NCBI RefSeq assembly: GCF_003334355.1
Contig: NZ_QOWP01000012.1
DNA: 64,000 nt
Source: Escherichia coli
GTDB lineage: Bacteria > Pseudomonadota > Gammaproteobacteria > Enterobacterales > Enterobacteriaceae
Reading direction: 5' to 3' (one strand)
In this document: one piece after another, positions 1 to 64,000 of the stretch
Position numbering within the stretch: the first letter of the stretch is position 1
How the letters are laid out: each line of letters begins with the position of its first letter
The notes under the pieces: model-generated
The model's database searches: none
What the model was told of the DNA's origin: nothing
The model's input: only the letters and a program-made list of their open reading frames with translations
Position numbers and translations under genes: made by a program

Positions 1-1
1 A

Positions 2-1219
2 TTGATGTCGCTCGACACCGCGCTTAATGAGATGCTTTCTCGCGTTACCCCATTGACCACCCAGGAAACGCTGCCACTGGTACAGTGTTTTGGTCGTATT
101 CTGGCGAGCGATGTCGTTTCGCCGCTTGATGTTCCGGGGTTTGACAACTCCGCAATGGACGGCTACGCGGTGCGTTTAGCCGATATTGCCTCCGGGCAAC
201 CGCTGCCCGTTGCCGGTAAATCCTTTGCCGGTCAGCCATACCATGGTGAATGGCCTGCGGGCACCTGCATTCGTATTATGACCGGTGCGCCGGTGCCGGA
301 AGGCTGCGAAGCGGTGGTGATGCAGGAGCAGACTGAACAAACGGACAATGGCGTGCGTTTTACTGCTGAAGTGCGTAGCGGGCAAAATATTCGCCGTCGC
401 GGTGAAGATATCTCTGCAGGTGCGGTTGTTTTCCCGGCGGGAACTCGCCTGACTACCGCTGAACTGCCAGTGATTGCTTCACTGGGGATTGCCGAAGTTC
501 CGGTGATTCGTAAAGTGCGTGTAGCGCTTTTTTCTACCGGTGATGAACTCCAGTTGCCCGGTCAGCCACTGGGCGATGGCCAAATCTACGATACCAACCG
601 TCTCGCCGTACACCTGATGTTAGAACAGCTGGGTTGCGAGGTAATCAACTTAGGGATTATCCGCGACGATCCCCATGCCCTGCGCGCCGCATTTATTGAA
701 GCCGACAGCCAGGCGGATGTAGTGATCAGTTCCGGCGGTGTTTCAGTGGGTGAAGCGGATTACACCAAAACGATTCTTGAAGAGCTGGGGGAGATCGCCT
801 TCTGGAAGCTGGCGATTAAACCAGGTAAACCGTTCGCGTTCGGTAAACTCAGCAATAGCTGGTTCTGCGGCCTGCCGGGCAACCCGGTTTCAGCGACGCT
901 GACCTTCTATCAACTGGTACAGCCTTTGCTGGCAAAACTAAGCGGCAACACCGCCAGCGGCCTGCCCGCGCGCCAGCGCGTACGCACAGCGTCCCGCCTG
1001 AAAAAAACGCCAGGACGTCTTGATTTCCAGCGCGGCGTGCTGCACCGCAACGCCGATGGCGAACTGGAAGTGACGACCACCGGACATCAGGGCTCACATA
1101 TATTCAGCTCCTTTAGCCTCGGCAACTGCTTTATCGTACTGGAACGCGATCGCGGCAATGTGGAAGTGGGCGAATGGGTGGAAGTAGAACCGTTTAACGC
1201 GTTGTTCGGAGGCCTGTAA
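2..1219 (+). CDS. moeA: Molybdopterin molybdenumtransferase MoeA, 5'-truncated by the window edge
   Basis: ORF runs from the window start; translation recognised as MoeA lacking only the first few residues; stop overlaps the moeB start. Confidence 0.9.
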
Positions 1220-1968
1220 TGGCGGAACTCAGCGATCAGGAGATGCTGCGCTACAACCGGCAAATCATTCTGCGCGGTTTTGATTTTGACGGTCAGGAGG
1301 CGCTAAAAGATTCTCGTGTGCTGGTAGTCGGCCTCGGTGGACTCGGCTGCGCAGCTTCGCAGTATCTGGCAAGCGCCGGTGTCGGCAACCTGACGCTGCT
1401 CGACTTCGACTCGGTTTCGCTCTCGAATCTGCAACGCCAGACGCTGCACAGTGATGCCACGGTCGGGCAACCGAAGGTGGAATCCGCCCGTGACGCCCTG
1501 GCGCGGATCAATCCACATATCGCGATTACGCCAGTCAATGCACTGCTGGATGACGCAGAACTTGCAGCATTGATTGCTGAACACGATCTGGTGCTCGACT
1601 GTACGGATAACGTTGCGGTACGTAATCAACTGAACGCAGGCTGTTTTGCCGCGAAGGTGCCGCTGGTTTCCGGCGCGGCAATTCGTATGGAAGGGCAAAT
1701 CACGGTCTTCACTTATCAGGACGGCGAACCGTGCTATCGCTGCCTTAGCCGTTTGTTTGGCGAGAACGCATTAACCTGCGTAGAAGCAGGCGTGATGGCA
1801 CCGTTGATCGGCGTAATTGGTTCGTTGCAGGCAATGGAAGCGATCAAACTGCTGGCAGGTTATGGCAAACCGGCCAGCGGGAAAATCGTCATGTACGATG
1901 CGATGACCTGTCAGTTTCGCGAAATGAAACTGATGCGCAATCCGGGGTGTGAGGTGTGCGGGCAGTAA
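1219..1968 (+). CDS. moeB: Molybdopterin-synthase adenylyltransferase MoeB
   Basis: 249 aa ORF with ThiF/MoeB-type GxGxxG motif (VVGLGGLGC) and C-terminal CxxC pairs; start overlaps the moeA stop. Confidence 0.9.
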   Translation: MAELSDQEMLRYNRQIILRGFDFDGQEALKDSRVLVVGLGGLGCAASQYLASAGVGNLTLLDFDSVSLSNLQRQTLHSDATVGQPKVESARDALARINPHIAITPVNALLDDAELAALIAEHDLVLDCTDNVAVRNQLNAGCFAAKVPLVSGAAIRMEGQITVFTYQDGEPCYRCLSRLFGENALTCVEAGVMAPLIGVIGSLQAMEAIKLLAGYGKPASGKIVMYDAMTCQFREMKLMRNPGCEVCGQ

Positions 1969-1977
1969 TTGCCACCT

Positions 1978-2070
1978 CCAGGCCTGATAAGACGCGACAA
2001 GCGTCGCATCAGGCATTTGCTCCAGACGCCAGATGCGGCGTGAACGCCTTATCTGGCCTACGGTTCGGGC
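1978..2070. repeat. REP/BIME palindromic repeat cluster
   Basis: GCCTGATAAGACGCG...CGTCGCATCAGGC and GCCAGATGCGGCGTGAACGCCTTATCTGGCCTAC units typical of E. coli REP elements, between convergent moeB and fsaA. Confidence 0.7.
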
Positions 2071-2146
2071 ACAGATTTCCAAGCGCGGCAGGCATCGGTG
2101 CACTCCGCCACGTCATCAGCAATTTATGAGGATGCAGAACGTCCGG

Positions 2147-2809
2147 TTAAATCGACGTTCTGCCAAACGCTCCCTGCCAGTCCTGCTCAAACTTCGCCAC
2201 AGCGGCTTCCACCGCCGGATAGCTAATCATCTGTTGTGCCACATCCAGTGGCAGAGTAATTGATTCACATCCTGCCAGTAAGCAGTCCAGCGCCTGACGC
2301 GGGGTTTTGAAACTCGCTGCCAGCACTTTCGCCTGCGGCGCATGCATTTTCAATAACTGGTGTAAGTCGGTCACAGTCTGAATGCCGCTACCGCCCTGAG
2401 CATCAATACGATTAACGTAAGGCGCAACATATTCCGCACCTGCCAGCGCCGACAGCAGCCCTTGTGCTGCGCCATATACCGCGGTTCCCAGCGTTGGAAT
2501 CCCTTCCGCTTTTAACATCTTAATAGCTGCCAGCCCCTCGGCGGTCACCGGAACTTTCACCACGATATCCGCAATAATAGAACGCAATTTACGTGCGTCA
2601 TTCACCATCCCTTCAGCAGTGGTAGCCATTACCTGGGCAAACAGACGCCCCTGACCGCCCATCGCTTCATGAAGTTGCGGAAGCACAACATCCAGCGGTT
2701 TTTTACCCGCGGCGATAATGCTTGGGTTAGTGGTCACACCCGCCAGCGGAAAAATACGTGACAGCGCCTTCACCGCAACAACGTCTGAAGTATCCAGATA
2801 CAGTTCCAT
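2147..2809 (-). CDS. fsaA: Fructose-6-phosphate aldolase 1
   Basis: Translation from internal Met ([10 protein letters not shown]...) gives 220 aa, recognised as FsaA; the ORF-track N-terminal extension is not used. Confidence 0.9.
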
Positions 2810-2912
2810 AACCATCCTCAAAATGTACTTTTTGTCTGAATGTAGACTATCACGGGAAAACTCTCTGAACAGTTGACGCACATCAATCTAACTTTCATTC
2901 GAAAGTATTTTA

Positions 2913-3839
2913 ATGCTTGAACGAAATAGAGAGGCAACTATGATTTTCAATATTCAGCGCTACTCGACCCATGATGGCCCCGGTATCCGCACGGTCGTAT
3001 TTCTTAAAGGCTGTTCGCTGGGCTGCCGCTGGTGTCAGAACCCGGAAAGCCGCGCCCGCACGCAGGATCTGCTGTATGACGCACGACTGTGTCTGGAAGG
3101 CTGCGAGCTGTGCGCTAAGGCCGCGCCGGAAGTGATTGAGCGCGCGCTGAATGGTTTGCTTATTCATCGGGAAAAGTTAACCCCGGAGCATCTGACGGCG
3201 TTAACCGACTGCTGTCCGACACAGGCATTAACCGTGTGTGGTGAAGTGAAAAGCGTTGAGGAGATCATGACGACCGTTCTGCGCGATAAACCGTTTTACG
3301 ATCGCAGCGGCGGCGGTTTAACGCTTTCGGGTGGTGAGCCCTTTATGCAGCCGGAAATGGCGATGGCGCTACTGCAAGCCAGCCACGAGGCAGGCATTCA
3401 TACTGCGGTAGAAACCTGTCTGCATGTGCCGTGGAAATATATCGCCCCTTCTCTGCCCTATATCGATCTGTTTCTTGCCGATTTAAAACACGTTGCCGAC
3501 GCGCCGTTTAAACAGTGGACCGACGGTAACGCCGCCAGAGTGCTGGATAACCTGAAAAAACTCGCCGCAGCGGGCAAAAAAATCATTATCCGCGTGCCGC
3601 TGATTCAGGGCTTTAATGCCGACGAAACCTCTGTAAAAGCCATTACCGATTTTGCCGCCGACGAGCTGCACGTTGGCGAAATTCATTTTCTGCCCTACCA
3701 CACGCTGGGCATCAACAAATATCACTTACTTAATCTGCCCTATGACGCCCCGGAAAAACCGCTTGATGCGCCAGAACTGCTCGACTTTGCCCAGCAGTAT
3801 GCCTGCCAGAAAGGGTTAACCGCGACCTTACGAGGATAA
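2913..3839 (+). CDS. ybiY: Glycyl-radical enzyme activating enzyme (radical SAM, PflA-like)
   Basis: 308 aa ORF with radical-SAM CxxxCxxC (CSLGCRWC) and extra Cys clusters; sits immediately upstream of the glycyl radical enzyme gene. The start could instead be the internal Met at about 2940. Confidence 0.85.
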
Positions 3840-3844
3840 CAACC

Positions 3845-6277
3845 ATGACCACACTGAAACTGGACACGCTCAGCGACCGCATTAAAGCGCACAAAAATGC
3901 GCTGGTGCATATTGTGAAACCGCCAGTCTGTACCGAGCGCGCGCAGCACTATACCGAGATGTATCAACAACATCTCGATAAGCCGATCCCGGTACGTCGC
4001 GCGCTGGCACTGGCGCATCACCTGGCGAATCGCACCATCTGGATCAAACACGATGAGTTGATCATTGGCAACCAGGCAAGCGAAGTTCGCGCCGCGCCGA
4101 TCTTCCCGGAATATACTGTCTCGTGGATCGAAAAAGAGATTGATGATCTGGCAGATCGTCCCGGTGCTGGCTTTGCGGTGAGCGAAGAGAACAAACGCGT
4201 TCTGCATGAAGTGTGCCCGTGGTGGCGCGGTCAGACCGTACAGGATCGCTGCTACGGCATGTTTACCGATGAGCAAAAAGGTCTGCTGGCGACCGGAATC
4301 ATTAAAGCGGAAGGCAATATGACCTCCGGCGATGCGCACCTGGCGGTGAATTTCCCGCTGCTGCTGGAAAAAGGGCTTGATGGTCTGCGCGAGAAAGTAG
4401 CGGAACGTCGCTCGCGCATCAACCTGACGGTGCTGGAAGATTTACACGGTGAGCAATTCCTGAAAGCGATTGATATCGTGCTGGTGGCAGTCAGTGAACA
4501 CATTGAACGTTTCGCTGCCCTGGCGCGTGAAATGGCCGCGACCGAAACCCGCGAAAGCCGTCGCGATGAACTGCTGGCGATGGCAGAAAACTGCGATCTT
4601 ATCGCCCACCAGCCGCCGCAGACTTTCTGGCAGGCGCTGCAACTGTGTTACTTCATCCAGTTGATTTTGCAGATCGAATCTAACGGTCACTCAGTATCGT
4701 TTGGTCGTATGGACCAGTATCTCTACCCGTACTATCGCCGCGACGTTGAACTCAACCAGACGCTGGATCGCGAACACGCCATCGAGATGCTGCATAGCTG
4801 CTGGCTGAAACTGCTGGAAGTGAACAAGATCCGCTCCGGCTCACACTCAAAAGCCTCTGCGGGAAGTCCGCTGTATCAGAACGTCACTATTGGCGGGCAA
4901 AATCTGGTTGATGGTCAACCAATGGACGCGGTGAATCCACTCTCTTACGCGATCCTCGAATCCTGCGGTCGCCTGCGTTCCACTCAGCCTAACCTCAGCG
5001 TGCGTTACCATGCAGGAATGAGCAACGATTTCCTCGACGCCTGCGTACAGGTGATCCGTTGCGGCTTCGGGATGCCGGCGTTCAACAACGACGAAATCGT
5101 GATCCCGGAATTTATTAAACTCGGTATTGAACCGCAGGACGCTTATGACTACGCAGCGATTGGTTGTATAGAAACCGCCGTCGGTGGCAAATGGGGCTAT
5201 CGCTGTACCGGCATGAGCTTTATCAACTTCGCCCGCGTGATGCTGGCGGCGCTGGAAGGCGGGCATGATGCCACCAGCGGCAAAGTGTTCCTGCCACAAG
5301 AAAAAGCGTTGTCGGCAGGTAACTTCAACAACTTCGATGAAGTGATGGACGCGTGGGATACGCAAATCCGTTACTACACCCGCAAATCAATCGAAATCGA
5401 ATATGTCGTCGACACCATGCTGGAAGAGAACGTGCACGATATTCTCTGCTCGGCGCTGGTGGATGACTGTATTGAGCGAGCGAAAAGTATCAAGCAAGGC
5501 GGCGCGAAATATGACTGGGTTTCTGGCCTGCAGGTCGGCATTGCCAACCTCGGCAACAGCCTGGCGGCAGTGAAGAAACTGGTGTTTGAACAAGGTGCGA
5601 TTGGTCAGCAACAGCTTGCTGCCGCACTGGCAGATGACTTCGACGGCCTGACTCACGAGCAGCTGCGTCAGCGGCTGATTAACGGTGCGCCGAAGTACGG
5701 CAACGACGATGATACTGTCGATACGCTGCTGGCTCGCGCTTATCAGACCTATATCGACGAACTGAAACAGTACCATAATCCGCGCTACGGTCGTGGTCCG
5801 GTTGGCGGCAACTATTACGCGGGTACGTCATCAATCTCCGCTAACGTACCGTTTGGCGCGCAGACTATGGCAACACCGGACGGGCGTAAAGCCCACACCC
5901 CGCTGGCAGAAGGCGCAAGCCCGGCCTCCGGTACTGACCATCTTGGCCCTACTGCGGTCATTGGCTCAGTGGGTAAACTGCCTACGGCAGCGATTCTCGG
6001 CGGCGTGTTGCTCAACCAGAAACTGAATCCGGCAACGCTGGAGAACGAATCTGACAAGCAGAAACTGATGATCCTGCTGCGTACCTTCTTTGAAGTGCAT
6101 AAAGGCTGGCATATTCAGTACAACATCGTTTCCCGCGAAACGCTGCTGGATGCGAAAAAACATCCCGATCAGTATCGCGATCTGGTAGTGCGTGTCGCGG
6201 GCTATTCCGCGTTCTTCACCGCGCTCTCTCCAGACGCTCAGGACGATATCATCGCCCGTACTGAACATATGCTGTAA
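3845..6277 (+). CDS. ybiW: Glycyl radical enzyme, pyruvate formate-lyase family
   Basis: 810 aa ORF with C-terminal glycyl radical motif RVAGYSAFF; length matches YbiW. Confidence 0.9.
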   Translation: MTTLKLDTLSDRIKAHKNALVHIVKPPVCTERAQHYTEMYQQHLDKPIPVRRALALAHHLANRTIWIKHDELIIGNQASEVRAAPIFPEYTVSWIEKEIDDLADRPGAGFAVSEENKRVLHEVCPWWRGQTVQDRCYGMFTDEQKGLLATGIIKAEGNMTSGDAHLAVNFPLLLEKGLDGLREKVAERRSRINLTVLEDLHGEQFLKAIDIVLVAVSEHIERFAALAREMAATETRESRRDELLAMAENCDLIAHQPPQTFWQALQLCYFIQLILQIESNGHSVSFGRMDQYLYPYYRRDVELNQTLDREHAIEMLHSCWLKLLEVNKIRSGSHSKASAGSPLYQNVTIGGQNLVDGQPMDAVNPLSYAILESCGRLRSTQPNLSVRYHAGMSNDFLDACVQVIRCGFGMPAFNNDEIVIPEFIKLGIEPQDAYDYAAIGCIETAVGGKWGYRCTGMSFINFARVMLAALEGGHDATSGKVFLPQEKALSAGNFNNFDEVMDAWDTQIRYYTRKSIEIEYVVDTMLEENVHDILCSALVDDCIERAKSIKQGGAKYDWVSGLQVGIANLGNSLAAVKKLVFEQGAIGQQQLAAALADDFDGLTHEQLRQRLINGAPKYGNDDDTVDTLLARAYQTYIDELKQYHNPRYGRGPVGGNYYAGTSSISANVPFGAQTMATPDGRKAHTPLAEGASPASGTDHLGPTAVIGSVGKLPTAAILGGVLLNQKLNPATLENESDKQKLMILLRTFFEVHKGWHIQYNIVSRETLLDAKKHPDQYRDLVVRVAGYSAFFTALSPDAQDDIIARTEHML

Positions 6278-6422
6278 TCTCCTCGGCCCGGCGGCGTCGT
6301 CGCCGGGCTAAATCATTCACATCATCAATTTCATCCTTACTTTCATTCGAAATATAATTTGTGCTCTGCGTCACATTGTTATTACACTGTTACGGTTTCA
6401 TTTTCGAGCCAGGAGCACACCT

Positions 6423-7238
6423 ATGAGCGTAAAAGTTATCGTCACAGACATGGACGGTACTTTTCTTAACGACGCCAAAACGTACAACCAACCACGTTTT
6501 ATGGCGCAATATCAGGAACTGAAAAAGCGCGGCATTAAGTTCGTTGTTGCCAGCGGTAATCAGTATTACCAGCTTATTTCATTCTTTCCTGAGCTAAAGG
6601 ATGAGATCTCTTTTGTCGCGGAAAACGGCGCACTGGTTTACGAACATGGCAAGCAGTTGTTCCACGGCGAACTAACCCGACATGAATCGCGGATTGTTAT
6701 TGGCGAGTTGCTAAAAGATAAGCAACTCAATTTTGTCGCCTGCGGTCTGCAAAGTGCATATGTCAGCGAAAATGCCCCCGAAGCATTTGTCGCACTGATG
6801 GCAAAACACTACCATCGCCTGAAACCTGTAAAAGATTATCAGGAGATTGACGACGTACTGTTCAAGTTTTCGCTCAACCTGCCGGATGAACAAATCCCGT
6901 TAGTGATCGACAAACTGCACGTAGCGCTCGATGGCATTATGAAACCCGTTACCAGTGGTTTTGGCTTTATCGACCTGATTATTCCCGGTCTACATAAAGC
7001 AAACGGTATTTCGCGGTTACTGAAACGCTGGGATCTGTCACCGCAAAATGTGGTAGCGATTGGCGACAGCGGTAACGATGCGGAGATGCTGAAAATGGCG
7101 CGTTATTCCTTTGCGATGGGCAATGCTGCGGAAAACATTAAACAAATCGCCCGTTACGCTACCGATGATAATAATCATGAAGGCGCGCTGAATGTGATTC
7201 AGGCGGTGCTGGATAACACATCCCCTTTTAACAGCTGA
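6423..7238 (+). CDS. ybiV: HAD-superfamily (Cof-type) sugar phosphatase
   Basis: 271 aa ORF with N-terminal DMDGT HAD motif. Confidence 0.9.
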
Positions 7239-7389
7239 CCTCTCTACCGGAGCCGTGCGCTCCGGTTTTCCCTTCTTTTTACATCCTGTACATCACATCA
7301 AATCATTAAACTTGCATTAACTTATTTATAACTTATATTGTCACATGCAAATCAGAATGGTTTCGAATGAAAGTTAATGAGAGGTGGTT

Positions 7390-8655
7390 ATGGCTTCTAC
7401 TTTTACCAGCGACACATTGCCTGCCGATCACAAAGCAGCTATCCGTCAGATGAAGCACGCGCTGCGGGCGCAGCTTGGCGACGTCCAGCAGATCTTTAAT
7501 CAGCTAAGCGATGACATTGCCACGCGAGTGGCTGAAATCAACGCACTCAAAGCACAGGGCGATGCCGTCTGGCCGGTGCTGTCTTATGCCGATATCAAAG
7601 CAGGTCATGTTACTGCAGAGCAGCGCGAACAGATTAAACGTCGCGGTTGTGCGGTGATAAAAGGCCATTTCCCCCGCGAACAAGCGCTAGGCTGGGATCA
7701 GTCGATGCTGGACTATCTGGACCGCAACCGCTTTGACGAGGTCTACAAAGGCCCCGGCGATAATTTCTTCGGGACGCTCAGCGCTTCACGTCCCGAGATT
7801 TACCCCATCTACTGGTCGCAGGCGCAAATGCAGGCCCGCCAGAGTGAAGAAATGGCGAATGCGCAGTCGTTTCTCAATCGTCTGTGGACATTTGAAAGTG
7901 ATGGAAAGCAATGGTTTAACCCGGATGTGAGCGTCATCTACCCTGACCGTATCCGCCGCCGTCCGCCCGGAACGACCTCCAAAGGTCTTGGAGCGCATAC
8001 CGACTCCGGGGCACTGGAACGCTGGCTGCTTCCAGCGTATCAGCGCGTTTTCGCCAACGTCTTTAATGGCAATCTGGCGCAATATGATCCCTGGCATGCG
8101 GCACATCGTACGGAAGTTGAAGAGTACACGGTGGACAACACCACCAAATGTTCCGTGTTTCGGACATTCCAGGGCTGGACAGCGCTCTCTGATATGCTGC
8201 CTGGTCAGGGGCTGCTGCACGTCGTGCCCATTCCTGAAGCTATGGCGTACGTACTGTTACGTCCGCTGCTTGATGATGTGCCGGAGGATGAACTGTGCGG
8301 CGTAGCGCCCGGAAGAGTATTGCCGGTATCAGAGCAATGGCATCCACTGTTGATTGAGGCGTTAACCAGCATTCCAAAACTCGAAGCCGGAGACTCCGTC
8401 TGGTGGCACTGCGACGTCATCCATTCCGTTGCCCCCGTTGAAAATCAACAAGGTTGGGGCAACGTGATGTACATTCCTGCGGCACCGATGTGCGAGAAAA
8501 ATCTTGCCTACGCGCACAAGGTGAAGGCCGCACTGGAAAAAGGCGCATCGCCGGGCGACTTCCCGCGCGAGGACTATGAAACAAACTGGGAAGGACGCTT
8601 TACGCTTGCCGACCTCAACATTCACGGTAAGCGAGCGTTGGGCATGGATGTTTGA
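7390..8655 (+). CDS. ybiU: DUF1479-family protein
   Basis: ORF recognised as YbiU; start placed at the second ATG to give the expected 421 aa. Confidence 0.8.
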   Translation: MASTFTSDTLPADHKAAIRQMKHALRAQLGDVQQIFNQLSDDIATRVAEINALKAQGDAVWPVLSYADIKAGHVTAEQREQIKRRGCAVIKGHFPREQALGWDQSMLDYLDRNRFDEVYKGPGDNFFGTLSASRPEIYPIYWSQAQMQARQSEEMANAQSFLNRLWTFESDGKQWFNPDVSVIYPDRIRRRPPGTTSKGLGAHTDSGALERWLLPAYQRVFANVFNGNLAQYDPWHAAHRTEVEEYTVDNTTKCSVFRTFQGWTALSDMLPGQGLLHVVPIPEAMAYVLLRPLLDDVPEDELCGVAPGRVLPVSEQWHPLLIEALTSIPKLEAGDSVWWHCDVIHSVAPVENQQGWGNVMYIPAAPMCEKNLAYAHKVKAALEKGASPGDFPREDYETNWEGRFTLADLNIHGKRALGMDV

Positions 8656-8736
8656 GAATTAATGGAAGTGAATTGATGTGGGATTAAGAAAATCGATTCG
8701 ACGTTACTCAGATTGCTGACAAATGCGCTTTGTTAA

Positions 8737-8835
8737 TGCCTGATGCGGCGTTAACGCCTTATCCGGCCTACAAAGTCCTGCAGATTCAATATATTGCAGG
8801 TACTGCGTAGGCCTGATAAGCGTAGCGCATCAGGC
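8737..8835. repeat. REP/BIME repeat cluster
   Basis: GCCTGATGCGGCGTTAACGCCTTATCCGGCCTAC and TAGGCCTGATAAGCGTAGCGCATCAGGC units between convergent ybiU and ybiT. Confidence 0.7.
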
Positions 8836-8854
8836 TATTTTGCATTTGTCATCA

Positions 8855-8888
8855 GCCGCCGTCACCCCGACAGTATCGGGGTGACGGA
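8855..8888. terminator. Hairpin just downstream of ybiT (perfect 10-bp stem GTCACCCCGA/TCGGGGTGAC)
   Basis: Inverted repeat read directly in the sequence, immediately 3' of the ybiT stop on the minus strand. Confidence 0.5.
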
Positions 8889-8895
8889 TAATCAC

Positions 8896-10488
8896 TTACT
8901 CGATCCCTTTACTACGCAGGTAATCTTCGTAATTACCGCTAAAGTCGATCACGCGTTCCGGGGTGATTTCCAGAATGCGGGTCGCCAGGGAGCTTACGAA
9001 CTCACGGTCGTGTGAAACAAAGATCAGCGTGCCCTGATACAGTTCCAGTGCCATGTTCAGCGACTCAATGGATTCCATATCCAGGTGGTTGGTCGGTTCG
9101 TCCATGATCAGAATGTTCGGCTTCTGCATCATTAACTTACCAAACAGCATCCGCCCTTTTTCCCCACCGGAAAGCACTTTAGCTGGCTTTTTGATGTCGT
9201 CCTGGCTGAACAGCAAACGACCGAGAATACTGCGTACCGCCTGCTCGTCATCGCCTTCCTGCTTCCACTGGCTCATCCATTCGAACACGGTCAGATCATT
9301 TTCAAACTCATATTCGTGGTCCTGAGCATAGTAACCAATGCGCGCGTTCTCAGACCATTTTACGGTGCCGCTGTCCGGTTGCAGATCGCCCACCAGCGTT
9401 TTCAGCAGCGTTGATTTACCGACGCCGTTGGTACCCAGTACCGCCAGTTTTTCACCCACTTCCAGCAGCAGGTTGAGATTTTTAAACAGCGGACCGTTAT
9501 CAAACCCTTTGGTCAGACCTTCCACTTCCAGCGCGTTACGGAACAGTTTCTTATCCTGTTCAAAACGGATGAACGGGTTCTGACGGCTGGAGGCTTTCAC
9601 CTCTTCCAGTTTGATTTTATCAATCTGGCGCGCGCGCGAAGTTGCCTGGCGAGATTTCGAGGCGTTGGCGCTAAAGCGGCTAACGAAAGATTGCAACTCA
9701 GCAATCTGCGCTTTCTTCTTGGCGTTATCGGCCAGCAGACGTTCACGCGCCTGGGTCGCCGCCGTCATGTACTCATCGTAGTTACCCGGATAAACGCGCA
9801 GCTCGCCGTAATCCAGATCCGCCATGTGGGTACAGACCATGTTAAGGAAGTGACGGTCGTGCGAGATGATGATCATGGTGCTGTCACGCTCGTTCAGCAC
9901 CTGTTCCAGCCAGCGAATGGTGTCGATGTCGAGGTTGTTGGTCGGTTCGTCGAGCAGGAGAATATCCGGATCAGCAAACAGCGCCTGCGCCAGAAGCACA
10001 CGCAGCTTCCAGCCAGGAGCAACTTCACTCATCGGGCCGTAGTGCTGTTCCACTGGAATTCCCACGCCAAGCAACAGTTCACCGGCGCGAGCTTCCGCAG
10101 AGTAACCGTCCATTTCGCCGTATTTAACTTCCAGATCGGCCACTTTATAGCCGTCTTCTTCACTCATTTCCGGCAAAGCATAGATGCGGTCGCGCTCCTG
10201 CTTCACTTCCCACAACTCTTTATGCCCCATGATCACCGTATCCAGCACAGTGAACTCTTCAAAGGCAAACTGATCCTGACGCAGTTTACCAATGCGCTCG
10301 TTGGGATCGAGGGAAACGTTACCCAGCGTCGGCTCAAGGTCGCCGCCGAGGATCTTCATAAAGGTGGATTTACCACTACCGTTCGCGCCAATCAGGCCGT
10401 AACGGTTGCCGCCGCCAAATTTGACGGAAATGTTTTCAAACAACGGCTTACTGCCGAACTGCATGGTGACGTTACTGGAAACTAACAC
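8896..10488 (-). CDS. ybiT: ABC-F family ATPase (two tandem ABC domains, no transmembrane domain)
   Basis: 530 aa ORF with two Walker A motifs ([18 protein letters not shown]) and two LSGGE signature motifs. Confidence 0.9.
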
Positions 10489-10706
10489 AGGCGTATCCTG
10501 AAAAGAGATATGACAAACCGCGCATTATGCCATAAGTCTGAAAGAAGATCCTGCTCCTCGCTTAAGGTCTACACTCAAGCCAAAGGCAAAAAATGTGATT
10601 TCGTACACATCTGATTTCACTGTGAGCTGGAATGAACTTATAATGCGCTTCCAATACTCTAATATTCTCAACCCAATGGCCTGCCAGGCACAAAATCTCG
10701 CTTAAC

Positions 10707-11627
10707 ATGAATATGAAATTGAAAACATTATTCGCAGCGGCCTTCGCTGTTGTCGGCTTTTGCAGTACCGCCTCTGCGGTAACTTATCCTCTGCCAACCG
10801 ACGGGAGTCGCCTGGTTGGTCAGAATCAGGTGATCACCATTCCTGAAGGTAACACTCAGCCGCTGGAGTATTTTGCCGCCGAGTACCAGATGGGGCTTTC
10901 CAATATGATGGAAGCGAACCCGGGTGTGGATACCTTCCTGCCGAAAGGCGGTACTGTACTGAACATTCCGCAGCAGCTGATCCTGCCGGATACCGTTCAT
11001 GAAGGCATCGTCATTAACAGTGCTGAGATGCGTCTTTATTACTATCCGAAAGGGACCAACACCGTTATCGTGCTGCCGATCGGCATTGGTCAGTTAGGCA
11101 AAGATACGCCTATCAACTGGACCACCAAAGTTGAGCGTAAAAAAGCAGGCCCGACCTGGACGCCGACCGCCAAAATGCACGCAGAGTACCGCGCTGCGGG
11201 CGAACCGCTTCCGGCTGTCGTTCCGGCAGGTCCGGATAACCCGATGGGGCTGTATGCACTCTATATCGGTCGCCTGTATGCTATCCATGGCACCAACGCC
11301 AACTTCGGTATCGGCCTGCGTGTAAGTCATGGTTGTGTGCGTCTGCGTAACGAAGACATCAAATTCCTGTTCGAGAAAGTACCGGTCGGTACCCGCGTAC
11401 AGTTTATTGATGAGCCGGTAAAAGCGACCACCGAGCCAGACGGCAGCCGTTATATTGAAGTCCATAACCCGCTGTCTACCACCGAAGCCCAGTTTGAAGG
11501 TCAGGAAATTGTGCCAATTACCCTGACGAAGAGCGTGCAGACAGTGACCGGTCAGCCAGATGTTGACCAGGTTGTTCTTGATGAAGCGATTAAAAACCGC
11601 TCCGGGATGCCGGTTCGTCTGAATTAA
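10707..11627 (+). CDS. ldtB: L,D-transpeptidase (YkuD domain with signal peptide)
   Basis: 306 aa ORF with signal peptide and catalytic SHGCVRL motif. Confidence 0.9.
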
Positions 11628-11644
11628 TCTTCAAAACTTAAAGC

Positions 11645-11673
11645 AAAAGGCGGACTCATAATCCGCCTTTTTT
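11645..11673. terminator. Bidirectional rho-independent terminator between ldtB and ybiR
   Basis: AAAAGGCGGACTCATAATCCGCCTTTTTT: GC stem flanked by A-run and T-run. Confidence 0.7.
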
Positions 11674-11685
11674 ATTTGCCAGACC

Positions 11686-12804
11686 CTAGTTGGCCGGGAG
11701 TATAACTAACAAAACATATCCCACCAACGCCGCCCACAACAGCATCGGTATTGAATAGAGATGGAAACGCCACCAGATGCGGCGATCGTTCGCCATACGT
11801 AGCGCAATCAAATTTGCCAGCGATCCGGGTAATAACCCAAAGCCACCTACGTTTACCGCCCATACCAGTAATAAAGACGGCGGCACATAGTTCAGCAACA
11901 ATATGGTACTCGGCACGTTACTGATCACCTGCGATAAACCGATTGCCGTTAACCATAACCCGGGTTCAGATAGATGACTCACGTTACCCAACACGCCTTG
12001 CAACGCTGGAAGCTGGGTCAGTAAATGGACGTCGATAAACATCGCCATAAACACCAGCAGCAGCGTCCAGTCCACACTGAGCACCACGCGACGTGCCAGC
12101 AGCGCAAAGCCTGCCGCCACAATCACCAGTCCCCACAGCTCTTGTTTGAACTCCAGCGCCGTCAGAAAGACGATATACAGCCCCAGACAACTCCACACCA
12201 GCCGCGGTTTCCACTCCGGTGTTTGCACCCCCGTATGGTATTGCAGCGCCTTTCCAGGGAAACAACACCAGCACAGGAGCAGGAGCGTCAGCATCATTGC
12301 GCCAGCCAGCGGTGCCATTTGGGCAATAAATCCGGCAAACGAAAGACCAGAACGTCCCCAGATAAGAATATTTTGCGGGTTGCCAATTGGCGTCAGTAGC
12401 GAACCAGCGTTGACTGCCAGCGCCTCAAAAATAATCAGCCGATTAACCGGGATCTCACACAGTCTTTTTAGCGTGATAGTCAGCGGAACAACAATAAACA
12501 GCGCGACATCGTTGGTCAGAAAGGTAGAAAGCAGCGCCGCCGCCAGCACCATAAACATCGCCAGCCGACGCTCCGTAGCAAAGCGGCGCACCATTTTGCG
12601 CCCCAGCACATCAAAATAACCGCTTAACTCCACACCTTTGGTCAGCAGCATCAGGCCGCTTAAGGTGATGATGGTGTGCCAGTCGATAGCAGCAGGCCAG
12701 GATTTCGGTGCAAAGGGCACGAAAAAGCTTAATCCGATACCAACAAGAATTAATAACTGAAAAAAACGATCGCCTTGCAGCGTGCGTAAAAAAGGCAGAC
12801 TCAT
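11686..12804 (-). CDS. ybiR: Putative anion permease (ArsB/NhaD-like inner membrane transporter)
   Basis: 372 aa hydrophobic ORF; start overlaps the mntR stop. Confidence 0.85.
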
Positions 12805-13268
12805 TTGGCACCGTGTTTCTGGGTAAACAAACGAAAAGCGTCGAGCGTCTCTTCACTAACATGGTGCTCCATGCCTTCCGCGTCGCGACGGGCGATTTCC
12901 GGACTGACGCCCAACACCAACAAGAAATTTTCGACTATCTGATGTCGCTCGCGGCTTTCCTGCGCCAGCTTCTCTCCTTCTGCCGTTAAAAACACGCCAC
13001 GCCAGGGGATCATTTCAATCAGCCCCATGGTTGCCAGCCGCTTAAGCATTTTAGCCACCGTCGGTTGCGAAACTCCCAGACGAGCAGCCATGTCCACCTG
13101 ACGAGCTTCCCCCACTTCCCTGATCAAGTCAGAAATCAGCTCAACGTAATCATCAATAAGCTCGCGCCGATGCGCCTCTCTGACCTGGCGGAACCCTTCA
13201 ACGTGCTCTTCCACGTTCACTAACTGCGTCACTTTTTTTGCTGTTGGCGTACCTGCGCGACGACTCAT
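12801..13268 (-). CDS. mntR: Manganese-responsive transcriptional regulator (DtxR family)
   Basis: 155 aa ORF recognised as MntR with N-terminal HTH. Confidence 0.9.
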
Positions 13269-13453
13269 TGTGCTTCCTCATTATGGTGACGCATACATAG
13301 CGTTCTCATTTCGTGCGCACATTGTAAACCAGAGTTGCGAAGGTACAAAAAATTAACGTTTTAGCAATAGCTATATAATATAGCCTGTGCTATATCTGTA
13401 TGTAATGCAATCATCCCTCAAGGATCGACGGGATTAGCAAGTCAGGAGGTCTT

Positions 13454-13582
13454 ATGAATGAGTTCAAGAGGTGTATGCGCGTGTTTAGTCATTCTCCCTT
13501 TAAAGTACGGTTAATGCTGCTCTCTATGTTGTGCGATATGGTCAACAACAAACCGCAGCAAGATAAACCTTCCGATAAATAG
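13454..13582 (+). CDS. mntS: Small protein MntS (42 aa)
   Basis: ATG preceded by AGGAGG; translation MNEFKRCMRVFSHSPFKVRLMLLSMLCDMVNNKPQQDKPSDK; divergent from mntR; below the 60-aa cut-off of the ORF track. Confidence 0.8.
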   Translation: MNEFKRCMRVFSHSPFKVRLMLLSMLCDMVNNKPQQDKPSDK

Positions 13583-13853
13583 CGGCGTCGCGGTACGCCG
13601 CTTCACTCCTGCTTTCATGCAGGCATAACGCGTTTTGGTCTGAAAAACCCCACTTTTTGTCGGATTTGCAATCCCCTTCGCAAAAGATTTGTTCGTCAGT
13701 AGTTGACCTGAACGGCGGCTCGCTCTATCTTCTTGCAGCCCTGCGTATATTGCGGCTCGCGGATGCGGACCCCTTTCCACTCTTCACGCACTCTTGCAGG
13801 TATTGACCCTTGACGCCAGGGTAAGCACATGGCGTTTGTTACGATAGTGGCAT

Positions 13854-15437
13854 ATGAATTTAACCCTCAAAGAATCGCTTGTTACCCGTAGCCGGGTATT
13901 TAGCCCGTGGACTGCGTTCTACTTTTTACAGTCGCTATTAATTAACCTCGGCTTAGGTTACCCCTTCAGTTTGCTCTACACCGCTGCGTTTACGGCTATT
14001 TTGCTTTTGCTATGGCGAACATTGCCTCGCGTACAAAAAGTTCTGGTCGGTGTCAGTTCGCTGGTGGCGGCTTGTTATTTCCCTTTTGCTCAGGCCTACG
14101 GCGCGCCTAATTTCAATACATTGCTGGCATTGCACTCCACCAATATGGAAGAGTCGACCGAAATCCTGACGATTTTTCCGTGGTACAGCTACCTGGTCGG
14201 CTTATTTATTTTTGCGCTCGGCGTAATAGCAATCAGGCGAAAAAAAGAGAATGAAAAAGCGCGCTGGAATACCTTCGACAGCCTGTGTCTGGTATTCAGT
14301 GTGGCGACATTTTTTGTTGCTCCCGTGCAAAACCTGGCCTGGGGTGGCGTATTTAAACTGAAAGATACTGGCTATCCGGTATTTCGTTTTGCTAAGGATG
14401 TCATCGTCAATAATAACGAGGTGATTGAAGAGCAAGAACGGATGGCAAAACTTTCCGGAATGAAAGATACCTGGACGGTCACTGCCGTTAAGCCGAAGTA
14501 TCAGACCTATGTGGTGGTGATCGGTGAAAGCGCGCGTCGCGATGCCCTCGGTGCCTTTGGCGGTCACTGGGACAATACCCCGTTTGCCAGCAGCGTTAAC
14601 GGTTTGATATTTGCTGACTACATTGCCGCCAGTGGCTCCACGCAGAAATCGCTTGGCTTAACGCTCAATCGCGTTGTCGATGGCAAACCACAGTTTCAGG
14701 ATAACTTTGTCACCCTGGCAAATCGCGCGGGCTTCCAGACCTGGTGGTTTTCCAACCAGGGTCAAATCGGCGAATACGATACCGCTATCGCCAGCATCGC
14801 CAAACGAGCAGATGAAGTGTACTTCCTGAAAGAAGGTAATTTTGAAGCAGATAAAAACACCAAAGACGAAGCGTTACTGGATATGACCGCTCAAGTGCTG
14901 GCGCAAGAGCACTCGCAACCGCAGCTGATTGTTCTACATCTGATGGGCTCACATCCGCAGGCCTGCGACAGGACACAAGGAAAATACGAAACCTTTGTGC
15001 AATCGAAAGAAACGTCGTGCTATCTCTATACCATGACGCAAACGGACGATTTACTGCGCAAGCTGTACGATCAGTTACGCAACAGCGGCAGCAGCTTCTC
15101 GCTGGTTTACTTTTCTGACCACGGTCTGGCCTTTAAAGAGCGCGGTAAAGACGTGCAATACCTTGCCCATGATGATAAATATCAGCAAAATTTCCAGGTG
15201 CCTTTTATGGTCATTTCCAGCGACGATAAAGCGCATCGTGTGATTAAAGCCCGCCGCTCAGCCAATGACTTCTTAGGCTTTTTCTCCCAGTGGACGGGGA
15301 TTAAAGCGAAGGAAATTAACATCAAATACCCGTTTATATCTGAGAAGAAAGCCGGGCCGATATACATCACCAACTTCCAGTTACAGAAGGTGGATTACAA
15401 CCATCTCGGAACCGATATTTTCGACCCGAAACCTTAA
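13854..15437 (+). CDS. opgE: Phosphoethanolamine transferase for osmoregulated periplasmic glucans
   Basis: 527 aa ORF with N-terminal transmembrane segments and sulfatase-like C-terminal domain. Confidence 0.85.
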   Translation: MNLTLKESLVTRSRVFSPWTAFYFLQSLLINLGLGYPFSLLYTAAFTAILLLLWRTLPRVQKVLVGVSSLVAACYFPFAQAYGAPNFNTLLALHSTNMEESTEILTIFPWYSYLVGLFIFALGVIAIRRKKENEKARWNTFDSLCLVFSVATFFVAPVQNLAWGGVFKLKDTGYPVFRFAKDVIVNNNEVIEEQERMAKLSGMKDTWTVTAVKPKYQTYVVVIGESARRDALGAFGGHWDNTPFASSVNGLIFADYIAASGSTQKSLGLTLNRVVDGKPQFQDNFVTLANRAGFQTWWFSNQGQIGEYDTAIASIAKRADEVYFLKEGNFEADKNTKDEALLDMTAQVLAQEHSQPQLIVLHLMGSHPQACDRTQGKYETFVQSKETSCYLYTMTQTDDLLRKLYDQLRNSGSSFSLVYFSDHGLAFKERGKDVQYLAHDDKYQQNFQVPFMVISSDDKAHRVIKARRSANDFLGFFSQWTGIKAKEINIKYPFISEKKAGPIYITNFQLQKVDYNHLGTDIFDPKP

Positions 15438-15440
15438 AAA

Positions 15441-15471
15441 CAAAAATCCGCCCCGAGAGGCGGATTTTTTA
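15441..15471. terminator. Bidirectional rho-independent terminator between opgE and ompX
   Basis: AAAAATCCGCCCCGAGAGGCGGATTTTTTA hairpin flanked by A/T runs. Confidence 0.7.
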
Positions 15472-15485
15472 TATCACCAAAGTGA

Positions 15486-16001
15486 TTAGAAGCGGTAACC
15501 AACACCGGCAATCCAGGTGCCTACGTCAACGCTACGAATACGGCTCTGCTCGTAAGAGAAGTCCAGAGCAACGTTTTCCATCGGGTTGAACTGCAGACCC
15601 GCACCGTAGGAGAAACCGTAGTCGCTGGTGTCGTGTTTGTAGGTCGGGTATTCAGTGGTCTGGAATTTACCATAACCCACACCCACTACACCGTAGATGC
15701 TTGCCCAGTCGTTAATGCGGTAAGCCGGACCAGCAGTGATGCCGTAGTACTGGTTTTTGTTGTAGTCACCAGAGCTTGCAGTACGGCTTTTCTCGGTGTA
15801 AGTGAAAGAACCGATCACACCCAGCGGGCTGTTGTCTTCTTCATAGCGGTATTTCAGGTTGAAACCGCCCATTTTGTTCATTTGGCCCTGAGCGTCGCTC
15901 TGTGCGTAACCGCCAGTTACAGTAGAAGTCGCAGCTACGGAAGTACCTGCGGTGAAAGCCAGAACTGCGGCCAGTGCTGAAAGACATGCAATTTTTTTCA
16001 T
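15486..16001 (-). CDS. ompX: Outer membrane protein X
   Basis: Translation from MKKIACLSALAAVLAFTAGTSVA gives 171 aa with C-terminal aromatic residue (GYRF). Confidence 0.9.
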   Translation of the reverse strand: MKKIACLSALAAVLAFTAGTSVAATSTVTGGYAQSDAQGQMNKMGGFNLKYRYEEDNSPLGVIGSFTYTEKSRTASSGDYNKNQYYGITAGPAYRINDWASIYGVVGVGYGKFQTTEYPTYKHDTSDYGFSYGAGLQFNPMENVALDFSYEQSRIRSVDVGTWIAGVGYRF

Positions 16002-16353
16002 AACCACCTCAAATGTGATTCAAATAAGTCCTAAGTTTTAAATATATCAAAAATTAATGGGAAACTCTTCGCGATTTGTGATGTCTAACGGGCCATTTCA
16101 TGTAACAGAACGTTTCCATACACCGCTATCCATCTAAATTTAAATCACTTTTTCAGAGAACTGCGTAAGTATTACGCATGTTTTCCCTGTCATTCATCCA
16201 GATTATTCCTAATCACCAGACTAATGATTCCATCAATCCTGGCGCATTTTAGTCAAAACGGGGGAAAATTTTTTCAACAAATGCTCAACCAGCATTGGGT
16301 ATATCCAGTACACTCCACGCTTTACTTAAGTCTAGATATTTGTGGGAGAAAGG

Positions 16354-17241
16354 ATGCCTGGTTCATTACGTAAAATGCCGGTCTGGTTACCAATAGTCAT
16401 ATTGCTCGTTGCCATGGCGTCTATTCAGGGTGGAGCCTCGTTAGCTAAGTCACTTTTTCCTCTGGTGGGCGCACCGGGTGTCACTGCGCTGCGTCTGGCA
16501 TTAGGAACGCTGATCCTCATCGCGTTCTTTAAGCCATGGCGACTGCGCTTTGCCAAAGAGCAACGGTTACCGCTGTTGTTTTACGGCGTTTCGCTGGGTG
16601 GGATGAATTATCTTTTTTATCTTTCTATTCAGACAGTACCGCTGGGTATTGCGGTGGCGCTGGAGTTCACCGGACCACTGGCGGTGGCGCTGTTCTCTTC
16701 TCGTCGCCCGGTAGATTTCGTCTGGGTTGTGCTGGCGGTTCTTGGTCTGTGGTTCCTGCTACCGCTGGGGCAAGACGTTTCCCATGTCGATTTAACCGGC
16801 TGTGCGCTGGCACTGGGGGCCGGGGCTTGTTGGGCTATTTACATTTTAAGTGGGCAACGCGCAGGAGCGGAACATGGCCCTGCGACGGTGGCAATTGGTT
16901 CGTTGATTGCAGCGTTAATTTTCGTGCCAATTGGAGCGCTTCAGGCTGGTGAAGCACTCTGGCACTGGTCGGTTATTCCATTGGGTCTGGCTGTCGCTAT
17001 TCTCTCGACCGCTCTGCCTTATTCGCTGGAAATGATTGCCCTCACCCGTTTGCCAACACGGACATTTGGTACGCTGATGAGCATGGAACCGGCGCTGGCT
17101 GCCGTTTCCGGGATGATTTTCCTCGGAGAAACACTGACACCCATACAGCTACTGGCGCTCGGCGCTATCATCGCCGCTTCAATGGGGTCTACGCTGACAG
17201 TACGCAAAGAGAGCAAAATAAAAGAATTAGACATTAATTAA
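16354..17241 (+). CDS. rhtA: Threonine/homoserine exporter (DMT superfamily)
   Basis: Translation from MPGSLRKMPVWL gives 295 aa, 10-TM-type hydrophobic protein. Confidence 0.85.
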   Translation: MPGSLRKMPVWLPIVILLVAMASIQGGASLAKSLFPLVGAPGVTALRLALGTLILIAFFKPWRLRFAKEQRLPLLFYGVSLGGMNYLFYLSIQTVPLGIAVALEFTGPLAVALFSSRRPVDFVWVVLAVLGLWFLLPLGQDVSHVDLTGCALALGAGACWAIYILSGQRAGAEHGPATVAIGSLIAALIFVPIGALQAGEALWHWSVIPLGLAVAILSTALPYSLEMIALTRLPTRTFGTLMSMEPALAAVSGMIFLGETLTPIQLLALGAIIAASMGSTLTVRKESKIKELDIN

Positions 17242-17249
17242 ATTTACAT

Positions 17250-17280
17250 TTCTGCATGGTTATGCATAACCATGCAGAAT
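17250..17280. terminator. Perfect palindrome immediately after rhtA (CTGCATGGTTATGCATAACCATGCAG)
   Basis: Long perfect inverted repeat read directly in the sequence, about 10 nt after the rhtA stop and upstream of the dps promoter region. Confidence 0.5.
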
Positions 17281-17395
17281 TTCTCGCTACTTTTCCTCTA
17301 CACCGTCTTTATATATCGAATTATGCAAAAGCATATTTATTCCGAAAATTCCTGGCGAGCAGATAAATAAGAATTGTTCTTATCAATATATCTAA

Positions 17396-18043
<648 letters not shown>

Positions 18044-18064
18044 ATCCATCGCTGATGGTGCAGA

Positions 18065-18110
18065 ACTTTAGTACCCGATAAAAGCGGCTTCCTGACAGGA
18101 GGCCGTTTTG
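18065..18110 (+). terminator. Putative dps terminator hairpin
   Basis: Imperfect GC stem (GGCTTCCTG...CAGGAGGCC) followed by TTTTGTTTT. Confidence 0.45.
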
Positions 18111-18258
18111 TTTTGCAGCCCACCTCAACGCACTTATTTAGTGCATCCATCTGCTATCTCCAGCTGATTAAGTAAATTTTTTGTATCCACATCATCACAC
18201 AATCGTTACATAAAGATTGTTTTTTCATCAGGTTTTACGCTAAATAATCACTGTGTTG

Positions 18259-18392
18259 AGTGCACAATTTTAGCGCACCAGATTGGTGCCCCAGAATGGT
18301 GCATCTTCAGGGTATTGCCCTATAAATCGTGCATCACGTTTTTGCCGCATCTCGAAAAATCAAGGAGTTGCAAAACTGGCACGATTTTTTCA
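18259..18392 (+). promoter_or_regulatory. glnH control region: NtrC-type palindromes and sigma-54 type promoter
   Basis: GCACCAGATTGGTGC palindrome near 18275 to 18289 and TGGCAC-N5-TTTCA near 18377 to 18392, upstream of glnH. Confidence 0.55.
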
Positions 18393-18431
18393 TATATGTG
18401 AATGTCACGCAGGGGATCGTCCCGTGGATAG

Positions 18432-19193
<762 letters not shown>

Positions 19194-19195
19194 TA

Positions 19196-19290
19196 ACGCT
19201 ACACCTGTAAAACGCACTGGCAGTTCCCTCTCCCCTATGGGGAGAGGATTAGGGTGAGGGGCGCAAACCCGCTCCGGGGCCATTAATTAC
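19196..19290. repeat. GC-rich intergenic hairpin repeat (box C-like) between glnH and glnP
   Basis: CCCTCTCCCCTATGGGGAGAGG inverted repeat followed by GGGTGAGGGGCGC; resembles the box C class of E. coli intergenic repeats as I recall it. Confidence 0.45.
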
Positions 19291-19331
19291 CCTGAATTTG
19301 ATTATTTACACCACGGTAACAGGAACAACAT

Positions 19332-19991
19332 ATGCAGTTTGACTGGAGTGCCATCTGGCCTGCCATTCCGCTTCTGATTGAAGGTGCCAAAATGACCCTG
19401 TGGATTTCGGTCCTCGGTCTGGCAGGCGGTCTGGTAATCGGATTGCTGGCAGGTTTTGCACGCACCTTCGGAGGTTGGATAGCCAACCACATCGCGCTGG
19501 TCTTTATTGAAGTGATCCGCGGCACACCTATCGTCGTCCAGGTGATGTTTATTTATTTCGCCCTGCCGATGGCGTTTAACGACTTACGCATCGACCCATT
19601 TACTGCGGCGGTGGTCACCATCATGATCAACTCCGGCGCGTATATTGCGGAAATCACGCGTGGTGCGGTGCTGTCTATCCACAAAGGTTTTCGTGAAGCA
19701 GGACTGGCGCTCGGTCTTTCACGTTGGGAAACCATTCGCTACGTCATTTTACCGCTGGCACTGCGTCGTATGCTGCCGCCGCTGGGTAACCAGTGGATCA
19801 TCAGCATTAAAGACACCTCGCTGTTTATTGTGATCGGCGTGGCGGAACTGACCCGTCAGGGGCAAGAAATTATTGCCGGTAACTTCCGCGCCCTTGAGAT
19901 CTGGAGCGCCGTGGCGGTGTTCTATCTGATTATTACCCTGGTGCTGAGCTTTATTCTGCGTCGTCTGGAAAGAAGGATGAAAATCCTGTGA
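19332..19991 (+). CDS. glnP: Glutamine ABC transporter permease
   Basis: 219 aa hydrophobic ORF; overlaps glnQ start by 4 bp. Confidence 0.9.
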
Positions 19992-20710
19992 TTGAATTTA
20001 AAAACGTCTCCAAGCACTTTGGCCCAACCCAGGTGCTGCACAATATCGATTTGAACATTGCCCAGGGCGAAGTCGTGGTGATTATCGGGCCGTCCGGTTC
20101 CGGTAAATCGACCCTGCTGCGCTGCATCAACAAACTGGAAGAAATCACCTCCGGCGATCTGATTGTCGATGGCCTGAAGGTTAACGATCCGAAAGTTGAC
20201 GAGCGCCTGATTCGCCAGGAAGCAGGTATGGTGTTCCAGCAGTTTTACCTCTTCCCGCATCTGACGGCGCTGGAAAACGTCATGTTTGGCCCGCTACGCG
20301 TGCGTGGCGCGAACAAAGAAGAGGCGGAAAAACTGGCACGTGAGCTGCTGGCGAAAGTCGGTCTGGCAGAACGTGCACATCACTACCCTTCCGAACTTTC
20401 TGGTGGTCAACAGCAGCGTGTGGCGATTGCCCGCGCGCTGGCGGTGAAGCCGAAAATGATGCTGTTTGATGAACCGACTTCCGCTCTTGACCCGGAACTG
20501 CGCCATGAAGTGCTGAAGGTTATGCAGGATCTGGCTGAAGAAGGGATGACGATGGTGATCGTGACCCACGAAATCGGTTTTGCCGAGAAAGTAGCTTCGC
20601 GGCTGATCTTTATCGACAAAGGCCGGATTGCGGAAGATGGCAATCCGCAGGTGTTGATCAAGAACCCGCCGAGCCAGCGCTTGCAGGAATTTTTGCAGCA
20701 CGTCTCTTAA
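19988..20710 (+). CDS. glnQ: Glutamine ABC transporter ATP-binding protein
   Basis: 240 aa ORF with Walker [10 protein letters not shown] and LSGGQQQR signature. Confidence 0.9.
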
Positions 20711-20714
20711 TAAG

Positions 20715-20830
20715 ACACATTGCCTGATGCGCTACGCTTATCAGGCCTACAGGATATCTGGCAACTTATTAAAATTGCATGAACTTGTAGGACGGATAAG
20801 GCGTTCACGCCGCATCCGGCAAAAAAGCCC
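20715..20830. repeat. REP/BIME repeat cluster
   Basis: GCCTGATGCGCTACGCTTATCAGGCCTAC and GGATAAGGCGTTCACGCCGCATCCGGC units after glnQ. Confidence 0.7.
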
Positions 20831-20970
20831 GCACGTTGTCAGCAACCTGCTTAATATCCCTTCCTCCCTTTCACCCGAAAGGGAGGCACACCAGATTCCT
20901 CTCATTTAAAATCGCCCCTCCTCCAGCATCTATACTTATCTTTTTGCTCTATTTTCTCACTGGAGGAGTC

Positions 20971-23196
20971 ATGCGGTGGATCCTGTTCATCCTCTTCTGC
21001 CTGCTGGGCGCACCTGCCCACGCGGTATCCATACCCGGCGTTACAACCACAACGACAACGGACTCAACGACTGAACCGGCCCCGGAACCGGATATCGAAC
21101 AAAAAAAAGCGGCCTATGGCGCACTGGCGGATGTGCTGGATAATGACACCTCGCGTAAAGAGTTGATCGACCAGTTGCGCACCGTTGCCGCTACGCCCCC
21201 TGCTGAACCGGTACCAAAAATAGTGCCGCCGACGCTGGTCGAAGAGCAAACCGTGCTGCAAAAGGTCACCGAAGTCAGCCGCCATTATGGTGAAGCCCTT
21301 TCCGCCCGCTTCGGGCAACTTTATCGCAATATCACCGGCTCCCCGCATAAGCCGTTTAATCCACAAACCTTCAGCAATGCGCTGACCCATTTTTCAATGT
21401 TAGCGGTATTAGTGTTTGGTTTTTACTGGCTGATTCGCCTGTGCGCACTGCCGCTGTATCGCAAAATGGGTCAGTGGGCGCGGCAAAAAAATCGTGAGCG
21501 CAGCAACTGGTTGCAGCTTCCGGCGATGATTATCGGGGCGTTTATTATCGACCTGCTGTTACTGGCCCTGACATTATTTGTCGGCCAGGTATTAAGCGAC
21601 AACCTGAATGCAGGCAGTCGCACCATCGCTTTCCAACAAAGTTTGTTTCTCAACGCCTTTGCCCTCATTGAATTTTTCAAAGCCGTACTACGCCTGATTT
21701 TTTGCCCAAACGTGGCGGAGCTGCGCCCGTTCACGATTCAGGACGAGAGCGCCCGTTACTGGAGTCGTCGCCTGAGCTGGTTAAGCAGTTTGATAGGTTA
21801 TGGCCTGATTGTGGCCGTGCCGATTATCTCTAATCAGGTGAATGTACAGATAGGTGCGCTGGCGAACGTCATCATTATGCTGTGCATGACCGTCTGGGCG
21901 TTGTACCTGATCTTTCGTAATAAAAAAGAGATTACCCAGCATTTGCTCAACTTCGCGGAGCATTCGCTGGCCTTTTTCAGCCTGTTTATCCGCGCCTTTG
22001 CGCTGGTGTGGCACTGGCTGGCAAGCGCCTATTTTATCGTGCTGTTTTTCTTTTCGTTGTTCGATCCGGGCAACAGCCTGAAATTTATGATGGGTGCAAC
22101 GGTGCGCAGCCTGGCGATTATTGGTATCGCAGCGTTTGTTTCCGGTATGTTTTCCCGCTGGCTGGCGAAAACCATCACTCTCTCGCCACATACTCAGCGT
22201 AACTATCCGGAGCTGCAAAAACGGTTGAATGGCTGGCTGTCGGCGGCGCTGAAAACGGCGCGTATTCTGACAGTCTGCGTGGCGGTAATGTTGCTGTTGA
22301 GCGCATGGGGATTGTTCGATTTCTGGAACTGGCTGCAAAACGGCGCGGGGCAGAAAACCGTAGATATCCTGATCCGTATCGCACTCATTCTTTTCTTCTC
22401 GGCGGTTGGCTGGACGGTGCTCGCCAGTTTGATCGAAAACCGGCTGGCTTCGGATATTCATGGCCGCCCGCTACCCAGCGCCCGCACGCGTACCCTGCTT
22501 ACGCTGTTTCGTAACGCGCTGGCGGTGATTATCAGTACCATCACCATCATGATTGTGTTGTCGGAAATCGGCGTCAATATCGCGCCATTGCTGGCAGGTG
22601 CCGGGGCATTAGGTCTGGCTATCTCGTTTGGTTCGCAAACGCTGGTGAAAGATATTATCACCGGGGTATTTATTCAGTTTGAAAACGGCATGAACACTGG
22701 AGATTTGGTGACTATCGGGCCGTTGACCGGCACAGTGGAACGGATGTCGATTCGCTCCGTGGGCGTACGCCAGGATACCGGGGCGTATCACATCATTCCG
22801 TGGTCTTCGATAACCACCTTTGCTAACTTTGTCCGCGGCATTGGTTCGGTGGTGGCAAATTATGATGTTGATCGCCATGAAGATGCTGATAAAGCCAATC
22901 AGGCACTGAAAGATGCGGTAGCGGAATTAATGGAAAACGAAGAAATTCGCGGGCTGATTATTGGTGAACCGAATTTTGCCGGGATTGTCGGCTTAAGCAA
23001 TACCGCGTTTACACTGCGTGTTTCGTTCACCACGCTGCCACTCAAACAGTGGACGGTACGCTTTGCCCTCGACAGCCAGGTGAAAAAACATTTCGACCTG
23101 GCGGGCGTTCGCGCGCCAGTGCAGACTTATCAGGTGCTGCCTGCTCCGGGCGCGACCCCGGCTGAACCGTTACCGCCGGGGGAACCAACGCTTTAA
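20971..23196 (+). CDS. ybiO: Mechanosensitive channel, MscS/MscK family, with signal peptide and long periplasmic N-terminus
   Basis: Translation from [18 protein letters not shown] gives 741 aa; GGAGG RBS upstream; the ORF-track extension is rejected. Confidence 0.85.
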
Positions 23197-24119
23197 CGCT
23201 GGCGATTGACAAAACGGCGGCGCTGCTCGTCGTTCATAAAGGTCCAGGCAATAAAGCGACTCTGCTTTTGCCCCTGGGCCATCTCTTTTTTAACCACCTT
23301 CACCGCGCCCACGTCCGTCAGGGCACGATACAACGGCGGTAAGTTTTCACCACGAGATACCAGTGATGTAAACCACATCACCTGCTTCGCGAAGCCTTTG
23401 CTCTCTTCAATCATCTTTTTGATAAAGGTGACTTCACCGCCTTCACACCACAACTCCTGTTGCTGGCCGCCAAAGTTCAGTGCATCGTCTTTGTTCAGCC
23501 CCAGGTTACGGCGTTTACGCTCACTACCTGCCCGTGCCGCAGCGGCGGAATCGTGGAATGGCGGGTTACACAAGGTCGCGTCGTATTGCTCGTTTTTATG
23601 GATGATGCCGTTAAAAATCGCCCCACTCTCTTTTTGCCGACGCAGACGAATGGCGCGGTTAAGCCCCGGATTAGAACTGATAATCGCCTGCGCACTGCTT
23701 AACGCCTGGCTGCTGGTTTCACTACCGGTAAAACGCCAGCCATATTCATGTACGCCAATCAGCGGATAAATACAGTTCGCACCAACGCCGATATCCAGAA
23801 TGCTGGCATTCGCTGGAATTGTTCCGCTTGCTTCTGCCAGTAAATCGGCAAGGTGATGAATATAATCCGCCCGGCCCGGTACTGGTGGGCAGAGAAAACC
23901 GTCGGGGATATCCCAGTTCGCTACGGCGTAAAAATGGGCCAGCAACGCCTTATTGAGCGCCTTCACCGCCAGCGGATTGGCAAAGTCTACGCTTTGCTCC
24001 CCGGCGGGTGTAAGCGTGAGGAATTGCCTGAGTTCAGGATTGACCTGACAAAGCGTGGCGAGATCGTAGCGGCTGTGATGACGGTTGCGCGGATGCAACC
24101 CCGGTTTCTGGGCGGACAT
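23193..24119 (-). CDS. rlmF: 23S rRNA m6A1618 methyltransferase
   Basis: Translation from [19 protein letters not shown] gives 308 aa with NPPF methyltransferase motif; 4-bp convergent overlap with ybiO. Confidence 0.85.
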
Positions 24120-24394
24120 AGCATTCTCCTTTAAGCAGCGGCGTAAGATACCCGCATAACGCGACAGGGTAAATATCTGGCTGCGTTTATCATTCCCCAA
24201 AACCTTAACATGGCTATGGTTTATGGCAATTCATCATAAAAATCAGCATTATGCATGTCATTGATTTGTCTTATTTTGTAAAAATATATCGTTCAAAAAA
24301 TAAGCACATCTCTGTCAATTTTTTGCGTCATTTGCATCGCGCAGGCGACCTACACTTATCAGGCACTACCCGTTGTATTTATGAGGATGTCATT

Positions 24395-24655
24395 ATGAAA
24401 AAGTGCCTCACACTACTGATTGCCACCGTCCTGAGCGGAATCTCTCTCACGGCTTATGCCGCGCAACCGATGAGTAACCTGGACAGCGGTCAGCTACGGC
24501 CCGCCGGTACCGTTTCGGCAACTGGCGCATCAAACCTAAGCGATCTGGAGGATAAACTGGCAGAAAAAGCGCGCGAACAAGGCGCGAAAGGTTATGTCAT
24601 TAATTCCGCAGGCGGAAATGACCAGATGTTCGGTACTGCAACCATCTACAAATAA
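24395..24655 (+). CDS. mcbA: Small periplasmic DUF1471 protein (BhsA/McbA family)
   Basis: Translation from MKKCLTLLIATVLSGISLTAYA gives 86 aa ending GTATIYK; paralogous to ybiJ in this window. Confidence 0.8.
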   Translation: MKKCLTLLIATVLSGISLTAYAAQPMSNLDSGQLRPAGTVSATGASNLSDLEDKLAEKAREQGAKGYVINSAGGNDQMFGTATIYK

Positions 24656-24788
24656 CCCCACCAACGTAACTGCATTCGCCTCTGGATGCAGTTTTCGTCT
24701 GTTTTGTAATCAAAAAACATCAAATATGAACTCAATGTAAATAAATGTATTTCTTTTTCGCGCAATGGGTGATAGAAAATCGCTCCAA

Positions 24789-24817
24789 GTGATAATGCTT
24801 ATCAAAATTATTATCAC
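24789..24817 (+). promoter_or_regulatory. Fur box upstream of fiu
   Basis: GATAATGCTTATCAAAATTATTATCAC resembles the Fur consensus GATAATGATAATCATTATC; lies about 100 bp upstream of the fiu start. Confidence 0.55.
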
Positions 24818-24919
24818 TTGCACAAACACTATCACGGGATTAACAGTGGCATCGCATCCGCAGAGATGCTTTCTCGTGGCAGTGAAAATTTCAACATATA
24901 AGAAAAAGTCACCTGCAAA

Positions 24920-27202
24920 ATGGAAAACAATCGCAATTTCCCTGCCAGACAATTTCATTCGCTCACGTTCTTTGCCGGTCTTTGTATTGGCATCACGCCT
25001 GTGGCTCAGGCACTCGCCGCCGAAGGGCAAACTAACGCGGATGACACGCTGGTTGTCGAAGCATCAACGCCTTCGCTTTATGCGCCACAACAATCTGCCG
25101 ATCCGAAATTCTCGCGTCCGGTAGCGGATACTACCCGCACGATGACGGTAATTTCTGAACAAGTGATTAAAGATCAGGGCGCAACCAACCTTACCGACGC
25201 GCTCAAAAACGTCCCCGGCGTGGGTGCGTTTTTTGCGGGTGAGAACGGTAACTCCACCACTGGCGACGCCATTTATATGCGTGGTGCCGATACCTCTAAC
25301 AGTATTTATATTGATGGCATTCGCGATATCGGCAGCGTCTCGCGCGACACCTTCAATACCGAGCAGGTCGAAGTGATTAAAGGGCCGTCCGGCACCGACT
25401 ACGGGCGCAGCGCACCGACAGGCTCGATCAATATGATCAGCAAGCAGCCGCGCAATGATTCCGGCATTGACGCCTCCGCCAGTATTGGCAGCGCCTGGTT
25501 CCGCCGCGGCACGCTGGACGTCAATCAGGTCATTGGTGATACCACCGCGGTGCGCCTGAATGTAATGGGCGAAAAAACGCACGATGCCGGACGCGACAAA
25601 GTCAAAAATGAGCGTTACGGCGTCGCCCCTTCTGTCGCTTTTGGCCTTGGTACAGCGAATCTTTTGTATCTTAATTATCTGCATGTCACCCAGCACAACA
25701 CGCCAGACGGCGGCATTCCGACCATCGGTTTGCCGGGCTATTCTGCCCCATCTGCGGGAACGGCGGCCCTGAATCATTCCGGAAAAGTTGATACTCATAA
25801 CTTTTACGGCACGGATTCCGATTACGACGATTCGACCACCGACACCGCCACCATGCGTTTTGAGCACGACATCAACGATAACACCACCATTCGCAATACT
25901 ACCCGTTGGTCGCGCGTAAAGCAGGATTACCTGATGACGGCGATTATGGGCGGGGCGTCGAATATTACTCAGCCCACCAGCGATGTGAATAGCTGGACCT
26001 GGTCACGCACGGCGAATACCAAAGATGTGAGTAATAAAATTCTCACCAACCAGACCAACCTGACCTCGACGTTCTATACCGGTTCTATCGGTCATGATGT
26101 CAGTACCGGCGTGGAATTTACCCGTGAAACGCAGACTAACTACGGCGTTAATCCGGTGACGTTACCCGCGGTAAATATTTATCATCCTGACAGCAGCATT
26201 CATCCCGGCGGCCTGACGCGCAACGGCGCAAACGCCAATGGTCAGACGGATACCTTCGCAATTTACGCCTTTGATACGCTGCAAATCACCCGTGATTTTG
26301 AGCTGAACGGCGGGATCCGTCTGGATAATTATCATACTGAATATGACAGTGCCACCGCCTGCGGCGGCAGCGGACGCGGTGCCATCACCTGCCCAACTGG
26401 TGTGGCAAAAGGTTCTCCGGTCACCACCGTCGACACCGCCAAGTCGGGCAATCTGATGAACTGGAAAGCCGGGGCGCTGTATCACCTGACGGAAAACGGC
26501 AATGTCTATATTAACTATGCCGTTTCCCAGCAGCCTCCGGGCGGCAACAACTTCGCCCTTGCGCAGTCTGGCAGCGGTAACAGTGCCAACCGCACCGATT
26601 TTAAACCGCAAAAAGCCAACACCAGCGAGATTGGCACCAAATGGCAGGTTCTGGATAAACGTCTGTTGCTCACCGCCGCGCTGTTCCGCACTGATATCGA
26701 AAATGAAGTTGAGCAAAATGATGACGGAACTTACTCGCAATACGGTAAGAAACGCGTCGAAGGCTATGAGATATCCGTGGCCGGGAATATCACTCCCGCG
26801 TGGCAGGTGATTGGCGGCTATACCCAGCAAAAAGCAACCATCAAAAACGGCAAAGATGTTGCCCAGGATGGTTCCTCATCGCTGCCGTATACCCCGGAGC
26901 ACGCCTTCACCTTATGGAGCCAATATCAGGCAACCGACGATATCTCTGTTGGCGCGGGCGCACGCTATATCGGCAGTATGCATAAAGGTTCAGACGGCGC
27001 GGTGGGAACGCCAGCGTTTACCGAAGGTTACTGGGTCGCCGATGCCAAACTGGGGTATCGAGTTAATCGCAATCTCGACTTCCAGCTAAACGTTTACAAC
27101 CTGTTTGATACCGATTACGTCGCCTCAATCAACAAGAGCGGCTACCGTTATCACCCGGGCGAGCCAAGAACCTTCTTGCTCACAGCCAATATGCATTTCT
27201 GA
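24920..27202 (+). CDS. fiu: TonB-dependent outer membrane receptor for catecholate siderophores
   Basis: 760 aa ORF with signal peptide, TonB box region and C-terminal aromatic residue (NMHF). Confidence 0.9.
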
Positions 27203-27243
27203 ATCAGATGTGGGGCGCAGGCCCCACTTTTTGGAGAAATTGT

Positions 27244-27921
27244 ATGATGTACCACATTCCCGGCGTGTTATCGCCACAGGACGTCGCTCGTTTTCGCGAA
27301 CAACTGGAACAAGCCGAATGGGTGGATGGACGCGTCACCACCGGCGCACAAGGTGCGCAAGTTAAGAACAATCAACAGGTCGACACCCGCAGCACGTTAT
27401 ACGCCGCCCTGCAAAATGAGGTGCTGAACGCGGTTAACCAACATGCTTTATTCTTTGCCGCGGCCTTGCCGCGTACCCTTTCCACGCCGCTGTTTAATCG
27501 CTATCAGAACAATGAAACCTATGGTTTCCATGTGGATGGCGCAGTACGCAGCCATCCACAAAACGGCTGGATGCGTACTGACCTTTCTGCCACGCTGTTT
27601 TTAAGCGATCCACAAAGCTACGACGGCGGCGAACTGGTCGTTAATGACACCTTCGGACAACATCGGGTAAAACTCCCGGCAGGCGATCTCGTGTTGTATC
27701 CCTCCAGCAGCCTGCATTGCGTGACACCCGTAACCCGCGGCGTACGAGTGGCATCATTTATGTGGATCCAGTCGATGATCCGCGATGATAAAAAGCGCGC
27801 CATGCTGTTTGAACTGGACAACAATATTCAGTCGCTGAAAAGCCGCTACGGCGAAAGTGAAGAGATCCTGTCGCTGCTTAATCTTTATCATAATCTGCTG
27901 CGGGAATGGTCGGAGATCTGA
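27244..27921 (+). CDS. ybiX: PKHD-type Fe(II)/2-oxoglutarate-dependent hydroxylase
   Basis: Translation from [13 protein letters not shown] gives 225 aa with HxD...H iron-binding arrangement; directly downstream of fiu. Confidence 0.85.
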
Positions 27922-27994
27922 TGCTTGAACTGCCCGAGTTCGTCCCTGGATTAGCTACACTTAACTGTACAAGTATTGATATGGGGAGGTCGAT

Positions 27995-28195
27995 ATGGCA
28001 TCCGGTTGGGCTAACGATGACGCCGTCAACGAACAGATCAACAGTACAATTGAAGATGCGATTGCCCACGCTCGGGGTGAAATTCCGCGCGGCGAAAGCC
28101 TGGATGAATGTGAAGAGTGCGGTGCCCCCATCCCGCAGGCCCGTCGGGAAGCCATTCCTGGCGTGCGCTTATGTATTCATTGTCAGCAGGAGTAA
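27995..28195 (+). CDS. ybiI: DksA/TraR-type C4 zinc-finger protein, 66 aa as encoded here (expected 88 aa)
   Basis: CEECGAPIPQARREAIPGVRLCIHCQ zinc finger. An in-frame TAA at 28193 to 28195 is followed by 21 in-frame sense codons to a second TAA at 28259 to 28261, which would give 88 codons. Confidence 0.6.
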   Translation: MASGWANDDAVNEQINSTIEDAIAHARGEIPRGESLDECEECGAPIPQARREAIPGVRLCIHCQQE

Positions 28196-28525
28196 GATTT
28201 ACAAAAACCAGCTTATACAGGATATAATCGCAGAGGTTCGAAAGACAGCCAGTTACGTTAACTACAACTGGCGAGATGCATAGCGAGTATAATTTGTATT
28301 TTGCGTGTCATTCCGTGCCTTTAACGCTGCTGTGACTGCCACGCGGTATAAAACAAGTTCATAAGTACAACAAATAAATGGTTTATCAGTAGGTTAGATA
28401 TCAATCAATTTATTTGAACAAGGCGGTCAATTCTCTTCGATTTTATCTCTCGTAAAAAAACGTGATACTCATCACATCGACGAAACAACGTCACTTATAC
28501 AAAAATCACCTGCGAGAGATTAATT

Positions 28526-28786
28526 ATGAAAACTATCAATACTGTTGTTGCTGCTATGGCTCTTTCAACTCTGTCATTTGGCGTGTTCGCGGCGGAACCG
28601 GTAACGGCATCCCAGGCACAGAACATGAATAAAATCGGCGTGGTTTCTGCCGATGGCGCATCCACCCTCGATGCCCTGGAAGCGAAACTGGCTGAGAAAG
28701 CCGCGGCAGCCGGTGCCAGTGGATACAGCATCACTTCCGCCACCAACAACAATAAATTAAGCGGTACTGCGGTAATTTATAAGTAA
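28526..28786 (+). CDS. ybiJ: Small periplasmic DUF1471 protein
   Basis: 86 aa ORF with signal peptide ending GTAVIYK; paralog of mcbA. Confidence 0.85.
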   Translation: MKTINTVVAAMALSTLSFGVFAAEPVTASQAQNMNKIGVVSADGASTLDALEAKLAEKAAAAGASGYSITSATNNNKLSGTAVIYK

Positions 28787-28789
28787 TTC

Positions 28790-28915
28790 GTAGGACGGAT
28801 AAGGCGTTTACGCCGCATCCGGCAACAGATGCCTGATGCGACGCTACCGCGTCTTATCAGGCCTACAAAATCCGAACCGTTGGACGGATCAGGCGTTTAC
28901 GCTACGTCCAGCACA
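28790..28915. repeat. REP/BIME repeat cluster (three REP units)
   Basis: GGACGGATAAGGCGTTTACGCCGCATCCGGC, GCCTGATGCGACGCTACCGCGTCTTATCAGGCCTAC and GGACGGATCAGGCGTTTACGCTACGTCC units. Confidence 0.7.
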
Positions 28916-29014
28916 AGTATTTCCCTGTCTGTTTGCCGACAGACGCATATGCTCTAACCCTCATTGATCCTATGTTACCCTTGTTTGCCCGTCCGCCACT
29001 GGACGGGCTTTTTT

Positions 29015-30112
<1,098 letters not shown>

Positions 30113-30157
30113 TTTATGTTATGTGTTTGTTGTATTTTTATGCTGCACGCCGGGCGT

Positions 30158-30234
<77 letters not shown>

Positions 30235-30240
30235 AAAGAA

Positions 30241-31203
<963 letters not shown>

Positions 31204-31230
31204 TTACGACTCCTTACCTGACTCACATCA

Positions 31231-33381
31231 TTAACGCCGCCGACGGCGTGGGGATTTCGTTTTTTCTTTCTTTTTAACTATACCTTCAGGGACTTCCGGT
31301 TGCTCTATCGGAAATACCGGTAATGCATCCAGTAGTCGCTTGCCATAATTTTTGGTCAGCAAGCGTTTGTCGTAGATAACCACTTCGCCCCAGCAACCGT
31401 GGCTTCGAATCAGTCGCCCAACCTGCTGAATCAGGTTAAACGAGGCGCTCGGCAGGCTTTGCACCTCAAACGGATAGCGGTTGAGGCTTTTCAGCCATTC
31501 CCCTTCGGTGATCACCACCGGGCTGTCGATGGGCGGAAAAGCGATTTTGTGGATATGCACCTGGCTGAGCAGATCACCTTTCAAATCAAGCCCTTCGGCA
31601 AATGACTGTAAGCCCACCAGCACGCTGCGCTCACCGTTGGCGACGCGTTTGCGGTGCAGTTCAACTAAACGGTAACGCGGCTGATCGCCCTGAACCAGCA
31701 ACATCAGACGTAAATCCGTCACATAGTCGAGAAAGCGCTGCATCGCCCGTCCGCTGGCAAACAGTACCAACATACCGAGATGTTTTTTGCTCTCCACCTG
31801 CTTACGGAAAAAGGCCGCCATTTCGGCAATATGCTGCTCTTCGTTGTCGATGGAAGGCTCAACGCGCATCCGGGGAATAACAATTTTGCCCTGTTCGCAG
31901 TGGTTAAAGGGGGAATCCAGCGCCACAAAACGGTCGCCCGCTTTCTCTTTCAGACCACTCATCTCCTGCAAACGCGAAAAACTGTTCAGCGAACGCAAGG
32001 TTGCGGAGGTGACAATAATGTGCGGAATACTGCGCCACAGCAGCCTTTCCAGCTGATCGCTGACACGTATTCCCACGCAGTGAAACCAGAGGTGTAGCTG
32101 CCCTTCGCGCTCTTCCCGCGTCGCCCATTTGGTCACCGGTGCACCGGAAGATTGCGCCAGCGAAGCCAGCCGCCAGAGTTTGCTTTGCGCCTCGAACATC
32201 CCCAACGCGCGGTTCATCTGCAAAATCAACCGATGCAGACGTACAATGTCATGGCTGCCGGTTTTCTCACTTAAATCGTTAAGAAATAACTCCGCCAGGC
32301 CACGCAGCATCTCGGTGAGTTTTGCCAGCCGCTGGCAGATCTCCAGCACTTCATCTGGCAGTTCGCCCATCGCAAAACGGTGCTCTGCCTCCTGCCCGGC
32401 AGGCATGTAGAGATTGAGAATGTTGTTTAACGAGGCGATAAGCTCATACAACTCTTCACAATGCGCATTCAAACGTTCAGGAATCGCCAGCGGTGGGATG
32501 GTCTTCGGGCGAAACTGCTCCATGCAGGTAGCGACCAGTTTCGTGAACAAGTCCAGCTGTAGCCGATACCACGGCGCGGTGATTTCGGCGCTCATCTCAA
32601 GCGCATCCCGCGCCACATCCGGCAGGTGATGGCCTTCGTCCAGCACCAGCAGTAAATTTTTCGGGTCAGGCAATACCGCTTCGCTTTCCATCGCCGCCAT
32701 CACCAGCGCATGGTTTGCCACCACCACTTCCGCTTCCTGAATCTCCCGACGAGCGACAAAAAACGGGCATTCACGATAGTAGTAACAATTGCGGTTGAGG
32801 CAGCTGGCTTTGTCGGTACTTAAACGACGCCAGAGATCGTCATCTATAGCGATATCAGTATGATCGCGCAGACCATCCCATTTATAAGTATCGAGATCGC
32901 CCTTCAGCTTCGCACAACGTTTTTGCTCTTCCTGATTGTTCGGGGTCAGTTCGTCGTCAAGAAACGCCAGCAGATCCTGTTGCGTGGGTTCAGTACTGGC
33001 GAGCGCCGTCAGATTACGCGGACAAACGTAGCGCCCACGCCCAAAAGCGGCAGTGAATTTAAGATCGGGAATGATCTTTTTCAGCAGCGGTAAATCTTTG
33101 CTGTAAATCTGATCCTGCAATGCCACGTTGGCGGTACTCACCACCAGCGTTTTTTGCTCTTCGCGGGCAATGGCGATGCCGGGAATCAAATAAGAGAGCG
33201 TTTTCCCAACGCCGGTGGGGGCTTCAATCGCCAGATGTCGCCCTTCTTCTCCGGCCAGCGTTTTGGCGACGTCCGCAATCATCTGCCGCTGCGGCGCACG
33301 GGGAATAAAGTCGGGGATCTGTTCCTGAAGCGCCTTATACCAGGCGGCAATTTGCGCTTTAAGCGCGGCGGTTAATGCCAT
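31231..33381 (-). CDS. dinG: ATP-dependent DNA helicase DinG
   Basis: Translation from MALTAALKAQIAAWYKAL gives 716 aa with Walker A APTGVGKT and DEGHH box; the ORF-track 45-aa extension is rejected. Confidence 0.9.
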   Translation of the reverse strand: MALTAALKAQIAAWYKALQEQIPDFIPRAPQRQMIADVAKTLAGEEGRHLAIEAPTGVGKTLSYLIPGIAIAREEQKTLVVSTANVALQDQIYSKDLPLLKKIIPDLKFTAAFGRGRYVCPRNLTALASTEPTQQDLLAFLDDELTPNNQEEQKRCAKLKGDLDTYKWDGLRDHTDIAIDDDLWRRLSTDKASCLNRNCYYYRECPFFVARREIQEAEVVVANHALVMAAMESEAVLPDPKNLLLVLDEGHHLPDVARDALEMSAEITAPWYRLQLDLFTKLVATCMEQFRPKTIPPLAIPERLNAHCEELYELIASLNNILNLYMPAGQEAEHRFAMGELPDEVLEICQRLAKLTEMLRGLAELFLNDLSEKTGSHDIVRLHRLILQMNRALGMFEAQSKLWRLASLAQSSGAPVTKWATREEREGQLHLWFHCVGIRVSDQLERLLWRSIPHIIVTSATLRSLNSFSRLQEMSGLKEKAGDRFVALDSPFNHCEQGKIVIPRMRVEPSIDNEEQHIAEMAAFFRKQVESKKHLGMLVLFASGRAMQRFLDYVTDLRLMLLVQGDQPRYRLVELHRKRVANGERSVLVGLQSFAEGLDLKGDLLSQVHIHKIAFPPIDSPVVITEGEWLKSLNRYPFEVQSLPSASFNLIQQVGRLIRSHGCWGEVVIYDKRLLTKNYGKRLLDALPVFPIEQPEVPEGIVKKKEKTKSPRRRRR

Positions 33382-33395
33382 GAGAAAACCTGAAA

Positions 33396-33415
33396 TACTG
33401 TATAAACAGCCAATA
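33396..33415 (-). promoter_or_regulatory. LexA (SOS) box of dinG
   Basis: Minus-strand sequence TATTGGCTGTTTATACAGTA directly upstream of the dinG ATG; matches the non-canonical dinG SOS box as I recall it. Confidence 0.6.
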
Positions 33416-33500
33416 TTGTGGCATTTTTCGGTTTTCAGGGGTAATGGTTTTTCTGTTTCTGGAAAGCGGCTCGCAATAACCACCAACATAATGCGGTTTA

Positions 33501-33983
33501 ATGCCCGTTCGAGCACAAAGGATCCAACACGTCATGCAAGACACCATCATAAATTTCTACAGCACCAGCGATGACTACGGTGATTTTTCTAACTTTGCCG
33601 CCTGGCCCATCAAGGTTGACGGGAAAACCTGGCCCACCTCAGAACACTATTTTCAGGCACAAAAATTCCTTGATGAAAAATACCGCGAAGAGATCCGTCG
33701 GGTTTCTTCCCCTATGGTCGCCGCACGCATGGGGCGCGATCGTTCTAAGCCTCTGCGTAAAAACTGGGAGTCGGTCAAAGAACAGGTGATGCGAAAAGCA
33801 CTTCGCGCTAAATTCGAACAGCATGCAGAACTGCGTGCGCTCTTGCTGGCAACCGCGCCCGCAAAACTGGTTGAGCATACGGAAAACGATGCTTACTGGG
33901 GAGACGGTGGTCATGGTAAGGGCAAGAATCGACTGGGCTACCTTTTAATGGAGTTGCGCGAACAATTGGCTATAGAGAAGTAA
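33501..33983 (+). CDS. ybiA: N-glycosidase YbiA (DUF1768 / riboflavin-intermediate hydrolase family)
   Basis: 160 aa ORF recognised as YbiA. Confidence 0.85.
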   Translation: MPVRAQRIQHVMQDTIINFYSTSDDYGDFSNFAAWPIKVDGKTWPTSEHYFQAQKFLDEKYREEIRRVSSPMVAARMGRDRSKPLRKNWESVKEQVMRKALRAKFEQHAELRALLLATAPAKLVEHTENDAYWGDGGHGKGKNRLGYLLMELREQLAIEK

Positions 33984-34062
33984 CGTCTCGGTGGCTTATG
34001 GGCGGTAAAACAGATAAATTTTTTCCCGTGTTCTCAAATTGCTGACAAGTGCTTGTTGTGAA

Positions 34063-34165
<103 letters not shown>

Positions 34166-34186
34166 TTTGCGTTTGTTCATCAGCCT

Positions 34187-34210
34187 GATGCCGGGCATAG
34201 CCCGGCATAA
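34187..34210. terminator. Palindromic hairpin just downstream of rhlE
   Basis: ATGCCGGGCATAGCCCGGCAT perfect palindrome immediately 3' of the rhlE stop on the minus strand. Confidence 0.5.
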
Positions 34211-34214
34211 AAGA

Positions 34215-35579
34215 TTACTGCGCAGCGGCAGGTTTACGCGGACGGCGGCGACGTTGTTGTTCGCCTGCCGGTTTGGCATCGCCGAGGCGGCGAGACGGTT
34301 TTTCTGCAGGTTTCGCGCTTGCAGATTTTGCGCCACCTTCCCCACGGCGTGGTTGCTGTTGACCGCGACCACCACCTTGCCCACGACCGCCGCCGCCACG
34401 TTGCTGGCGACCGTTCTGGATCGGTTCGGCTTTGATTGACGGGTCCGGCTCATAGCCCGGAATCGCAATGCGCGGGATCTCTTTTTTCAGCAGTTTTTCG
34501 ATATCACGCAGCAGTTTGTGTTCATCAACACACACCAGCGACAACGCTTCACCGGTAGCAGCCGCACGACCGGTACGCCCGATACGGTGGACATAATCTT
34601 CAGGTACGTTTGGCAGTTCATAGTTGACGACGTGCGGCAGCTCTTCAATATCCAGGCCGCGCGCAGCGATGTCAGTTGCCACCAGTACACGAATATCGCC
34701 CGATTTAAAATCAGCCAGCGCACGAGTACGCGCACCTTGCGATTTATTGCCGTGGATCGCCGCACTACGGATGCCATCTTTATTGAGCTGTTCAGCCAGA
34801 TGGTTAGCGCCGTGTTTGGTACGGGTAAACACCAGCACCTGCTGCCAGTTCCCTTTCCCAATCATGTGCGACAGCAATTCGCGTTTGCGTTTCTTATCGA
34901 CAAAGTGAACGTGCTGGGTCACCTGATCAGACGCGGTATTGCGGCGTGCCACTTCGATTTCCAGCGGGTTGTGCAACAGTTTTTCCGCCAGGGCTTTAAT
35001 ATCGTCAGAGAAGGTCGCGGAGAATAACAGGTTCTGGCGCTTCGCAGGTAGTTTTGTTAACACGCGACGGATATCGTGGATAAAGCCCATGTCGAGCATG
35101 CGGTCAGCTTCATCGAGGACGAGGATTTCAACCTGATCCAGCTTCACTGCATTCTGATGTTCCAGGTCCAGCAAACGTCCCGGGGTTGCCACCAGCACAT
35201 CAACGCCGCCACGCAGTTTCATCATCTGCGGGTTAATACTCACACCACCAAACACCACCAGCGAACGAATGTTCAGGTATTTGCTGTAATCACGGACGTT
35301 TTCGCCAATCTGCGCCGCCAGTTCACGGGTCGGGGTAAGAATGAGCGCACGTACCGGACGACGCCCTTTGGCGTGCGGCTGGCGAGTGATCAGGTGTTGC
35401 AACAGCGGCAGCGTAAAGCCCGCTGTTTTGCCGGTGCCGGTCTGGGCGCTAGCCATCAGGTCGCGGCCTTCCAGCACCGCAGGGATCGCCTGCTGCTGAA
35501 TAGGGGTGGGTTCACGGTAACCCTGCTCGGCAACGGCGCGCAGGATATCAGGGCTTAAACCCAAAGAATCGAAAGACAT
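34215..35579 (-). CDS. rhlE: ATP-dependent DEAD-box RNA helicase
   Basis: 454 aa ORF with Q-motif, Walker [13 protein letters not shown] box (VLDEADRM) and Arg/Gly-rich C-terminal tail. Confidence 0.9.
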
Positions 35580-35807
35580 AACTACTCCGAACCGCCCCGA
35601 CCGTTACCGGTGTAGTTTTCAGGGAGATACTGAAAAGGAAAATGACAAAAACCACAATGTCATGAGGGAGCGGAGTGTAGCAGTTTTTGTGACGCAGCGC
35701 ATAAATTATCCCTGTGACTGGCGTTGCTAAAATTCTTAGCCATACTGGACAACTCCCCTATGGAGTCATAATCTTAATCAATCATTTGATTAAGAATGGA
35801 CTGTGCG

Positions 35808-39198
<3,391 letters not shown>

Positions 39199-39206
<8 letters not shown>

Positions 39207-40332
39207 CCCGATCCTGTCCTGGCGTCGCGTACGGGCGCTGTGCGTTAAAGAGACGCGGCAGATCGTTCGCGATCCGAGTAGCTGGCTGATTGCGGTAGTG
39301 ATCCCGCTGCTACTGCTGTTTATTTTTGGTTACGGCATTAACCTCGACTCCAGCAAGCTGCGGGTCGGGATTTTACTGGAACAGCGTAGCGAAGCGGCGC
39401 TGGATTTCACCCACACCATGACCGGTTCGCCCTACATCGACGCCACCATCAGCGATAACCGTCAGGAACTGATCGCCAAAATGCAGGCGGGGAAAATTCG
39501 CGGTCTGGTGGTTATTCCGGTGGATTTTGCGGAACAGATGGAGCGCGCCAACGCCACCGCACCGATTCAGGTGATCACCGACGGCAGTGAGCCGAATACC
39601 GCTAACTTTGTACAGGGGTATGTCGAAGGGATCTGGCAGATCTGGCAAATGCAGCGAGCGGAGGACAACGGGCAGACTTTTGAACCGCTTATTGATGTAC
39701 AAACCCGCTACTGGTTTAACCCGGCGGCGATTAGCCAGCACTTCATTATCCCCGGTGCGGTGACCATTATCATGACGGTCATCGGCGCGATTCTCACCTC
39801 GCTGGTGGTGGCGCGAGAATGGGAACGCGGCACCATGGAGGCTCTGCTCTCTACGGAGATTACCCGCACGGAACTGCTGCTGTGTAAGCTGATCCCTTAT
39901 TACTTTCTCGGGATGCTGGCGATGTTGCTGTGTATGCTGGTGTCAGTGTTTATTCTCGGCGTGCCGTATCGCGGGTCGCTGCTGATTCTGTTTTTTATCT
40001 CCAGCCTGTTTTTACTCAGTACCCTGGGGATGGGGCTGCTGATTTCCACGATTACCCGCAACCAGTTCAATGCCGCTCAGGTCGCCCTGAACGCCGCTTT
40101 TCTGCCGTCGATTATGCTTTCCGGCTTTATTTTTCAGATCGACAGTATGCCCGCGGTGATCCGCGCGGTGACGTACATTATTCCCGCTCGTTATTTCGTC
40201 AGCACCCTGCAAAGCCTGTTCCTCGCCGGGAATATTCCAGTGGTGCTGGTGGTAAACGTGCTGTTTTTGATCGCTTCGGCGGTGATGTTTATCGGCCTGA
40301 CGTGGCTGAAAACCAAACGTCGGCTGGATTAG
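39199..40332 (+). CDS. ybhS: ABC-2 type transporter permease
   Basis: 377 aa hydrophobic ORF overlapping the ybhF stop. Confidence 0.85.
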
Positions 40333-40342
40333 GGAGAAGAGC

Positions 40343-41449
40343 ATGTTTCATCGCTTATGGACGTTAATCCGCAAAGAGTTGCAGTCGTTGCTGCGCGAAC
40401 CGCAAACCCGCGCGATTCTGATTTTACCCGTGCTAATTCAGGTGATCCTGTTCCCGTTCGCCGCCACGCTGGAAGTGACTAACGCCACCATCGCCATCTA
40501 CGATGAAGATAACGGCGAGCATTCGGTGGAGCTGACCCAACGTTTTGCCCGCGCCAGCGCCTTTACTCATGTGCTGCTGCTGAAAAGCCCACAGGAGATC
40601 CGCCCAACCATCGACACACAAAAGGCGTTACTACTGGTGCGTTTCCCGGCTGACTTCTCGCGCAAACTGGATACCTTCCAGACCGCGCCTTTGCAGTTGA
40701 TCCTCGACGGGCGTAACTCCAACAGTGCGCAAATTGCCGCCAACTACCTGCAACAGATCGTCAAAAATTATCAGCAGGAGCTGCTGGAAGGAAAACCGAA
40801 ACCTAACAACAGCGAGCTGGTGGTACGCAACTGGTATAACCCGAATCTCGACTACAAATGGTTTGTGGTGCCGTCACTGATCGCCATGATCACCACTATC
40901 GGCGTAATGATCGTCACTTCACTTTCCGTCGCCCGCGAACGTGAACAAGGTACGCTCGATCAGCTACTGGTTTCGCCGCTCACCACCTGGCAGATCTTCA
41001 TCGGCAAAGCCGTACCGGCGTTAATTGTCGCCACCTTCCAGGCCACCATTGTGCTGGCGATTGGTATCTGGGCGTATCAAATCCCCTTCGCCGGATCGCT
41101 GGCGCTGTTCTACTTTACGATGGTGATTTATGGTTTATCGCTGGTGGGATTCGGTCTGTTGATTTCATCACTCTGTTCAACACAACAGCAGGCGTTTATC
41201 GGCGTGTTTGTCTTTATGATGCCCGCCATTCTCCTTTCCGGTTACGTTTCTCCGGTGGAAAACATGCCGGTATGGCTGCAAAACCTGACGTGGATTAACC
41301 CTATTCGCCACTTTACGGACATTACCAAGCAGATTTATTTGAAGGATGCGAGTCTGGATATTGTGTGGAATAGTTTGTGGCCGCTACTGGTGATAACGGC
41401 CACGACAGGGTCAGCGGCGTACGCGATGTTTAGACGTAAGGTGATGTAA
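40343..41449 (+). CDS. ybhR: ABC-2 type transporter permease
   Basis: 368 aa hydrophobic ORF, paralogous to ybhS. Confidence 0.85.
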
Positions 41450-41821
41450 CTTCTTATCTTTCGCCAGCAAAGACACTACCGCCGGGCCGGCAAGGATTGC
41501 CAGCCCTGCAATTGCCAGCAAAAAGTTGTTTTCCAGAACGCGGGACAACAGCCACAGCACAATCAGCGCTGCGCCAAAATACCAGGTCGTGGTCAGCTCT
41601 TCCAGCACGTCTGCCACCTCACGCCAGCGTTGCTCGGGGTGGCGCTGAAACACCAGCATCATCACTACCGTGACACAATACAGTGCGCATAATCCCACGC
41701 CGACGTGAACCAGAGTCTTACTCATCCAGCCCACCACCAGCAGCGCCACTACCAGTAAATGCAACATAATCTGCCAGCAACTTAGACCCGTTGCGACACG
41801 AACACGTTGTTGCCACTTCAT
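41411..41821 (-). CDS. ybhQ: Inner membrane protein YbhQ
   Basis: 136 aa hydrophobic ORF; its 3' end overlaps the ybhR 3' end by 39 bp (convergent). Confidence 0.8.
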
Positions 41822-41953
41822 GGCTTCTCTCCTGAAGAATTTATCTCTACTTACTCAGAGTACCGAACTTTACGGAAAATTCCGTAAGACCGCACCTTTT
41901 TGTGACGCCGACTACACTATTTCAATGAGATAAGAGGCAAAGACAGGAAAATT

Positions 41954-42715
41954 ATGCCCGATCAAACACAACAATTTTCGTTCAAGGTGCTCACCATCAA
42001 TATTCACAAAGGCTTTACCGCGTTTAACCGACGCTTCATTTTGCCGGAACTTCGCGACGCCGTGCGTACCGTCAGCGCCGATATTGTTTGCCTGCAGGAA
42101 GTGATGGGCGCGCACGAAGTTCATCCGCTGCATGTGGAAAACTGGCCCGATACCTCGCACTACGAGTTTCTCGCCGACACTATGTGGAGCGATTTTGCCT
42201 ACGGTCGCAATGCCGTATACCCGGAAGGGCATCACGGCAACGCCGTACTGTCGCGTTATCCCATTGAACATTATGAGAATCGCGATGTTTCGGTCGATGG
42301 TGCGGAAAAGCGCGGCGTGCTCTACTGCCGCATTGTGCCGCCGATGACCGGAAAAGCGATTCATGTGATGTGCGTACATCTGGGCCTGCGTGAGGCGCAC
42401 CGTCAGGCGCAGCTTGCGATGCTCGCCGAATGGGTGAATGAGCTACCGGACGGCGAACCGGTATTGGTGGCGGGTGATTTCAATGACTGGCGGCAAAAAG
42501 CTAATCATCCGTTAAAAGTGCAGGCCGGACTGGATGAGATATTTACCCGCGCCCACGGACGCCCGGCGCGCACGTTTCCGGTGCAATTTCCTCTACTACG
42601 TCTGGACAGGATCTACGTCAAAAATGCCAGCGCCAGCGCGCCAACCGCGTTGCCGCTGCAGACATGGCGACACCTTTCTGATCATGCCCCTTTAAGTGCG
42701 GAGATTCATTTATGA
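41954..42715 (+). CDS. ybhP: Endonuclease/exonuclease/phosphatase (EEP) family protein
   Basis: 253 aa ORF recognised as YbhP; stop overlaps the clsB start. Confidence 0.85.
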
Positions 42716-43953
42716 AATGTAGCTGGCGTGAAGGCAATAAGATCGAGTTGCTGGAAAACGGCGAGCAATATTATCCCGCGGTGTTTAAGGCGATTGGCGA
42801 GGCACAAGAACGCATCATTCTTGAAACGTTTATCTGGTTTGAGGATGACGTCGGCAAACAGCTGCATGCGGCACTACTGGCAGCAGCGCAACGCGGGGTT
42901 AAAGCGGAAGTCTTGCTGGATGGCTACGGTTCGCCGGATCTCAGCGATGAGTTTGTCAATGAACTGACGGCAGCTGGCGTGGTATTTCGCTACTACGATC
43001 CCCGCCCTCGCCTTTTTGGTATGCGCACCAATGTGTTTCGCCGGATGCATCGCAAAATTGTGGTGATCGACGCGCGTATCGCCTTTATTGGCGGGCTGAA
43101 TTACTCCGCCGAGCATATGTCCAGCTACGGTCCAGAGGCTAAACAGGATTACGCGGTACGCCTTGAAGGGCCGATTGTCGAAGATATTCTCCAGTTTGAG
43201 CTGGAAAACCTGCCTGGACAGAGCGCGGCACGACGCTGGTGGCGACGTCATCACAAAGCGGAAGAAAATCGCCAGCCGGGAGAAGCGCAGGTATTGCTGG
43301 TCTGGCGCGATAACGAAGAACACCGCGATGATATAGAACGCCACTATCTGAAAATGCTCACTCAGGCGCGGCGGGAAGTCATTATCGCCAACGCCTACTT
43401 CTTCCCCGGCTATCGATTTTTACACGCCTTGCGTAAAGCGGCACGCCGCGGGGTGCGGATCAAACTGATCATTCAGGGCGAACCGGATATGCCGATTGTC
43501 AGAGTCGGCGCGCGCTTGCTGTATAACTATCTGGTTAAAGGCGGCGTTCAGGTGTTTGAGTACCGCCGCCGCCCGCTCCACGGCAAAGTAGCATTGATGG
43601 ACGATCACTGGGCGACAGTAGGGTCCAGTAATCTCGATCCGCTCAGTTTGTCACTGAATCTCGAAGCAAATGTCATCATCCACGATCGTAATTTTAACCA
43701 GACGCTGCGCGATAATCTGAACGGCATTATCGCCGCAGATTGTCAGCAGGTGGATGAAACCATGCTGCCCAAACGCACCTGGTGGAACCTGACCAAAAGC
43801 GTGCTGGCGTTCCACTTTTTACGCCACTTCCCGGCGCTGGTTGGCTGGCTTCCGGCACACACGCCACGTCTGGCGCAGGTTGATCCGCCCGCACAACCGA
43901 CAATGGAAACGCAGGATCGGGTAGAAACTGAAAACACGGGGGTAAAACCCTGA
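42712..43953 (+). CDS. clsB: Cardiolipin synthase B (phospholipase D superfamily)
   Basis: 413 aa ORF with two HKD-type motifs ([17 protein letters not shown]). Confidence 0.9.
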
Positions 43954-44909
43954 TGAGTAAATCACACCCGCGCTGGCGCTTAGCAAAGAAGATCCTCACC
44001 TGGCTGTTTTTTATCGCGGTGATTGTGTTGCTGGTGGTCTACGCCAAAAAAGTGGACTGGGAAGAGGTCTGGAAGGTCATCCGCGACTACAATCGCGTTG
44101 CGCTGCTTAGTGCGGTCGGGCTGGTGGTCGTCAGCTATCTGATTTACGGCTGCTATGACCTGCTCGCCCGCTTTTACTGCGGTCACAAACTGGCGAAGCG
44201 CCAGGTGATGCTGGTGTCGTTTATCTGCTACGCCTTCAACCTGACGCTCAGTACCTGGGTCGGCGGCATTGGTATGCGCTATCGTTTGTACTCTCGTCTG
44301 GGGTTGCCCGGTAGCACTATTACGCGGATTTTCTCGCTCAGTATTACCACCAACTGGCTGGGCTACATTTTACTGGCAGGGATTATCTTTACCGCAGGCG
44401 TGGTGGAGTTGCCGGATCACTGGTATGTCGATCAAACTACGCTGCGTATTCTCGGCATTGGCTTACTGATGATTATCGCGGTTTATTTGTGGTTTTGCGC
44501 TTTCGCGAAGCACCGCCATATGACCATCAAAGGGCAAAAGCTGGTGCTGCCTTCATGGAAATTCGCCCTCGCTCAGATGCTGATTTCCAGCGTTAACTGG
44601 ATGGTAATGGGGGCGATTATCTGGCTGTTACTTGGTCAAAGCGTGAACTATTTCTTTGTACTGGGCGTGTTACTGGTTAGTAGTATTGCTGGCGTCATCG
44701 TGCATATTCCGGCGGGGATCGGTGTGCTGGAAGCGGTGTTTATCGCACTACTGGCTGGGGAGCATACCTCCAAAGGTACAATTATCGCCGCCCTACTCGC
44801 TTACCGTGTGCTGTATTACTTTATCCCACTGCTGCTGGCGCTGATCTGTTACCTGTTGCTGGAAAGCCAGGCGAAGAAGCTACGGGCGAAAAATGAAGCG
44901 GCGATGTGA
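43953..44909 (+). CDS. ybhN: Inner membrane protein YbhN
   Basis: 318 aa polytopic membrane ORF; start overlaps the clsB stop. Confidence 0.85.
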   Translation: MSKSHPRWRLAKKILTWLFFIAVIVLLVVYAKKVDWEEVWKVIRDYNRVALLSAVGLVVVSYLIYGCYDLLARFYCGHKLAKRQVMLVSFICYAFNLTLSTWVGGIGMRYRLYSRLGLPGSTITRIFSLSITTNWLGYILLAGIIFTAGVVELPDHWYVDQTTLRILGIGLLMIIAVYLWFCAFAKHRHMTIKGQKLVLPSWKFALAQMLISSVNWMVMGAIIWLLLGQSVNYFFVLGVLLVSSIAGVIVHIPAGIGVLEAVFIALLAGEHTSKGTIIAALLAYRVLYYFIPLLLALICYLLLESQAKKLRAKNEAAM

Positions 44910-44944
44910 AGTTTAGTTAAGTTCTTTAGTATGTGCATTTACGG

Positions 44945-45658
44945 CTAATGAAAAAAACGCGTATGCCTTTGCCAGACAAGCGTTATAGCTATCGCGGCAA
45001 GTATCCCAAAGAAGCCGATAAAATAGTAATAGAGTGTTAATGCACCTGTAAAAGCGCAACGAACCGGACTCCACAACTCTTCACTATGGCATTTCCCCGC
45101 CAATTCAAGGAGCTTATTTCGTCCATGCGAGATAATGCCTGACCATAACACAATCATTAAGCAACTTATTACCCAAATGGGCCGTTCACTCATTAATGCC
45201 GCATTCACGATGATTACCAGGGCCAACCCTGTCAACGTCATCATAATGATAAAACGGTGAGAACCAGGATCAACATTAAATAATAAACCGGCCAGCATAC
45301 TGATTAAAAACATCGCGCCCGCAGTGCTGAACACGATGATAATGGCATATACAGGAACTAAACTTGCAACGACAATCGCCACCAAAGAGAGTAAAAACAG
45401 ATATATTACGCCCGCGATGGCGGCATTTATCTTGTTGATATCCTTACTTAAGCCATACATACAAAGTAATAATAACCCTATGGCGACATACATTGGTGGT
45501 GAATCATATTTGGTTGCCGTAATTTCGAGATACTTAGCTCCCCAGGCTAGTCCTGCGGTTGCCACCAAACCTAAAGCGGTAATGAGCCATATACCGTTTA
45601 ATATCCTGGCCTCGTGCTGAAAATCTAATTTATTGCTGTTTTGCGAGTATGATTCCAT
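44945..45658 (-). CDS. ybhM: BAX inhibitor-1 family membrane protein
   Basis: 237 aa 7-TM-type ORF recognised as YbhM. Confidence 0.8.
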   Translation of the reverse strand: MESYSQNSNKLDFQHEARILNGIWLITALGLVATAGLAWGAKYLEITATKYDSPPMYVAIGLLLLCMYGLSKDINKINAAIAGVIYLFLLSLVAIVVASLVPVYAIIIVFSTAGAMFLISMLAGLLFNVDPGSHRFIIMMTLTGLALVIIVNAALMSERPIWVISCLMIVLWSGIISHGRNKLLELAGKCHSEELWSPVRCAFTGALTLYYYFIGFFGILAAIAITLVWQRHTRFFH

Positions 45659-45862
45659 TCTTTTAGTTATCCTTAGAAAAAATATTAATATTCACCATCA
45701 ATAAATTTAAAACCACGCATACAAAATACTTTTGCATTTATGGATACAGAAAACGCTTCCGCTCGTCCATAAGGCATATTTTATACCTGGTACTTGTTAA
45801 GTGTCGTTTTTAGTAAGAAAAAAATCCCGACACATGGCCGGGATAGTGATGGTGAAAAAGAA

Positions 45863-46567
45863 TTAACGGCGGTTGCCGAAGATCCGCAACAACATCAGGA
45901 ACAGGTTGATGAAGTCCAGATACAAGGTTAACGCGCCAAGAATGGAATATTTGCGCAGGTTCGACGTGTCGCGGGTATCAATCTGCTCACCCATATTTTT
46001 CAGTTTCTGCGTGTCATACGCCGTCAATCCGACAAAGACAATCACGCCGATGTAGGTAACTGCCCACATCAATGCTTCGCTTTTCAACCAGAAGTTGACC
46101 AGCGATGCCAGCACAATGCCGATTAACGCCATAAACAGCATATTGCCAAAGCCACTTAAATCGCGCTTCGTGGTGTAACCGTACAGGCTCATTGCGCCGA
46201 ACATCCCGGCAGTAACGACGAAAGTACTGGCGATAGAAGCAGCGGTATAGACAATGAATATACTGGAAAGCGTAAGACCCGTCAGCGCCGAATAAAGCAT
46301 AAAGAGCATCGTCGTTACACCTGCGCTCAGCTTTTGAATCATCGCTGATAACACAATAACCAATGCTAATTGCGCGATGATCAGACCGATTAAAAAGACA
46401 CGGTTAGTGAACAACAGCTCCATCACGGCCGCGGAATTAGCCGCATACCAGGCAACAAATGCGGTCAGCAACAAGCCAACGGTCATCCAGCCATAGACTT
46501 GAGCCATATAAGTTTGCAAGCCAGCCCGGGGTTGTACGATTGAATCAGAACGTGGGAATCTGTCCAT
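45863..46567 (-). CDS. ybhL: BAX inhibitor-1 / YccA-like membrane protein
   Basis: 234 aa ORF with Arg/Lys-rich C-terminus typical of the family. Confidence 0.85.
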   Translation of the reverse strand: MDRFPRSDSIVQPRAGLQTYMAQVYGWMTVGLLLTAFVAWYAANSAAVMELLFTNRVFLIGLIIAQLALVIVLSAMIQKLSAGVTTMLFMLYSALTGLTLSSIFIVYTAASIASTFVVTAGMFGAMSLYGYTTKRDLSGFGNMLFMALIGIVLASLVNFWLKSEALMWAVTYIGVIVFVGLTAYDTQKLKNMGEQIDTRDTSNLRKYSILGALTLYLDFINLFLMLLRIFGNRR

Positions 46568-46627
46568 GACGATCTCCTGAAGATATAAGGAATATCTTAA
46601 GGATACTGCAAAATGATGAGGCTGTGC

Positions 46628-46700
46628 ATCGACGCAGCGTAAACGTATGTACTGAGCGGTGAAATTGCCGGACGCAGCGGTGCCTTATCCGGCTAACAAA
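46628..46700. repeat. REP element
   Basis: GCCGGACGCAGCGGTGCCTTATCCGGCTAAC unit between ybhL and moaE. Confidence 0.6.
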
Positions 46701-46703
46701 AAA

Positions 46704-47156
46704 CTACCAGCGTTTTGCCGCCTGCTGATCGCTCTCCCGAGCTTCAACCCAGCGGTCGCCTTCCGGCGTGGCTTCGCGCTTCCAGAACGGTGCGCGGGTT
46801 TTGAGATAATCCATAATAAACTGCCCGGCTTCAAACGCACTGCTGCGATGCGCACTGGTGACACCGACAAAAACGATTTCATCGCCCGGCCATAATTCCC
46901 CGATGCGGTGAATCACAGTGACGCGCCCCAGCGGCCAGCGGTTACGCGCTTCATCAACAATTTCTGCCAGTGCTTTTTCAGTCATCCCCGGATAGTGTTC
47001 GAGGGTTAATGCGTTGACGCTGTCGCCCAGGTTATGGTTGCGCACCTTACCAGTAAAGGTGACTACCGCACCGTCTTCGTCACGCTCCGCCAGCCACGGG
47101 TACTCTTCTCCTACGCTGAACGGCTGCGGACCAACAACAATTTTGGTTTCTGCCAT
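46704..47156 (-). CDS. moaE: Molybdopterin synthase catalytic subunit
   Basis: 150 aa ORF; last gene of the moaABCDE operon. Confidence 0.9.
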   Translation of the reverse strand: MAETKIVVGPQPFSVGEEYPWLAERDEDGAVVTFTGKVRNHNLGDSVNALTLEHYPGMTEKALAEIVDEARNRWPLGRVTVIHRIGELWPGDEIVFVGVTSAHRSSAFEAGQFIMDYLKTRAPFWKREATPEGDRWVEARESDQQAAKRW

Positions 47157-47157
47157 C

Positions 47158-47403
47158 TTAACCTCCGGTTACCGGCGGGAAGAAAGCTACTTCGTCGCCG
47201 TCAGTCAGCGGATGGTCAAAACTCACCAGCGTCTGGTTGACGGCAGCCAGTAATTTGCCATCTTCCAGCGCCAGCGCCCAGCGATCGCTCTGCGCAGCCA
47301 TGTGCTGGCGTAACGCTTCAACAGTTGGGAAATCCGCAGCCACTTCGGTTGCATCTGTTCCCACCAACTCGCGCACCTGGGCGAAAAAAAGAACTTTAAT
47401 CAT
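47158..47403 (-). CDS. moaD: Molybdopterin synthase sulfur-carrier subunit
   Basis: Translation from [10 protein letters not shown] gives 81 aa ending in the characteristic C-terminal GG; the ORF-track extension is rejected. Confidence 0.9.
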
Positions 47404-47881
47404 CCGCTTCCACCTTAAAGTCACCCGACTTGCCGCCGCTCTTCGCCAGCAAACGTACCGGACCAATCACCATATCTTTTTGCACCGCTTTGCACATGTC
47501 ATAAATGGTCAGCGCCGCCACGGAGGCCGCGGTTAATGCTTCCATTTCGACACCGGTTTTCCCGGTCAGGCGGCATAAGGTTTCTATACGCACCCGATTG
47601 TGCTCCGGCTCGGCCTGTAAATTGACTTCAACTTTGCTGAGCATCAGCGGATGACAGAGCGGGATCAGATCCCAGGTGCGTTTTGCCGCCTGAATACCGG
47701 CAATACGCGCAGTGGCAAATACGTCGCCTTTGTGGTGGCGACCATCAATAATCATCGCCAGCGTCTCGCTGCGCATGGTGACAAAGGCTTCCGCCCGCGC
47801 TTCACGCACGGTTTCCGCTTTGGCGGAGACATCCACCATGTGCGCTTCGCCAGCGGCGTTGATATGGGTCAGTTGCGACAT
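47396..47881 (-). CDS. moaC: Cyclic pyranopterin monophosphate synthase MoaC
   Basis: 161 aa ORF; overlaps the moaD start by 8 bp. Confidence 0.9.
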
Positions 47882-47883
47882 AC

Positions 47884-48396
47884 TTATTTCTTCAAATGTG
47901 GATGGAAATTACACGGACGCGTACGGGCATCCAGCTGCGGCGCGATGATATTTTCCCATGCGGTACGGCACGCTTTGGTCGAACCCGGCATGGCGAAAAT
48001 CAGCGTTTTGTTGGCGACGCCCGCTACCGCACGAGATTGCAACGTGGAAGTGCCAATCTCTTCAAACGACAACATCCGGAACACTTCACCAAAACCTTCA
48101 ACTTCACGGTCGAACAACGGCAGCAATGCTTCGGGAGCCTGATCACCTTCCGTCAGGCCAGTACCACCCGTAATCAATACCACTTGTACATCGTCGCTGG
48201 CGATCCACGCAGATACCTGAGCGCGAATAGCGTAGCGGTTTTCTTTCACAATGGCTTTATCGACAACGTGATGGCCCGCTTCTTGCGCCGAATCGCGCAG
48301 ATAGTGACCGGAGGTATCGTCTTCTTCACCGCGACGATTAGAAACCGTAAGAATAGCAATACGGGTCGGGATAAATTCAGTGCTTACCTGACTCAT
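47884..48396 (-). CDS. moaB: MoaB (MogA-like molybdopterin-binding protein)
   Basis: 170 aa ORF with GGTG motif. Confidence 0.9.
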
Positions 48397-48417
48397 CTGA
48401 TCTCTCCTTTTGACGTT

Positions 48418-49407
48418 TTAGCCGCCAATGTACGATAAGTTTTGCGTAATACCGGTGTTGTTTTGATGCAGGAAATGGGTCTGTTTCTTCTCCCGCAGCG
48501 CCGCTGAAATACGCGCTTCCAGCGCCTGTTGCTGGGTATCGTCTTCCAGCAGATCGCGCAGGTTAACGCCGCCTTCACCAAACAGGCAGAGATGGAGTTT
48601 ACCAATAGAGGAAACGCGCAGGCGGTTGCAAGTGGCGCAGAAGTCTTTTTCATACGGCATGATAAGGCCAATCTCTCCGGCGTAATCTGGATGGCAAAAG
48701 ACTTGCGCGGGACCGTCGCTGCGTTGACGTAATTGGTGGATCCAGCCGCGACGCAGTAGCTCGTCACGCAGAACCTGACCAGAGATGTGATGCTTACGGA
48801 AGAGCTCGCTGCCCTCGCCCGTTTCCATCAGTTCGATGAAACGCAGCTGGATAGGGCGATGCTGGATCCAGTTCAGAAAGGTGTCGAGCTGGTGATGATT
48901 AACATCACGCATCAGCACGGTATTGACTTTGACCTTCTCAAAACCGGCCTCAAATGCAGCATCAATCCCTGCCATGACCTGGTTGAATTTATCCTGCCCG
49001 GTAATAGCGTGAAACTGGCGGGCGTCCAGACTGTCGACACTGACGTTAATGCCAGTAAGTCCCGCATCGCGCCAGTTCGCCACATCGCGTTCCAGACGGT
49101 AACCATTGGTTGTGACCGCAATCTGGCGGATAGCGTCGTTTTCCCGCACAGCGGCGATGATATCGGTAAAGTCGCGGCGTAAAGACGGCTCTCCTCCTGT
49201 CAGGCGCACTTTTTCGGTGCCCAGACTGGCGAAGGCGCGCGTAACCCGGCGAATTTCATCGACGGTAAGAAAGCCTTTATTGGTGACGCCGCTCGGTTTG
49301 TAGCCATCCGGCAGGCAGTAGGTGCAACGAAAGTTACACACATCGGTAATCGACAGGCGCAAGTAGTAAAACTTACGCGCAAATGCATCAGTCAGTTGTG
49401 AAGCCAT
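48418..49407 (-). CDS. moaA: GTP 3',8-cyclase MoaA (radical SAM)
   Basis: Translation from [31 protein letters not shown] gives 329 aa with CxxxCxxC; the ORF-track 27-aa extension lies in the leader and is rejected. Confidence 0.9.
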
Positions 49408-49560
49408 GTACACCTTTCCAGATACGGGAGGCGAAGTCATTTCTTCCTTCGCCCTGGTGGCAATCTTTACGAGCATTGTCACGGCCAAAGCACCGTATCA
49501 GTTGACCCAGGTGCAGAGGCTAGAGTGTTTAGTGGTTATGCCGATACTAGCGTGTAAATG
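49408..49560 (-). ncRNA. moaA 5' leader, candidate Moco riboswitch (cis-regulatory RNA)
   Basis: Structured, conserved-looking leader directly upstream of moaA; assigned from established knowledge that the E. coli moaA leader carries the Moco RNA motif. Boundaries are approximate. Confidence 0.5.
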
Positions 49561-49743
49561 AGATTTTTACCATCCACACTTTCGCTATGTAATCATGTAT
49601 ATAGCGTCATGATCGTGCTATTTCGCTACAGAATAAGGGAAAATGGCGGTTTTACTTTGATATACATCATCAGGGAGGCATAGCGTGCATCGTCCTTTAG
49701 AGGTAGAAGAAAATAGTTTGTATCCTCAATATTGGCAGGTTAA

Positions 49744-50712
<969 letters not shown>

Positions 50713-50744
50713 CGGAAATCCGAAGGAAAATTCCGGCTTCCTAT

Positions 50745-50875
50745 TGAAGACAAAGTGCGCGTTGTTTATGCCGGATGCGGCGTGAACGCCTTATCCGGCC
50801 TACAAACCGCGCAAATTCAATATATTGCGGAGAAAATGTAGGCCTGATAAGCGTAGCGCATCAGGCTGTTTTCCG
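50745..50875. repeat. REP/BIME repeat cluster
   Basis: GCCGGATGCGGCGTGAACGCCTTATCCGGCCTAC and TAGGCCTGATAAGCGTAGCGCATCAGGC units between ybhK and uvrB. Confidence 0.7.
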
Positions 50876-50903
50876 TTTGTCATCAGTCTTCTTCGCTATC
50901 CTG

Positions 50904-52925
50904 TTACGATGCCGCGATAAACAGCTCACGCAGCTGATGCAACTGGTCACGAATTTGCGCCGCTTCTTCGAACTCCAGATTCTGCGCGTGTTGCATCATC
51001 AACCCTTCCAGCTCATGGATTTTCTGCTGCAACGCTTTAGGCGACATATCCATCGGCACATTATCCGGCTCAACAATCGGGCGCGATTTTCCTCTGCCCT
51101 TCGCTTTGGTTTTGGCAATGTTCTGCCCCAGCGCCAGGATATCGACCACTTTCTTGTTCAAGCCTTGCGGCGTAATTCCGTGTTCCTCGTTGTACTTCTG
51201 CTGTTTCTCACGGCGACGTTCGGTTTCGCCAATCGCTTTCGCCATTGATGGGGTGATCTTATCGCCGTAGAGAATCGCTTTACCGTTAACGTTACGTGCC
51301 GCACGACCAATGGTCTGGATCAACGAACGTTCGGAACGCAGGAAGCCTTCTTTGTCAGCGTCGAGGATCGCCACCAGCGACACTTCCGGCATATCCAGAC
51401 CTTCGCGCAGTAAGTTGATCCCTACCAGCACGTCGAACTCACCCAGACGCAAGTCGCGGATAATCTCCATACGTTCGACGGTGTCGATATCTGAGTGAAG
51501 ATAACGCACGCGCTCGCCATGTTCTTCGAGATATTCGGTAAGATCTTCCGCCATCCGCTTGGTCAGTGTGGTGACCAGTACGCGTTCGTTAATTGCCGCT
51601 CGCTGACGAATCTCCGAAAGAAGATCATCAACCTGTGTCGCCACCGGCCGCACTTCGATAATCGGGTCAAGCAATCCGGTTGGACGCACCACCTGATCCA
51701 CCACATCGCCGCCGGATTTTTCCAGCTCGTAATTACCCGGCGTCGCCGAAACATAGATGGTTTGCGGCGCTAATGCTTCGAACTCTTCAAACTTAAGCGG
51801 ACGGTTATCCAGCGCTGATGGCAGGCGGAAGCCGTACTCCACCAGTGTCTCTTTACGCGCCCGGTCACCGCGATACATGCCGCCAATTTGTGGAATGGTG
51901 ACGTGAGATTCATCGACCACCAGCAGCCCATCAGCAGGGAGGTAATCAAACAGCGTCGGCGGTGGCTCACCCGGTCCACGACCGGAGAGGAAGCGCGAGT
52001 AGTTTTCAATCCCCGAACAGTAGCCCAGCTCGTTCATCATCTCCAGATCAAACTGGGTACGCTGGGTCAGCCGCTGCTCTTCCAGCAGTTTGTTGTTTTC
52101 CAACAGCACTTTGCGTCTGGCGGCCAGCTCTTCTTTGATCTCCTCCATCGCCTGTACGATGCGCTCGCGCGGTGTGACGTAGTGCGTTTTCGGGTAGATG
52201 GTAAAACGTGGAATAGTGGAAACAATCTGCCCGGTCAGCGGGTCAAATAACGACAATCGTTCCACTTCCTCGTCAAACAGTTCCACGCGAAGTGCAATGT
52301 CATCCGATTCTGCCGGGAAGATATCTATCACCTCGCCACGAACGCGGAAAGTACCACGCTGGAATGCTTGATCATTACGAGCGTATTGCAGCTCCGCCAG
52401 TCGGCGCAGAATCGCGCGCTGATCGATAATCATACCGACCGTGAGATGGAGCATCATCTTGAGATATAAATCAGGATCGCCCAGACCATAAATCGCGGAA
52501 ACAGACGCCACCACAACCACATCACGCCGCTCCAGCATCGCTTTGGTGGCGGATAAACGCATCTGCTCAATATGTTCGTTAACCGAGGCATCTTTCTCAA
52601 TGAAAGTGTCGGAACTCGGTACATAGGCTTCCGGCTGATAGTAGTCGTAGTAGGAGACGAAATACTCCACCGCGTTTTCCGGGAAGAACTCTTTCATTTC
52701 GCCATACAGCTGGGCCGCCAGCGTTTTGTTGGGCGCAAGTACCATGGTTGGGCGCTGAAGGTCAGCAATGACATTGGCAATGGTGAAGGTTTTCCCTGAG
52801 CCAGTCACGCCAAGTAACGTCTGGTGCGCCAGGCCATCTTCCAGCCCCTCTTCGAGACGTCGAATCGCCTCTGGCTGATCGCCAGAAGGTTTAAAAGCGG
52901 AATTCAGTTTGAACGGTTTACTCAT
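50904..52925 (-). CDS. uvrB: Excinuclease ABC subunit B
   Basis: 673 aa ORF with Walker A GVTGSGKT and helicase motifs. Confidence 0.9.
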
Positions 52926-52999
52926 GAGTCGCTACCTGAAGGAGTTGGGCGGGCAGGTATGTAATTTTACTCGTCGTACTTAATTATGCCAACAAATTA

Positions 53000-53019
53000 T
53001 ACTGGATAAAAAAACAGTT
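53000..53019 (-). promoter_or_regulatory. LexA (SOS) box of uvrB
   Basis: Minus-strand AACTGTTTTTTTATCCAGTA upstream of uvrB, a CTG-N10-CAG LexA-type site. Confidence 0.6.
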
Positions 53020-53321
53020 CATCACCATAATATTTCTGATACAGCGTAAACTCCGCTGTCAATCATGAGCAAAATTTACTCTGTGGCGAGATAAAACTCC
53101 GGCCTTACCGGGTTATCCCCAAAGCAACGGCTTTTTTAACATTTGTCAAGATGAGTGATGACAGTTTTATGGCAAGAGATGCCTGTTCAGTGACTGCCAT
53201 TGCATTTATCTAACCAGTTAAAAAATAAAAGATATTTCTTTGAGCCGTCTTTAACGCCAATTCGCGTGCAAGCCGCGTATTCTCTCGCTTGCCTCGTGTT
53301 TTCTAACTCTAATACACATGG

Positions 53322-53344
53322 TTATCCACAGGAATAGTGGATAA
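53322..53344. promoter_or_regulatory. Inverted pair of DnaA-box-like 9-mers in the distal uvrB upstream region
   Basis: TTATCCACA matches the DnaA box consensus TTATNCACA exactly; AGTGGATAA lies 5 bp away in inverted orientation. Confidence 0.45.
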
Positions 53345-53503
53345 CTGTCTCCAGCCCCTATCCCCCGCCGCCTGGGCAATTCCCACATTCGCCGCATGAG
53401 GCGGAAGTAAAATTTTTTTCGTGATTATTTTAGAATTTAATTGGTTAAATTGCAGTCAATCGAAGACGCGATCTCGCTCGCAATTTAACCAAATACAGAA
53501 TGG

Positions 53504-54181
53504 CTACAACAAGGCAAGGTTTATGTACTTTCCGGTTGCCGCATTTTCTGGATTTTCTGCAAGCCAGGGGATCTCTCCCAGCAGCGGCGCGGGAATCATG
53601 CGGGTGAGCGTGGTCATATATTCAGCGTGACGTTTTCCCGGAGGCGTAACATCGTTCGCCACCCAACCCGCCAGAGTCAGTCCGGCGTGTTGTATTGCCT
53701 GCGCAGTCAACATCGCGTGATTAATACAGCCGAGTTTCACACCAACTACCAGTATCACCGGCAGTTGTTCCTGTGTTACCCAATCTGCAAAAGTGAAAGT
53801 GTCAGAAAGCGGCGTAAACCAGCCGCCAGCACCTTCCACTAACACCCAGTCAGCCTGTTGTTCAAGCGCGCGTAATCCGGCGCTCATTACCAATGATTCT
53901 ATCGGTCTGCCCTCTTGCGCGCTGATGATGTGCGGCGAAGTGGGTTCTGCGAAGGTGTAAGGATTTACTGTTGCGTAATCCAGCTGCAGGCTGCTGTTGC
54001 GCTGTAACGCCAGCGCGTCGCTATTGCGTAAACCTTCCGGGGTCTTTTCGCTGCCAGAGGCGACCGGTTTATAACCTGCCGTCCGGTAGCCTGCTGCCTT
54101 TGCGGCTTGTAAAAGTGCACAACTGGCGACAGTTTTCCCCACTTCGGTATCCGTTCCGGTGACAAAATAACGTTTACTCAC
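53504..54181 (-). CDS. bioD: Dethiobiotin synthetase
   Basis: GTG start gives 225 aa ([17 protein letters not shown]-loop); overlaps the bioC stop. Confidence 0.85.
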
Positions 54182-54929
54182 GAGCAATCACTCCCAAAAA
54201 AAGATGATACGTCAGAGGATATCGCCCCTGCTGTTGCGGCCAGGCCAGTTGCAATCGCTGCAACTGCGAACGCGTTAATATTCGCGGGTCGCGCCCTTCA
54301 TGAAGATGCGTGGCACCGATGCCTTTCAGCGAACGCATGGCACTGAGCGCATCATCAAACCACAGCGTGATGGGCTGAATATGATGTTGATAATGCACGC
54401 CGTTCAGCGACTGTTCGATTTCATCTGGCGGTAAAAAGCGATTAGCATGCGGACGCTCGTCCACCGCCTGCCACGCCTGATGCAGTTCGGGTAACGATCC
54501 CTGCACCAGCGTGGTAAACGCGACCACGCCTTTGGGGCGCACCACCCGATACAGCTCGCGGAGTGCCGTGGATAAATTACCGCACCACTGCACTGCGAGA
54601 TTGCTCCATGCAAGATCGAACGTCGCAGTCGCTAACGGCAGGGATTCGATATCTCCCGCCAGATAATGGTCTGCGGCATCCTTCTGGCGTGCCTGAACAA
54701 GCATTGGCGGCGAGAGATCTAAGGCCGTCACCTGCGCGTGACGTTCCCGCCAGTGGCGGCTCATCCAGCCAGGTCCACAACCCGCGTCCAGTACGTGGGT
54801 GTATTTACGCTGTGGAAGCATTGCCAGTAAGGCGTCAGCACTCTGGCGCTGTAGATCTGCATGTTGCTCATAGTGTGCGGCTGCCCGACCAAATGCCGCT
54901 GCAATGGCTTGTTTATTAACCGTTGCCAT
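54174..54929 (-). CDS. bioC: Malonyl-ACP O-methyltransferase
   Basis: Translation from [17 protein letters not shown] gives 251 aa with SAM-binding LDAGCGPG motif. Confidence 0.9.
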
Positions 54930-56070
54930 GCAGCACCTCCAGCAGACGGTCGATATCCTGCATTTCATGCGCAGCGGTTAGCGTTAAGCGCAGTCGCGCA
55001 GTACCAGCGGGTACGGTTGGCGGGCGAATCGCCGTGACCCAGCAGCCTTGCTGGCGCAGTTTTTCTGCCAGTTGTAACGCACGGCTGTTATCACCGACAA
55101 TCAATGGCTGGATGGCGCTGCATGAATCAGCATGCGTAAACGGCAAATCCTGTACTCCGGCACGAAAACGCGTAATGAGTGCCGCCAGTTTTTCGCGCCG
55201 TGCATCACCCTCATCACTGCGAATGACCGCCAGCGACGCACGTAATGCCTGCGCCTGAGCGGGCGGCATACTGGTGCTGTAGATAAGGTGGCGGGCGAAT
55301 TGCAGCAGATAATCCGCCACCGTACTGGAGCAAAGCACCGCTGCCCCGCTGACGCCAAATCCTTTGCCAAAAGTCACTACCAGCAATTCTGGTTTTACCT
55401 TTTGCAGCCAGCAGCTGCCGCGCCCCTGCTCCCCGATAACGCCCGTGCCGTGGGCATCATCGACCATCAACCAGCCATTGTGCTGTTGCGTTACCTGCTG
55501 GATTTCCGCCAGTGGCGCACTATCGCCGTCCATGCTGAACACGCCTTCTGTCACCACCATTTGCTGCCCCGGACAGGGGGAAGCAAGCAGTCGCGCCAGA
55601 TGAGTGACATCGTTATGAACAAAACGGCGAAGCTGCGACGGGCTTAAACTGGCAGCCTCCAGCAATGAGGCATGGCTAAGCCGGTCGGCAACAATACGGT
55701 CCTCTTTCGCCATCATCGCGGCAATGACCGCCTGATTAGCGGCAAAACCAGAGATAAACAGCAGTGCCCGCGAATAGCCCAGCCACTCGGCCAGTTCTTC
55801 TTCCAGCGCCTGATGTGCCACGCTATAACCGCTGACGTGACCGGAGCCGCCGCTACCGACGCCAAATTGCTCCGCACTCTGCTTCCAGGCACGGATAATT
55901 TGCGGATGATGGCTTAAACCTAAATAATCGTTACTGGAAAAGTTCAGATACTGGCGATCGTCCGCCACCAGCCAGCGTCCTGCTCCTTGCGCCACTGGAT
56001 AACGGCGACGCAGGGCATCGGCAGCACGCCGCGCATCGAGGGCCGCGTTGATTTTATCCTGCCAGCTCAT
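54916..56070 (-). CDS. bioF: 8-amino-7-oxononanoate synthase
   Basis: 384 aa PLP-dependent aminotransferase-fold ORF; overlaps the bioC start. Confidence 0.9.
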
Positions 56071-57107
56071 AGTGCTGCCGCGTTGTAATATTCGTCAGTG
56101 TCCGGGGTCATCAGTGCCTGTTCCAGACGCTGCTGTTGTTCGTTATCGCCCGCCAGCACGGCAGTTTGCTGCGGATTTAGCCCCAGTTTGCGGAACAGTT
56201 GCAGGTCTTTATCTTCTTCCGGATTCGGCGTGGTCAGCAGTTTGCAACCGTAGAAAATCGAGTTTGCGCCTGCCATAAAGCACATCGCCTGAGTCTGTTC
56301 GTTCATCTGCTCGCGTCCGGCAGAAAGGCGCACGTAAGAGGTTGGCATCATGATCCGCGCGACCGCAATGGTGCGAATAAAATCAAAGGCATCGACATCA
56401 TCGTTATCGGCAAGCGGCGTGCCTTTCACCTTCACCAGCATGTTGATTGGCACGCTTTCCGGCGGCGTCGGCAGGTTTGCCAGTTGCAGCAATAATCCGG
56501 CGCGATCTTTTACCGTTTCGCCTAAGCCCACAATGCCGCCAGAACAGACTTTGATCCCGGCATCGCGCACTTTTTCCAGCGTATCGAGGCGTTCCTGATA
56601 AGTGCGTGTGGTGATGATATTGCCGTAAAACTCCGGCGAGGTGTCCAGGTTGTGGTTGTAGTAATCCAGCCCGGCGTTCGCGAGGCGCTGCGCCTGAGAT
56701 TCACTCAACGTGCCCAGCGTCATACACGCCTCCAGCCCCATCGCTTTTACCCCCTGCACCATTTGTTCCAGGTACGGCATATCGCGTTCGTGGGGATTCT
56801 TCCACGCCGCGCCCATACAGAAGCGCGTCGATCCTGCCGCTTTCGCTTTGCGCGCCGACTCCAGCACCTGTTCAACTTCCATCAACCGCTCGGCTTCCAG
56901 CCCGGTTTTGTAGCGCGAGCTTTGCGGGCAGTATTTGCAATCTTCCGGACAAGCTCCGGTCTTAATCGACAGCAAAGTGCTGACCTGCACCTGACGAGGA
57001 TCGAAATGCTGTCGATGTACCTGCTGCGCTTCAAACAGCAGATCCAGCAACGGTTTTTCAAATAATTCTGTGACTTGCGACAATGTCCAGCGTGGGCGGT
57101 GAGCCAT
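56067..57107 (-). CDS. bioB: Biotin synthase (radical SAM)
   Basis: 346 aa ORF with CPEDCKYC radical-SAM motif. Confidence 0.9.
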
Positions 57108-57151
57108 GGGGCTTCTCCAAAACGTGTTTTTTGTTGTTAATTCGGTGTAGA

Positions 57152-57187
57152 CTTGTAAACCTAAATCTTTTCAATTTGGTTTACAAG
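57152..57187. promoter_or_regulatory. bio operator (BirA-binding palindrome) between divergent bioB and bioA
   Basis: TTGTAAACC...GGTTTACAA imperfect inverted repeat of about 36 bp centred between the bioB and bioA starts. Confidence 0.7.
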
Positions 57188-57193
57188 TCGATT

Positions 57194-58483
57194 ATGACAA
57201 CGGACGATCTTGCCTTTGACCAACGCCATATCTGGCACCCATACACATCCATGACCTCCCCTCTGCCGGTTTATCCGGTCGCGAGCGCCGAAGGTTGCGA
57301 GCTAATTTTGTCTGACGGCAGACGCCTGGTTGACGGTATGTCGTCCTGGTGGGCGGCGATCCACGGCTATAATCACCCGCAGCTTAATGCGGCGATGAAG
57401 TCGCAAATTGATGCTATGTCGCATGTGATGTTTGGCGGTATCACCCATGCGCCCGCCATCGAGCTATGCCGCAAACTGGTGGCAATGACGCCGCAACCGC
57501 TGGAATGCGTTTTTCTCGCGGACTCCGGCTCCGTAGCGGTGGAAGTGGCGATGAAAATGGCGTTGCAGTACTGGCAGGCCAAAGGCGAAGCGCGCCAGCG
57601 TTTTCTGACCTTCCGCAATGGTTATCATGGCGATACCTTTGGCGCGATGTCGGTGTGCGATCCGGACAACTCAATGCACAGCCTGTGGAAAGGCTATCTG
57701 CCAGAAAACTTGTTTGCTCCCGCCCCACAAAGCCGTATGGATGGCGAATGGGATGAGCGCGATATGGTGGGCTTTGCCCGCCTGATGGCGGCGCATCGTC
57801 ATGAAATCGCGGCGGTGATCATTGAGCCGATTGTCCAGGGCGCAGGCGGGATGCGCATGTACCATCCGGAATGGTTAAAACGAATCCGCAAAATATGCGA
57901 TCGCGAAGGTATCTTGCTGATTGCCGACGAGATCGCCACTGGATTTGGTCGTACCGGGAAACTGTTTGCCTGTGAACATGCAGAAATCGCGCCGGACATT
58001 TTGTGCCTCGGTAAAGCCTTAACCGGCGGCACAATGACCCTTTCCGCCACACTCACCACGCGCGAGGTTGCAGAAACCATCAGTAACGGTGAAGCCGGTT
58101 GCTTTATGCATGGGCCAACTTTTATGGGCAATCCGCTGGCCTGCGCGGCAGCAAACGCCAGCCTGGCGATTCTCGAATCTGGCGACTGGCAGCAACAGGT
58201 GGCGGATATTGAAGTACAGCTGCGCGAGCAACTTGCCCCCGCCCGTGATGCCGAAATGGTTGCCGATGTGCGCGTACTGGGGGCCATTGGCGTGGTCGAA
58301 ACCACTCATCCGGTGAATATGGCGGCGCTGCAAAAATTCTTTGTCGAACAGGGTGTCTGGATCCGGCCTTTTGGCAAACTGATTTACCTGATGCCGCCCT
58401 ATATTATTCTCCCGCAACAGTTGCAGCGTCTGACCGCAGCGGTTAACCGCGCGGTACAGGATGAAACATTTTTTTGCCAATAA
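57194..58483 (+). CDS. bioA: Adenosylmethionine-8-amino-7-oxononanoate aminotransferase
   Basis: Translation from [20 protein letters not shown] gives 429 aa; the ORF-track 37-aa extension covers the operator and is rejected. Confidence 0.9.
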
Positions 58484-58541
58484 CGAGAAGTCCGCGTGAG
58501 GGTTTCTGGCTACACTTTCTGCAAACAAGAAAGGAGGGTTC

Positions 58542-59018
58542 ATGAAACTCATCAGTAACGATCTGCGCAATGGCGATAAATTGCCGCATCGTCATGTCTT
58601 TAACGGCATGGGTTACGATGGCGATAATATTTCACCGCATCTGGCGTGGGATGATGTTCCTGCGGGAACGAAAAGTTTTGTTGTCACCTGCTACGACCCG
58701 GATGCGCCAACCGGCTCCGGCTGGTGGCACTGGGTAGTTGTTAACTTACCCGCTGATACCCGCGTATTACCGCAAGGGTTTGGCTCTGGTCTGGTAGCAA
58801 TGCCAGACGGCGTTTTGCAGACGCGTACCGACTTTGGTAAAACCGGGTACGATGGCGCAGCACCGCCGAAAGGCGAAACTCATCGCTACATTTTTACCGT
58901 TCACGCGCTGGATATAGAACGTATTGATGTCGATGAAGGTGCCAGCGGCGCGATGGTCGGGTTTAACGTTCATTTCCACTCTCTGGCAAGCGCCTCGATT
59001 ACTGCGATGTTTAGTTAA
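58542..59018 (+). CDS. ybhB: PEBP-family protein (kinase inhibitor homolog)
   Basis: 158 aa ORF recognised as YbhB. Confidence 0.85.
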   Translation: MKLISNDLRNGDKLPHRHVFNGMGYDGDNISPHLAWDDVPAGTKSFVVTCYDPDAPTGSGWWHWVVVNLPADTRVLPQGFGSGLVAMPDGVLQTRTDFGKTGYDGAAPPKGETHRYIFTVHALDIERIDVDEGASGAMVGFNVHFHSLASASITAMFS

Positions 59019-59105
59019 TCACTCTGCCAGATGGCGCAATGCCATCTGGTATCACTTAAAGGTATTAAAAACAACTTTTTGTCTTTTTACCTTCCCGTTT
59101 CGCTC

Positions 59106-59125
59106 AAGTTAGTATAAAAAAGCAG
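59106..59125. other. Phage lambda attachment site attB (core), unoccupied
   Basis: CAAGTTAGTATAAAAAAGCAG is the reverse complement of CTGCTTTTTTATACTAACTTG, containing the 15-bp lambda att core GCTTTTTTATACTAA, in the ybhB-ybhC intergenic region with no phage DNA adjacent. Confidence 0.7.
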
Positions 59126-59169
59126 GCTTCAACGGATTCATTTTTCTATTTCATAGCCCGGAGCAACCT

Positions 59170-60453
59170 GTGAACACATTTTCAGTTTCCCGTCTGGCGC
59201 TGGCATTGGCTTTTGGCGTGACGCTGACCGCCTGTAGCTCAACCCCGCCCGATCAACGTCCTTCTGATCAAACCGCGCCTGGTACCTCTTCTCGCCCGAT
59301 TCTGTCGGCAAAAGAAGCGCAGAATTTCGATGCTCAACACTATTTTGCATCCCTGACACCAGGTGCTGCAGCGTGGAATCCTTCCCCGATTACCCTGCCT
59401 GCGCAACCTGAATTTGTTGTCGGCCCGGCGGGCACTCAAGGTGTAACGCATACCACGATTCAGGCGGCGGTAGATGCGGCAATTATCAAGCGTACCAACA
59501 AGCGCCAATATATTGCCGTGATGCCTGGTGAGTATCAGGGAACGGTATATGTCCCTGCCGCTCCGGGTGGAATTACTCTGTACGGTACAGGTGAAAAACC
59601 GATTGATGTGAAGATTGGGCTTTCCCTTGATGGTGGCATGAGCCCTGCCGACTGGCGTCACGACGTCAACCCGCGCGGCAAATATATGCCAGGTAAACCA
59701 GCGTGGTATATGTACGATAGCTGCCAGAGCAAACGCAGCGACAGTATCGGTGTTCTCTGCTCTGCGGTCTTCTGGTCACAAAACAATGGCCTGCAACTGC
59801 AAAATCTGACCATCGAAAACACGCTGGGCGATATCGTAGATGCAGGTAACCATCCGGCGGTGGCACTGCGTACTGATGGTGACCAGGTACAGATTAACAA
59901 CGTTAACATTCTCGGTCGTCAGAACACCTTCTTTGTCACCAACAGCGGTGTGCAGAACCGTCTGGAAACGAATCGTCAGCCGCGTACGCTGGTGACCAAC
60001 AGCTACATTGAAGGGGATGTGGATATCGTTTCTGGTCGCGGCGCAGTGGTGTTCGATAACACCGAATTCCGCGTGGTGAACTCACGTACTCAGCAAGAAG
60101 CGTATGTGTTTGCACCGGCTACGCTGTCCAACATTTACTACGGTTTCCTCGCCGTAAACAGCCGTTTCAATGCTTTCGGTGATGGTGTGGCGCAACTGGG
60201 CCGCTCGCTGGATGTTGATGCCAATACCAACGGTCAGGTGGTGATCCGTGATAGCGCCATCAACGAAGGTTTTAACACGGCTAAACCGTGGGCCGATGCG
60301 GTGATCTCTAATCGTCCGTTTGCGGGTAATACCGGCAGCGTAGATGATAACGACGAAATACAGCGCAATCTGAATGACACTAACTACAACCGCATGTGGG
60401 AATACAATAACCGCGGCGTGGGTAGTAAAGTGGTTGCAGAGGCGAAGAAGTAA
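59170..60453 (+). CDS. ybhC: Outer membrane lipoprotein, pectinesterase-like
   Basis: 427 aa ORF with lipoprotein signal peptide and lipobox (LTAC). Confidence 0.85.
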   Translation: MNTFSVSRLALALAFGVTLTACSSTPPDQRPSDQTAPGTSSRPILSAKEAQNFDAQHYFASLTPGAAAWNPSPITLPAQPEFVVGPAGTQGVTHTTIQAAVDAAIIKRTNKRQYIAVMPGEYQGTVYVPAAPGGITLYGTGEKPIDVKIGLSLDGGMSPADWRHDVNPRGKYMPGKPAWYMYDSCQSKRSDSIGVLCSAVFWSQNNGLQLQNLTIENTLGDIVDAGNHPAVALRTDGDQVQINNVNILGRQNTFFVTNSGVQNRLETNRQPRTLVTNSYIEGDVDIVSGRGAVVFDNTEFRVVNSRTQQEAYVFAPATLSNIYYGFLAVNSRFNAFGDGVAQLGRSLDVDANTNGQVVIRDSAINEGFNTAKPWADAVISNRPFAGNTGSVDDNDEIQRNLNDTNYNRMWEYNNRGVGSKVVAEAKK

Positions 60454-60461
60454 GAGCAATT

Positions 60462-60686
<225 letters not shown>

Positions 60687-60690
<4 letters not shown>

Positions 60691-62948
60691 ATCTGACGGT
60701 TTTTATTGAAGTTAATCAAACTACCCGCCTTGATAATCTCGCGCTCTTCAGCAGTCAGACTTTCCATATAGAGCGTAATTTCCGTTACCGGCGCATCTTC
60801 ATGGATCACATAACCTTTAAACGTCGTACCCGGATTATCCAGCGCCGCTTTAATGCCAGGGATGTAAATGTAATCCCCCACTTCAAAGGTTGGCACTTCC
60901 GCCATCTGCAGCGGTAACATCCCCCAGTTGATGACGTTAGAACGGTAGCGTTTAGTCGCGTACTCTTCGGCAATATTCGCCAGACCGCCAATCACACGCT
61001 GGCAGCTCGCCGCCTGTTCACGCGCAGAACCATCGCCTGGTTTCACCGCATATACCATGCTGCCAATTTCAGTTTGCAGCGGATCAATATGCTCCTGACC
61101 AGCAATCTGCTTAATGCGCGCAAACACCTCTGTCAGCTCGCTGACATTCCCCGCCAGACGCTGATTTTCCAGCTCAGCAGTCGCTTTACTTCTGCCAACA
61201 TAACCGGGATCGCGGCGTGACAGGGTAAACTCCGCCGGACCAATCGGATTTGAACGATAAGAAGAGGTTTCACCGGAAGGAATCAGTTCGTCGGTGGTGG
61301 TCACTTCGTCGAGGATCTTCGAGCACACTTTCAGGACGATATTGTCAGTCAGCGCACCCAATTCCGGCCAGTCTTTAATGTTCGGTCCGTAAATCAGCGG
61401 TTGCTGAGTTGCCCCTTTCACAAAGCCCTGATAAACACGGTTTTTATACGGCGTTACATCGAAGGCGTACTCCGGCACGTTGTCCCAGCAATCAAGTTCG
61501 CTGGCAGAGGTTAAATAGCCACCGTTTGCCGCAGTCGCAGCGATAGAACGAGCGTCCATCAACGCCACCGCTGACATCTGCCCATTAGCTGGCTTAGAGC
61601 CTTCGCGGTTCGGGAAGTTGCGCGTGGTGTGGCGAATACTTAATCCGTTGTTGATTGGCGTATCGCCCGCGTCAAAGCATGGGCCGCAGAACGCGGTTCT
61701 GATGATTGCGCCTGCGCCAATCAAATCTGCTACCACACCTTTTTTGGCGAGATCCATAAACACCGGCTGTGATGACGGGTAAACTGCCAGCGAGAAGGTG
61801 TCATTGCCACAGGATTGACCGCGCAGTGCATTCGCCGCCGCGATGACGTTTTCGTAGTTACCGCCAGAACAGCCCGCGATAATCCCCTGCTGCACTTTCA
61901 GGCGACCATTTTCCACTTTATCCAGCAGCGAGAGTTTGGCTTTACCGTGCGCCACGCGTTCGGACTCAATTTCAATCTCACGCAGAATGTCGGTCAGGTT
62001 CTGGTTCAGTGTGTCGATTTCATACACGTTGCTCGGGTGGAACGGCAGCGCAATCATTGGTTTGATGGCGCTTAAATCAACGCTGATGCAGCCATCGTAG
62101 TACGCCATCGGTTGAGGGTTAAGCTGGCAGTAATCCTGGCCGCGACCGTGCAGCGCCAGCCAGTTATGGACTTCTTCATCGGTTTGCCAGACAGAACTTA
62201 AACAGGTCGTTTCAGTGGTCATAACGTCAACGCTGTTACGGAAATCGGTAGAGAGCGCAGCAACACCGGGACCTACGAATTCCATCACTTTGTTTTTGAC
62301 GTAGCCGTTTTTGAACACGGCACCGATGATAGCCAGCGCCACATCCTGCGGCCCCACATACGGCGCTGGTTTTCCGGTCAGATGCACCGCAACAACTCCC
62401 GGATAGTCGATATCCCAGGTGTCATTAAGCAGCTGTTTTACCAACTCACCGCCGCCCTCACCGACTGCCATTGTCCCTAATGCACCGTAACGGGTGTGGC
62501 TGTCTGACCCGAGGATCATTTTGCCGCCGCCTGCCATCATCTCACGCATATATTGATGGATGACCGCAATATGCGGAGGCACAAAAATACCGCCATAACG
62601 CTGAGCTGCCGATAAACCAAAAACATGGTCATCACCGTTAATGGTGCCGCCGACGGCGCAGAGTGAGTTATGGCAGTTGGTCAGCACATACGGCAGCGGG
62701 AAACGTTCCATTCCGGACGCTTTAGCGGTCTGTACAATACCAACAAAGGTAATATCGTGAGAGGCTAATGAATCAAACTTAATTTTAAGTTTATCCATAT
62801 TTCCGGACGTATTATGAGAAGAGAGAATAGACCAGGCAATAGTGCCTTTTTTGGCTTCTTCTTTTTTAATTTCGCCGGTGAAATGTTCTTCGGCAATTAT
62901 TTCGTTATTACTGGCGAGAAACACGCCTTTTTCAGATAACTTGATCAT
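60687..62948 (-). CDS. ybhJ: Aconitase-family protein
   Basis: Translation from [11 protein letters not shown] gives 753 aa with aconitase-like Cys-containing regions. Confidence 0.8.
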
Positions 62949-63002
62949 CAAATGCTCCAGATATCTGCGCACCGTGAAGTGCGCAGAAAGATAATAAATG
63001 GA

Positions 63003-63136
63003 TATACTCTAAATAATTCGAGTTGCAGGAAGGCGACAAGTGAGTGAATCCCCAGGAGCTTACATAAGTAAGTGACTGGGGTGAGCGAACGCAAACGCAG
63101 CACATGCAACTTGAAGTATGACGAGTATATTTACAG
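63003..63136. repeat. ERIC (enterobacterial repetitive intergenic consensus / IRU) element
   Basis: GTGAATCCCCAGGAGCTTACATAAGTAAGTGACTGGGGTGAGCG core matches the ERIC consensus as I recall it; lies between ybhJ and ybhI. Confidence 0.8.
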
Positions 63137-63842
63137 CATGTTCCAGCCGATCAGCATATTCCACCACCACACGCCGAGGGTGATATGCACCAGGAAGGTT
63201 AATATCGTCAGTACCGCACCGACCAACCACCAGGATTTAATATCGTTATAACCCACGCCAAAGATGACCGGACCTGCCGCGCCGCCATAGTGAGTAACCA
63301 TGCCGCCATAGGAGTTGGAGAACAACAGTGCCAGCGCGGTTAACATTAACGGTGCGCCGGAGACGTTCGCCAGCATGGCAAATACCGGTAACATAGCAAC
63401 GATATAGGCACTACCGGAAGCGAAGAAATAACGCACGATAATGCTGAGGAAAATAATAACGAAGAAAGCAACGTTACCGTGACCATCAAATGCCAGGTTA
63501 TTTTTAAAGACTTCAGCTAACCATTCGAAGAATTTAACTTTCGATAATAAGGAGCTTAAGCCGATAATACCGCCGTACCAGATTAAGGTATTCCAGCCGC
63601 CTTTATTTTTAACCACGTCTTCCCAGGTAACGATACCCAGCAGCAGCATGGTTGCCATAACAACGATTGCCACGGTGGATTCATCAACCCCCAGAGACTT
63701 ACTGAAAATCCAGCCCAGCAGCGCCAGCACAAAGACACCGAGCAGCATTTTTTCGCGGATTTTCATCGGTCCTAGTTCGGCAAGGCCCGCTTTAGCGATG
63801 GTTTTGTTATCCACCTTCTTAATTTCTGGTGGATACATGGTG
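63131..63842 (-). pseudogene. ybhI: 3' fragment (about 236 codons) of DASS-family anion transporter gene ybhI, interrupted by an insertion sequence
   Basis: Translation is the C-terminal half of a DASS (CitT-like) transporter; expected full length about 477 aa; upstream of 63842 the sequence switches to IS10-type DNA. Confidence 0.75.
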
Positions 63843-64000
63843 CTGAGAGATCCCCTCATAATTTCCCCAAAACGTAACCATGTGTGAATAGATTTTGAGT
63901 AAGCAGGGTTGCAGCCACGAGTGAGTCTTCCCTTGTTATTGTGTAGCCAGAATGCCGCAAAACTTCCATGCCTAAGCGAACTGTTGAGAGTACGTTTCGA
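63843..64000 (-). mobile_element. IS10-family (IS4 superfamily) insertion sequence, inside end and 3' part; continues beyond the window
   Basis: Terminus CTGAGAGATCCCCTCATAATTTCCCC matches the IS10 inside end as I recall it; adjacent minus-strand frame encodes the IS10-type transposase C-terminus. Confidence 0.8.
63856..64000 (-). CDS. IS10-type transposase, C-terminal 47 codons (5' part outside the window)
   Basis: Minus-strand translation RNVLSTVRLGMEVLRHSGYTITREDSLVAATLLTQNLFTHGYVLGKL-stop, near-identical to the IS10 transposase C-terminus as I recall it. Confidence 0.75.
   Translation of the reverse strand, partial: RNVLSTVRLGMEVLRHSGYTITREDSLVAATLLTQNLFTHGYVLGKL

Follow-up and report, generated by a model that had tools for sequence, protein, structure and literature searches.

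The conserved ybhR–ybhQ tail-to-tail overlap of Escherichia coli: dual coding that probably follows from loss of an intergenic spacer

Introduction

Why do ybhR and ybhQ, two Escherichia coli genes on opposite strands, run into each other at their 3' ends so that the same 39 nt are read as the end of both genes, and does this arrangement couple the expression of one gene to that of the other? Convergent overlaps make up about 7% of prokaryotic gene overlaps and are the sole orientation with seemingly genuine long overlaps (PMC2478687; PMC4161906). In E. coli, 75 of the 663 overlapping pairs are convergent (Huvet & Stumpf 2014, PMC4161906; PMC2478687). Conserved convergent overlapping pairs are a recognized class, according to Rogozin et al. 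(2002) as cited in PMC2478687. A preliminary description of this locus, made from its sequence alone, pointed out the overlap, reasoned that the two mRNAs must be partly antisense to each other, and proposed that expression of the exporter encoded in part by ybhR could thereby be coupled to that of the small membrane protein encoded by ybhQ. Here, we examine how the overlap is defined, how widely it is conserved, what selection acts on it, how it may have arisen, and where the two transcripts end.

Results

Two stop codons define the overlap

The window, by which we mean the whole 64,000-nt stretch of DNA that was analyzed, contains the following features at this locus.

40343–41449, plus strand: ybhR coding sequence, an ABC-2 type exporter permease of 368 aa, with stop codon TAA at 41447–41449 (ORF list and RefSeq)
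41411–41821, minus strand: ybhQ coding sequence, a YbhQ family inner-membrane protein (PF11076) of 136 aa, with stop codon TGA running from 41413 to 41411 (ORF list, RefSeq and Pfam on homologues)
41411–41449, both strands: tail-to-tail, dual-coding overlap of 39 nt, or 13 codons including one stop codon per gene

The overlapping codons are in register, with position 1 of each codon facing position 3 of its partner and position 2 facing position 2. The plus strand reads TCA GCG GCG TAC GCG ATG TTT AGA CGT AAG GTG ATG TAA (12 residues of YbhR and its stop) and the minus strand reads TTA CAT CAC CTT ACG TCT AAA CAT CGC GTA CGC CGC TGA (12 residues of YbhQ and its stop). The ybhR stop falls within ybhQ codon 125, and the ybhQ stop lies opposite ybhR codon 357. 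Because these two stop codons set the overlap, uncertainty about either start codon is unable to remove it. The 39-bp convergent overlap claimed in the preliminary description is thus confirmed by the ORF list, the sequence and RefSeq, as well as by identity to K-12 MG1655. [quoted passage not shown] In the MG1655 RefSeq record, the same overlap lies between ybhQ (b0791, 824630..825040, plus strand) and ybhR (b0792, 825002..826108, minus strand), and every base of 41200–41900 is identical to MG1655 (window position = 866451 − MG1655 coordinate).

The locus was found in 5424 of 5426 complete E. coli genomes. Its gene order is cecR-ybhG-ybhF-ybhS-ybhR on the plus strand, ybhQ on the minus strand and ybhP-clsB-ybhN on the plus strand, with ybhR as the final gene of an operon headed by cecR, which is annotated as the transcriptional regulator CecR. 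Both ORFs show the codon-position pattern of purifying selection; for ybhQ, change at codon positions 1, 2 and 3 amounts to 2.63, 0.94 and 8.24 steps, respectively, as expected of a genuine protein-coding gene.

The overlap is conserved in most Enterobacteriaceae

The preliminary description had suggested looking for the overlap in other Enterobacteriaceae. A scan with a YbhQ alignment against one genome per species (GTDB) returned 80 loci, all from this family, and the overlap measures exactly 39 nt in 63 of these 80 species representatives. The genera concerned include Escherichia, Salmonella, Citrobacter, Enterobacter, Leclercia, Kluyvera and Yokenella, as well as Atlantibacter, Siccibacter, Superficieibacter and part of Kosakonia. 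In one further species, Kosakonia cowanii, the overlap is 48 nt. Thirteen species lack it and have gaps of 2 to 206 nt between the genes, and the last three loci are disrupted, two by a frameshift near the 3' end of ybhR and one by a premature ybhQ stop. The two genes adjoin each other in all 80 loci.

The two protein tails differ in how they are conserved. The C-terminal tail of YbhR, TGS[AV]AYAMFRR[KN][VI][MA] followed by the stop, is of constant length and is kept in 80/80 species. The YbhQ tails of overlap species resemble a single 16-letter sequence, whereas those of non-overlap species are unrelated to it and end in PKAFGLHQGGNAANPxKHR (145 aa) or PSKSFKV (132 aa).

Half of the overlap is constrained by both proteins

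Selection was measured as parsimony steps per site on a distance tree, for 58 non-redundant overlap species and 13 non-overlap species. Among the overlap species, third positions of ybhR change 10.2 times per site over the whole gene. At codons 357–363 the corresponding counts are 0, 0, 2, 8, 3, 0 and 2, a sum of 15 steps against a mean of 71 and the lowest value among 362 seven-codon windows of the gene, and at codons 364–368 they are 9, 14, 11, 15 and 7, which is about the gene-wide rate. Among the non-overlap species, codons 357–363 are average, with 16 steps vs a mean of 17.9. The resulting overlap/non-overlap ratio of 0.23 is the lowest in the gene.

The YbhQ side of the overlap shows a matching division. 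Residues 131–136 (K H R V/I R R/H) and the stop are nearly invariant, and residues 125–130 are variable, with first-position change as high as at synonymous sites. The commonest change in the overlap, TAC/TAT in YbhR, is a conservative V/I exchange in YbhQ, and Ala-to-Val changes in YbhR co-vary with Arg-to-His changes in YbhQ, matching the antisense code. The ybhQ stop was never lost in the 58 overlap species; in two of them it was kept through a double change from TGA to TAG at the cost of a Ser-to-Leu replacement in YbhR. Taken together, the third-position and YbhQ residue patterns divide the overlap into two parts.

41411–41431, both strands: doubly constrained half (21 nt), ybhR codons 357–363 (S A A Y A M F) facing the ybhQ stop and then YbhQ residues 136–131 (R R V R H K)
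41432–41449, both strands: singly constrained half (18 nt), constrained mainly by YbhR, ybhR codons 364–368 and stop (R R K V M stop) opposite YbhQ residues 130–125 (S T L H H L)

These patterns bear on the suspicion that the overlap is an annotation artefact or the product of passive read-through, in which one of the C-terminal tails would be functionally irrelevant and the overlap would merely reflect where the next stop falls. The near-synonymous rate of evolution of YbhQ residues 125–130 might be read in this way, as might the wholly different YbhQ tails of non-overlap species, which indicate that the family can do without this precise tail sequence. However, it is stops and not starts that delimit the overlap, the ybhQ stop persists even where YbhR pays for it, the length of the YbhR tail is invariant in all species, and the ybhR synonymous sites opposite YbhQ residues 131–136 are the most constrained of the gene only where the overlap exists. 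The artefact reading is thus already largely refuted, and we regard it as very improbable. Since 63 of 80 species keep exactly 39 nt and the synonymous constraint is specific to overlap species, the overlap is more than chance.

Loss of a tail and spacer may have created the overlap, possibly more than once

In alignments of sister lineages, overlap and non-overlap alleles differ by one block, which consists of ybhQ's own tail, its stop codon and the spacer. Past the motif SLL[ATV]K[DE][KR]x, the ybhQ frame of overlap alleles directly enters the reverse complement of the ybhR stop, with 4, 5 or 6 residues between SLLxK and the overlap depending on the overlap lineage. The 39-nt length itself is a property of the frame, bounded by the ybhR stop and by the first stop met in that frame, opposite Ser357, and is independent of where a deletion ended.

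More distant relatives of YbhQ are few. Just 68 clusters, many of which are fragments, came out of a profile search of 1.84 billion representative proteins, and the distant members that are full-length each carry their own short basic tail. In one of these (L083), ybhQ is followed by a classic hairpin-plus-T terminator; in another (L085), by what appears by eye to be the start of a tRNA-Ser gene; in a third (L084), ybhQ is flanked by ybhL and rhlE, and no ybhGFSR operon lies in the vicinity. The presence of such tails and downstream elements, without an adjacent ybhR, argues that the non-overlapping state is ancestral. In addition, the non-overlap YbhQ tails are homologous across Raoultella, Kosakonia and the L067 lineage. 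The overlap would then have arisen through loss of ybhQ's own tail and spacer, a direction that rests on the outgroups and on the homology among non-overlap tails.

Four clades supported by 97–100% bootstrap mix both states, namely Kosakonia, Atlantibacter plus L067, Phytobacter and Pluralibacter (neighbor-joining tree of concatenated YbhR, YbhS, YbhP and ClsB, 1361 columns). The overlap may therefore have arisen more than once, by repeated deletions into the same antisense frame, and short-patch recombination is a possible alternative to independent deletions. In nearest-neighbor distances of the flanks, which bear on these two routes, the upstream flank is native in Kosakonia and Atlantibacter, Phytobacter and Pluralibacter are ambiguous, and the downstream flank is too conserved to discriminate.

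Each transcript ends inside the partner gene

Published transcript ends from MG1655, together with a stem-loop in the sequence, place the 3' end of each mRNA within the opposite gene.

41377–41403, minus strand: stem-loop in the ybhQ-sense RNA, 11 bp with a 5-nt loop, within ybhR codons 345–354 and starting 7 nt past the ybhQ stop
41371, minus strand: ybhQ mRNA 3' end from Term-seq, inside ybhR, lying 40 nt downstream of the ybhQ stop and 6 nt beyond the stem
41269, minus strand: peak of a Rho region for ybhQ read-through, antisense to ybhR (MG1655 825182 on the plus strand, Rho score 3.9, significance 5e-7); the position is approximate, being the best one within an 800-nt interval
41522, plus strand: peak of a Rho region for the ybhR operon transcript, antisense to ybhQ and 73 nt past the ybhR stop (MG1655 824929 on the minus strand, Rho score 3.85, significance 2e-7)

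The ybhQ 3' end is listed at MG1655 825080 on the plus strand in two growth-condition tabs of Supplementary file 1 of Adams et al. (2021, PMC7815308), in the class "primary ybhQ / antisense ybhR". The Rho regions were derived from DirectRNA-seq with and without bicyclomycin (Supplementary file 2 of the same study). Features of Rho terminators are thus present on both strands, with published bicyclomycin-sensitive read-through and RNA that is C-rich and G-poor; the C/G ratio of the untranslated RNA is 1.43 from 41410 to 41269 on the minus strand and 1.56 from 41450 to 41522 on the plus strand, a modest enrichment. A scan with the intrinsic terminator consensus found none able to serve ybhR or ybhQ. 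Its sole nearby match, from 41493 to 41479 on the minus strand, lies inside the ybhQ ORF and has a poor T-run, and it was rejected. A search of 41000–42100 against Rfam gave no match even at E ≤ 1. From the transcript ends at 41371 and 41522, it follows that the two mRNAs are complementary over roughly 150 nt.

The stem-loop has a predicted ΔG of −19.2 kcal/mol (z = −4.1), with 0 of 200 shuffled sequences equally stable, and no U-tract follows it. In 58 distinct sequences, 92% of the stem cells pair, and double changes are seen at two pairs. One-sided changes in the stem give U.G pairs on the ybhQ strand, where the ybhR strand would have A.C. In overlap species, four-fold sites of the stem core hardly change: Ala353 has 0 steps and Pro347 has 1, where invariant four-fold codons average 12.4. 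Among the 13 non-overlap species, 4 steps occur at Ala353. Hairpins weaker than −12 kcal/mol occur in 0 of 58 overlap vs 3 of 13 non-overlap species, a difference that is suggestive only, and a rank test finds no significant difference in stem stability between these groups (Mann-Whitney p = 0.11). The stem-loop also persists for the most part in several species that lack the overlap (Raoultella and L067). Because it persists without the overlap and the stability comparison is not significant, part of its conservation may instead reflect coding constraint on YbhR. The stem-loop probably determines the 3' end of the ybhQ mRNA. No corresponding conserved RNA element for the ybhR 3' end was found inside ybhQ, where third positions of codons 81–121 change at a normal rate.

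The two mRNAs pair, with no support so far for coupled expression

In libraries of RNase III double-stranded RNA captured with p19 (Huang et al. 2020), the counts are 293/205/281/342 RPM for ybhQ, 322/230/304/354 RPM for ybhR and 27/30/16/20 RPM for ybhS. The signal over ybhQ and ybhR is thus about 10-fold above that over the neighboring ybhS, and near-equal counts for genes of very different length suggest that the reads fall on the shared region. No p19 dsRNA cluster at the ybhR/ybhQ coordinates was found in the other tables of Huang et al. (2020). These published data suggest that the ybhQ and ybhR mRNAs form duplexes that are probably processed by RNase III. Along with the gene geometry, the Term-seq end and the Rho regions, they bear out the part of the preliminary description that took the two mRNAs to be partly antisense.

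The remaining part, coupled expression, has no support so far. It corresponds to a functional convergent excludon, in which envelope stress would raise sigma-E-driven ybhQ transcription, and this, on entering the 3' end of the operon, would lower full-length ybhR mRNA, and hence the YbhFSR exporter, by collision of RNA polymerases and/or RNase III cleavage of the ~150-nt duplex; strong CecR-controlled transcription of ybhGFSR would act in reverse on ybhQ. Several observations are in line with such a switch. ExcludonFinder (2025, PMC12288877) includes the pair in its 165 convergent excludons that recur in at least 50% of 58 MG1655 transcriptomes, the dsRNA signal is as expected of shared-region reads, and antisense reads on ybhR exceed sense reads in total RNA-seq (sense/antisense RPM of 14.2/24.0 for ybhR, 111/5 for ybhQ and 16.2/1.2 for ybhS; Huang 2020). 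The arrangement is maintained in most genera, and the two genes have independent regulators, with cecR heading the ybhR operon and a sigma-E-type promoter upstream of ybhQ.

41855–41883, minus strand: sigma-E-type ybhQ promoter, GGAATTT-N17-TCTGA, a conserved block in an alignment of 20 genera

Consistent with this promoter, ybhQ is induced 5-fold in the published sigma-E regulon, and a published Salmonella sigma-E ChIP-seq peak lies between ybhP and ybhQ.

However, sense reads on ybhR (14.2 RPM) match those on the upstream ybhS (16.2 RPM), and ybhR tracks ybhS in both RNase III mutants (11.6 vs 10.0 in rnc-14 and 6.2 vs 6.8 in rnc-38; Huang 2020), with no ybhR-specific change without RNase III in these whole-gene read counts from unstressed cultures. 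Moreover, about 13 species do well without the overlap, and the excludon listing follows automatically from overlapping coding sequences and needs only that both genes be expressed, which makes it no evidence of regulation. In the literature mentioning ybhQ, we found no expression or perturbation experiment on the pair. Pairing would thus have little effect on steady-state mRNA at the measured levels, at which ybhQ is much more abundant than ybhR, and a regulatory effect under sigma-E stress is possible. On balance, we consider a functional excludon rather unlikely.

The same data speak to a different explanation, namely that YbhQ is an accessory subunit of the YbhFSR exporter and that the interlocking of the genes keeps the two co-inherited. 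Adjacency in every one of the 80 loci is compatible with a partnership of this kind, as is the fact that both are inner-membrane proteins with basic C-terminal tails. Yet synteny within one family is weak evidence, the L084 gene stands apart from any ybhGFSR operon, the two genes have different promoters and regulators, their expression differs about 20-fold per kb, and the literature mentioning ybhQ yielded no interaction data. We therefore find such a partnership improbable.

Discussion

Our results support a model in which the ybhR–ybhQ overlap is a genuine and evolutionarily maintained dual-coding region that is probably a structural consequence of spacer loss, and not a dedicated regulatory device. 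Ancestral ybhQ would have had a short basic tail of its own, a stop codon and a terminator-bearing spacer. Deletion of the tail and spacer would have joined ybhQ, in frame past SLLAKDKK, to the antisense strand of the 3' end of ybhR. Read in that frame, the conserved codons of the YbhR tail would specify 12 residues and a stop, so that the antisense frame would have supplied both a basic tail and a stop codon (TGA opposite the Ser357 codon TCA). The new basic tail of YbhQ is probably cytoplasmic; for both proteins, the location of the tail is predicted from the positive-inside rule.

Since the spacer is gone, neither transcript can end before it has entered the partner gene. Rho presumably acts on both transcripts once ribosomes leave, and would end the ybhR operon transcript about 70 nt into ybhQ antisense. 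The ybhQ mRNA, most likely, is first terminated by Rho at a more distal site and then trimmed as far as the stem. A more ambitious proposal, that the 39-nt overlap was created independently several times by deletions joining ybhQ to one particular antisense frame of the ybhR tail, and has been kept because sigma-E-induced ybhQ transcription throttles YbhFSR during envelope stress, would turn the pair into a selected regulatory excludon that evolved repeatedly within coding sequence; it seems to us doubtful indeed.

As it stands, the pair matters little: some 75 convergent overlaps are annotated in E. coli, and 165 convergent excludons are catalogued. It does serve as a worked example in three respects: a convergent overlap can come from spacer loss; an antisense frame can provide a ready-made basic tail and stop codon; and 75 nt (ybhR codons 345–368 and stop, 41375–41449) can hold three layers of information, namely the tails of YbhR and of YbhQ and the stem-loop at the 3' end of the ybhQ mRNA. 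If it were true that the sigma-E-driven ybhQ transcript modulates YbhFSR, envelope stress would be linked to efflux, but nothing yet points there.

How does this locus compare with known systems? As in convergent excludons (PMC7154746; PMC12288877), neighboring genes on opposite strands give overlapping transcripts, here in published MG1655 data for identical sequence, and probably duplexes processed by RNase III. Unlike excludons that overlap in their UTRs only, ybhR and ybhQ overlap in coding sequence. Mutually exclusive expression, a defining expectation of excludons, is so far only a possibility for this pair, and the rnc mutants show no specific effect.

Dar and Sorek are said to have proposed in 2018 a model in which Rho-dependent 3' ends are trimmed back to a protective stem-loop. 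The ybhQ end resembles such a case, as it lies 6 nt past a stable, GC-rich stem with no U-tract, has a bicyclomycin-sensitive region about 100 nt downstream and is followed by RNA with more C than G. It differs from that model in that the stem-loop is formed by codons of the convergent gene, within its coding sequence, and exonuclease trimming of the ybhQ transcript is presumed.

Bidirectional intrinsic terminators have been described between convergent genes (Ju et al. 2019, as cited in PMC7815308). The stem at 41377–41403 shares with them a single palindrome near both gene ends that is foldable on both strands. This explanation is ruled out, however, as no A-tract/U-tract pair flanks the stem, and G.U pairs of the ybhQ strand correspond to A.C mismatches on the ybhR strand. 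In addition, the stem lies upstream of the ybhR stop, so productive termination of ybhR by it is impossible.

The closest match is the class of conserved convergent overlaps, in which real genes on opposite strands have stop codons inside each other's ORFs, owe this to movement or loss of a stop, are conserved and show purifying selection in the overlap. The ybhR–ybhQ pair has every one of these features. At 39 nt, its overlap is well above the commonest overlaps of a few nucleotides, and still below the 60-nt threshold for "long" overlaps. Unlike overlaps that arise by point mutation of a stop codon, it appears to have come from deletion of a tail plus spacer, perhaps more than once. The overlap was already annotated and catalogued, and it is an ordinary case of a known kind. 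Only mildly new are the constraint specific to overlap species, the apparent (and possibly repeated) loss of tail and spacer from which the overlap arose, and the placement within ybhR codons of a stem-loop for the ybhQ 3' end.

Conserved sequence at and upstream of the 5' end of ybhQ

Two intervals in and beside ybhQ stand out for their constraint:

41750..41821, minus strand: ybhQ codons 1-24, synonymous change suppressed
41855..41890, minus strand: near-invariant palindrome overlapping a sigma-E-type promoter, between ybhQ and ybhP

Within ybhQ codons 1-24 we counted 28 synonymous steps per 10 codons versus approximately 96 expected, a strong suppression seen alike in species with the 39-nt ybhR/ybhQ overlap and in those without it. 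A prior Term-seq study in MG1655 (Adams 2021, PMC7815308) mapped a 3' end internal to the ORF, 60 nt in, at 41761, with an intrinsic-terminator score of 4.9 and a Rho score of 0.6. Consensus folding revealed conserved hairpins in this 5' region, with no covariation in them. This segment may act as a premature terminator, or its RNA may form a conserved structure at the 5' end.

The almost invariant palindrome 5' of ybhQ, TTACGGAATTTTCCGTAA, overlaps a sigma-E-type promoter (GGAATTT-N17-TCTGA). Both the inclusion of ybhQ in the published sigma-E regulon and a sigma-E ChIP peak in Salmonella agree with such a promoter at this position. The palindrome exceeds what a promoter requires and might also be bound by a regulator of the divergent gene ybhP.

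Variants at the ybhQ–ybhR junction

Variants among the 80 Enterobacteriaceae loci compared include the following, each numbered within its own locus:

L052:2501-2920: 48-nt ybhR/ybhQ overlap variant, Kosakonia cowanii
L064:2900-3160 and L066:2900-3190: ybhQ-ybhR spacer of 183-206 nt, Raoultella

In K. cowanii, residue 357 of YbhR is Thr instead of Ser, a substitution that abolishes the ybhQ stop and thus lengthens YbhQ by three codons (…VRRGAR*); the stem-loop that lies just past the ybhQ stop is absent from this locus (dG -2.6). The Raoultella spacers hold a degenerate second copy of the ybhQ tail and spacer (...AAAGCGTT[TC]GG[CA][TC]TGCATCAAGGCGGC...), a tandem duplication of ~130 nt.

Locus L067, whose record is titled Citrobacter freundii strain M-21, clusters at this locus with Atlantibacter rather than Citrobacter (bootstrap 100%), and it has the long non-overlapping YbhQ tail, with just 2 nt between the two genes. 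The genome behind this record has probably been mislabelled or misclassified. Single genomes also carry disrupted genes. In Escherichia albertii NBRC 107761 (L005:529-576), ybhQ is interrupted by an early TAG after codon 15 beside an intact ybhR; either this copy is a pseudogene or the sequence contains an error. Apparent frameshifts interrupt ybhR in Kluyvera genomosp. 3 (L034), Lelliottia nimipressuralis (L079), Leclercia NCTC13032 (L020) and C. amalonaticus AUH (L045), through either errors in assembly or gene decay. Those of L034 and L079 fall around codon 345, close to the 3' end of the gene, and the ybhR ORF therefore stops short of the overlap.

Comparison with a neighboring convergent pair

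A second convergent pair lies nearby:

43953..45658: ybhN (plus strand) and ybhM (minus strand), convergent, gap of ~35 nt

In MG1655, p19-captured dsRNA over ybhN reached 434-1255 RPM, far above ybhQ or ybhR (Huang 2020), and a Rho termination region was mapped antisense to ybhN (MG1655 821989, plus strand; Adams 2021, PMC7815308). Transcript overlap looks stronger at ybhN/ybhM than at ybhQ/ybhR.

Follow-up and report, generated by a model that had tools for sequence, protein, structure and literature searches.

DARS1 of Escherichia coli, whose description by Fujimitsu et al. (2009) is taken here as cited in PMC6868365, PMC5742627, and PMC6015884, has been positioned between bioD and uvrB (PMC4187155) and upstream of uvrB (PMC11317965). 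Its main documented function is the release of ADP from ADP-DnaA, leading to ATP-DnaA for replication initiation (PMC6868365, PMC5742627, PMC4187155). This conversion places DARS1 among the few chromosomal DNA elements that act catalytically on a protein. The core of a DARS consists of DnaA boxes I and II, which are opposed and separated by 5 bp, and of box III, which is arranged head-to-tail with box II; box II is of full consensus, and a degenerate box III' lies beside box III (PMC6868365). Full release of ADP in vitro requires a flank of approximately 42–50 bp beside the last box (PMC4585315; PMC5742627). The head-to-head contact of the DnaA protomers depends on Gln208, and ADP release is stimulated by DiaA (PMC6868365). 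A DARS1 deletion causes a drop of origin concentration and fitness, which is a non-lethal and mild phenotype.

DARS2 of E. coli, located between rppH/ygdT and mutH, is comparable to this element in that it exhibits the same order of an inverted box I, 5 bp, box II, 3 bp, and box III (PMC5742627), and also promotes ADP release. Its core reads TTATTCACC-5-TGTGGATAG-3-TGTGAAGAA, of which the spacing is that of DARS1, whereas the box sequences (TTATTCACC / CTATCCACA / TTCTTCACA) are unlike those of DARS1. DARS2 furthermore depends on a regulatory region of approximately 400 bp, in which IHF and Fis sites lie, and exhibits little activity alone, while DARS1 is active without accessory proteins (PMC5742627), has a flank of approximately 50 bp only, and overlaps a promoter. 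A partial likeness is found in the double DnaA boxes of nrdA, dnaA, polA, and purH and of datA and oriC, which are aligned head-to-tail with a 3-bp separation in the manner of boxes III and II of DARS1. DnaA prefers head-to-tail pairs of this kind in vivo (PMC11317965). The double boxes, however, lack an inverted box I at a distance of 5 bp, and ADP release is not reported for them. The same spacer also holds the cluster of the uvrB promoters P1, P2, and P3 with a LexA operator (Sancar 1982; van den Berg 1985; Wurihan 2018, PMC6015884), and the three DnaA boxes of DARS1 are at the same time the constituents of the uvrBp3 promoter (PMC6015884).

The bioD–uvrB spacer and the DARS1 core

The stretch of E. 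coli DNA analyzed here (64,000 nucleotides, hereafter the window) contains the uvrB coding sequence of 673 amino acids at 50904–52925 on the minus strand, which was taken from the list of open reading frames and has the same position as b0779 in NC_000913.3. The bioD coding sequence (53504–54181, minus strand; mapped from K-12 b0778, 812270–812947) is the last gene of bioBFCD and reads toward DARS1 and uvrB. Mapping of the K-12 annotation onto the window thus bore out the two gene names given in the original prediction. Between these genes, both encoded on the minus strand, lies a 578-bp spacer (52926–53503), of which all 578 bp match E. coli K-12 MG1655 (NC_000913.3, 812948–813525). This spacer was found in 5425 of 5426 complete E. 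coli genomes with 95–100% identity, and a 60-bp DARS1 core was present in all 5425, with at least 98% identity among the sampled hits. The RefSeq annotation of K-12 is empty across 812948–813525, and an Rfam scan of 52700–53700 at a permissive threshold gave only matches of chance level (E of approximately 1 or more).

Three DnaA boxes of the core were located in the spacer. Box II, TTATCCACA, at 53322–53330 on the plus strand is a perfect consensus match and the sole perfect DnaA box in the 64-kb window. Box I, TTATCCACT, which reads AGTGGATAA on the plus strand, is located at 53336–53344 on the minus strand, opposite to boxes II and III, and contains one mismatch. Box III, TAATACACA, also with one mismatch, is located at 53310–53318 in the same orientation as box II. 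The gap between boxes I and II is 5 bp (53331–53335), and that between boxes II and III is 3 bp (53319–53321), so that the inverted box I, the two plus-strand boxes, and the two spacings are those of a DARS core. The locus is likewise that of DARS1, namely the bioD–uvrB spacer at 17.5 min with a sequence identical to MG1655. The pair of inverted DnaA-like 9-mers 5 bp apart, which had been noticed beforehand, is hence present, and sits 303–344 bp from the LexA box; that earlier reading recognized boxes I and II and missed box III. Boxes III and II together appear in a DnaA ChIP-seq study as cTAATACACAtggTTATCCACAg, which is listed as the DARS1 double DnaA box (PMC11317965).

The frequency of single boxes in the window is unremarkable. 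One perfect DnaA 9-mer is within chance, since approximately 0.5 are expected per 64 kb on both strands, and the relaxed motif TTWTNCACA is not enriched (3 found versus 5.3 expected). Both figures would suit the explanation that the motifs are chance matches in A+T-rich intergenic DNA. We nevertheless give this explanation no credence, because the three-box composite and the LexA score stand far above shuffled sequences (the composite TATCCAC-N7-GTGGATA-N4-TGTG occurred 0 times in 100 shuffles), blocks of the spacer are conserved across genera in the alignment A1, and experimental evidence on both DARS1 and the uvrB promoters has been published.

The palindrome of boxes I and II might also be read as an RNA hairpin, such as a terminator of bio read-through, rather than as a protein site. 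A terminator scan indeed flagged it as GTTATCCACTATTCCTGTGGATAAC followed by CATGTGTATT, and the predicted hairpin has a folding energy of −12.6 kcal/mol with a z score of −3.9. Its tail, however, has no U tract, and its arms are those of the DnaA-box consensus. In DARS2, boxes I (TTATTCACC) and II (CTATCCACA) are DnaA-box-like and yet non-complementary at three of nine positions, which indicates that pairing is not the conserved property. DnaA footprints and a ChIP signal at the locus upstream of uvrB (PMC6015884; PMC11317965) also speak for a protein site, and we regard an RNA hairpin as the least probable of the functional readings, with hardly any weight left to it.

The inverted boxes are therefore almost certainly the core of DARS1, which together with its flank spans 53265–53344, and the LexA box described below is the SOS operator already known for uvrB, the two systems being superimposed in one spacer. 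No feature of the sequence contradicts the assignment to DARS1. Comparison with DARS1 of K-12 revealed the same locus, a 100% identical sequence, and the same flanking genes, box orientation, and spacing, without any difference. The features of the bioD–uvrB spacer are hence real, though they are already on record in the literature for this very sequence, and their recovery adds nothing new. It can be regarded as a positive control, in which a real regulatory element was recovered from raw sequence without tools. Our own analysis covers sequence identity, box architecture, statistics, and conservation, while the statements on binding, ADP release, repression, and phenotypes are those of the literature.

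On the uvrB side of box III lies the flank of DARS1 (53265–53309, minus strand), whose limits were deduced from the numbering 198–239 in PMC4585315. It contains box III', TTAGAAAAC, 3 bp past box III, and the block AAGCGAGAG..ACGCGGCTTGC, and is conserved across Enterobacterales in the alignment A1. In the mechanism published for this element (PMC6868365), which is situated approximately 400 bp upstream of uvrB, the boxes act together. The inverted box I, box II at 5 bp, and box III at a further 3 bp are followed by a stimulatory flank of approximately 45 bp. ADP-DnaA binds to the perfect box II and recruits protomers to box I in a head-to-head and to box III in a head-to-tail manner. [quoted passage not shown] The resultant apo-DnaA dissociates and rebinds ATP, which supplies more ATP-DnaA for the next initiation at oriC.

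The deletion allele of DARS1 used in PMC4585315 and also in later studies was mapped through its primers to 53051–53491 (441 bp). It removes almost the whole spacer, taking the hairpin after bioD, the core, P3, and the downstream conserved blocks together. Since this deletion far exceeds the core, the in vivo phenotypes reported with it do not isolate the three boxes.

Promoters of uvrB and the LexA operator

The LexA operator (SOS box) of uvrB was located at 53000–53019 on the minus strand, reading TACTGGATAAAAAAACAGTT on the plus strand and AACTGTTTTTTTATCCAGTA on the sense strand, with a CTG-N10-CAG palindrome and an A+T-rich center. A weight matrix was constructed from 18 known E. coli SOS boxes, which were drawn from published compilations and from which uvrB was excluded. 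The box CTGTTTTTTTATCCAG scored 23.2 bits with this matrix and ranked first among the 64,000 positions of the window (mean −26, standard deviation 9), and this value falls in the range of the training sites (13–27). The scan, which had been proposed as a check of the original prediction, thus returned the predicted LexA box as the best match in the window, and its sequence is identical to the published uvrB operator AACTGTTTTTTTATCCAGTA (PMC6015884). The operator also overlaps a promoter, and its position is kept in relatives.

The second-best match to the matrix was TACTGTATAAACAGCCAATA at 33396–33415, which precedes the start expected for the long open reading frame 31231–33516 on the minus strand by 15 bp. 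This frame is dinG by its K-12 coordinates, and TACTGTATAAACAGCCAATA matches the published dinG SOS box, which is part of the training set, so that its score is not independent.

A multi-promoter control region of uvrB had also been anticipated, and this agrees with the three published promoters, the distal one being P3 (PMC6015884). A promoter scan assigned P1 to 52964–52992 on the minus strand, with the −35 hexamer TTGGCA (52992–52987), a 17-bp spacer, and the −10 hexamer TAAAAT (52969–52964), giving 10 of 12 matches, and from these positions we infer a start near 52957. The P1 hexamers are conserved in Enterobacteriaceae in the alignment A1. The independence of P1 from LexA is reportedly among the findings of Sancar 1982, and it is stated for this uvrB promoter in PMC6015884 as well. 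The −10 hexamer of P2, TATAAT, was read from the sequence at 52996–53001 on the minus strand and shares 2 bp with the LexA box, which in turn lies 8 bp upstream of the P1 −35 hexamer. This is in line with the location of LexA-box1 between the −35 and −10 elements of uvrBp2 (PMC6015884). LexA binds tightly to this SOS box of P2, whereas its binding to three degenerate boxes that lie further upstream is weaker (PMC6015884). P3 was assigned approximately to 53300–53340 on the minus strand, overlapping DARS1, on the basis of PMC6015884, and a uvrB promoter fragment from −567 to −280 is active (PMC6015884). The hexamers of both P2 and P3 have an approximate placement only. P3 reportedly lies approximately 320 bp upstream of P2 (Sancar 1982; van den Berg 1985). 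Comparison of the whole cluster with its published form (Sancar 1982; van den Berg 1985; Wurihan 2018, PMC6015884) gave an identical sequence without any difference.

In the regulation described for this region, P3 overlaps DARS1 and is repressed by DnaA bound there, P2 is repressed by LexA at 53000–53019, and P1 just downstream provides basal expression. DNase I footprints of DnaA on DARS1 and of LexA on LexA-box1 have been reported, together with promoter mutations that behave as expected (PMC6015884). Lying atop a promoter of an SOS-regulated DNA-repair gene, DARS1 links replication initiation with repair.

The inverted pair had been read beforehand as a DnaA site of the distal promoter. 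This holds insofar as P3 carries DnaA boxes and is repressed by DnaA; box II corresponds to DnaA-box6, of which a TG-to-CA mutation derepresses P3 5.9-fold (PMC6015884), and uvrB figures in a list of genes under negative control by DnaA (PMC11317965). It is incomplete in that the pair is the core of DARS1. The stronger claim that the boxes are nothing but an operator of P3, with no part in the nucleotide exchange of DnaA, appears very improbable to us, if marginally less so than the RNA hairpin. The same boxes are the experimentally defined core of DARS1, with ADP release in vitro and an effect on initiation in vivo; an identical three-box geometry is found in DARS2 beside mutH; the geometry recurs at more than 120 proteobacterial sites, mostly away from uvrB; and a head-to-head box I would be superfluous for a simple operator. 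The inverted pair is hence better named DARS1, with three boxes, than merely a DnaA site of P3.

A further hairpin, CCGGTAAGGCCGG followed by AGTTTTATCT at 53099–53111 in the P3 leader, was considered and rejected, as its fold is no better than that of shuffled sequences (z score of −0.47). Its GTTTTAT tail is conserved in the alignment A1.

The inverted repeat after bioD and the secondary DnaA box

A 13-bp inverted repeat was found at 53441–53492 on the minus strand, starting 12 nt past the bioD stop codon. Its arms are TTGGTTAAATTGC (53441–53453) and GCAATTTAACCAA (53480–53492), which enclose a 26-nt loop with a GATC sequence. The repeat exists as originally described, perfect and with a long loop, except that the coordinates given for it (53425–53476) were approximately 16 bp too low. 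It had also been suggested as the bioD terminator; it is predicted to fold into a stable hairpin, but it fails an intrinsic-terminator scan. We consider this repeat as a candidate 3' hairpin of bioBFCD, either a terminator or a stabilizing structure, that would shield DARS1 from read-through, a role that we think possible but somewhat doubtful. Apart from its position, it is supported by the predicted RNA fold of a 62-nt stretch (−20.9 kcal/mol, z score of −4.1), and by the rarity of perfect 13-bp inverted repeats within 60 bp, of which we estimate that approximately 5e-4 are expected in 578 bp. All three substitutions in its arms (two in E. albertii and one in E. coli 3-72) lead to G·U pairs in the sense RNA, though three such wobble-preserving SNPs have a chance of approximately 1 in 8. 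A loss of DARS1 activity upon transcription across the element has been reported (PMC5010248), and a terminator after bioD would for this reason be functionally sensible.

Several observations weaken the candidate. The stem is rich in A+U, with G–C at 4 of its 13 pairs, the loop is 26 nt in length, and the tail UUAAAUUCU provides no proper U tract; the intrinsic-terminator scan, which looked for a G+C-rich stem, a 3–8 nt loop, and a U tract, accordingly did not report 53441–53492. The z score of the fold is only −1.5 in a 111-nt context, and the repeat is absent from Citrobacter, though bioD is adjacent there too. The supplementary 3'-end tables of PMC7815308 that were searched list no bioD 3' end. 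This says little, since rich medium allows only poor expression of the bio operon, and bio expression was low in the growth conditions of that study. A literature search on the bioBFCD terminator gave nothing useful.

The repeat is specific to Escherichia, where E. albertii keeps it, and is present in a single copy per E. coli genome. Membership in a repeat family was dismissed on account of this single copy; the other match in the window, at 29894–29906, has 2 mismatches and is at chance level. An operator for BirA (bioO) was also dismissed, as the arms TTGGTTAAATTGC and GCAATTTAACCAA are without the half-sites TTGTAAACC and GGTTTACAA; the bioO in the window reads CTTGTAAACCAAATTGAAAAGATTTAGGTTTACAAG. 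In Providencia, a canonical terminator was found at the position corresponding to the E. coli repeat.

Between P3 and P2, a DnaA box with one mismatch, TTATCCCCA, was located at 53113–53121 on the plus strand. It lies in the block TTTGGGGATAAC, which is conserved in six of seven Enterobacterales in the alignment A1, and it probably corresponds to one of the additional DnaA boxes 2–4 of PMC6015884. In vivo, DnaA was found upstream of uvrB by ChIP-seq, with a peak named DARS1 that is centered at 813,331 (PMC11317965). The other coordinates tabulated in that study fit NC_000913.3, as tested with the DARS2 boxes, and 813,331 corresponds to position 53120 of the window. This is located on TTATCCCCA, approximately 200 bp to the uvrB side of the DARS1 core, rather than on the core itself. 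The offset may reflect imprecise peak calling, or it may reflect stable binding of DnaA to the secondary boxes of PMC6015884.

It is conceivable, though we hold it to be improbable, that the spacer contains more than the two published systems, either a weak non-canonical bioD terminator hairpin or TTTGGGGATAAC as a stable in vivo DnaA site with a role of its own. If the former were true, biotin limitation would derepress bio, read-through would enter DARS1, and less DnaA would be reactivated, so that read-through of the hairpin would tie the supply of biotin and lipid to replication initiation. The 53051–53491 deletion removes the hairpin and TTTGGGGATAAC along with the core, and hence the published phenotypes are compatible with either idea.

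Conservation of the three-box core

The three-box pattern was searched for in one genome per species, which gave at least 120 loci, while by our own estimate approximately 10 are expected by chance in the collection. The matches listed belong to Gammaproteobacteria, Betaproteobacteria, and some Alphaproteobacteria, with one Zetaproteobacterium (Mariprofundaceae) and one metagenome-assembled genome (MAG) of Bacteroidota (Raineya). As these loci were picked by the three-box pattern itself, the sampling is biased. The positions left free by the pattern follow the DnaA-box consensus too. Among the 122 cores listed, 112 have a perfect box II, 68 a perfect box I, and 46 a box I with a single mismatch.

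Linkage to uvrB was found in at least 13 genomes other than E. coli among the matches listed, in which the core has the same orientation and is located 311–608 bp upstream of uvrB. The Enterobacterales among them are Citrobacter, two Enterobacter, Photorhabdus, Acerihabitans, and an uncultured member of the order, and the others are two Vibrio, two Shewanella, Rodentibacter, two Haemophilus, and an unclassified gammaproteobacterial MAG. In Enterobacter Ag1, Enterobacter Bisph1, and Photorhabdus, DARS1 has a divergent gene upstream instead of bioD. At one Psychromonas locus, rppH and mutH enclose the core, as is the case for DARS2.

LexA boxes of 12–24 bits were detected at −55 to −114 from the uvrB ATG in Citrobacter, Enterobacter, Photorhabdus, Acerihabitans, and Vibrio. 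No such box was detected upstream of uvrB at the three Pasteurellaceae and two Shewanella loci, where the best match was below 8 bits. As the core is kept in Pasteurellaceae and Shewanella without a LexA box, the triple of DnaA boxes is the more deeply conserved partner of uvrB, and the link between the DnaA boxes and uvrB is older, or more constrained, than the SOS control of this gene.

An alignment of seven genera (A1) showed where the spacer itself is conserved. The strongest block is AGTTATCCACTATTCCTGTGGATAACC-TGTG-ATTAG-GTTAGAAAAC, and further blocks are AAGCGAGAG..CGCGGCTTGC, CTTGACAAATGTTAAAA, TTTGGGGATAAC, the LexA box, and the P1 hexamers. The core of DARS1 together with its flank forms the longest invariant block in this alignment and also within Escherichia. 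In the latter, 53298–53347 is invariant among the aligned variants, and box I is unchanged among the aligned E. coli variants and in E. albertii.

DARS-like cores were also observed away from uvrB. Pseudomonas species share one conserved core, ggTTATCCACAcaaatTGTGGATAACCTTGTGaacagagcc, at 11 of the loci, which is linked to neither uvrB nor mutH. At least 8 DARS-like three-box cores were found in Legionella nagasakiensis and at least 5 in L. rowbothamii. In both Pseudomonas and Legionella, the neighbors of the cores are unrelated, and no link to uvrB was found. The Legionella copies share a common flanking sequence among their unrelated neighbor genes, resembling a dispersed repeat.

Two E. coli strains have insertions in the spacer. 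In strain ZH063, a prophage resides inside the spacer at approximately 53158, between DARS1 and the proximal uvrB promoters, with a terminase gene near the junction. In strain VL7S7, an IS1 element has entered the spacer directly upstream of the LexA box, where it duplicated 9 bp of target sequence, ATGGTGATG (53020–53028 of the window), and parts DARS1 and P3 from P1 and P2.

Follow-up and report, generated by a model that had tools for sequence, protein, structure and literature searches.

An empty primary lambda attachment site in the ybhB-ybhC spacer of an Escherichia coli chromosome

The integrase (Int) of phage lambda is a tyrosine recombinase that, together with IHF, forms an intasome on the phage attachment site attP and captures a protein-free bacterial site, attB. 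Four Int catalytic domains bind the half-sites C, C', B and B', and the first strand exchange at one edge of the overlap region creates a Holliday junction that is resolved when the other pair of strands is exchanged at the other edge, for which identity of the overlap is required in both recombination partners. Excision also needs Xis and restores attB exactly, without a scar, and a cured strain and a strain that was never lysogenised are therefore indistinguishable by sequence. Lambda attB has been placed between ybhC and ybhB (PMC3467070), and this intergenic site, called ‘the phage lambda locus’, is among the Escherichia loci with the most genomic islands (PMC9580842).

Here we describe this locus in a stretch of 64,000 nucleotides from an E. 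coli assembly (GCF_003334355.1, contig NZ_QOWP01000012.1), hereafter the window. The closest described system is the attB of E. coli K-12, in the gal-bio interval between ybhC and ybhB, and its 21-bp BOB' sequence and the 151-bp spacer around it are identical to those of the window, with the same flanking genes in the same orientation. We read positions 59105..59125 (minus strand) as the primary lambda attB (BOB') in its empty state, within the ybhB-ybhC spacer of the E. coli chromosome, with a probability of about 97%, and none of the results speaks against this reading. An empty lambda attB at this place is an already known, textbook feature and an ordinary landmark, and its significance is one of annotation only, with no new biology.

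The second comparison is with the phage partner. Lambda attP (POP', NC_001416 27583..27854) has the same 15-bp core as the window, GCTTTTTTATACTAA, with the 7-bp overlap inside it, and the window core is identical to the annotated lambda recombination site at NC_001416 27724..27738. Outside the core the two diverge immediately, as expected for attB compared with attP: the phage site has long arms in which the Int binding sites int 1, 2 and 4 are annotated, whereas the window has no arm sequence, and the half-sites of attP are CAGCTTT (C) and TAAGTTG (C') where the window has CTGCTTT (B) and TAACTTG (B'). A phage collection contains 46 records with at least 80% of the lambda attP region, including HK630, HK629, HK97, 434 and HK106, and several of these are annotated with the lambda core. 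The bacterial site is therefore common to a group of lambdoid phages rather than exclusive to lambda.

Anatomy and setting of the site

The minimal attB is present in the window as an exact match to the 21-bp sequence CTGCTTTTTTATACTAACTTG at 59105..59125 on the minus strand, and within it the common core GCTTTTTTATACTAA is found at 59109..59123 (minus strand) without mismatches and in one copy. The sequence-only reading had reported an uninterrupted core on the minus strand within 59100..59130, which these coordinates bear out, and the exact search for the 21-bp BOB' sequence that it had proposed as a check succeeded. The 21-mer is the sole match in the window even when up to three mismatches are allowed, and none of 100 dinucleotide-preserving shuffles matched it. 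The core likewise remains a single match at up to two mismatches, for which the expectation is 0.10 per shuffle. When the whole window was searched for secondary att-like sites with the 15-mer at three mismatches, only 11132..11146 was found besides attB itself; this is at chance level, with at least two matches in 46 of 100 shuffles.

Three 7-bp elements can be read directly from the minus strand. The sequence CTGCTTT at 59119..59125, on the ybhC or gal side, is what we take to be the B half-site, a core-type Int binding site. It is followed by TTTATAC at 59112..59118, the overlap region O, in which lambda Int is known to make its staggered strand exchanges, and by the second core-type Int binding site, the B' half-site TAACTTG at 59105..59111 on the ybhB or bio side. 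Two inverted half-sites thus flank the overlap in an exact 21-mer. The core is uninterrupted and bordered by the B and B' arms of the bacterium, whose sequence is the same as in K-12, and phage-type arm sequence beside the core is absent, as befits a simple site. With its single core and two bacterial arms, the window does not contain the attL and attR of an occupied site. The core falls on the minus strand because the window runs from bio to gal, and the core is conventionally written from gal to bio.

Both neighbouring genes are intact and translate without interruption. On the bio side, ybhB (58542..59018, plus strand) encodes 158 aa annotated as ‘kinase inhibitor’; on the gal side, ybhC (59170..60453, plus strand) encodes 427 aa annotated as ‘putative acyl-CoA thioester hydrolase’, with an N-terminus that resembles a lipoprotein signal. 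These open reading frames carry names taken from the RefSeq annotation of E. coli records that are 99.8-99.9% identical, identified by megablast against 5,426 complete E. coli genomes. A REP-derived element at 60522..60592, just past ybhC, accounts for the numerous repeat BLAST hits per genome in that search. From the open reading frames and the RefSeq annotation, the spacer between the two genes spans 59019..59169 and is 151 bp long, as it is in RefSeq K-12 MG1655; the sequence-only reading had located the site correctly between ybhB and ybhC and had put the spacer at 150 bp, one base short.

Upstream of ybhB lies bioA (plus strand), directly adjacent, with bioBFCD (minus strand) beyond it, and the bio operon occupies approximately 53.6-58.5 kb. 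The gal operon is outside the window, which ends 4.9 kb past attB; in K-12, galE begins approximately 15 kb past attB. We infer the ‘gal-bio neighbourhood’ named in the sequence-only reading from gene order, with the bio half in the window and the gal half beyond its end. As a landmark, attB fixes the map position and orientation of the window, with bio at low and gal at high coordinates, the reverse of the standard gal-to-bio reading.

The spacer is the most AT-rich part of the neighbourhood, with a GC content of 0.31 at 59050..59149. It contains a hairpin with an 11-bp stem and no U-tract at 59025..59051 (plus strand; fold -19.4 kcal/mol, z -4.68), which begins 7 nt past the ybhB stop codon and lies outside attB. 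A consensus terminator scan of 58900..59300 did not call this hairpin and gave no canonical terminator; the structure could be a terminator or an mRNA-stabilising element. Over the same interval, 58900..59300, a scan for sigma-70-like promoters found none, and an Rfam scan of the whole window returned no family inside the ybhB-ybhC spacer, its matches (Moco riboswitch, REP-derived elements) being elsewhere.

The site is empty in a K-12-like segment

Alignment of the window with 86 kb of K-12 by BLAST is continuous from moeA at the window start to ybhI at the window end, the exceptions being approximately 100 bp at 1997..2099 and the final 158 bp. Between 58570 and 59411, an interval that includes the whole spacer, there are zero mismatches to K-12 MG1655. 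Prophage genes are absent from the window, that is, from 59 kb on one side of attB and 4.9 kb on the other. The site is unoccupied because both arms are bacterial and the alignment with K-12 runs through without phage DNA, and emptiness is supported by the exact 21-bp BOB', the single core and the lack of flanking prophage genes in that alignment. The earlier statement that the host is not a lambda lysogen at the primary site is upheld on this evidence. It covers this assembled sequence and is compatible with prophages elsewhere in the genome or at secondary sites.

This strain thus has no prophage at an integration site that ranks among the most heavily used in the species, and its attB should be a free target for tools that integrate at lambda att (CRIM-type plasmids, lambda lysogenisation). 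Upon infection by a lambda-type phage, attB would play a passive part, as a bare site captured by an Int/IHF complex assembled on the approximately 240-bp phage attP. Strand exchange would proceed in two successive steps, one pair at each edge of the overlap region, and the product would be a prophage with attL (B-O-P') beside ybhC and attR (P-O-B') beside ybhB. The protein contacts, cleavage positions and order of strand exchange at this particular site would be those established for lambda.

Outside attB, the window is 97.5-99.9% identical to K-12 in patches; its ybhI is interrupted by an ISVsa5 end, and there is an extra REP element at 1981..2058. Differences from K-12 MG1655 are spread very unevenly: the moeA-moeB region at 1..1996 is 97.5% identical, and mismatches cluster at 38-40, 42-44, 55-58 kb (bioF-bioB-bioA) and 61-63 kb (ybhJ), with 0-4 per kb elsewhere, mostly 0-2. 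The pattern resembles a recombination mosaic in a strain closely related to K-12. The segment at 1981..2099, between moeB and fsa, comprises approximately 100 bp of REP-type palindromes that are absent from K-12; Rfam assigns 1981..2058 to naRNA4 (REP-derived), and similar REP-derived matches occur at 28793..28863 and 60522..60592. Upstream of moaA, as in K-12, lies a molybdenum cofactor riboswitch (49395..49539, minus strand; Rfam RF01055, 103.6 bits).

The final 158 bp of the window (63843..64000) are the end of an IS4-family ISVsa5 element (IS10-like), starting CTGAGAGATCCCC, which interrupts ybhI 4.7 kb from attB and matches plasmid-borne ISVsa5 copies of E. coli with 100% identity. The sequence-only reading had advised looking for phage genes in the flanks; none are there, and foreign DNA is nevertheless present in the form of this insertion sequence end at 63843. 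Among 5,426 complete E. coli genomes, not one shares the exact ISVsa5-ybhI junction; in strain MB53, ISVsa5 has inserted into ybhI independently, 456 bp further on.

Occupied and intact junctions across E. coli

Of 5425 complete E. coli genomes, 3488 (64%) have an uninterrupted match to a 301-bp junction probe centred on the core, and in approximately 36% the junction is not intact. We sampled 40 rows spread evenly down the ranking, which gave 26 intact and 14 non-intact junctions. In 13 of the 14, the match starts only at probe position 140 (window position 59105, the edge of BOB'), and the second half of the junction is found at another place in the same record; the combination of a break at 59105 and a second place in the record therefore indicates insertion at the core. 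One genome, H55 (NZ_CP148116.1; E. coli, 4.64 Mb), matches only from probe position 157 (window position 59122) and has no second place, which suggests a deletion or an engineered replacement on the ybhB side of attB.

Two occupied genomes were opened, O157:H7 strain 3-5-1 and E. coli B strain C2566. In both, an excisionase gene (xis) and a 1071-nt tyrosine integrase gene (int) adjoin ybhC, and the O157 Int is identical to lambda Int at 353 of 356 positions. In E. coli B, the remnant (defective) prophage lies between two exact core copies in direct orientation, 12,090 bp apart. A four-way alignment gives B-O-B' for the window, B-O-P' for attL, P-O-B' for attR and P-O-P' for lambda; at the left junction of E. 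coli B (B-O-P') the P' arm is identical to that of lambda, and the right junction reads P-O-B'. The crossover in natural lysogens accordingly falls within the core. Position, core, B arm with ybhC and B' arm with ybhB are as in the window; what differs is that the occupied loci have a duplicated core with prophage DNA between the copies, whereas the window has one core and two bacterial arms. The B half-site is kept at attL beside ybhC in the occupied genomes, and E. coli B keeps the B' half-site at attR beside ybhB, apart from a single base.

By genome comparison, then, prophages that bear lambda-type int and xis together with P/P' arms occupy this position in about one-third of complete E. 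coli genomes, and the window shows a site of natural use by lambda-type phages in its pre-integration (or post-excision) form. The change in the B' arm of C2566 is a T in place of C at the first base after the core (L006 12383). The same strain has a deletion from just past ybhC to the middle of galM, where a gene fragment of 102 nt directly adjoins a partial galM (L005 7490..8210).

The two states named above differ in history, and the site could be empty through precise excision of a former prophage, in a cured lysogen, instead of never having been occupied. Occupancy is common (approximately 36% of complete genomes), Int/Xis excision is established to be scarless, and the patchy divergence from K-12 near the locus, with its clusters in bioF-bioA and ybhJ, fits recombination traffic. 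However, the window has no remnant phage DNA, its spacer is identical to that of K-12, and both histories yield the same sequence, leaving the identity of the feature unaffected. We consider a cured lysogen rather unlikely and retain the reading of an empty attB under either history.

Another possibility is that the sequence is kept mainly for the host, for example as a promoter or 5' leader of ybhC, and that phages merely exploit it. The core lies 46 bp upstream of the ybhC start codon, ybhB and ybhC point in the same direction, and the sampled intact genomes share at least 97.7% identity over the 301-bp junction. Yet the flanking genes are conserved to at least the same level, and there is therefore no sign of special constraint; moreover, the scans above found neither a sigma-70-like promoter nor a canonical terminator nor an Rfam family in the spacer and thus gave no positive sign of a host role for attB itself, and approximately one-third of complete genomes tolerate phage DNA in place of everything upstream of the core. 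A primarily host-serving sequence thus seems improbable, and more doubtful still is a related idea, in which the attB spacer doubles as the regulatory region of ybhC, prophage occupancy rewires ybhC expression and the empty site is the ‘native’ state. That idea draws on geometry, namely the core 46 bp upstream of ybhC and the direction of int, which in lysogens reads toward ybhC and in the same direction as it.

The 21-mer beyond E. coli

The exact 21-mer was also scanned against 100,044 species-representative genomes, one per species. No Escherichia representative matched in this one-genome-per-species set, which thereby gives no measure of conservation outside E. coli; in the single E. coli representative, the site is presumably occupied or variant. 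The only matches were one in a Bacillales metagenome-assembled genome and three copies in Ferroplasma acidarmanus, and all of them share 23 bp with the window, at first sight more than chance would give. The Bacillales match (CALGNF010000177.1, L008 3183..3205) is a 23-bp exact match within the signal-peptide code VLACFFILTCGAC of a predicted lipoprotein of 476 aa and is a coincidence in hydrophobic-coding or AT-rich sequence. Vector contamination and a shared att site were considered for both organisms and rejected, given that the contexts are coding sequence in the one and a repeat with unrelated flanks in the other; neither match affects the finding in E. coli.

The 15-mer of the window might itself be a chance match in AT-rich intergenic DNA, with no tie to lambda integration. 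The spacer is indeed AT-rich (GC 0.31), three-mismatch matches in the window occur at chance level, and the exact 21-mer does arise coincidentally, as the Bacillales signal-peptide code and the short Ferroplasma repeat show. Against this, the window match is exact over 21 bp, was reproduced by no shuffle and sits in the canonical gene context, and the comparative data refute the notion outright, with natural lambda-type prophages at precisely this position in approximately one-third of complete E. coli genomes. We regard a chance origin as vanishingly improbable, and the assignment of the site as lambda attB stands.

The Ferroplasma matches belong to a 29-bp repeat, TGCCTGCTTTTTTATACTAACTTGACCCC, of which F. 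acidarmanus Fer1 (NC_021592.1) has three exact copies with unrelated flanks (L009 1952..1980 and 4391..4419, minus strand; L010 4721..4749, plus strand). The repeat is identical to E. coli attB at 24 of its 29 bp, a resemblance that is probably coincidental. Two of the copies are direct repeats 2.4 kb apart around a 289-aa open reading frame, and the third is inverted and approximately 42 kb off. One copy encodes the C-terminus, MPAFLY followed by the stop codon, of a 70-aa open reading frame.

Follow-up and report, generated by a model that had tools for sequence, protein, structure and literature searches.

The 242-amino-acid open reading frame (ORF) at the end of this Escherichia coli contig is an ordinary IS10-split pseudogene. 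We analyzed a window of 64,000 nucleotides (RefSeq contig NZ_QOWP01000012.1, assembly GCF_003334355.1) whose last position, 64000, is the end of contig QOWP01000012.1 in draft assembly GCA_003334355.1; the contig stops inside an insertion sequence (IS). An IS10 of the ISVsa5 isoform (1329 bp in a complete copy from another sample) very probably did no more than insert into ybhI, and the in-frame ORF would be a pseudogene remnant left open by chance of frame. The relevant features, all within the last 870 nucleotides, are as follows.

63131..63859, minus strand: chimeric ORF of 242 amino acids with an ATG start, from the ORF list and its translation, which begins MRGSLSTMYPPEIKK
63131..63842, minus strand: 3′ ybhI remnant (last base of codon 241, codons 242 to 477, and the stop), encoding the second half of a DASS-family anion transporter
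63857..63859, minus strand: ATG of the chimeric ORF, overlapping the transposase TGA as ATGA (63859-63856)
63856..63999, minus strand: 3′ end of the transposase gene, last 47 codons (...THGYVLGKL) and TGA at 63858-63856, from translation
63843..64000, minus strand: inside-end portion of an IS10-family element, which RefSeq names ISVsa5, 158 nt, with its tip CTGAGAGATCC... at 63843
63865..63868, minus strand: GGGG stretch, -9 to -6 relative to the fusion ATG (5 nt upstream), weak to moderate Shine-Dalgarno-like
63834..63842, minus strand: 9-bp IS10 target CACCATGTA (read on the minus strand) adjoining the inside end, one copy of the expected target-site duplication
63836..63838, minus strand: native YbhI Met243, an alternative start that gene callers use in other disrupted alleles to give a 235-amino-acid product

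These parts, the junction between them and the truncated frame are read directly from the DNA. A preliminary description of the window had placed the start of the 242-amino-acid ORF at 63859, its first five codons inside the IS10 terminus, and the C-terminal roughly 236 residues of YbhI in the remainder. All three points hold: the ORF runs from an ATG on the minus strand (63131..63859), codons 1 to 5 (MRGSL, 63859-63845) are IS sequence, as are bases 1 and 2 of codon 6 (63844-63843), with ybhI beginning at 63842. Residues 7 to 242 are identical to residues 242 to 477 of the intact, 477-amino-acid YbhI of strain ATCC 8739 (236/236), and at the DNA level homology to intact ybhI stops at ...CACCATG. 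The alignment to full-length YbhI that had been proposed as a check thus covers the C-terminal half only. Likewise, the ORF matches only positions 238 to 472 of the 472-position PF00939 (DASS) model, short of the complete fold.

Upstream of the ATG, the frame runs to the window end with neither another start codon nor a stop, and in a complete IS copy no alternative start precedes the ATG as far back as the preceding stop; translation of this frame could thus begin no earlier than the ATG at 63859. Start codon, Shine-Dalgarno-like tract, and first five codons are all derived from the IS. We rejected a native short gene because full YbhI has 477 residues, not about 240, and only half of the Pfam model is matched; the DNA upstream of the ATG is IS10-family DNA and not the contiguous N-terminal half of the transporter. 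The earlier view of a frame created by insertion is borne out by this upstream IS DNA and half-length Pfam match, and on sequence grounds the ORF is best classed as a chimeric pseudogene remnant, an ordinary by-product of IS10 splitting ybhI and not a native gene. Given the orientation, an in-frame fusion is a 1-in-3 outcome, for which no chance statistics are needed. Every IS10 inside end carries an ATG overlapping the transposase stop, and strain MB53, with an independent insertion at codon 92 of ybhI, offers a second in-frame case, MRGSLS-TWLVFSA.

The identification of the element as IS10, and of the visible terminus as its inside end, also stood up. The tip lies at 63843, and all 158 IS bases are 100% identical to many RefSeq copies annotated as "IS4-like element ISVsa5 family transposase"; ISVsa5 is an isoform of IS10. 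On the plus strand, the characteristic IS10/ISVsa5 inside-end terminus CTGAGAGATCCCCTCATAATTTCCCC starts at 63843 (63843-63868), and the IS sequence CTGAGAGATCCCCTCATAATTTCCCCAAAACGTAACC... runs from 63843 to the window end. No other IS10-type end occurs in the window; among complete E. coli genomes, IS10-like ends are present in 1023 of 5426. The translated ending ...THGYVLGKL* is the C terminus of the IS10 transposase, whose gene reaches into the window with no more than its last 47 codons and the stop. In MB53 and in a Logan contig, here called L034, complete elements have the same ends. Annotated copies encode a 402-amino-acid DDE_Tnp_1 (PF01609) transposase, as does the 402-amino-acid coding sequence (CDS) of MB53, and the complete 1329-bp IS of L034 has an open frame of 406 codons that is called as a 402-amino-acid gene. 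The L034 inside end is identical to that of the window over 158/158 bases, and the L034 copy lies in the opposite orientation. In the structure of Tn10, an inside end against chromosomal DNA marks transposition of a single IS10. Here the inside end abuts chromosomal DNA, and so the element moved alone and not as part of a composite Tn10, which we rejected.

Our proposed mechanism is that the IS10-family element transposed alone into ybhI between codons 241 and 244 at CACCATGTA, with its transposase gene in the direction of ybhI, which would have left the 3′ half behind the inside end. The 5′ half would then read ...ACC ATG TA up to the outside end CTGATGAATCC, with C plus TGA contributed by the IS, to give YbhI residues 1 to 244 followed by a stop. 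For a simple insertion, the expected left junction downstream of ybhH would be ybhI ...TTTACACCATGTA (also ...GATTTACACCATGTA) followed by the outside end CTGATGAATCC or CTGATGAATCCCC. On the other side, the constant inside-end ATG would open a 242-codon frame into ybhI by chance.

The second copy of CACCATGTA lies beyond the contig end. In L034, both copies flank the complete IS, in the order ybhI ...CACCATGTA, 1329-bp IS, CACCATGTATCC.... The predicted 244-amino-acid 5′ product (YbhI 1-244) was looked up and found on record. In nine fetched loci (L006-L014), an IS10 end directly follows (C/T)ACCATGTA, at the same 9 bp CACCATGTA; the outside end is on the ybhH side in 7 fetched loci and the inside end in 4. 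Loci with IS10 at CACCATGTA vary in the end that faces ybhH, in the outside-end variant (TTTTTATCAAA or TTTTGGTAAA), and in single-nucleotide polymorphisms (SNPs) ≤25 bp from the junction. In a comparison of 3-kb flanks, insertion alleles fall on at least six haplotypes, with 9 to 97 differing sites and interleaved with intact alleles, and one locus (L016) carries a further inside-end junction in a divergent protein background. Independent events were counted by orientation, IS variant, and flank haplotype, using only loci that bear a junction. By this count, at least about eight independent insertions occurred at the same phosphodiester bond, in both orientations. The 394 blocks on 322 contigs returned for the 244-amino-acid product were rejected as an insertion count, since many contigs merely end there (L015, L017-L025); contigs that end at codon 244 without a junction probably reflect strain-level SNP branch points. 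Repeated use of the site is thus observed in other strains, and it is from these strains that we infer a simple insertion in the source strain.

Published consensus sequences for IS10 targets are NGCTNAGCN in strict form and NRCNNNGYN in relaxed form (PMC4574204), and the C at position 2 of GCTNAGC has been found important, with the C/G pair critical (PMC2744996). The 9-mer CACCATGTA fits the relaxed form at all four specified positions and the strict form at 2 of 6; of NGCTNAGCN, it retains only C at position 3 and G at position 7, the critical C/G pair, and is a poor hot-spot match. Literature searches returned no paper mentioning ybhI together with IS10 or Tn10 and nothing relevant on an ISVsa5 hotspot or target site.

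Records of the exact 242-amino-acid product come from one contig, QOWP01000012.1, where it was deposited as hypothetical protein RCQ22703.1. The junction seen in the window occurs in 0 of 5426 complete E. coli genomes, and a scan of JGI metagenome contigs for both junctions gave 0 matches. Products prefixed FGEI... and GEI..., which we guessed as contig-edge gene calls of the right-hand junction in other samples, were both absent from the record. Three strains, which gave the best apparent matches over the full length, were considered as carriers of the same junction and rejected: MB53 has ISVsa5 at a different ybhI site; KL53 has an intact ybhI, its match being an artefact of joined pieces; and SEV1 has IS1 in ybhI plus ISVsa5 between ybhH and ybhD.

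The 5′ half of ybhI and the second IS junction are outside view because the assembler stopped within a repeated IS. The exact 244-amino-acid 5′ product is recorded from Logan and ENA assemblies only, and from no NCBI assembly, which implies that the source strain has either an amino acid variant in the 5′ half or a rearrangement. In the latter case, the IS10 would be the joint of a deletion, an inversion, or an inter-IS10 recombination, and the ybhI 5′ half would not lie across the element. Such joints do form at this locus, as L036 illustrates at another ybhI site, and both the position of the other junction outside the contig and the lack of the 244-amino-acid product in NCBI assemblies would fit one. 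We nevertheless consider a rearrangement improbable: in seven loci fetched from other samples, the left junction is the complementary one that a simple insertion in this orientation would leave, L034 is an intact simple insertion with target duplication at the same site, and one amino acid polymorphism in the 5′ half is enough to explain the missing exact match.

YbhI has been described as a putative transporter of tricarboxylates that is encoded in the YbhD-repressed ybhHI unit and has a malate-related phenotype (PMC9068703). The intact protein aligns end to end with the DASS transporters DiT1 (residues 9 to 472) and LaINDY. The break comes after a transmembrane-like segment centred on residues 225 to 239 and before a hydrophilic stretch at 245 to 272, a pattern that puts it at the start of a predicted central hydrophilic linker between the two halves. 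Half of a DASS protein would be expected neither to transport on its own nor to have an independent function.

Could the fragment be expressed? The preliminary description had seen no obvious Shine-Dalgarno sequence before the ATG. This is right insofar as the candidate site is only weak to moderate, and needs amending in that a GGGG tract lies 5 nt upstream. Its duplex with the anti-Shine-Dalgarno sequence (16S 3′ end) is predicted at -5.5 kcal/mol, compared with -2.1 ± 2.4 for background 17-mers and -4.1 for the native ybhI start; the site thus ranks in the top ~13% of such background sequences and exceeds the native start. The fusion ATG lies 17 nt from the IS tip. A stronger Shine-Dalgarno-like sequence, GAGGGG, in the IS tip is 13 nt upstream of Met243, a spacing that would be too long for efficient initiation. 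The ATGA overlap would allow low-level translation by termination-reinitiation or coupling to transposase translation. In our proposed mechanism, the fragment would have no promoter of its own; transcripts would come from the repressed transposase gene or from ybhH-ybhI read-through across the IS, and ribosomes would start either by reinitiating after termination at ATGA or at the weak GGGG site.

The outward promoter of IS10, pOUT, is located within ~100 bp of the outside end (PMC9330008). In the known cases of pOUT activation (otsBA, acrEF, and cat; PMC2744996, PMC9330008, PMC4574204), an IS10 lies directly upstream of a coding sequence, as here, but with its outside end facing the gene. At ybhI it is the inside end that faces the fragment, and the mechanism is inapplicable. 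Being at the outside end, pOUT would be directed away from the 3′ fragment and antisense into the 5′ half; because it faces the wrong way, only weak transcription in the transposase direction, from pIN, or ybhH-ybhI read-through, could reach the fragment. Transposase expression is itself repressed by Dam methylation, RNA-OUT, and Hfq (PMC5006887). A promoter consensus scan of the visible IS end found no site directed into the fragment and no more sites than in shuffled sequence. An outward promoter at the IS10 inside end, OUTIIp, has reportedly been claimed, and a weak promoter at this end is possible. Taken together, these features suggest that expression of the fragment would be very low.

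It seems very unlikely that the fusion ORF is expressed and matters, whether as a split transporter with the N-terminal half (1-244) or through an activity or toxicity of its own. The ATGA overlap, a GGGG tract at suitable spacing, and a break at the start of the linker between the halves are what such a reading would want, as is the second in-frame case, the codon-92 insertion of MB53; two in-frame fusions of two, however, would arise by chance about 1 time in 9. Because both orientations are common, selection for the MRGSL fusion is argued against: the two are similar in number (7 versus 4) at codon 244, and the codon-92 site follows the same pattern. Moreover, IS10 transposase synthesis is strongly repressed (PMC5006887), the visible end has no outward promoter-like site, and the other lesions of ybhI (IS1, IS903-like, Mu-like, frameshift, and inversion) form a pattern of simple loss. 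Hardly credible is a third alternative, an assembly artefact in which collapsed IS10 repeats produced a chimeric contig end: this is a draft short-read assembly whose contig ends within a repeat, with a right-hand product known from one contig and absent from 5426 complete genomes and the JGI metagenome contigs, but the junction coincides exactly with the tip of the IS, the same 9-bp target is found on the complementary side elsewhere and on both sides in L034, and assemblers break at repeats rather than make precise transposon-tip junctions.

Insertion of IS10 into ybhI is not confined to codon 244. The positions compared, with their target sequences and what was found there, are listed below.

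ybhI codon 244, CACCATGTA: IS10 in both orientations, on at least six flank haplotypes
ybhI codon 92 (MB53 type), (T/C)ACCTGGCT: IS10 in 10/10 fetched loci, in both orientations, with two outside-end variants and several flank haplotypes
ybhI codon 307, RACYATGCT: IS10 in both orientations
ybhI codon 125, CACCACGCT: no IS10
ybhI codon 238, CACCCCGCT: no IS10
clsB codon 352, AACCATGCT, identical to the core of ybhI codon 307: only contigs ending there
ybhR codon 217, CACCTGGCA: nothing on record

At codon 92, the target duplication (T/C)ACCTGGCT is found in MB53 (locus L001, 5401-5413 and 6710-6740) and in L036-L045 (at ~3276). At codon 307, IS10 junctions occur at ~1121 in L060 and L061, one with an outside end and one with an inside end, the latter with 19 similar contigs. 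The preferred ybhI positions have a common core, ACC-W-K-G-Y.

Other lesions were seen in the same gene. In L028-L032 (NCBI and ENA assemblies), a different IS, IS903-like, with the end ...CCCGAAATCTGATTTATTCAACAAAG(C/T)C and gene calls DDE_Tnp_1 and DDE_Tnp_1_5, lies 5 bp upstream of the IS10 site, just upstream of Met243. L033 (1-1500) carries the right end of a Mu-like prophage, with Mom and Com genes and terminal sequence ...TTTTTCGTGCGCCGCTTCA, in ybhI ~30 bp upstream of the IS10 site. In L047, the sequence switches at ~914, in codon 238, to the reverse complement of a stretch ~70 bp downstream (17/24 contigs read), apparently a small inversion bounded by CCCGCT and AGCGGG, two short inverted repeats. 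L046 has a 1-bp deletion and L026 and L035 have a +1 frameshift, near a CACCCCG run; these lesions and that of L047 truncate YbhI. In L036 (3289-6279), what comes after the codon-92 IS10 is not the rest of ybhI but a glycosyltransferase-like gene, unrelated and at least 688 amino acids long; this suggests an IS10-mediated rearrangement in that strain.

Of 5426 complete E. coli genomes, 5316 have a contiguous ybhI copy that spans ≥80% of the gene. The remaining 110 (2.0%), a figure that excludes IS1 insertions and frameshifts, include 73 with no match at all. By the same measure, the neighbours clsB and ybhC lack such a copy in 3 and 9 of 5426 genomes (0.06 to 0.17%), so that ybhI is lost or grossly disrupted ~12 to 35 times more often. 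IS1A lies inside ybhI in many complete genomes, SEV1 among them. One reading of this record is that loss of ybhI is repeatedly favoured in natural E. coli, with IS10 supplying mutations at codons 92, 244, and 307. It draws on numerous independent insertions, of either orientation, at three sites in ybhI, with none at the matched clsB and ybhR sites, and on the other ybhI lesions (IS1, IS903-like, Mu-like, frameshifts, and inversion) together with the 12- to 35-fold excess of loss. We hold it to be doubtful, if worth keeping in mind: with two control sites outside the gene and without a genome-wide denominator, the data do not tell apart a target preference set by the flanks, relaxed selection, and positive selection for loss. 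A variant in which insertion in the linker leaves two half-transporters that still assemble is less likely.

Several features of the neighbouring sequence were noted. The ybhI-ybhJ spacer after the ybhI stop (63002-63130) holds an imperfect 26-nt inverted repeat, 81% complementary with 77 nt between the arms, that contains an ERIC-type core, GTGAATCCCCAGGAGCTTACATAAGTAAGTGACTGGGGTGAGCG; a MITEEc1/ERIC element has been described between ybhJ and ybhI in another strain (PMC8613203). Between ybhC and ybhJ (60500-60680), mirror-image ORFs with repeated ...RIRHLLSDAMLAHLIRPTNRIE... motifs are what tandem REP/BIME palindromic units typically give rise to and do not point to genes. For ybhJ (60687-62972), the mechanical ORF has 761 amino acids from a GTG, while RefSeq and the gene caller start at an ATG 8 codons downstream to give 753 amino acids (MIKLSEKG...).

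The split ybhI resembles the IS10 and Tn10 insertion mutations of E. coli and Salmonella (IS4 family) in its ends, in the fit of the target to NRCNNNGYN, in the 9-bp duplication seen in L034, in the disrupted gene, and in the contig break at the repeat; full copies with identical ends share the 1329-bp length (L034) and the 402-amino-acid DDE transposase. The mechanism is no different, yet here a 9-mer with a poor consensus match has been reused many times. Compared with YbhI (b0770), DiT1 (9mcr), and LaINDY (6wtw), the ORF supplies residues 242 to 477 of YbhI as its residues 7 to 242, the second half of PF00939; it lacks the entire first half of the fold, has six foreign N-terminal residues, and is a fragment, not a member of the DASS/SLC13 family. 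RefSeq already holds ybhI pseudogenes split by an IS (MB53 with ISVsa5; SEV1 and many others with IS1A), which the PGAP annotation names "anion permease, incomplete," at insertion positions other than that of the window. Beyond the preliminary description, the present analysis adds the ATGA overlap and Shine-Dalgarno-like tract, the orientation of pOUT, the repeated use of the site, the contig end, and the link to RCQ22703.1.

RCQ22703.1 should thus be regarded not as a gene but as the tail of a pseudogene that an IS has split. MRGSL-prefixed ORFs are to be expected wherever IS10 lands in the right frame, MB53 being a second example in ybhI. The repeated IS10 hits and the frequent breakage of ybhI make up a small natural data set on target preference versus selection for loss. 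If loss were indeed favoured, the insertions would represent adaptive inactivation of a putative tricarboxylate/malate-related transporter, beyond mere tolerance of its loss. For the uncharacterised ybhDHIJ locus, the record hints at dispensability, or at a cost, in some niches.

Follow-up and report, generated by a model that had tools for sequence, protein, structure and literature searches.

A full-length, strongly conserved ERIC element in the ybhI-ybhJ intercistronic spacer of Escherichia coli

The spacer between ybhI and ybhJ in Escherichia coli contains a copy of a known miniature inverted-repeat element, ERIC (IRU/RU-1). In the stretch of DNA analyzed here (64,000 nucleotides of contig NZ_QOWP01000012.1, RefSeq assembly GCF_003334355.1; hereafter, the window), it occupies positions 63003 to 63129 on the minus strand, is exactly 127 bp long, and runs from TATACTC to GAGTATA. 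We consider this identity, taken together with the evolutionary history reconstructed below, to be virtually certain. Our overall best explanation of the element is probably right as well, a judgment that applies mainly to its identity, context, and history.

Results

Identity and boundaries of the element

The conserved 44-nt ERIC core, GTGAATCCCCAGGAGCTTACATAAGTAAGTGACTGGGGTGAGCG, is matched exactly at 63044 to 63087 on the plus strand. It occurs once in the window, with zero mismatches, and was not found in any of 100 dinucleotide-preserving shuffles of the window even with 3 mismatches permitted. Both ERIC-PCR primer sites lie inside it and match exactly, at 63044 to 63065 and 63066 to 63087. 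Aligned over its full length with the two reference sequences of Delihas 2007 (PMC2759123), the element matches the E. coli 127-nt consensus at 117/130 positions (90%, two 3-nt indels) and the Salmonella SeRU-1 copy at 117/127 (92%, ungapped). The original prediction had proposed alignment to the consensus, with 70 percent identity as the threshold for refutation; the 90 to 92% observed lies well above it.

The palindrome that had been proposed, full length and of the ERIC/IRU type, is there, with its exact core and its inverted arms. A repeat finder placed the terminal arms at 63002 to 63027 and 63105 to 63130 (26 nt, 81% complementary) and the central arms at 63050 to 63063 and 63068 to 63081. 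On the window strand, 63003 to 63129 reads TATACTCTAAATAATTCGAGTTGCAGG...CAACTTGAAGTATGACGAGTATA. On the gene (minus) strand, and hence as mRNA, the element reads 5'-UAUACUCGUCAUAC...GAAUUAUUUAGAGUAUA-3', the usual Hulton/ERIC-PCR orientation being its reverse complement. By inverted-repeat detection and folding, the low-coordinate terminal arm (63003 to 63027) forms the mRNA 3' arm, with the AU-rich GAAUUAUUUAGAGUAUA in it, and the high-coordinate arm (63105 to 63129) is the mRNA 5' arm, beginning 1 nt past the ybhI stop codon. The ERIC folds with a minimum free energy of -38.2 kcal/mol as mRNA and -52.3 kcal/mol as the complementary strand; for folds of the 185-nt spacer, the z-scores against shuffles are -5.9 and -8.2, respectively. 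The TA dinucleotides at 63003 to 63004 and 63128 to 63129 are the first and second copies of the duplicated target, as judged from empty sites with a single TA in Escherichia lineage L005 and in E. coli GF4-3.

The copy therefore shows every feature of the ERIC/IRU family that we examined: a length of about 127 bp, the core, identity over the whole length, terminal repeats with a long imperfect hairpin, a terminal TA from target duplication, and membership in a dispersed, multicopy, intergenic set. Rfam holds no curated ERIC family. Its best match to the element was RF02818 V_AS5, which scored 46.4 bits where the gathering threshold is 96 and which matched across the full model (1 to 129), since this Vibrio RNA overlaps an ERIC-like repeat of that genus. 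Membership in RF02818 (Vibrio antisense RNA AS5) was rejected, the match being below threshold and on the strand opposite to the genes.

The spacer and the neighboring genes

Across 5,426 complete E. coli genomes, the region that matches is annotated as ybhI and ybhJ, both on the minus strand of the window; in K-12, ybhD is divergent from the ybhH-ybhI-ybhJ cluster. The ybhI stop codon, TAA at 63131 to 63133 on the minus strand (from sequence and annotation), is one base (63130) from the ERIC, so the claim that the element abuts this codon holds to within a 1-nt gap. The end originally proposed, 63136, was 7 nt too far: the ERIC ends at 63129, 63130 is a spacer base, and 63134 to 63136 is the last sense codon of ybhI. 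Nor does the element fill the whole intergenic space, as had been supposed. The spacer, 62949 to 63130, is 182 nt long, as it is in K-12, and the ERIC takes up 127 of these; 54 nt at 62949 to 63002 are non-ERIC.

That remainder adjoins the downstream gene, ybhJ (aconitase-family hydratase, 753 amino acids; 60687 to 62948, minus strand), whose ATG is at 62948 and whose Shine-Dalgarno sequence, GGAG at 62955 to 62958 on the minus strand, is invariant in 16 aligned taxa. Just upstream of this ribosome-binding site, the repeat finder detected a separate, perfect GC-rich hairpin of 9 to 10 bp, CUGCGCAC-N6-GUGCGCAG (62964 to 62987, minus strand), which is not part of the ERIC. It is kept in all Escherichia, including those with no ERIC, with changes confined to the loop, and C. 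youngae, C. koseri, and others have a hairpin of different sequence at the equivalent position. The ybhI-ybhJ spacer is therefore composite, joining an ERIC that was acquired to an older segment that holds the conserved hairpin and the ribosome-binding site. Downstream of ybhJ, at 60441 to 60684, the window also holds real REP-like elements.

A scan of 62700 to 63400, blind to long imperfect hairpins, detected neither a sigma-70-like promoter nor an intrinsic terminator in the spacer. Because none was detected, it seems most likely that the ERIC lies within a ybhI-ybhJ cotranscript. The original prediction had assigned it to the 3' untranslated region of ybhI; with ybhI and ybhJ co-oriented, it is better called intercistronic.

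In the strain analyzed, ybhI is present as a 3' fragment (63131 to 63829, minus strand), identified from the annotation of matching E. coli records as an anion permease or putative tricarboxylate transporter. About 700 bp upstream of the ERIC, it is interrupted by the end of an IS4-family, IS10-like (ISVsa5) element (63830 to 64000, minus strand), assigned to its family by sequence match. The transposase presumably has the same orientation as ybhI and ybhJ, to judge from the IS10 inside-end sequence. The junction between the IS and ybhI was found in none of the complete E. coli genomes of the collection. Since ybhI is cut by the IS, transcription from the native ybhH promoter may stop short of the ERIC in this strain.

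Occurrence at the locus and the empty site

Presence of the element at this locus in other E. coli, a check suggested with the original prediction, was confirmed. When presence is scored as a match to at least 80% of a 701-bp query centered on the ERIC, at least 5,325 of the 5,426 complete E. coli genomes have it (at least 98%). K-12 is among them, the MG1655 copy lying at 803322 to 803448. A 66-nt probe spanning the ERIC-less junction found that junction in only one complete E. coli genome, GF4-3. Beyond these, a cross-species scan with peptide patterns, using one genome per species, returned 50 ybhI loci. The ERIC was present in E. albertii, in E. whittamii, and in E. coli E69, which belongs to a divergent lineage and differs from K-12 by about 5% in genes of the ybhI/ybhJ region. 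Loci with no ERIC came from the divergent Escherichia lineages L005 and L006, nine Citrobacter, Edwardsiella, and Intestinirhabdus, and also from Klebsiella, where ybhJ is not next to ybhI. For Salmonella and E. fergusonii, this one-genome-per-species scan returned no ybhI locus, either because the locus is missing or because the patterns missed it.

With the ERIC in place, the site reads TAA-A-TA[ERIC]TA-TCC; in both L005 and E. coli GF4-3, which lack it, the sequence is TAA-A-TA-TCC. The natural empty-site allele as found in GF4-3 is TAAATATCC. A single TA at the empty site is what a TA-duplicating miniature element predicts, and the ERIC inserted at a TA dinucleotide 1 nt past the ybhI stop codon. 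L006 and Citrobacter have about 10 extra bases at the insertion point, which looks like an older state. GF4-3 combines ordinary E. coli flanks with a spacer identical to that of L005, so its ERIC-less state is best explained by a short recombination patch. From these comparisons, the insertion is old and essentially fixed in E. coli. The presence or absence of the ERIC, with clean empty sites, is compatible with MITE-type mobilization in trans.

Conservation between and within species

We compared the ERIC and 1.77 kb of coding flanks across four lineages: K-12, E69, E. whittamii, and E. albertii. Four of the 127 ERIC positions vary (3.1%), against 131 of 272 four-fold degenerate sites in the flanks (48%; Fisher p=1e-22) and 235 of 1767 coding sites overall (13.3%; p=3e-4). 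The 54-nt remainder of the spacer varies at 3 positions. Between K-12 and E. albertii, a single ERIC position of 127 differs and 94 of 280 four-fold sites do; E69 and E. albertii do not differ at all in the ERIC. Around the conserved block of E. albertii, divergence is back to normal at 19 nt on the upstream side and at about 50 nt on the downstream side. Conservation extends to every position of the element, loops and mismatches included, which exceeds the needs of a simple hairpin role.

Within E. coli, we compared the K-12 reference with four genomes chosen among the more divergent spacer alleles (SaT040, RM13516, PapM-36-2, and SRCC 1675). Across these five, 7 of the 127 ERIC positions vary, versus 18.5% of four-fold sites (p=4e-4). 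Three of the seven result from one event, AGCTCC>AGTGAC, which turns the central stem into a perfect 14-bp palindrome and looks like a templated quasi-palindrome mutation; its carriers are E. whittamii, a B2 strain, and an O145 strain.

The allele in the window differs from the commonest allele, which is shared across species, by two derived substitutions, at 63041 and 63094. They weaken an internal helix, taking the predicted fold from -43.2 to -38.2 kcal/mol. We rejected the reading of the pair as a compensatory T-A to C-G swap, since folding shows that the two positions are not partners; they therefore offer no covariation evidence for an RNA hairpin.

Other ERIC copies and their orientation

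ERICs are few in E. coli, as had been stated at the outset: complete genomes have a median of 13 blastn-detectable copies (range, 3 to 21), and 19 to 21 are catalogued in K-12 (PMC2267715). The ybhI-ybhJ copy, being carried by K-12 MG1655, should be among those catalogued. Metagenome contigs scanned with the ERIC core yielded about 60 different sites of insertion. At six or more loci, and at yeiS-preT, there are ERICs matching the ybhI-ybhJ copy at 124 or more of 127 positions. The yeiS-preT copy, which is missing from many E. coli genomes, is 125/127 (98.4%) identical and has the opposite orientation relative to transcription. At a second ERIC locus compared between two lineages, the flanks are 88.9% identical over 1,499 bp, and the ERICs match at 126 of 127 positions.

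We also surveyed orientation at the metagenome loci, measuring how far each ERIC, with boundaries good to about 2 nt, lies from the stop codon that ends an upstream open frame, with 120 codons as the minimum frame length. In the orientation of the ybhI copy, 8 of 30 ERICs lie within 1 nt of the upstream stop or overlap it; in the opposite orientation, 0 of 36 do (Fisher p=0.001), and those near stops are 3 to 10 nt away. Its stop-adjacent position and this survey together place the ybhI copy in the stop-abutting class of ERICs. The stop-adjacent ERICs of Yersinia are said, in the 2005 work of De Gregorio and colleagues, to share one orientation. To judge from our own survey, that of the ybhI-ybhJ copy presumably corresponds to their "B" orientation. 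A preference at insertion, or avoidance of open reading frame extension, could account for the bias in place of regulation.

Discussion

All of the family features that we examined are present and K-12 MG1655 carries the same copy, so the ybhI-ybhJ ERIC is a known element in a known place and, in that sense, ordinary. It is like the catalogued family (1991; Wilson and Sharp 2006) in length, exact core, 90 to 92% identity, terminal repeats, TA ends with a single-TA empty site, intergenic position, and a number of about 10 to 20 copies per E. coli genome. There is no difference of substance, only the substitutions at 63041 and 63094 that mark the allele in the window. Its fixation, its empty sites, the strength of constraint, and its orientation class refine the picture and do not amount to anything new in kind. 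High conservation of ERICs between species reportedly featured in the original family description by Hulton and colleagues in 1991.

What keeps the element so similar between species? Conversion between paralogs alone cannot keep orthologues identical across species, which leaves purifying selection or recent recombinational spread. We favor purifying selection as the probable cause, because divergence in E. albertii resumes close by and because a second, unrelated locus behaves alike. Part of the identity could still come from recombinational spread and not from constraint, given the near-identical paralogs and the spacer replacement in GF4-3.

One can envision a role in mRNA stability modeled on Yersinia. 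In three secondary accounts (PMC2229807, PMC3184786, PMC10969869), Yersinia ERICs are described as cotranscribed with their neighbors; an ERIC that follows a gene lowers the level of the upstream transcript, in one orientation only, because ribosomes block the hairpin, thus exposing an RNase E site in the 3' inverted repeat. The ybhI-ybhJ copy resembles the stop-proximal, "B-oriented" ERICs of Yersinia enterocolitica (De Gregorio et al. 2005, J Bacteriol 187:7945) in abutting the upstream stop codon, in being placed between co-oriented genes, in having the stop-abutting orientation, and in having an AU-rich 3' arm on the mRNA. It differs in belonging to another genus and another ERIC subfamily, and the transcript effect and the RNase E cut are known from Yersinia genes.

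By analogy, the ERIC would be cotranscribed with ybhI and ybhJ and would fold into a long imperfect hairpin in the mRNA. The 5' arm, UAUACUCGUCAUAC, which starts 1 nt past the UAA, would be covered by a ribosome terminating on ybhI, and covering it would free the AU-rich 3' arm. We imagine that RNase E would then cut within this arm and the AU-rich spacer behind it. The candidate entry site, found by direct reading, is a 32-nt AU-rich stretch of the mRNA, GAAUUAUUUAGAGUAUAUCCAUUUAUUAUCUUU (62988 to 63019, minus strand), that runs from the ERIC 3' arm into the spacer; its suggested role follows the model as given in the same accounts (PMC2229807, PMC3184786, PMC10969869). Such a cut would leave ybhH-ybhI with an unprotected 3' end and lower its level relative to that of ybhJ, the 5' side of which would be capped after the cut by the separate GC-rich hairpin. 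We infer every step here from cotranscription onward, and that ribosome-dependent destabilization by RNase E operates at ybhI-ybhJ is a tentative proposal, to which we give somewhat less than an even chance. Because ybhI is broken by the IS, the translation-dependent step could not work as in the wild type in the strain analyzed. A tiling-array paper on RNase E and RNase III has nothing on ERIC.

The proposed effect is reminiscent of the REP/BIME elements that act as intercistronic stabilizers, for example between malE and malF; these too are repeated palindromes that set upstream and downstream mRNA levels apart. REP/BIME elements, however, are an unrelated sequence family, are 35 to 40 bp long, and act as barriers to 3' exonucleases.

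Alternatively, the ERIC may be a functionless selfish relic, passively transcribed, its low divergence reflecting recombinational spread, homogenization with near-identical paralogs, or both. GF4-3, with its E. coli flanks and a spacer identical to that of a divergent lineage, demonstrates that short-patch replacement of exactly this spacer occurs, and copies at least 97.6% identical exist at six or more other loci. All seven variable ERIC sites are found within E. coli, the three more distant lineages adding none, and the AGCTCC>AGTGAC change is common to E. whittamii and two unrelated E. coli lineages. A relic is nevertheless unlikely, in our view. The identical tract in E. albertii is bounded by divergence on both sides at the distances given above, so the transfers would need to have been nearly spacer sized, and in three lineages. 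Paralog conversion does not slow divergence between species, and the second, unrelated ERIC locus shows an equal contrast between flanks and element. The association with stop codon and orientation would also be unexpected for neutral junk, barring an insertion bias.

Constraint of another kind is conceivable, in which E. coli-type ERICs are recognized sequence specifically in trans, either by a protein or by complementary transcripts of opposite-orientation ERICs, such as that in the preT leader. This reading is prompted by the finding of 0 to 1 change per 127 nt where four-fold sites differ by about one-third, which is more than a generic mRNA hairpin would need; we consider it improbable.

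Could the ERIC instead act by terminating transcription? Its hairpin, followed by the U-rich spacer sequence AUCCAUUUAUUAUCUUU, might serve as a partial terminator or attenuator after ybhI, leaving ybhJ expressed below ybhH and ybhI. The mRNA-strand hairpin is strong (-38 to -43 kcal/mol), the sequence behind it is U rich, and ChIP-exo and RNA-Seq data list ybhH and ybhI, and not ybhJ, as targets of YbhD and Nac (PMC9068703). However, the base of the hairpin is AU rich (UAUACUC/GAGUAUA), and the run of U residues is broken. In the spacer, the terminator scan came up empty, though that scan is blind to long imperfect hairpins. Moreover, the opposite orientation is the more stable one (-52 kcal/mol), yet stop-abutting ERICs do not have that orientation. 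On balance, attenuation by the ERIC seems quite improbable.

We think it very unlikely that the ERIC is a trans-acting RNA partner, with transcripts of opposite-orientation ERICs forming duplexes that RNase III would cleave, coupling unrelated operons. The ERIC in the preT leader is complementary at 125 of 127 positions to the ybhI-ybhJ ERIC on the mRNA, and a need for intermolecular complementarity would explain why the whole element, loops included, is conserved. Yet intramolecular hairpins would compete strongly, no experimental support was found in the literature consulted, and the yeiS-preT copy is missing from so many E. coli that any coupling must be dispensable.

Finally, a small protein encoded on the mRNA strand, whether by the 42 stop-free codons or by a 57-amino-acid ATG open reading frame (63105 to 62932), can be set aside as extremely improbable: the frame is open across the ERIC, and Delihas 2007 noted a 42-amino-acid ERIC frame and gene fusions in other species (PMC2759123), but the ATG at 63105 lacks a Shine-Dalgarno sequence and sits within the hairpin arm, a second of the three frames is open too, as composition predicts, conservation is uniform with third codon positions not relaxed, and other loci carry this sequence in either orientation. 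We accordingly rejected the small open reading frames in the ERIC as coding, finding neither a ribosome-binding site nor a codon-like pattern of substitution.

For annotation, the gain is an ERIC label for a spacer that RefSeq leaves blank. E. coli ERICs are usually treated as landmarks for PCR typing. The ybhI-ybhJ copy has diverged far less across Escherichia species than the adjacent genes, as has the ERIC at one or more other loci. If E. coli-type ERICs were in fact recognized in trans, the dozen or so copies in a genome would make up a small posttranscriptional network and would not be independent relics. Because ERIC-less alleles exist in nature, as in GF4-3, ybhI-ybhJ is a convenient natural test case for the tuning of neighboring genes by ERICs.

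The ybhI-ybhJ spacer carries its ERIC almost without exception: among complete E. coli genomes, the only spacer lacking the element was that of GF4-3 (NZ_CP053258.1; locus L060, positions 900-990). Its flanks are those of an ordinary E. coli, and the spacer itself matches without a difference the one in L005, a divergent Escherichia lineage that has no ERIC at this locus. Having E. coli flanks around a spacer identical to that of L005 points to a short recombination patch, rather than to excision, as the probable origin of the GF4-3 sequence.

The spacer also contains a perfect, GC-rich hairpin of 9-10 bp on the minus strand (window 62964-62987), directly 5′ of the ybhJ Shine-Dalgarno sequence. 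This hairpin is kept in all Escherichia, including those without the ERIC, and changes are confined to its loop. Citrobacter youngae, C. koseri, and others have a hairpin of different sequence at the same spot, suggesting that it is an older structured part of the spacer, separate from the ERIC. Past the other end of ybhJ lie three clustered REP-like palindromes (window 60441-60684) matching the Rfam family naRNA4 (RF02564), one of which reaches the gathering score (60.7 bits versus 59.5).

Within the ERIC, a three-base change at an allelic site (63056-63058), AGCTCC to AGTGAC, turns the central stem into a perfect 14-bp palindrome. The allele is carried by E. whittamii, the B2 strain SaT040, and an O145:H28 strain (L020, L054, and L055). 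It looks either like a templated (quasi-palindrome) mutation that has arisen more than once or like a polymorphism shared among these lineages.

A paralogous ERIC, 98.4% identical to the ybhI-ybhJ copy, is found between yeiS and preT (L061, 1501-1627; L062 to L071, 2741-3058), where it lies 149 nt past the yeiS stop codon and faces the other way with respect to transcription. Some contigs carry it and others with an identical encoded YeiS lack it, and the two spacer haplotypes, with and without the ERIC, are quite diverged in the rest of their sequence. In the metagenome contig OKVW01000499.1 (L115), the ERIC next to the ybhI stop codon is followed on the right side by the flank of another ERIC locus, that of L090 and L117. 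Either the assembly has produced a chimera across the repeat, or recombination between two ERIC copies has rearranged the sequence.

In the window, ybhI is interrupted by an IS4-family, IS10-like (ISVsa5) element (63830-64000), which lies upstream of the ERIC by about 700 bp. A search of 5,426 complete E. coli genomes found the exact IS-ybhI junction in none of them; a single further genome, MB53, carries an IS of this kind inside ybhI, apparently at a different position. Annotations also record a frameshift in ybhI of EPEC E2348/69 (L057) and in ybhJ of SCU-125 (L059). Together, the two frameshifts and the window insertion suggest that the gene cluster is frequently inactivated in E. coli.

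Follow-up and report, generated by a model that had tools for sequence, protein, structure and literature searches.

Transposition of IS10 proceeds by a cut-and-paste mechanism, is carried out by the element's own DDE transposase and produces 9-bp target duplications. Through a GATC sequence, the inside end is sensitive to Dam methylation, and the inside ends of Tn10 also take part in adjacent deletions and inversions. Besides the classical hot-spot consensus GCTNAGC (NGCTNAGCN), a relaxed target consensus, NRCNNNGYN (NPuCNNNGPyN; Kovarik), has been quoted (PMC4574204). IS10-Right is the functional copy (PMC5006887) and IS10-Left is considered inactive or defective (PMC11148124). Solo copies of IS10L are carried by the laboratory strains DH10B, JM109 and XL1-Blue F' (PMC11148124).

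We describe here an IS10 end that interrupts the ybhI gene of a natural Escherichia coli isolate (GCA_003334355.1). It lies at the right edge of the analysed 64-kb stretch of DNA (64,000 nucleotides), which is called the window below. Tn10 of plasmid R100 was used as the reference; its two IS10 copies were located and then aligned to the segment found in the window. Compared over their full length, the two R100 arms differ at 15 of 1329 nucleotides and at 4 of 402 transposase residues. The closest described system is R100 IS10-Left (NC_002134.1 36132-37460), which has the same 158 bases, inverted repeat, GATC site and last 47 codons, the comparison covering 158 of its 1329 bp. Its inside end adjoins the jemA/gltS-like gene, whereas that of the window adjoins chromosomal ybhI. 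IS10-Right of Tn10, the reference active IS10, has the same first 29 inside-end bases but is separated from the window by 6 substitutions in 158 bp, which result in L381S, A389T and A398V in the transposase tail. The IS10L copies of DH10B, JM109 and XL1-Blue F' represent the IS10-Left allele outside Tn10, as in the window, but these strains are K-12 laboratory derivatives, whereas the window comes from a natural isolate.

The best explanation of the locus is, with a probability of roughly 0.87, a simple insertion of a solo IS10 in its IS10-Left version into the nonamer TACATGGTG, about halfway along ybhI. Both the element and the mechanism are already known, and the case is an ordinary insertion polymorphism at the end of a draft contig. 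Its expected consequence, the inactivation of a poorly characterised, non-essential DASS-family transporter gene, matters little. The only mildly new point is the use of the nonamer as a recurrent IS10 target.

The junction between ybhI and the IS10 end

The following features were found at the junction (window coordinates).

63131..63842, minus strand: 3' half of ybhI (nt 723-1434, codons 242-477 and stop), 100% identical to K-12 ybhI
63131..63859, minus strand: chimeric 242-aa ORF (MRGSLST...) from the ORF list, with its ATG start in the IS10 end and its frame continuing into the 3' half of ybhI
63834..63842: target nonamer TACATGGTG (CACCATGTA in the ybhI orientation, ybhI nt 723-731), abutting the first IS base
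63843..63865: terminal inverted repeat of the IS10 inside end, CTGAGAGATCCCCTCATAATTTC, by direct reading
63843..64000, minus strand: IS10 inside-end segment of 158 bp (IS10-Left allele; PGAP 'IS4-like element ISVsa5 family'), running to the contig end
63856..63999, minus strand: tail of the IS10 transposase gene, last 47 codons and stop, with the translation of the IS10-Left tail

By direct reading, the IS10 end starts at 63843 with CTGAGAGATCCCCTCATAATTTCCCC, and its terminal repeat is the same as in the inside ends of both R100 copies. The dam site GATC occupies 63849-63852. A degenerate pattern for both IS10 ends gave a single match in the 64-kb window, at 63843-63864, where dinucleotide shuffles of the window predicted 0.00 matches by chance; the same pattern detected no second IS10 end elsewhere in the window. 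The 158-base segment matches 1,261 complete E. coli genome records and 1,174 plasmids. The best matches (100% identity, E = 2e-76) are to features annotated as 'IS4-like element ISVsa5 family transposase', and 715 E. coli records with an annotated ISVsa5-family transposase match the segment at 100%.

The ybhI gene, located between ybhH and ybhJ, has 477 codons and belongs to the DASS-family anion symporter genes; its K-12 annotation is 'anion permease'. The product of the 3' half matches the Pfam families Na_sulph_symp and CitMHS. The gene is broken at codons 241/242, and the transposase gene points in the same direction as ybhI, the 3' half of which is left without a promoter, start codon and N-terminal half. 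The initial annotation, made from the sequence alone, had proposed an IS10-type terminal inverted repeat from 63843 onwards, an IS10-type transposase represented by its last 47 residues on the minus strand, and an interruption of ybhI, the middle of which forms the flanking frame. All of these readings were confirmed: 63131-63842 corresponds exactly to nt 723-1434 of K-12 ybhI, the translated tail is identical to that of IS10-Left, and an end matching IS10-Left at 158 of 158 positions stands exactly at the ybhI junction. The question of whether 63843-64000 has any significant identity to IS10 is thereby answered as well (158/158 with IS10-Left, 152/158 with IS10-Right). The absence of IS10 from this locus in reference K-12 was also confirmed, K-12 ybhI being uninterrupted.

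Since both IS10 ends begin with CTGA, an insertion at the nonamer predicts a product consisting of YbhI residues 1-244, ending in ...TMY and stopped at TGA. In the proposed course of events, an IS10-Left-type copy would have inserted by cut-and-paste into ybhI nt 723-731 of a phylogroup-A-like isolate, which would place the inside end against the ybhI 3' half with the transposase gene in the direction of ybhI. Another contig would then carry the outside end (CTGATGAATCCCCTAATGATTTT), the duplicate nonamer and the ybhI 5' half. A simple insertion predicts that the partner junction reads, on the plus strand of the window, ...AAAATCATTAGGGGATTCATCAG followed by TACATGGTG and TAAATCACCAGCGGGGTGACC. 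The N-terminal YbhI fragment would be terminated at the TGA within the first bases of the IS end, and YbhI would be inactivated. Loss of YbhI in this isolate is thus the expected outcome, and the insertion probably exerts polarity on ybhJ, which lies 158 nt downstream.

The chimeric ORF is present in GenBank as the hypothetical protein RCQ22703.1, as found by an exact look-up. It is most likely an annotation by-product, because a promoter scan of the IS10 end found no promoter-like site directed at the chimeric ORF (nor at the ybhI 3' half or ybhJ). RCQ22703.1 is an example of how an IS-end fusion ORF gets into protein databases.

Elsewhere in this flank, the ybhC-ybhJ intergenic region carries tandem repeats of the REP/BIME type (window 60469-60663; a 65-nt pair with 97% and a 35-nt pair with 89% identity), which are ordinary for E. 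coli.

The allele of the IS10 end

The bases 63843-64000 are identical (158/158) to the inside end of R100 IS10-Left (L004 1404-1561), whereas 152 of 158 agree with IS10-Right. The L-type base is present at all 6 diagnostic positions that lie within the 158 bp (IS10 positions 1249, 1268, 1271, 1272, 1281 and 1300); the allele call rests on these 6, the remaining 9 positions that distinguish L from R falling past the contig end. Only the final 47 codons of the 402-aa DDE transposase gene are within the window, and the source contig, as publicly annotated, likewise has a partial gene product of 47 residues. These residues match the end of the R100 IS10-Left transposase (WP_001352368.1) without a difference and include S381, T389 and V398, where IS10-Right has L, A and A. 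The differences from IS10-Right, on the basis of which a variant copy had been suspected in the initial annotation, are therefore real and 6 in number, but with no mismatch to IS10-Left they are explained by the known IS10-Left allele of Tn10.

The presence of this allele, which forms the left arm of Tn10 in R100, raises the question of whether the segment could be one arm of a complete Tn10 (IS10-Left, tetR/tetA, IS10-Right) in ybhI. In R100, it is the outside ends that meet the target, while the inside ends face the tet and jem genes; in the window, the inside end itself adjoins ybhI. The canonical Tn10 junction was rejected on this orientation, which leaves a solo IS10, and we regard a Tn10 arm as extremely improbable.

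The contig end

Position 64000 of the window coincides with the terminal base of the draft contig QOWP01000012.1 (GCA_003334355.1; 112,839 bp), the single contig retrieved by an exact look-up of the chimeric ORF; the tail of the window is present there in exact reverse complement. As the contig stops there, the outside end and the second 9-bp copy are unreadable in this assembly. One copy of the expected duplication (TACATGGTG, 63834-63842) lies within the window; the element would have its full length of 1329 bp in this genome, flanked by the 9-bp duplication and the partner junction. That only one of the two junctions is available for this genome counts against a simple insertion, as does the target, which agrees with the classical hot-spot consensus at only 2 of its 6 specified bases. 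The nonamer does fit the relaxed NRCNNNGYN.

The contig stops 158 nt into IS10 as a result of short-read assembly being blocked by a repeat that is present elsewhere in the genome, a case that illustrates how repeated insertion sequences cut draft contigs short. The length of the overhang equals 81 + 77, the innermost L/R-diagnostic position (IS10 position 1249) being 81 nt from the inside end. This length would fit a de Bruijn assembly with k = 77 if this were the sole L-type inside end in a genome with R-type IS10 copies elsewhere. The chromosome is not that of K-12; in a comparison over 24.8 kb, the complete genomes nearest to it were PD007 and BS-01, each at 99.9%.

A junction so close to the terminus of a contig from a short-read draft could also arise as an assembly artefact, ybhI having been joined to an unrelated copy of IS10 in a chimeric contig end. 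The break, however, coincides exactly with base 1 of the IS10 end and lies beside a nonamer that fits the IS10 consensus, and independent public assemblies have IS10 at this very nucleotide, which makes an artefact very unlikely.

IS10 insertions in ybhI of complete genomes

The insertion had been taken for a strain-specific event, and the complete genomes bear this out: among 5,426 complete E. coli genomes, there was not one with IS10 at this ybhI position in either orientation. These were searched with three queries, namely the window junction, a synthetic junction of the N-terminal half with the outside end, and a synthetic junction of the N-terminal half with the inside end (the opposite orientation). 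The ybhI part of the junction query was matched in 5,371 of the 5,426 genomes. Apparent full-coverage junction matches were rejected, since they proved to be IS10 copies at other positions of ybhI, as follows.

MB53: ybhI nt 267-275, duplicated nonamer TACCTGGCT, IS10-Right type
2017-03-3CC: ybhI nt 923-931, duplicated nonamer TGCTGGGTA, 1329/1329 identical to IS10-Left
E9: ybhI nt 923-931, duplicated nonamer TGCTGGGTA, IS10-Right type
Br_112_kylling: ybhI nt 821-829, duplicated nonamer TGCTCGGTG, IS10-Right type

Each of the four is 1329 bp long and flanked by a perfect 9-bp duplication that fits NRCNNNGYN. Like the window, these genomes carry IS10 in ybhI, but at three other positions; one copy has the orientation seen in the window and the other three are reversed, and the IS10-Right type accounts for three of the four. 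Solo insertion of IS10 into ybhI is thus a documented type of event.

These genomes also bear on an intramolecular rearrangement promoted by IS10 or Tn10, an adjacent deletion or inversion after which the far side of the element would not be the ybhI 5' half. A single visible junction on a contig that ends 158 nt into the element is what such an event could leave, and Tn10 inside ends are known to take part in such events. All four IS10 copies in ybhI of complete genomes are, nevertheless, simple insertions with 9-bp duplications, and the reciprocal junction at exactly the TACATGGTG nonamer is common in other assemblies. We therefore consider a rearrangement improbable, and the simple insertion of a solo IS10 remains the preferred reading.

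Elements of another kind were observed in the same gene. IS1 (IS1A, IS1B or of unspecified type) is inserted in the 3' part of ybhI, at about window position 63440 and ~312 nt before the stop codon, in at least 13 complete E. coli genomes (for example, NZ_CP028752.1 3095281-3098300). Together with the IS10 copies, this indicates that ybhI is repeatedly disrupted by several kinds of insertion sequences. A literature search found no paper connecting ybhI with IS10, Tn10 or ISVsa5, or naming the assembly accession.

Repeated use of the target nonamer

An exact look-up of the predicted product YbhI 1-244 retrieved 322 public contigs, all of them from Logan and ENA and none from NCBI; the absence from NCBI is probably due to PGAP annotating such genes as pseudogenes. 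Ten of the 322 places were shown. In nine of these, ...CACCATGTA ran directly into an IS10 end, of which 24-54 nt were present, and the tenth was a plain contig end. The nine reciprocal junctions comprised four with an L-type outside end, three with an R-type outside end and two with the inside end, that is, in the opposite orientation. The 10.7-kb flanks of the nine contigs differed by 36-507 pairwise mismatches in an ungapped position-by-position comparison, and the contigs therefore come from different chromosomal backgrounds. The number of independent IS10 insertions at ybhI nt 723-731 among them is roughly eight. The nonamer CACCATGTA is thus a recurrently used IS10 target, and identical insertions there, being convergent, are an unreliable marker of common descent.

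As a control, ten further ybhI sites that fit NRCNNNGYN and share the frame class were treated likewise, each by an exact look-up of the truncated product expected from an insertion there. The numbers of contigs with the predicted product were as follows.

ybhI 723-731 (focal site): 322
ybhI 705-713 (control; 238-aa product): 310
ybhI 267-275 (control): 68
ybhI 912-920 (control): 37
ybhI 435-443 (control): 23
ybhI 1167-1175 (control): 6
ybhI 366-374 (control): 2
ybhI 1224-1232 (control): 1
ybhI 423-431, 840-848 and 1185-1193 (controls): 0 each

Junctions were read at two of the control sites, 705-713 and 267-275. The former was rejected as an IS10 site: its contigs lack one nucleotide, contain an inverted junction or simply end there. 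Since a site without IS10 thus gave 310 contigs, the product counts are only a rough guide. With this caveat as to the counts, TACATGGTG is, of the sites open to measurement, the one most often used by IS10. At the second control site, 267-275 (YACCTGGCT), IS10 was present in both orientations and in both types in several assemblies.

The inverted junction at 705-713 lies at the ends of many Logan contigs, for example one of SRR34730168 (with 16 similar places), in which ybhI nt 713 (...CACCCCGCT) is joined to the reverse complement of ybhI sequence ~60 nt downstream (TTAGCGATGGTTTTGTTATCCACC). This join, either a small inversion that is real or an artefact of assembly resembling a hairpin, inflates the count of the 238-aa product.

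The nonamers 267-275 and 923-931 of ybhI are recurrent IS10 targets too; TGCTGGGTA holds IS10-Left in 2017-03-3CC and IS10-Right in E9.

Mobility of IS10-Left

Among the E. coli records, 380 have L-type inside ends only, and some of their chromosomes carry 15, 17 or 40+ copies. Chromosomes with 15 to 40+ IS10 copies are exemplified by NZ_CP101269.1 (EC21Z-048), NZ_CP120549.1 (B1172) and NZ_CP103623.1 (strain 3985). In these three strains, the best match to the IS10-Right inside end was 96.2%, so all of their inside ends are L-type. Such multi-copy chromosomes with exclusively L-type ends are at odds with the textbook view of IS10-Left as inactive. Taken together with the full IS10-Left flanked by a duplication in ybhI of 2017-03-3CC, they indicate that the L allele is clearly mobile in nature, either with its own transposase or with one supplied in trans. 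An element usually called inactive is found as solo copies at many independent sites. For the insertion described here, the description of IS10-Left as defective (PMC11148124) makes the source of the transposase uncertain and counts against the proposed explanation; the multi-copy chromosomes with no R-type inside end weigh in the other direction.

On balance, we lean slightly towards a broader interpretation, in which CACCATGTA would be a previously undescribed natural IS10 hot spot that departs from GCTNAGC and has been used independently, by elements of either type and in either orientation, in about eight or more E. coli lineages, and in which IS10-Left would be spreading actively as a solo element in wild E. 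coli. Its stronger version, selection for the loss of YbhI, finds no support here.

In GCA_965259555.1 (CBDGWM010000025.1), an otherwise L-type inside end contains an additional G-to-A change at position 43 (GTGTAAATAG in place of GTGTGAATAG), which shows that wild IS10 copies have undergone minor allelic drift.
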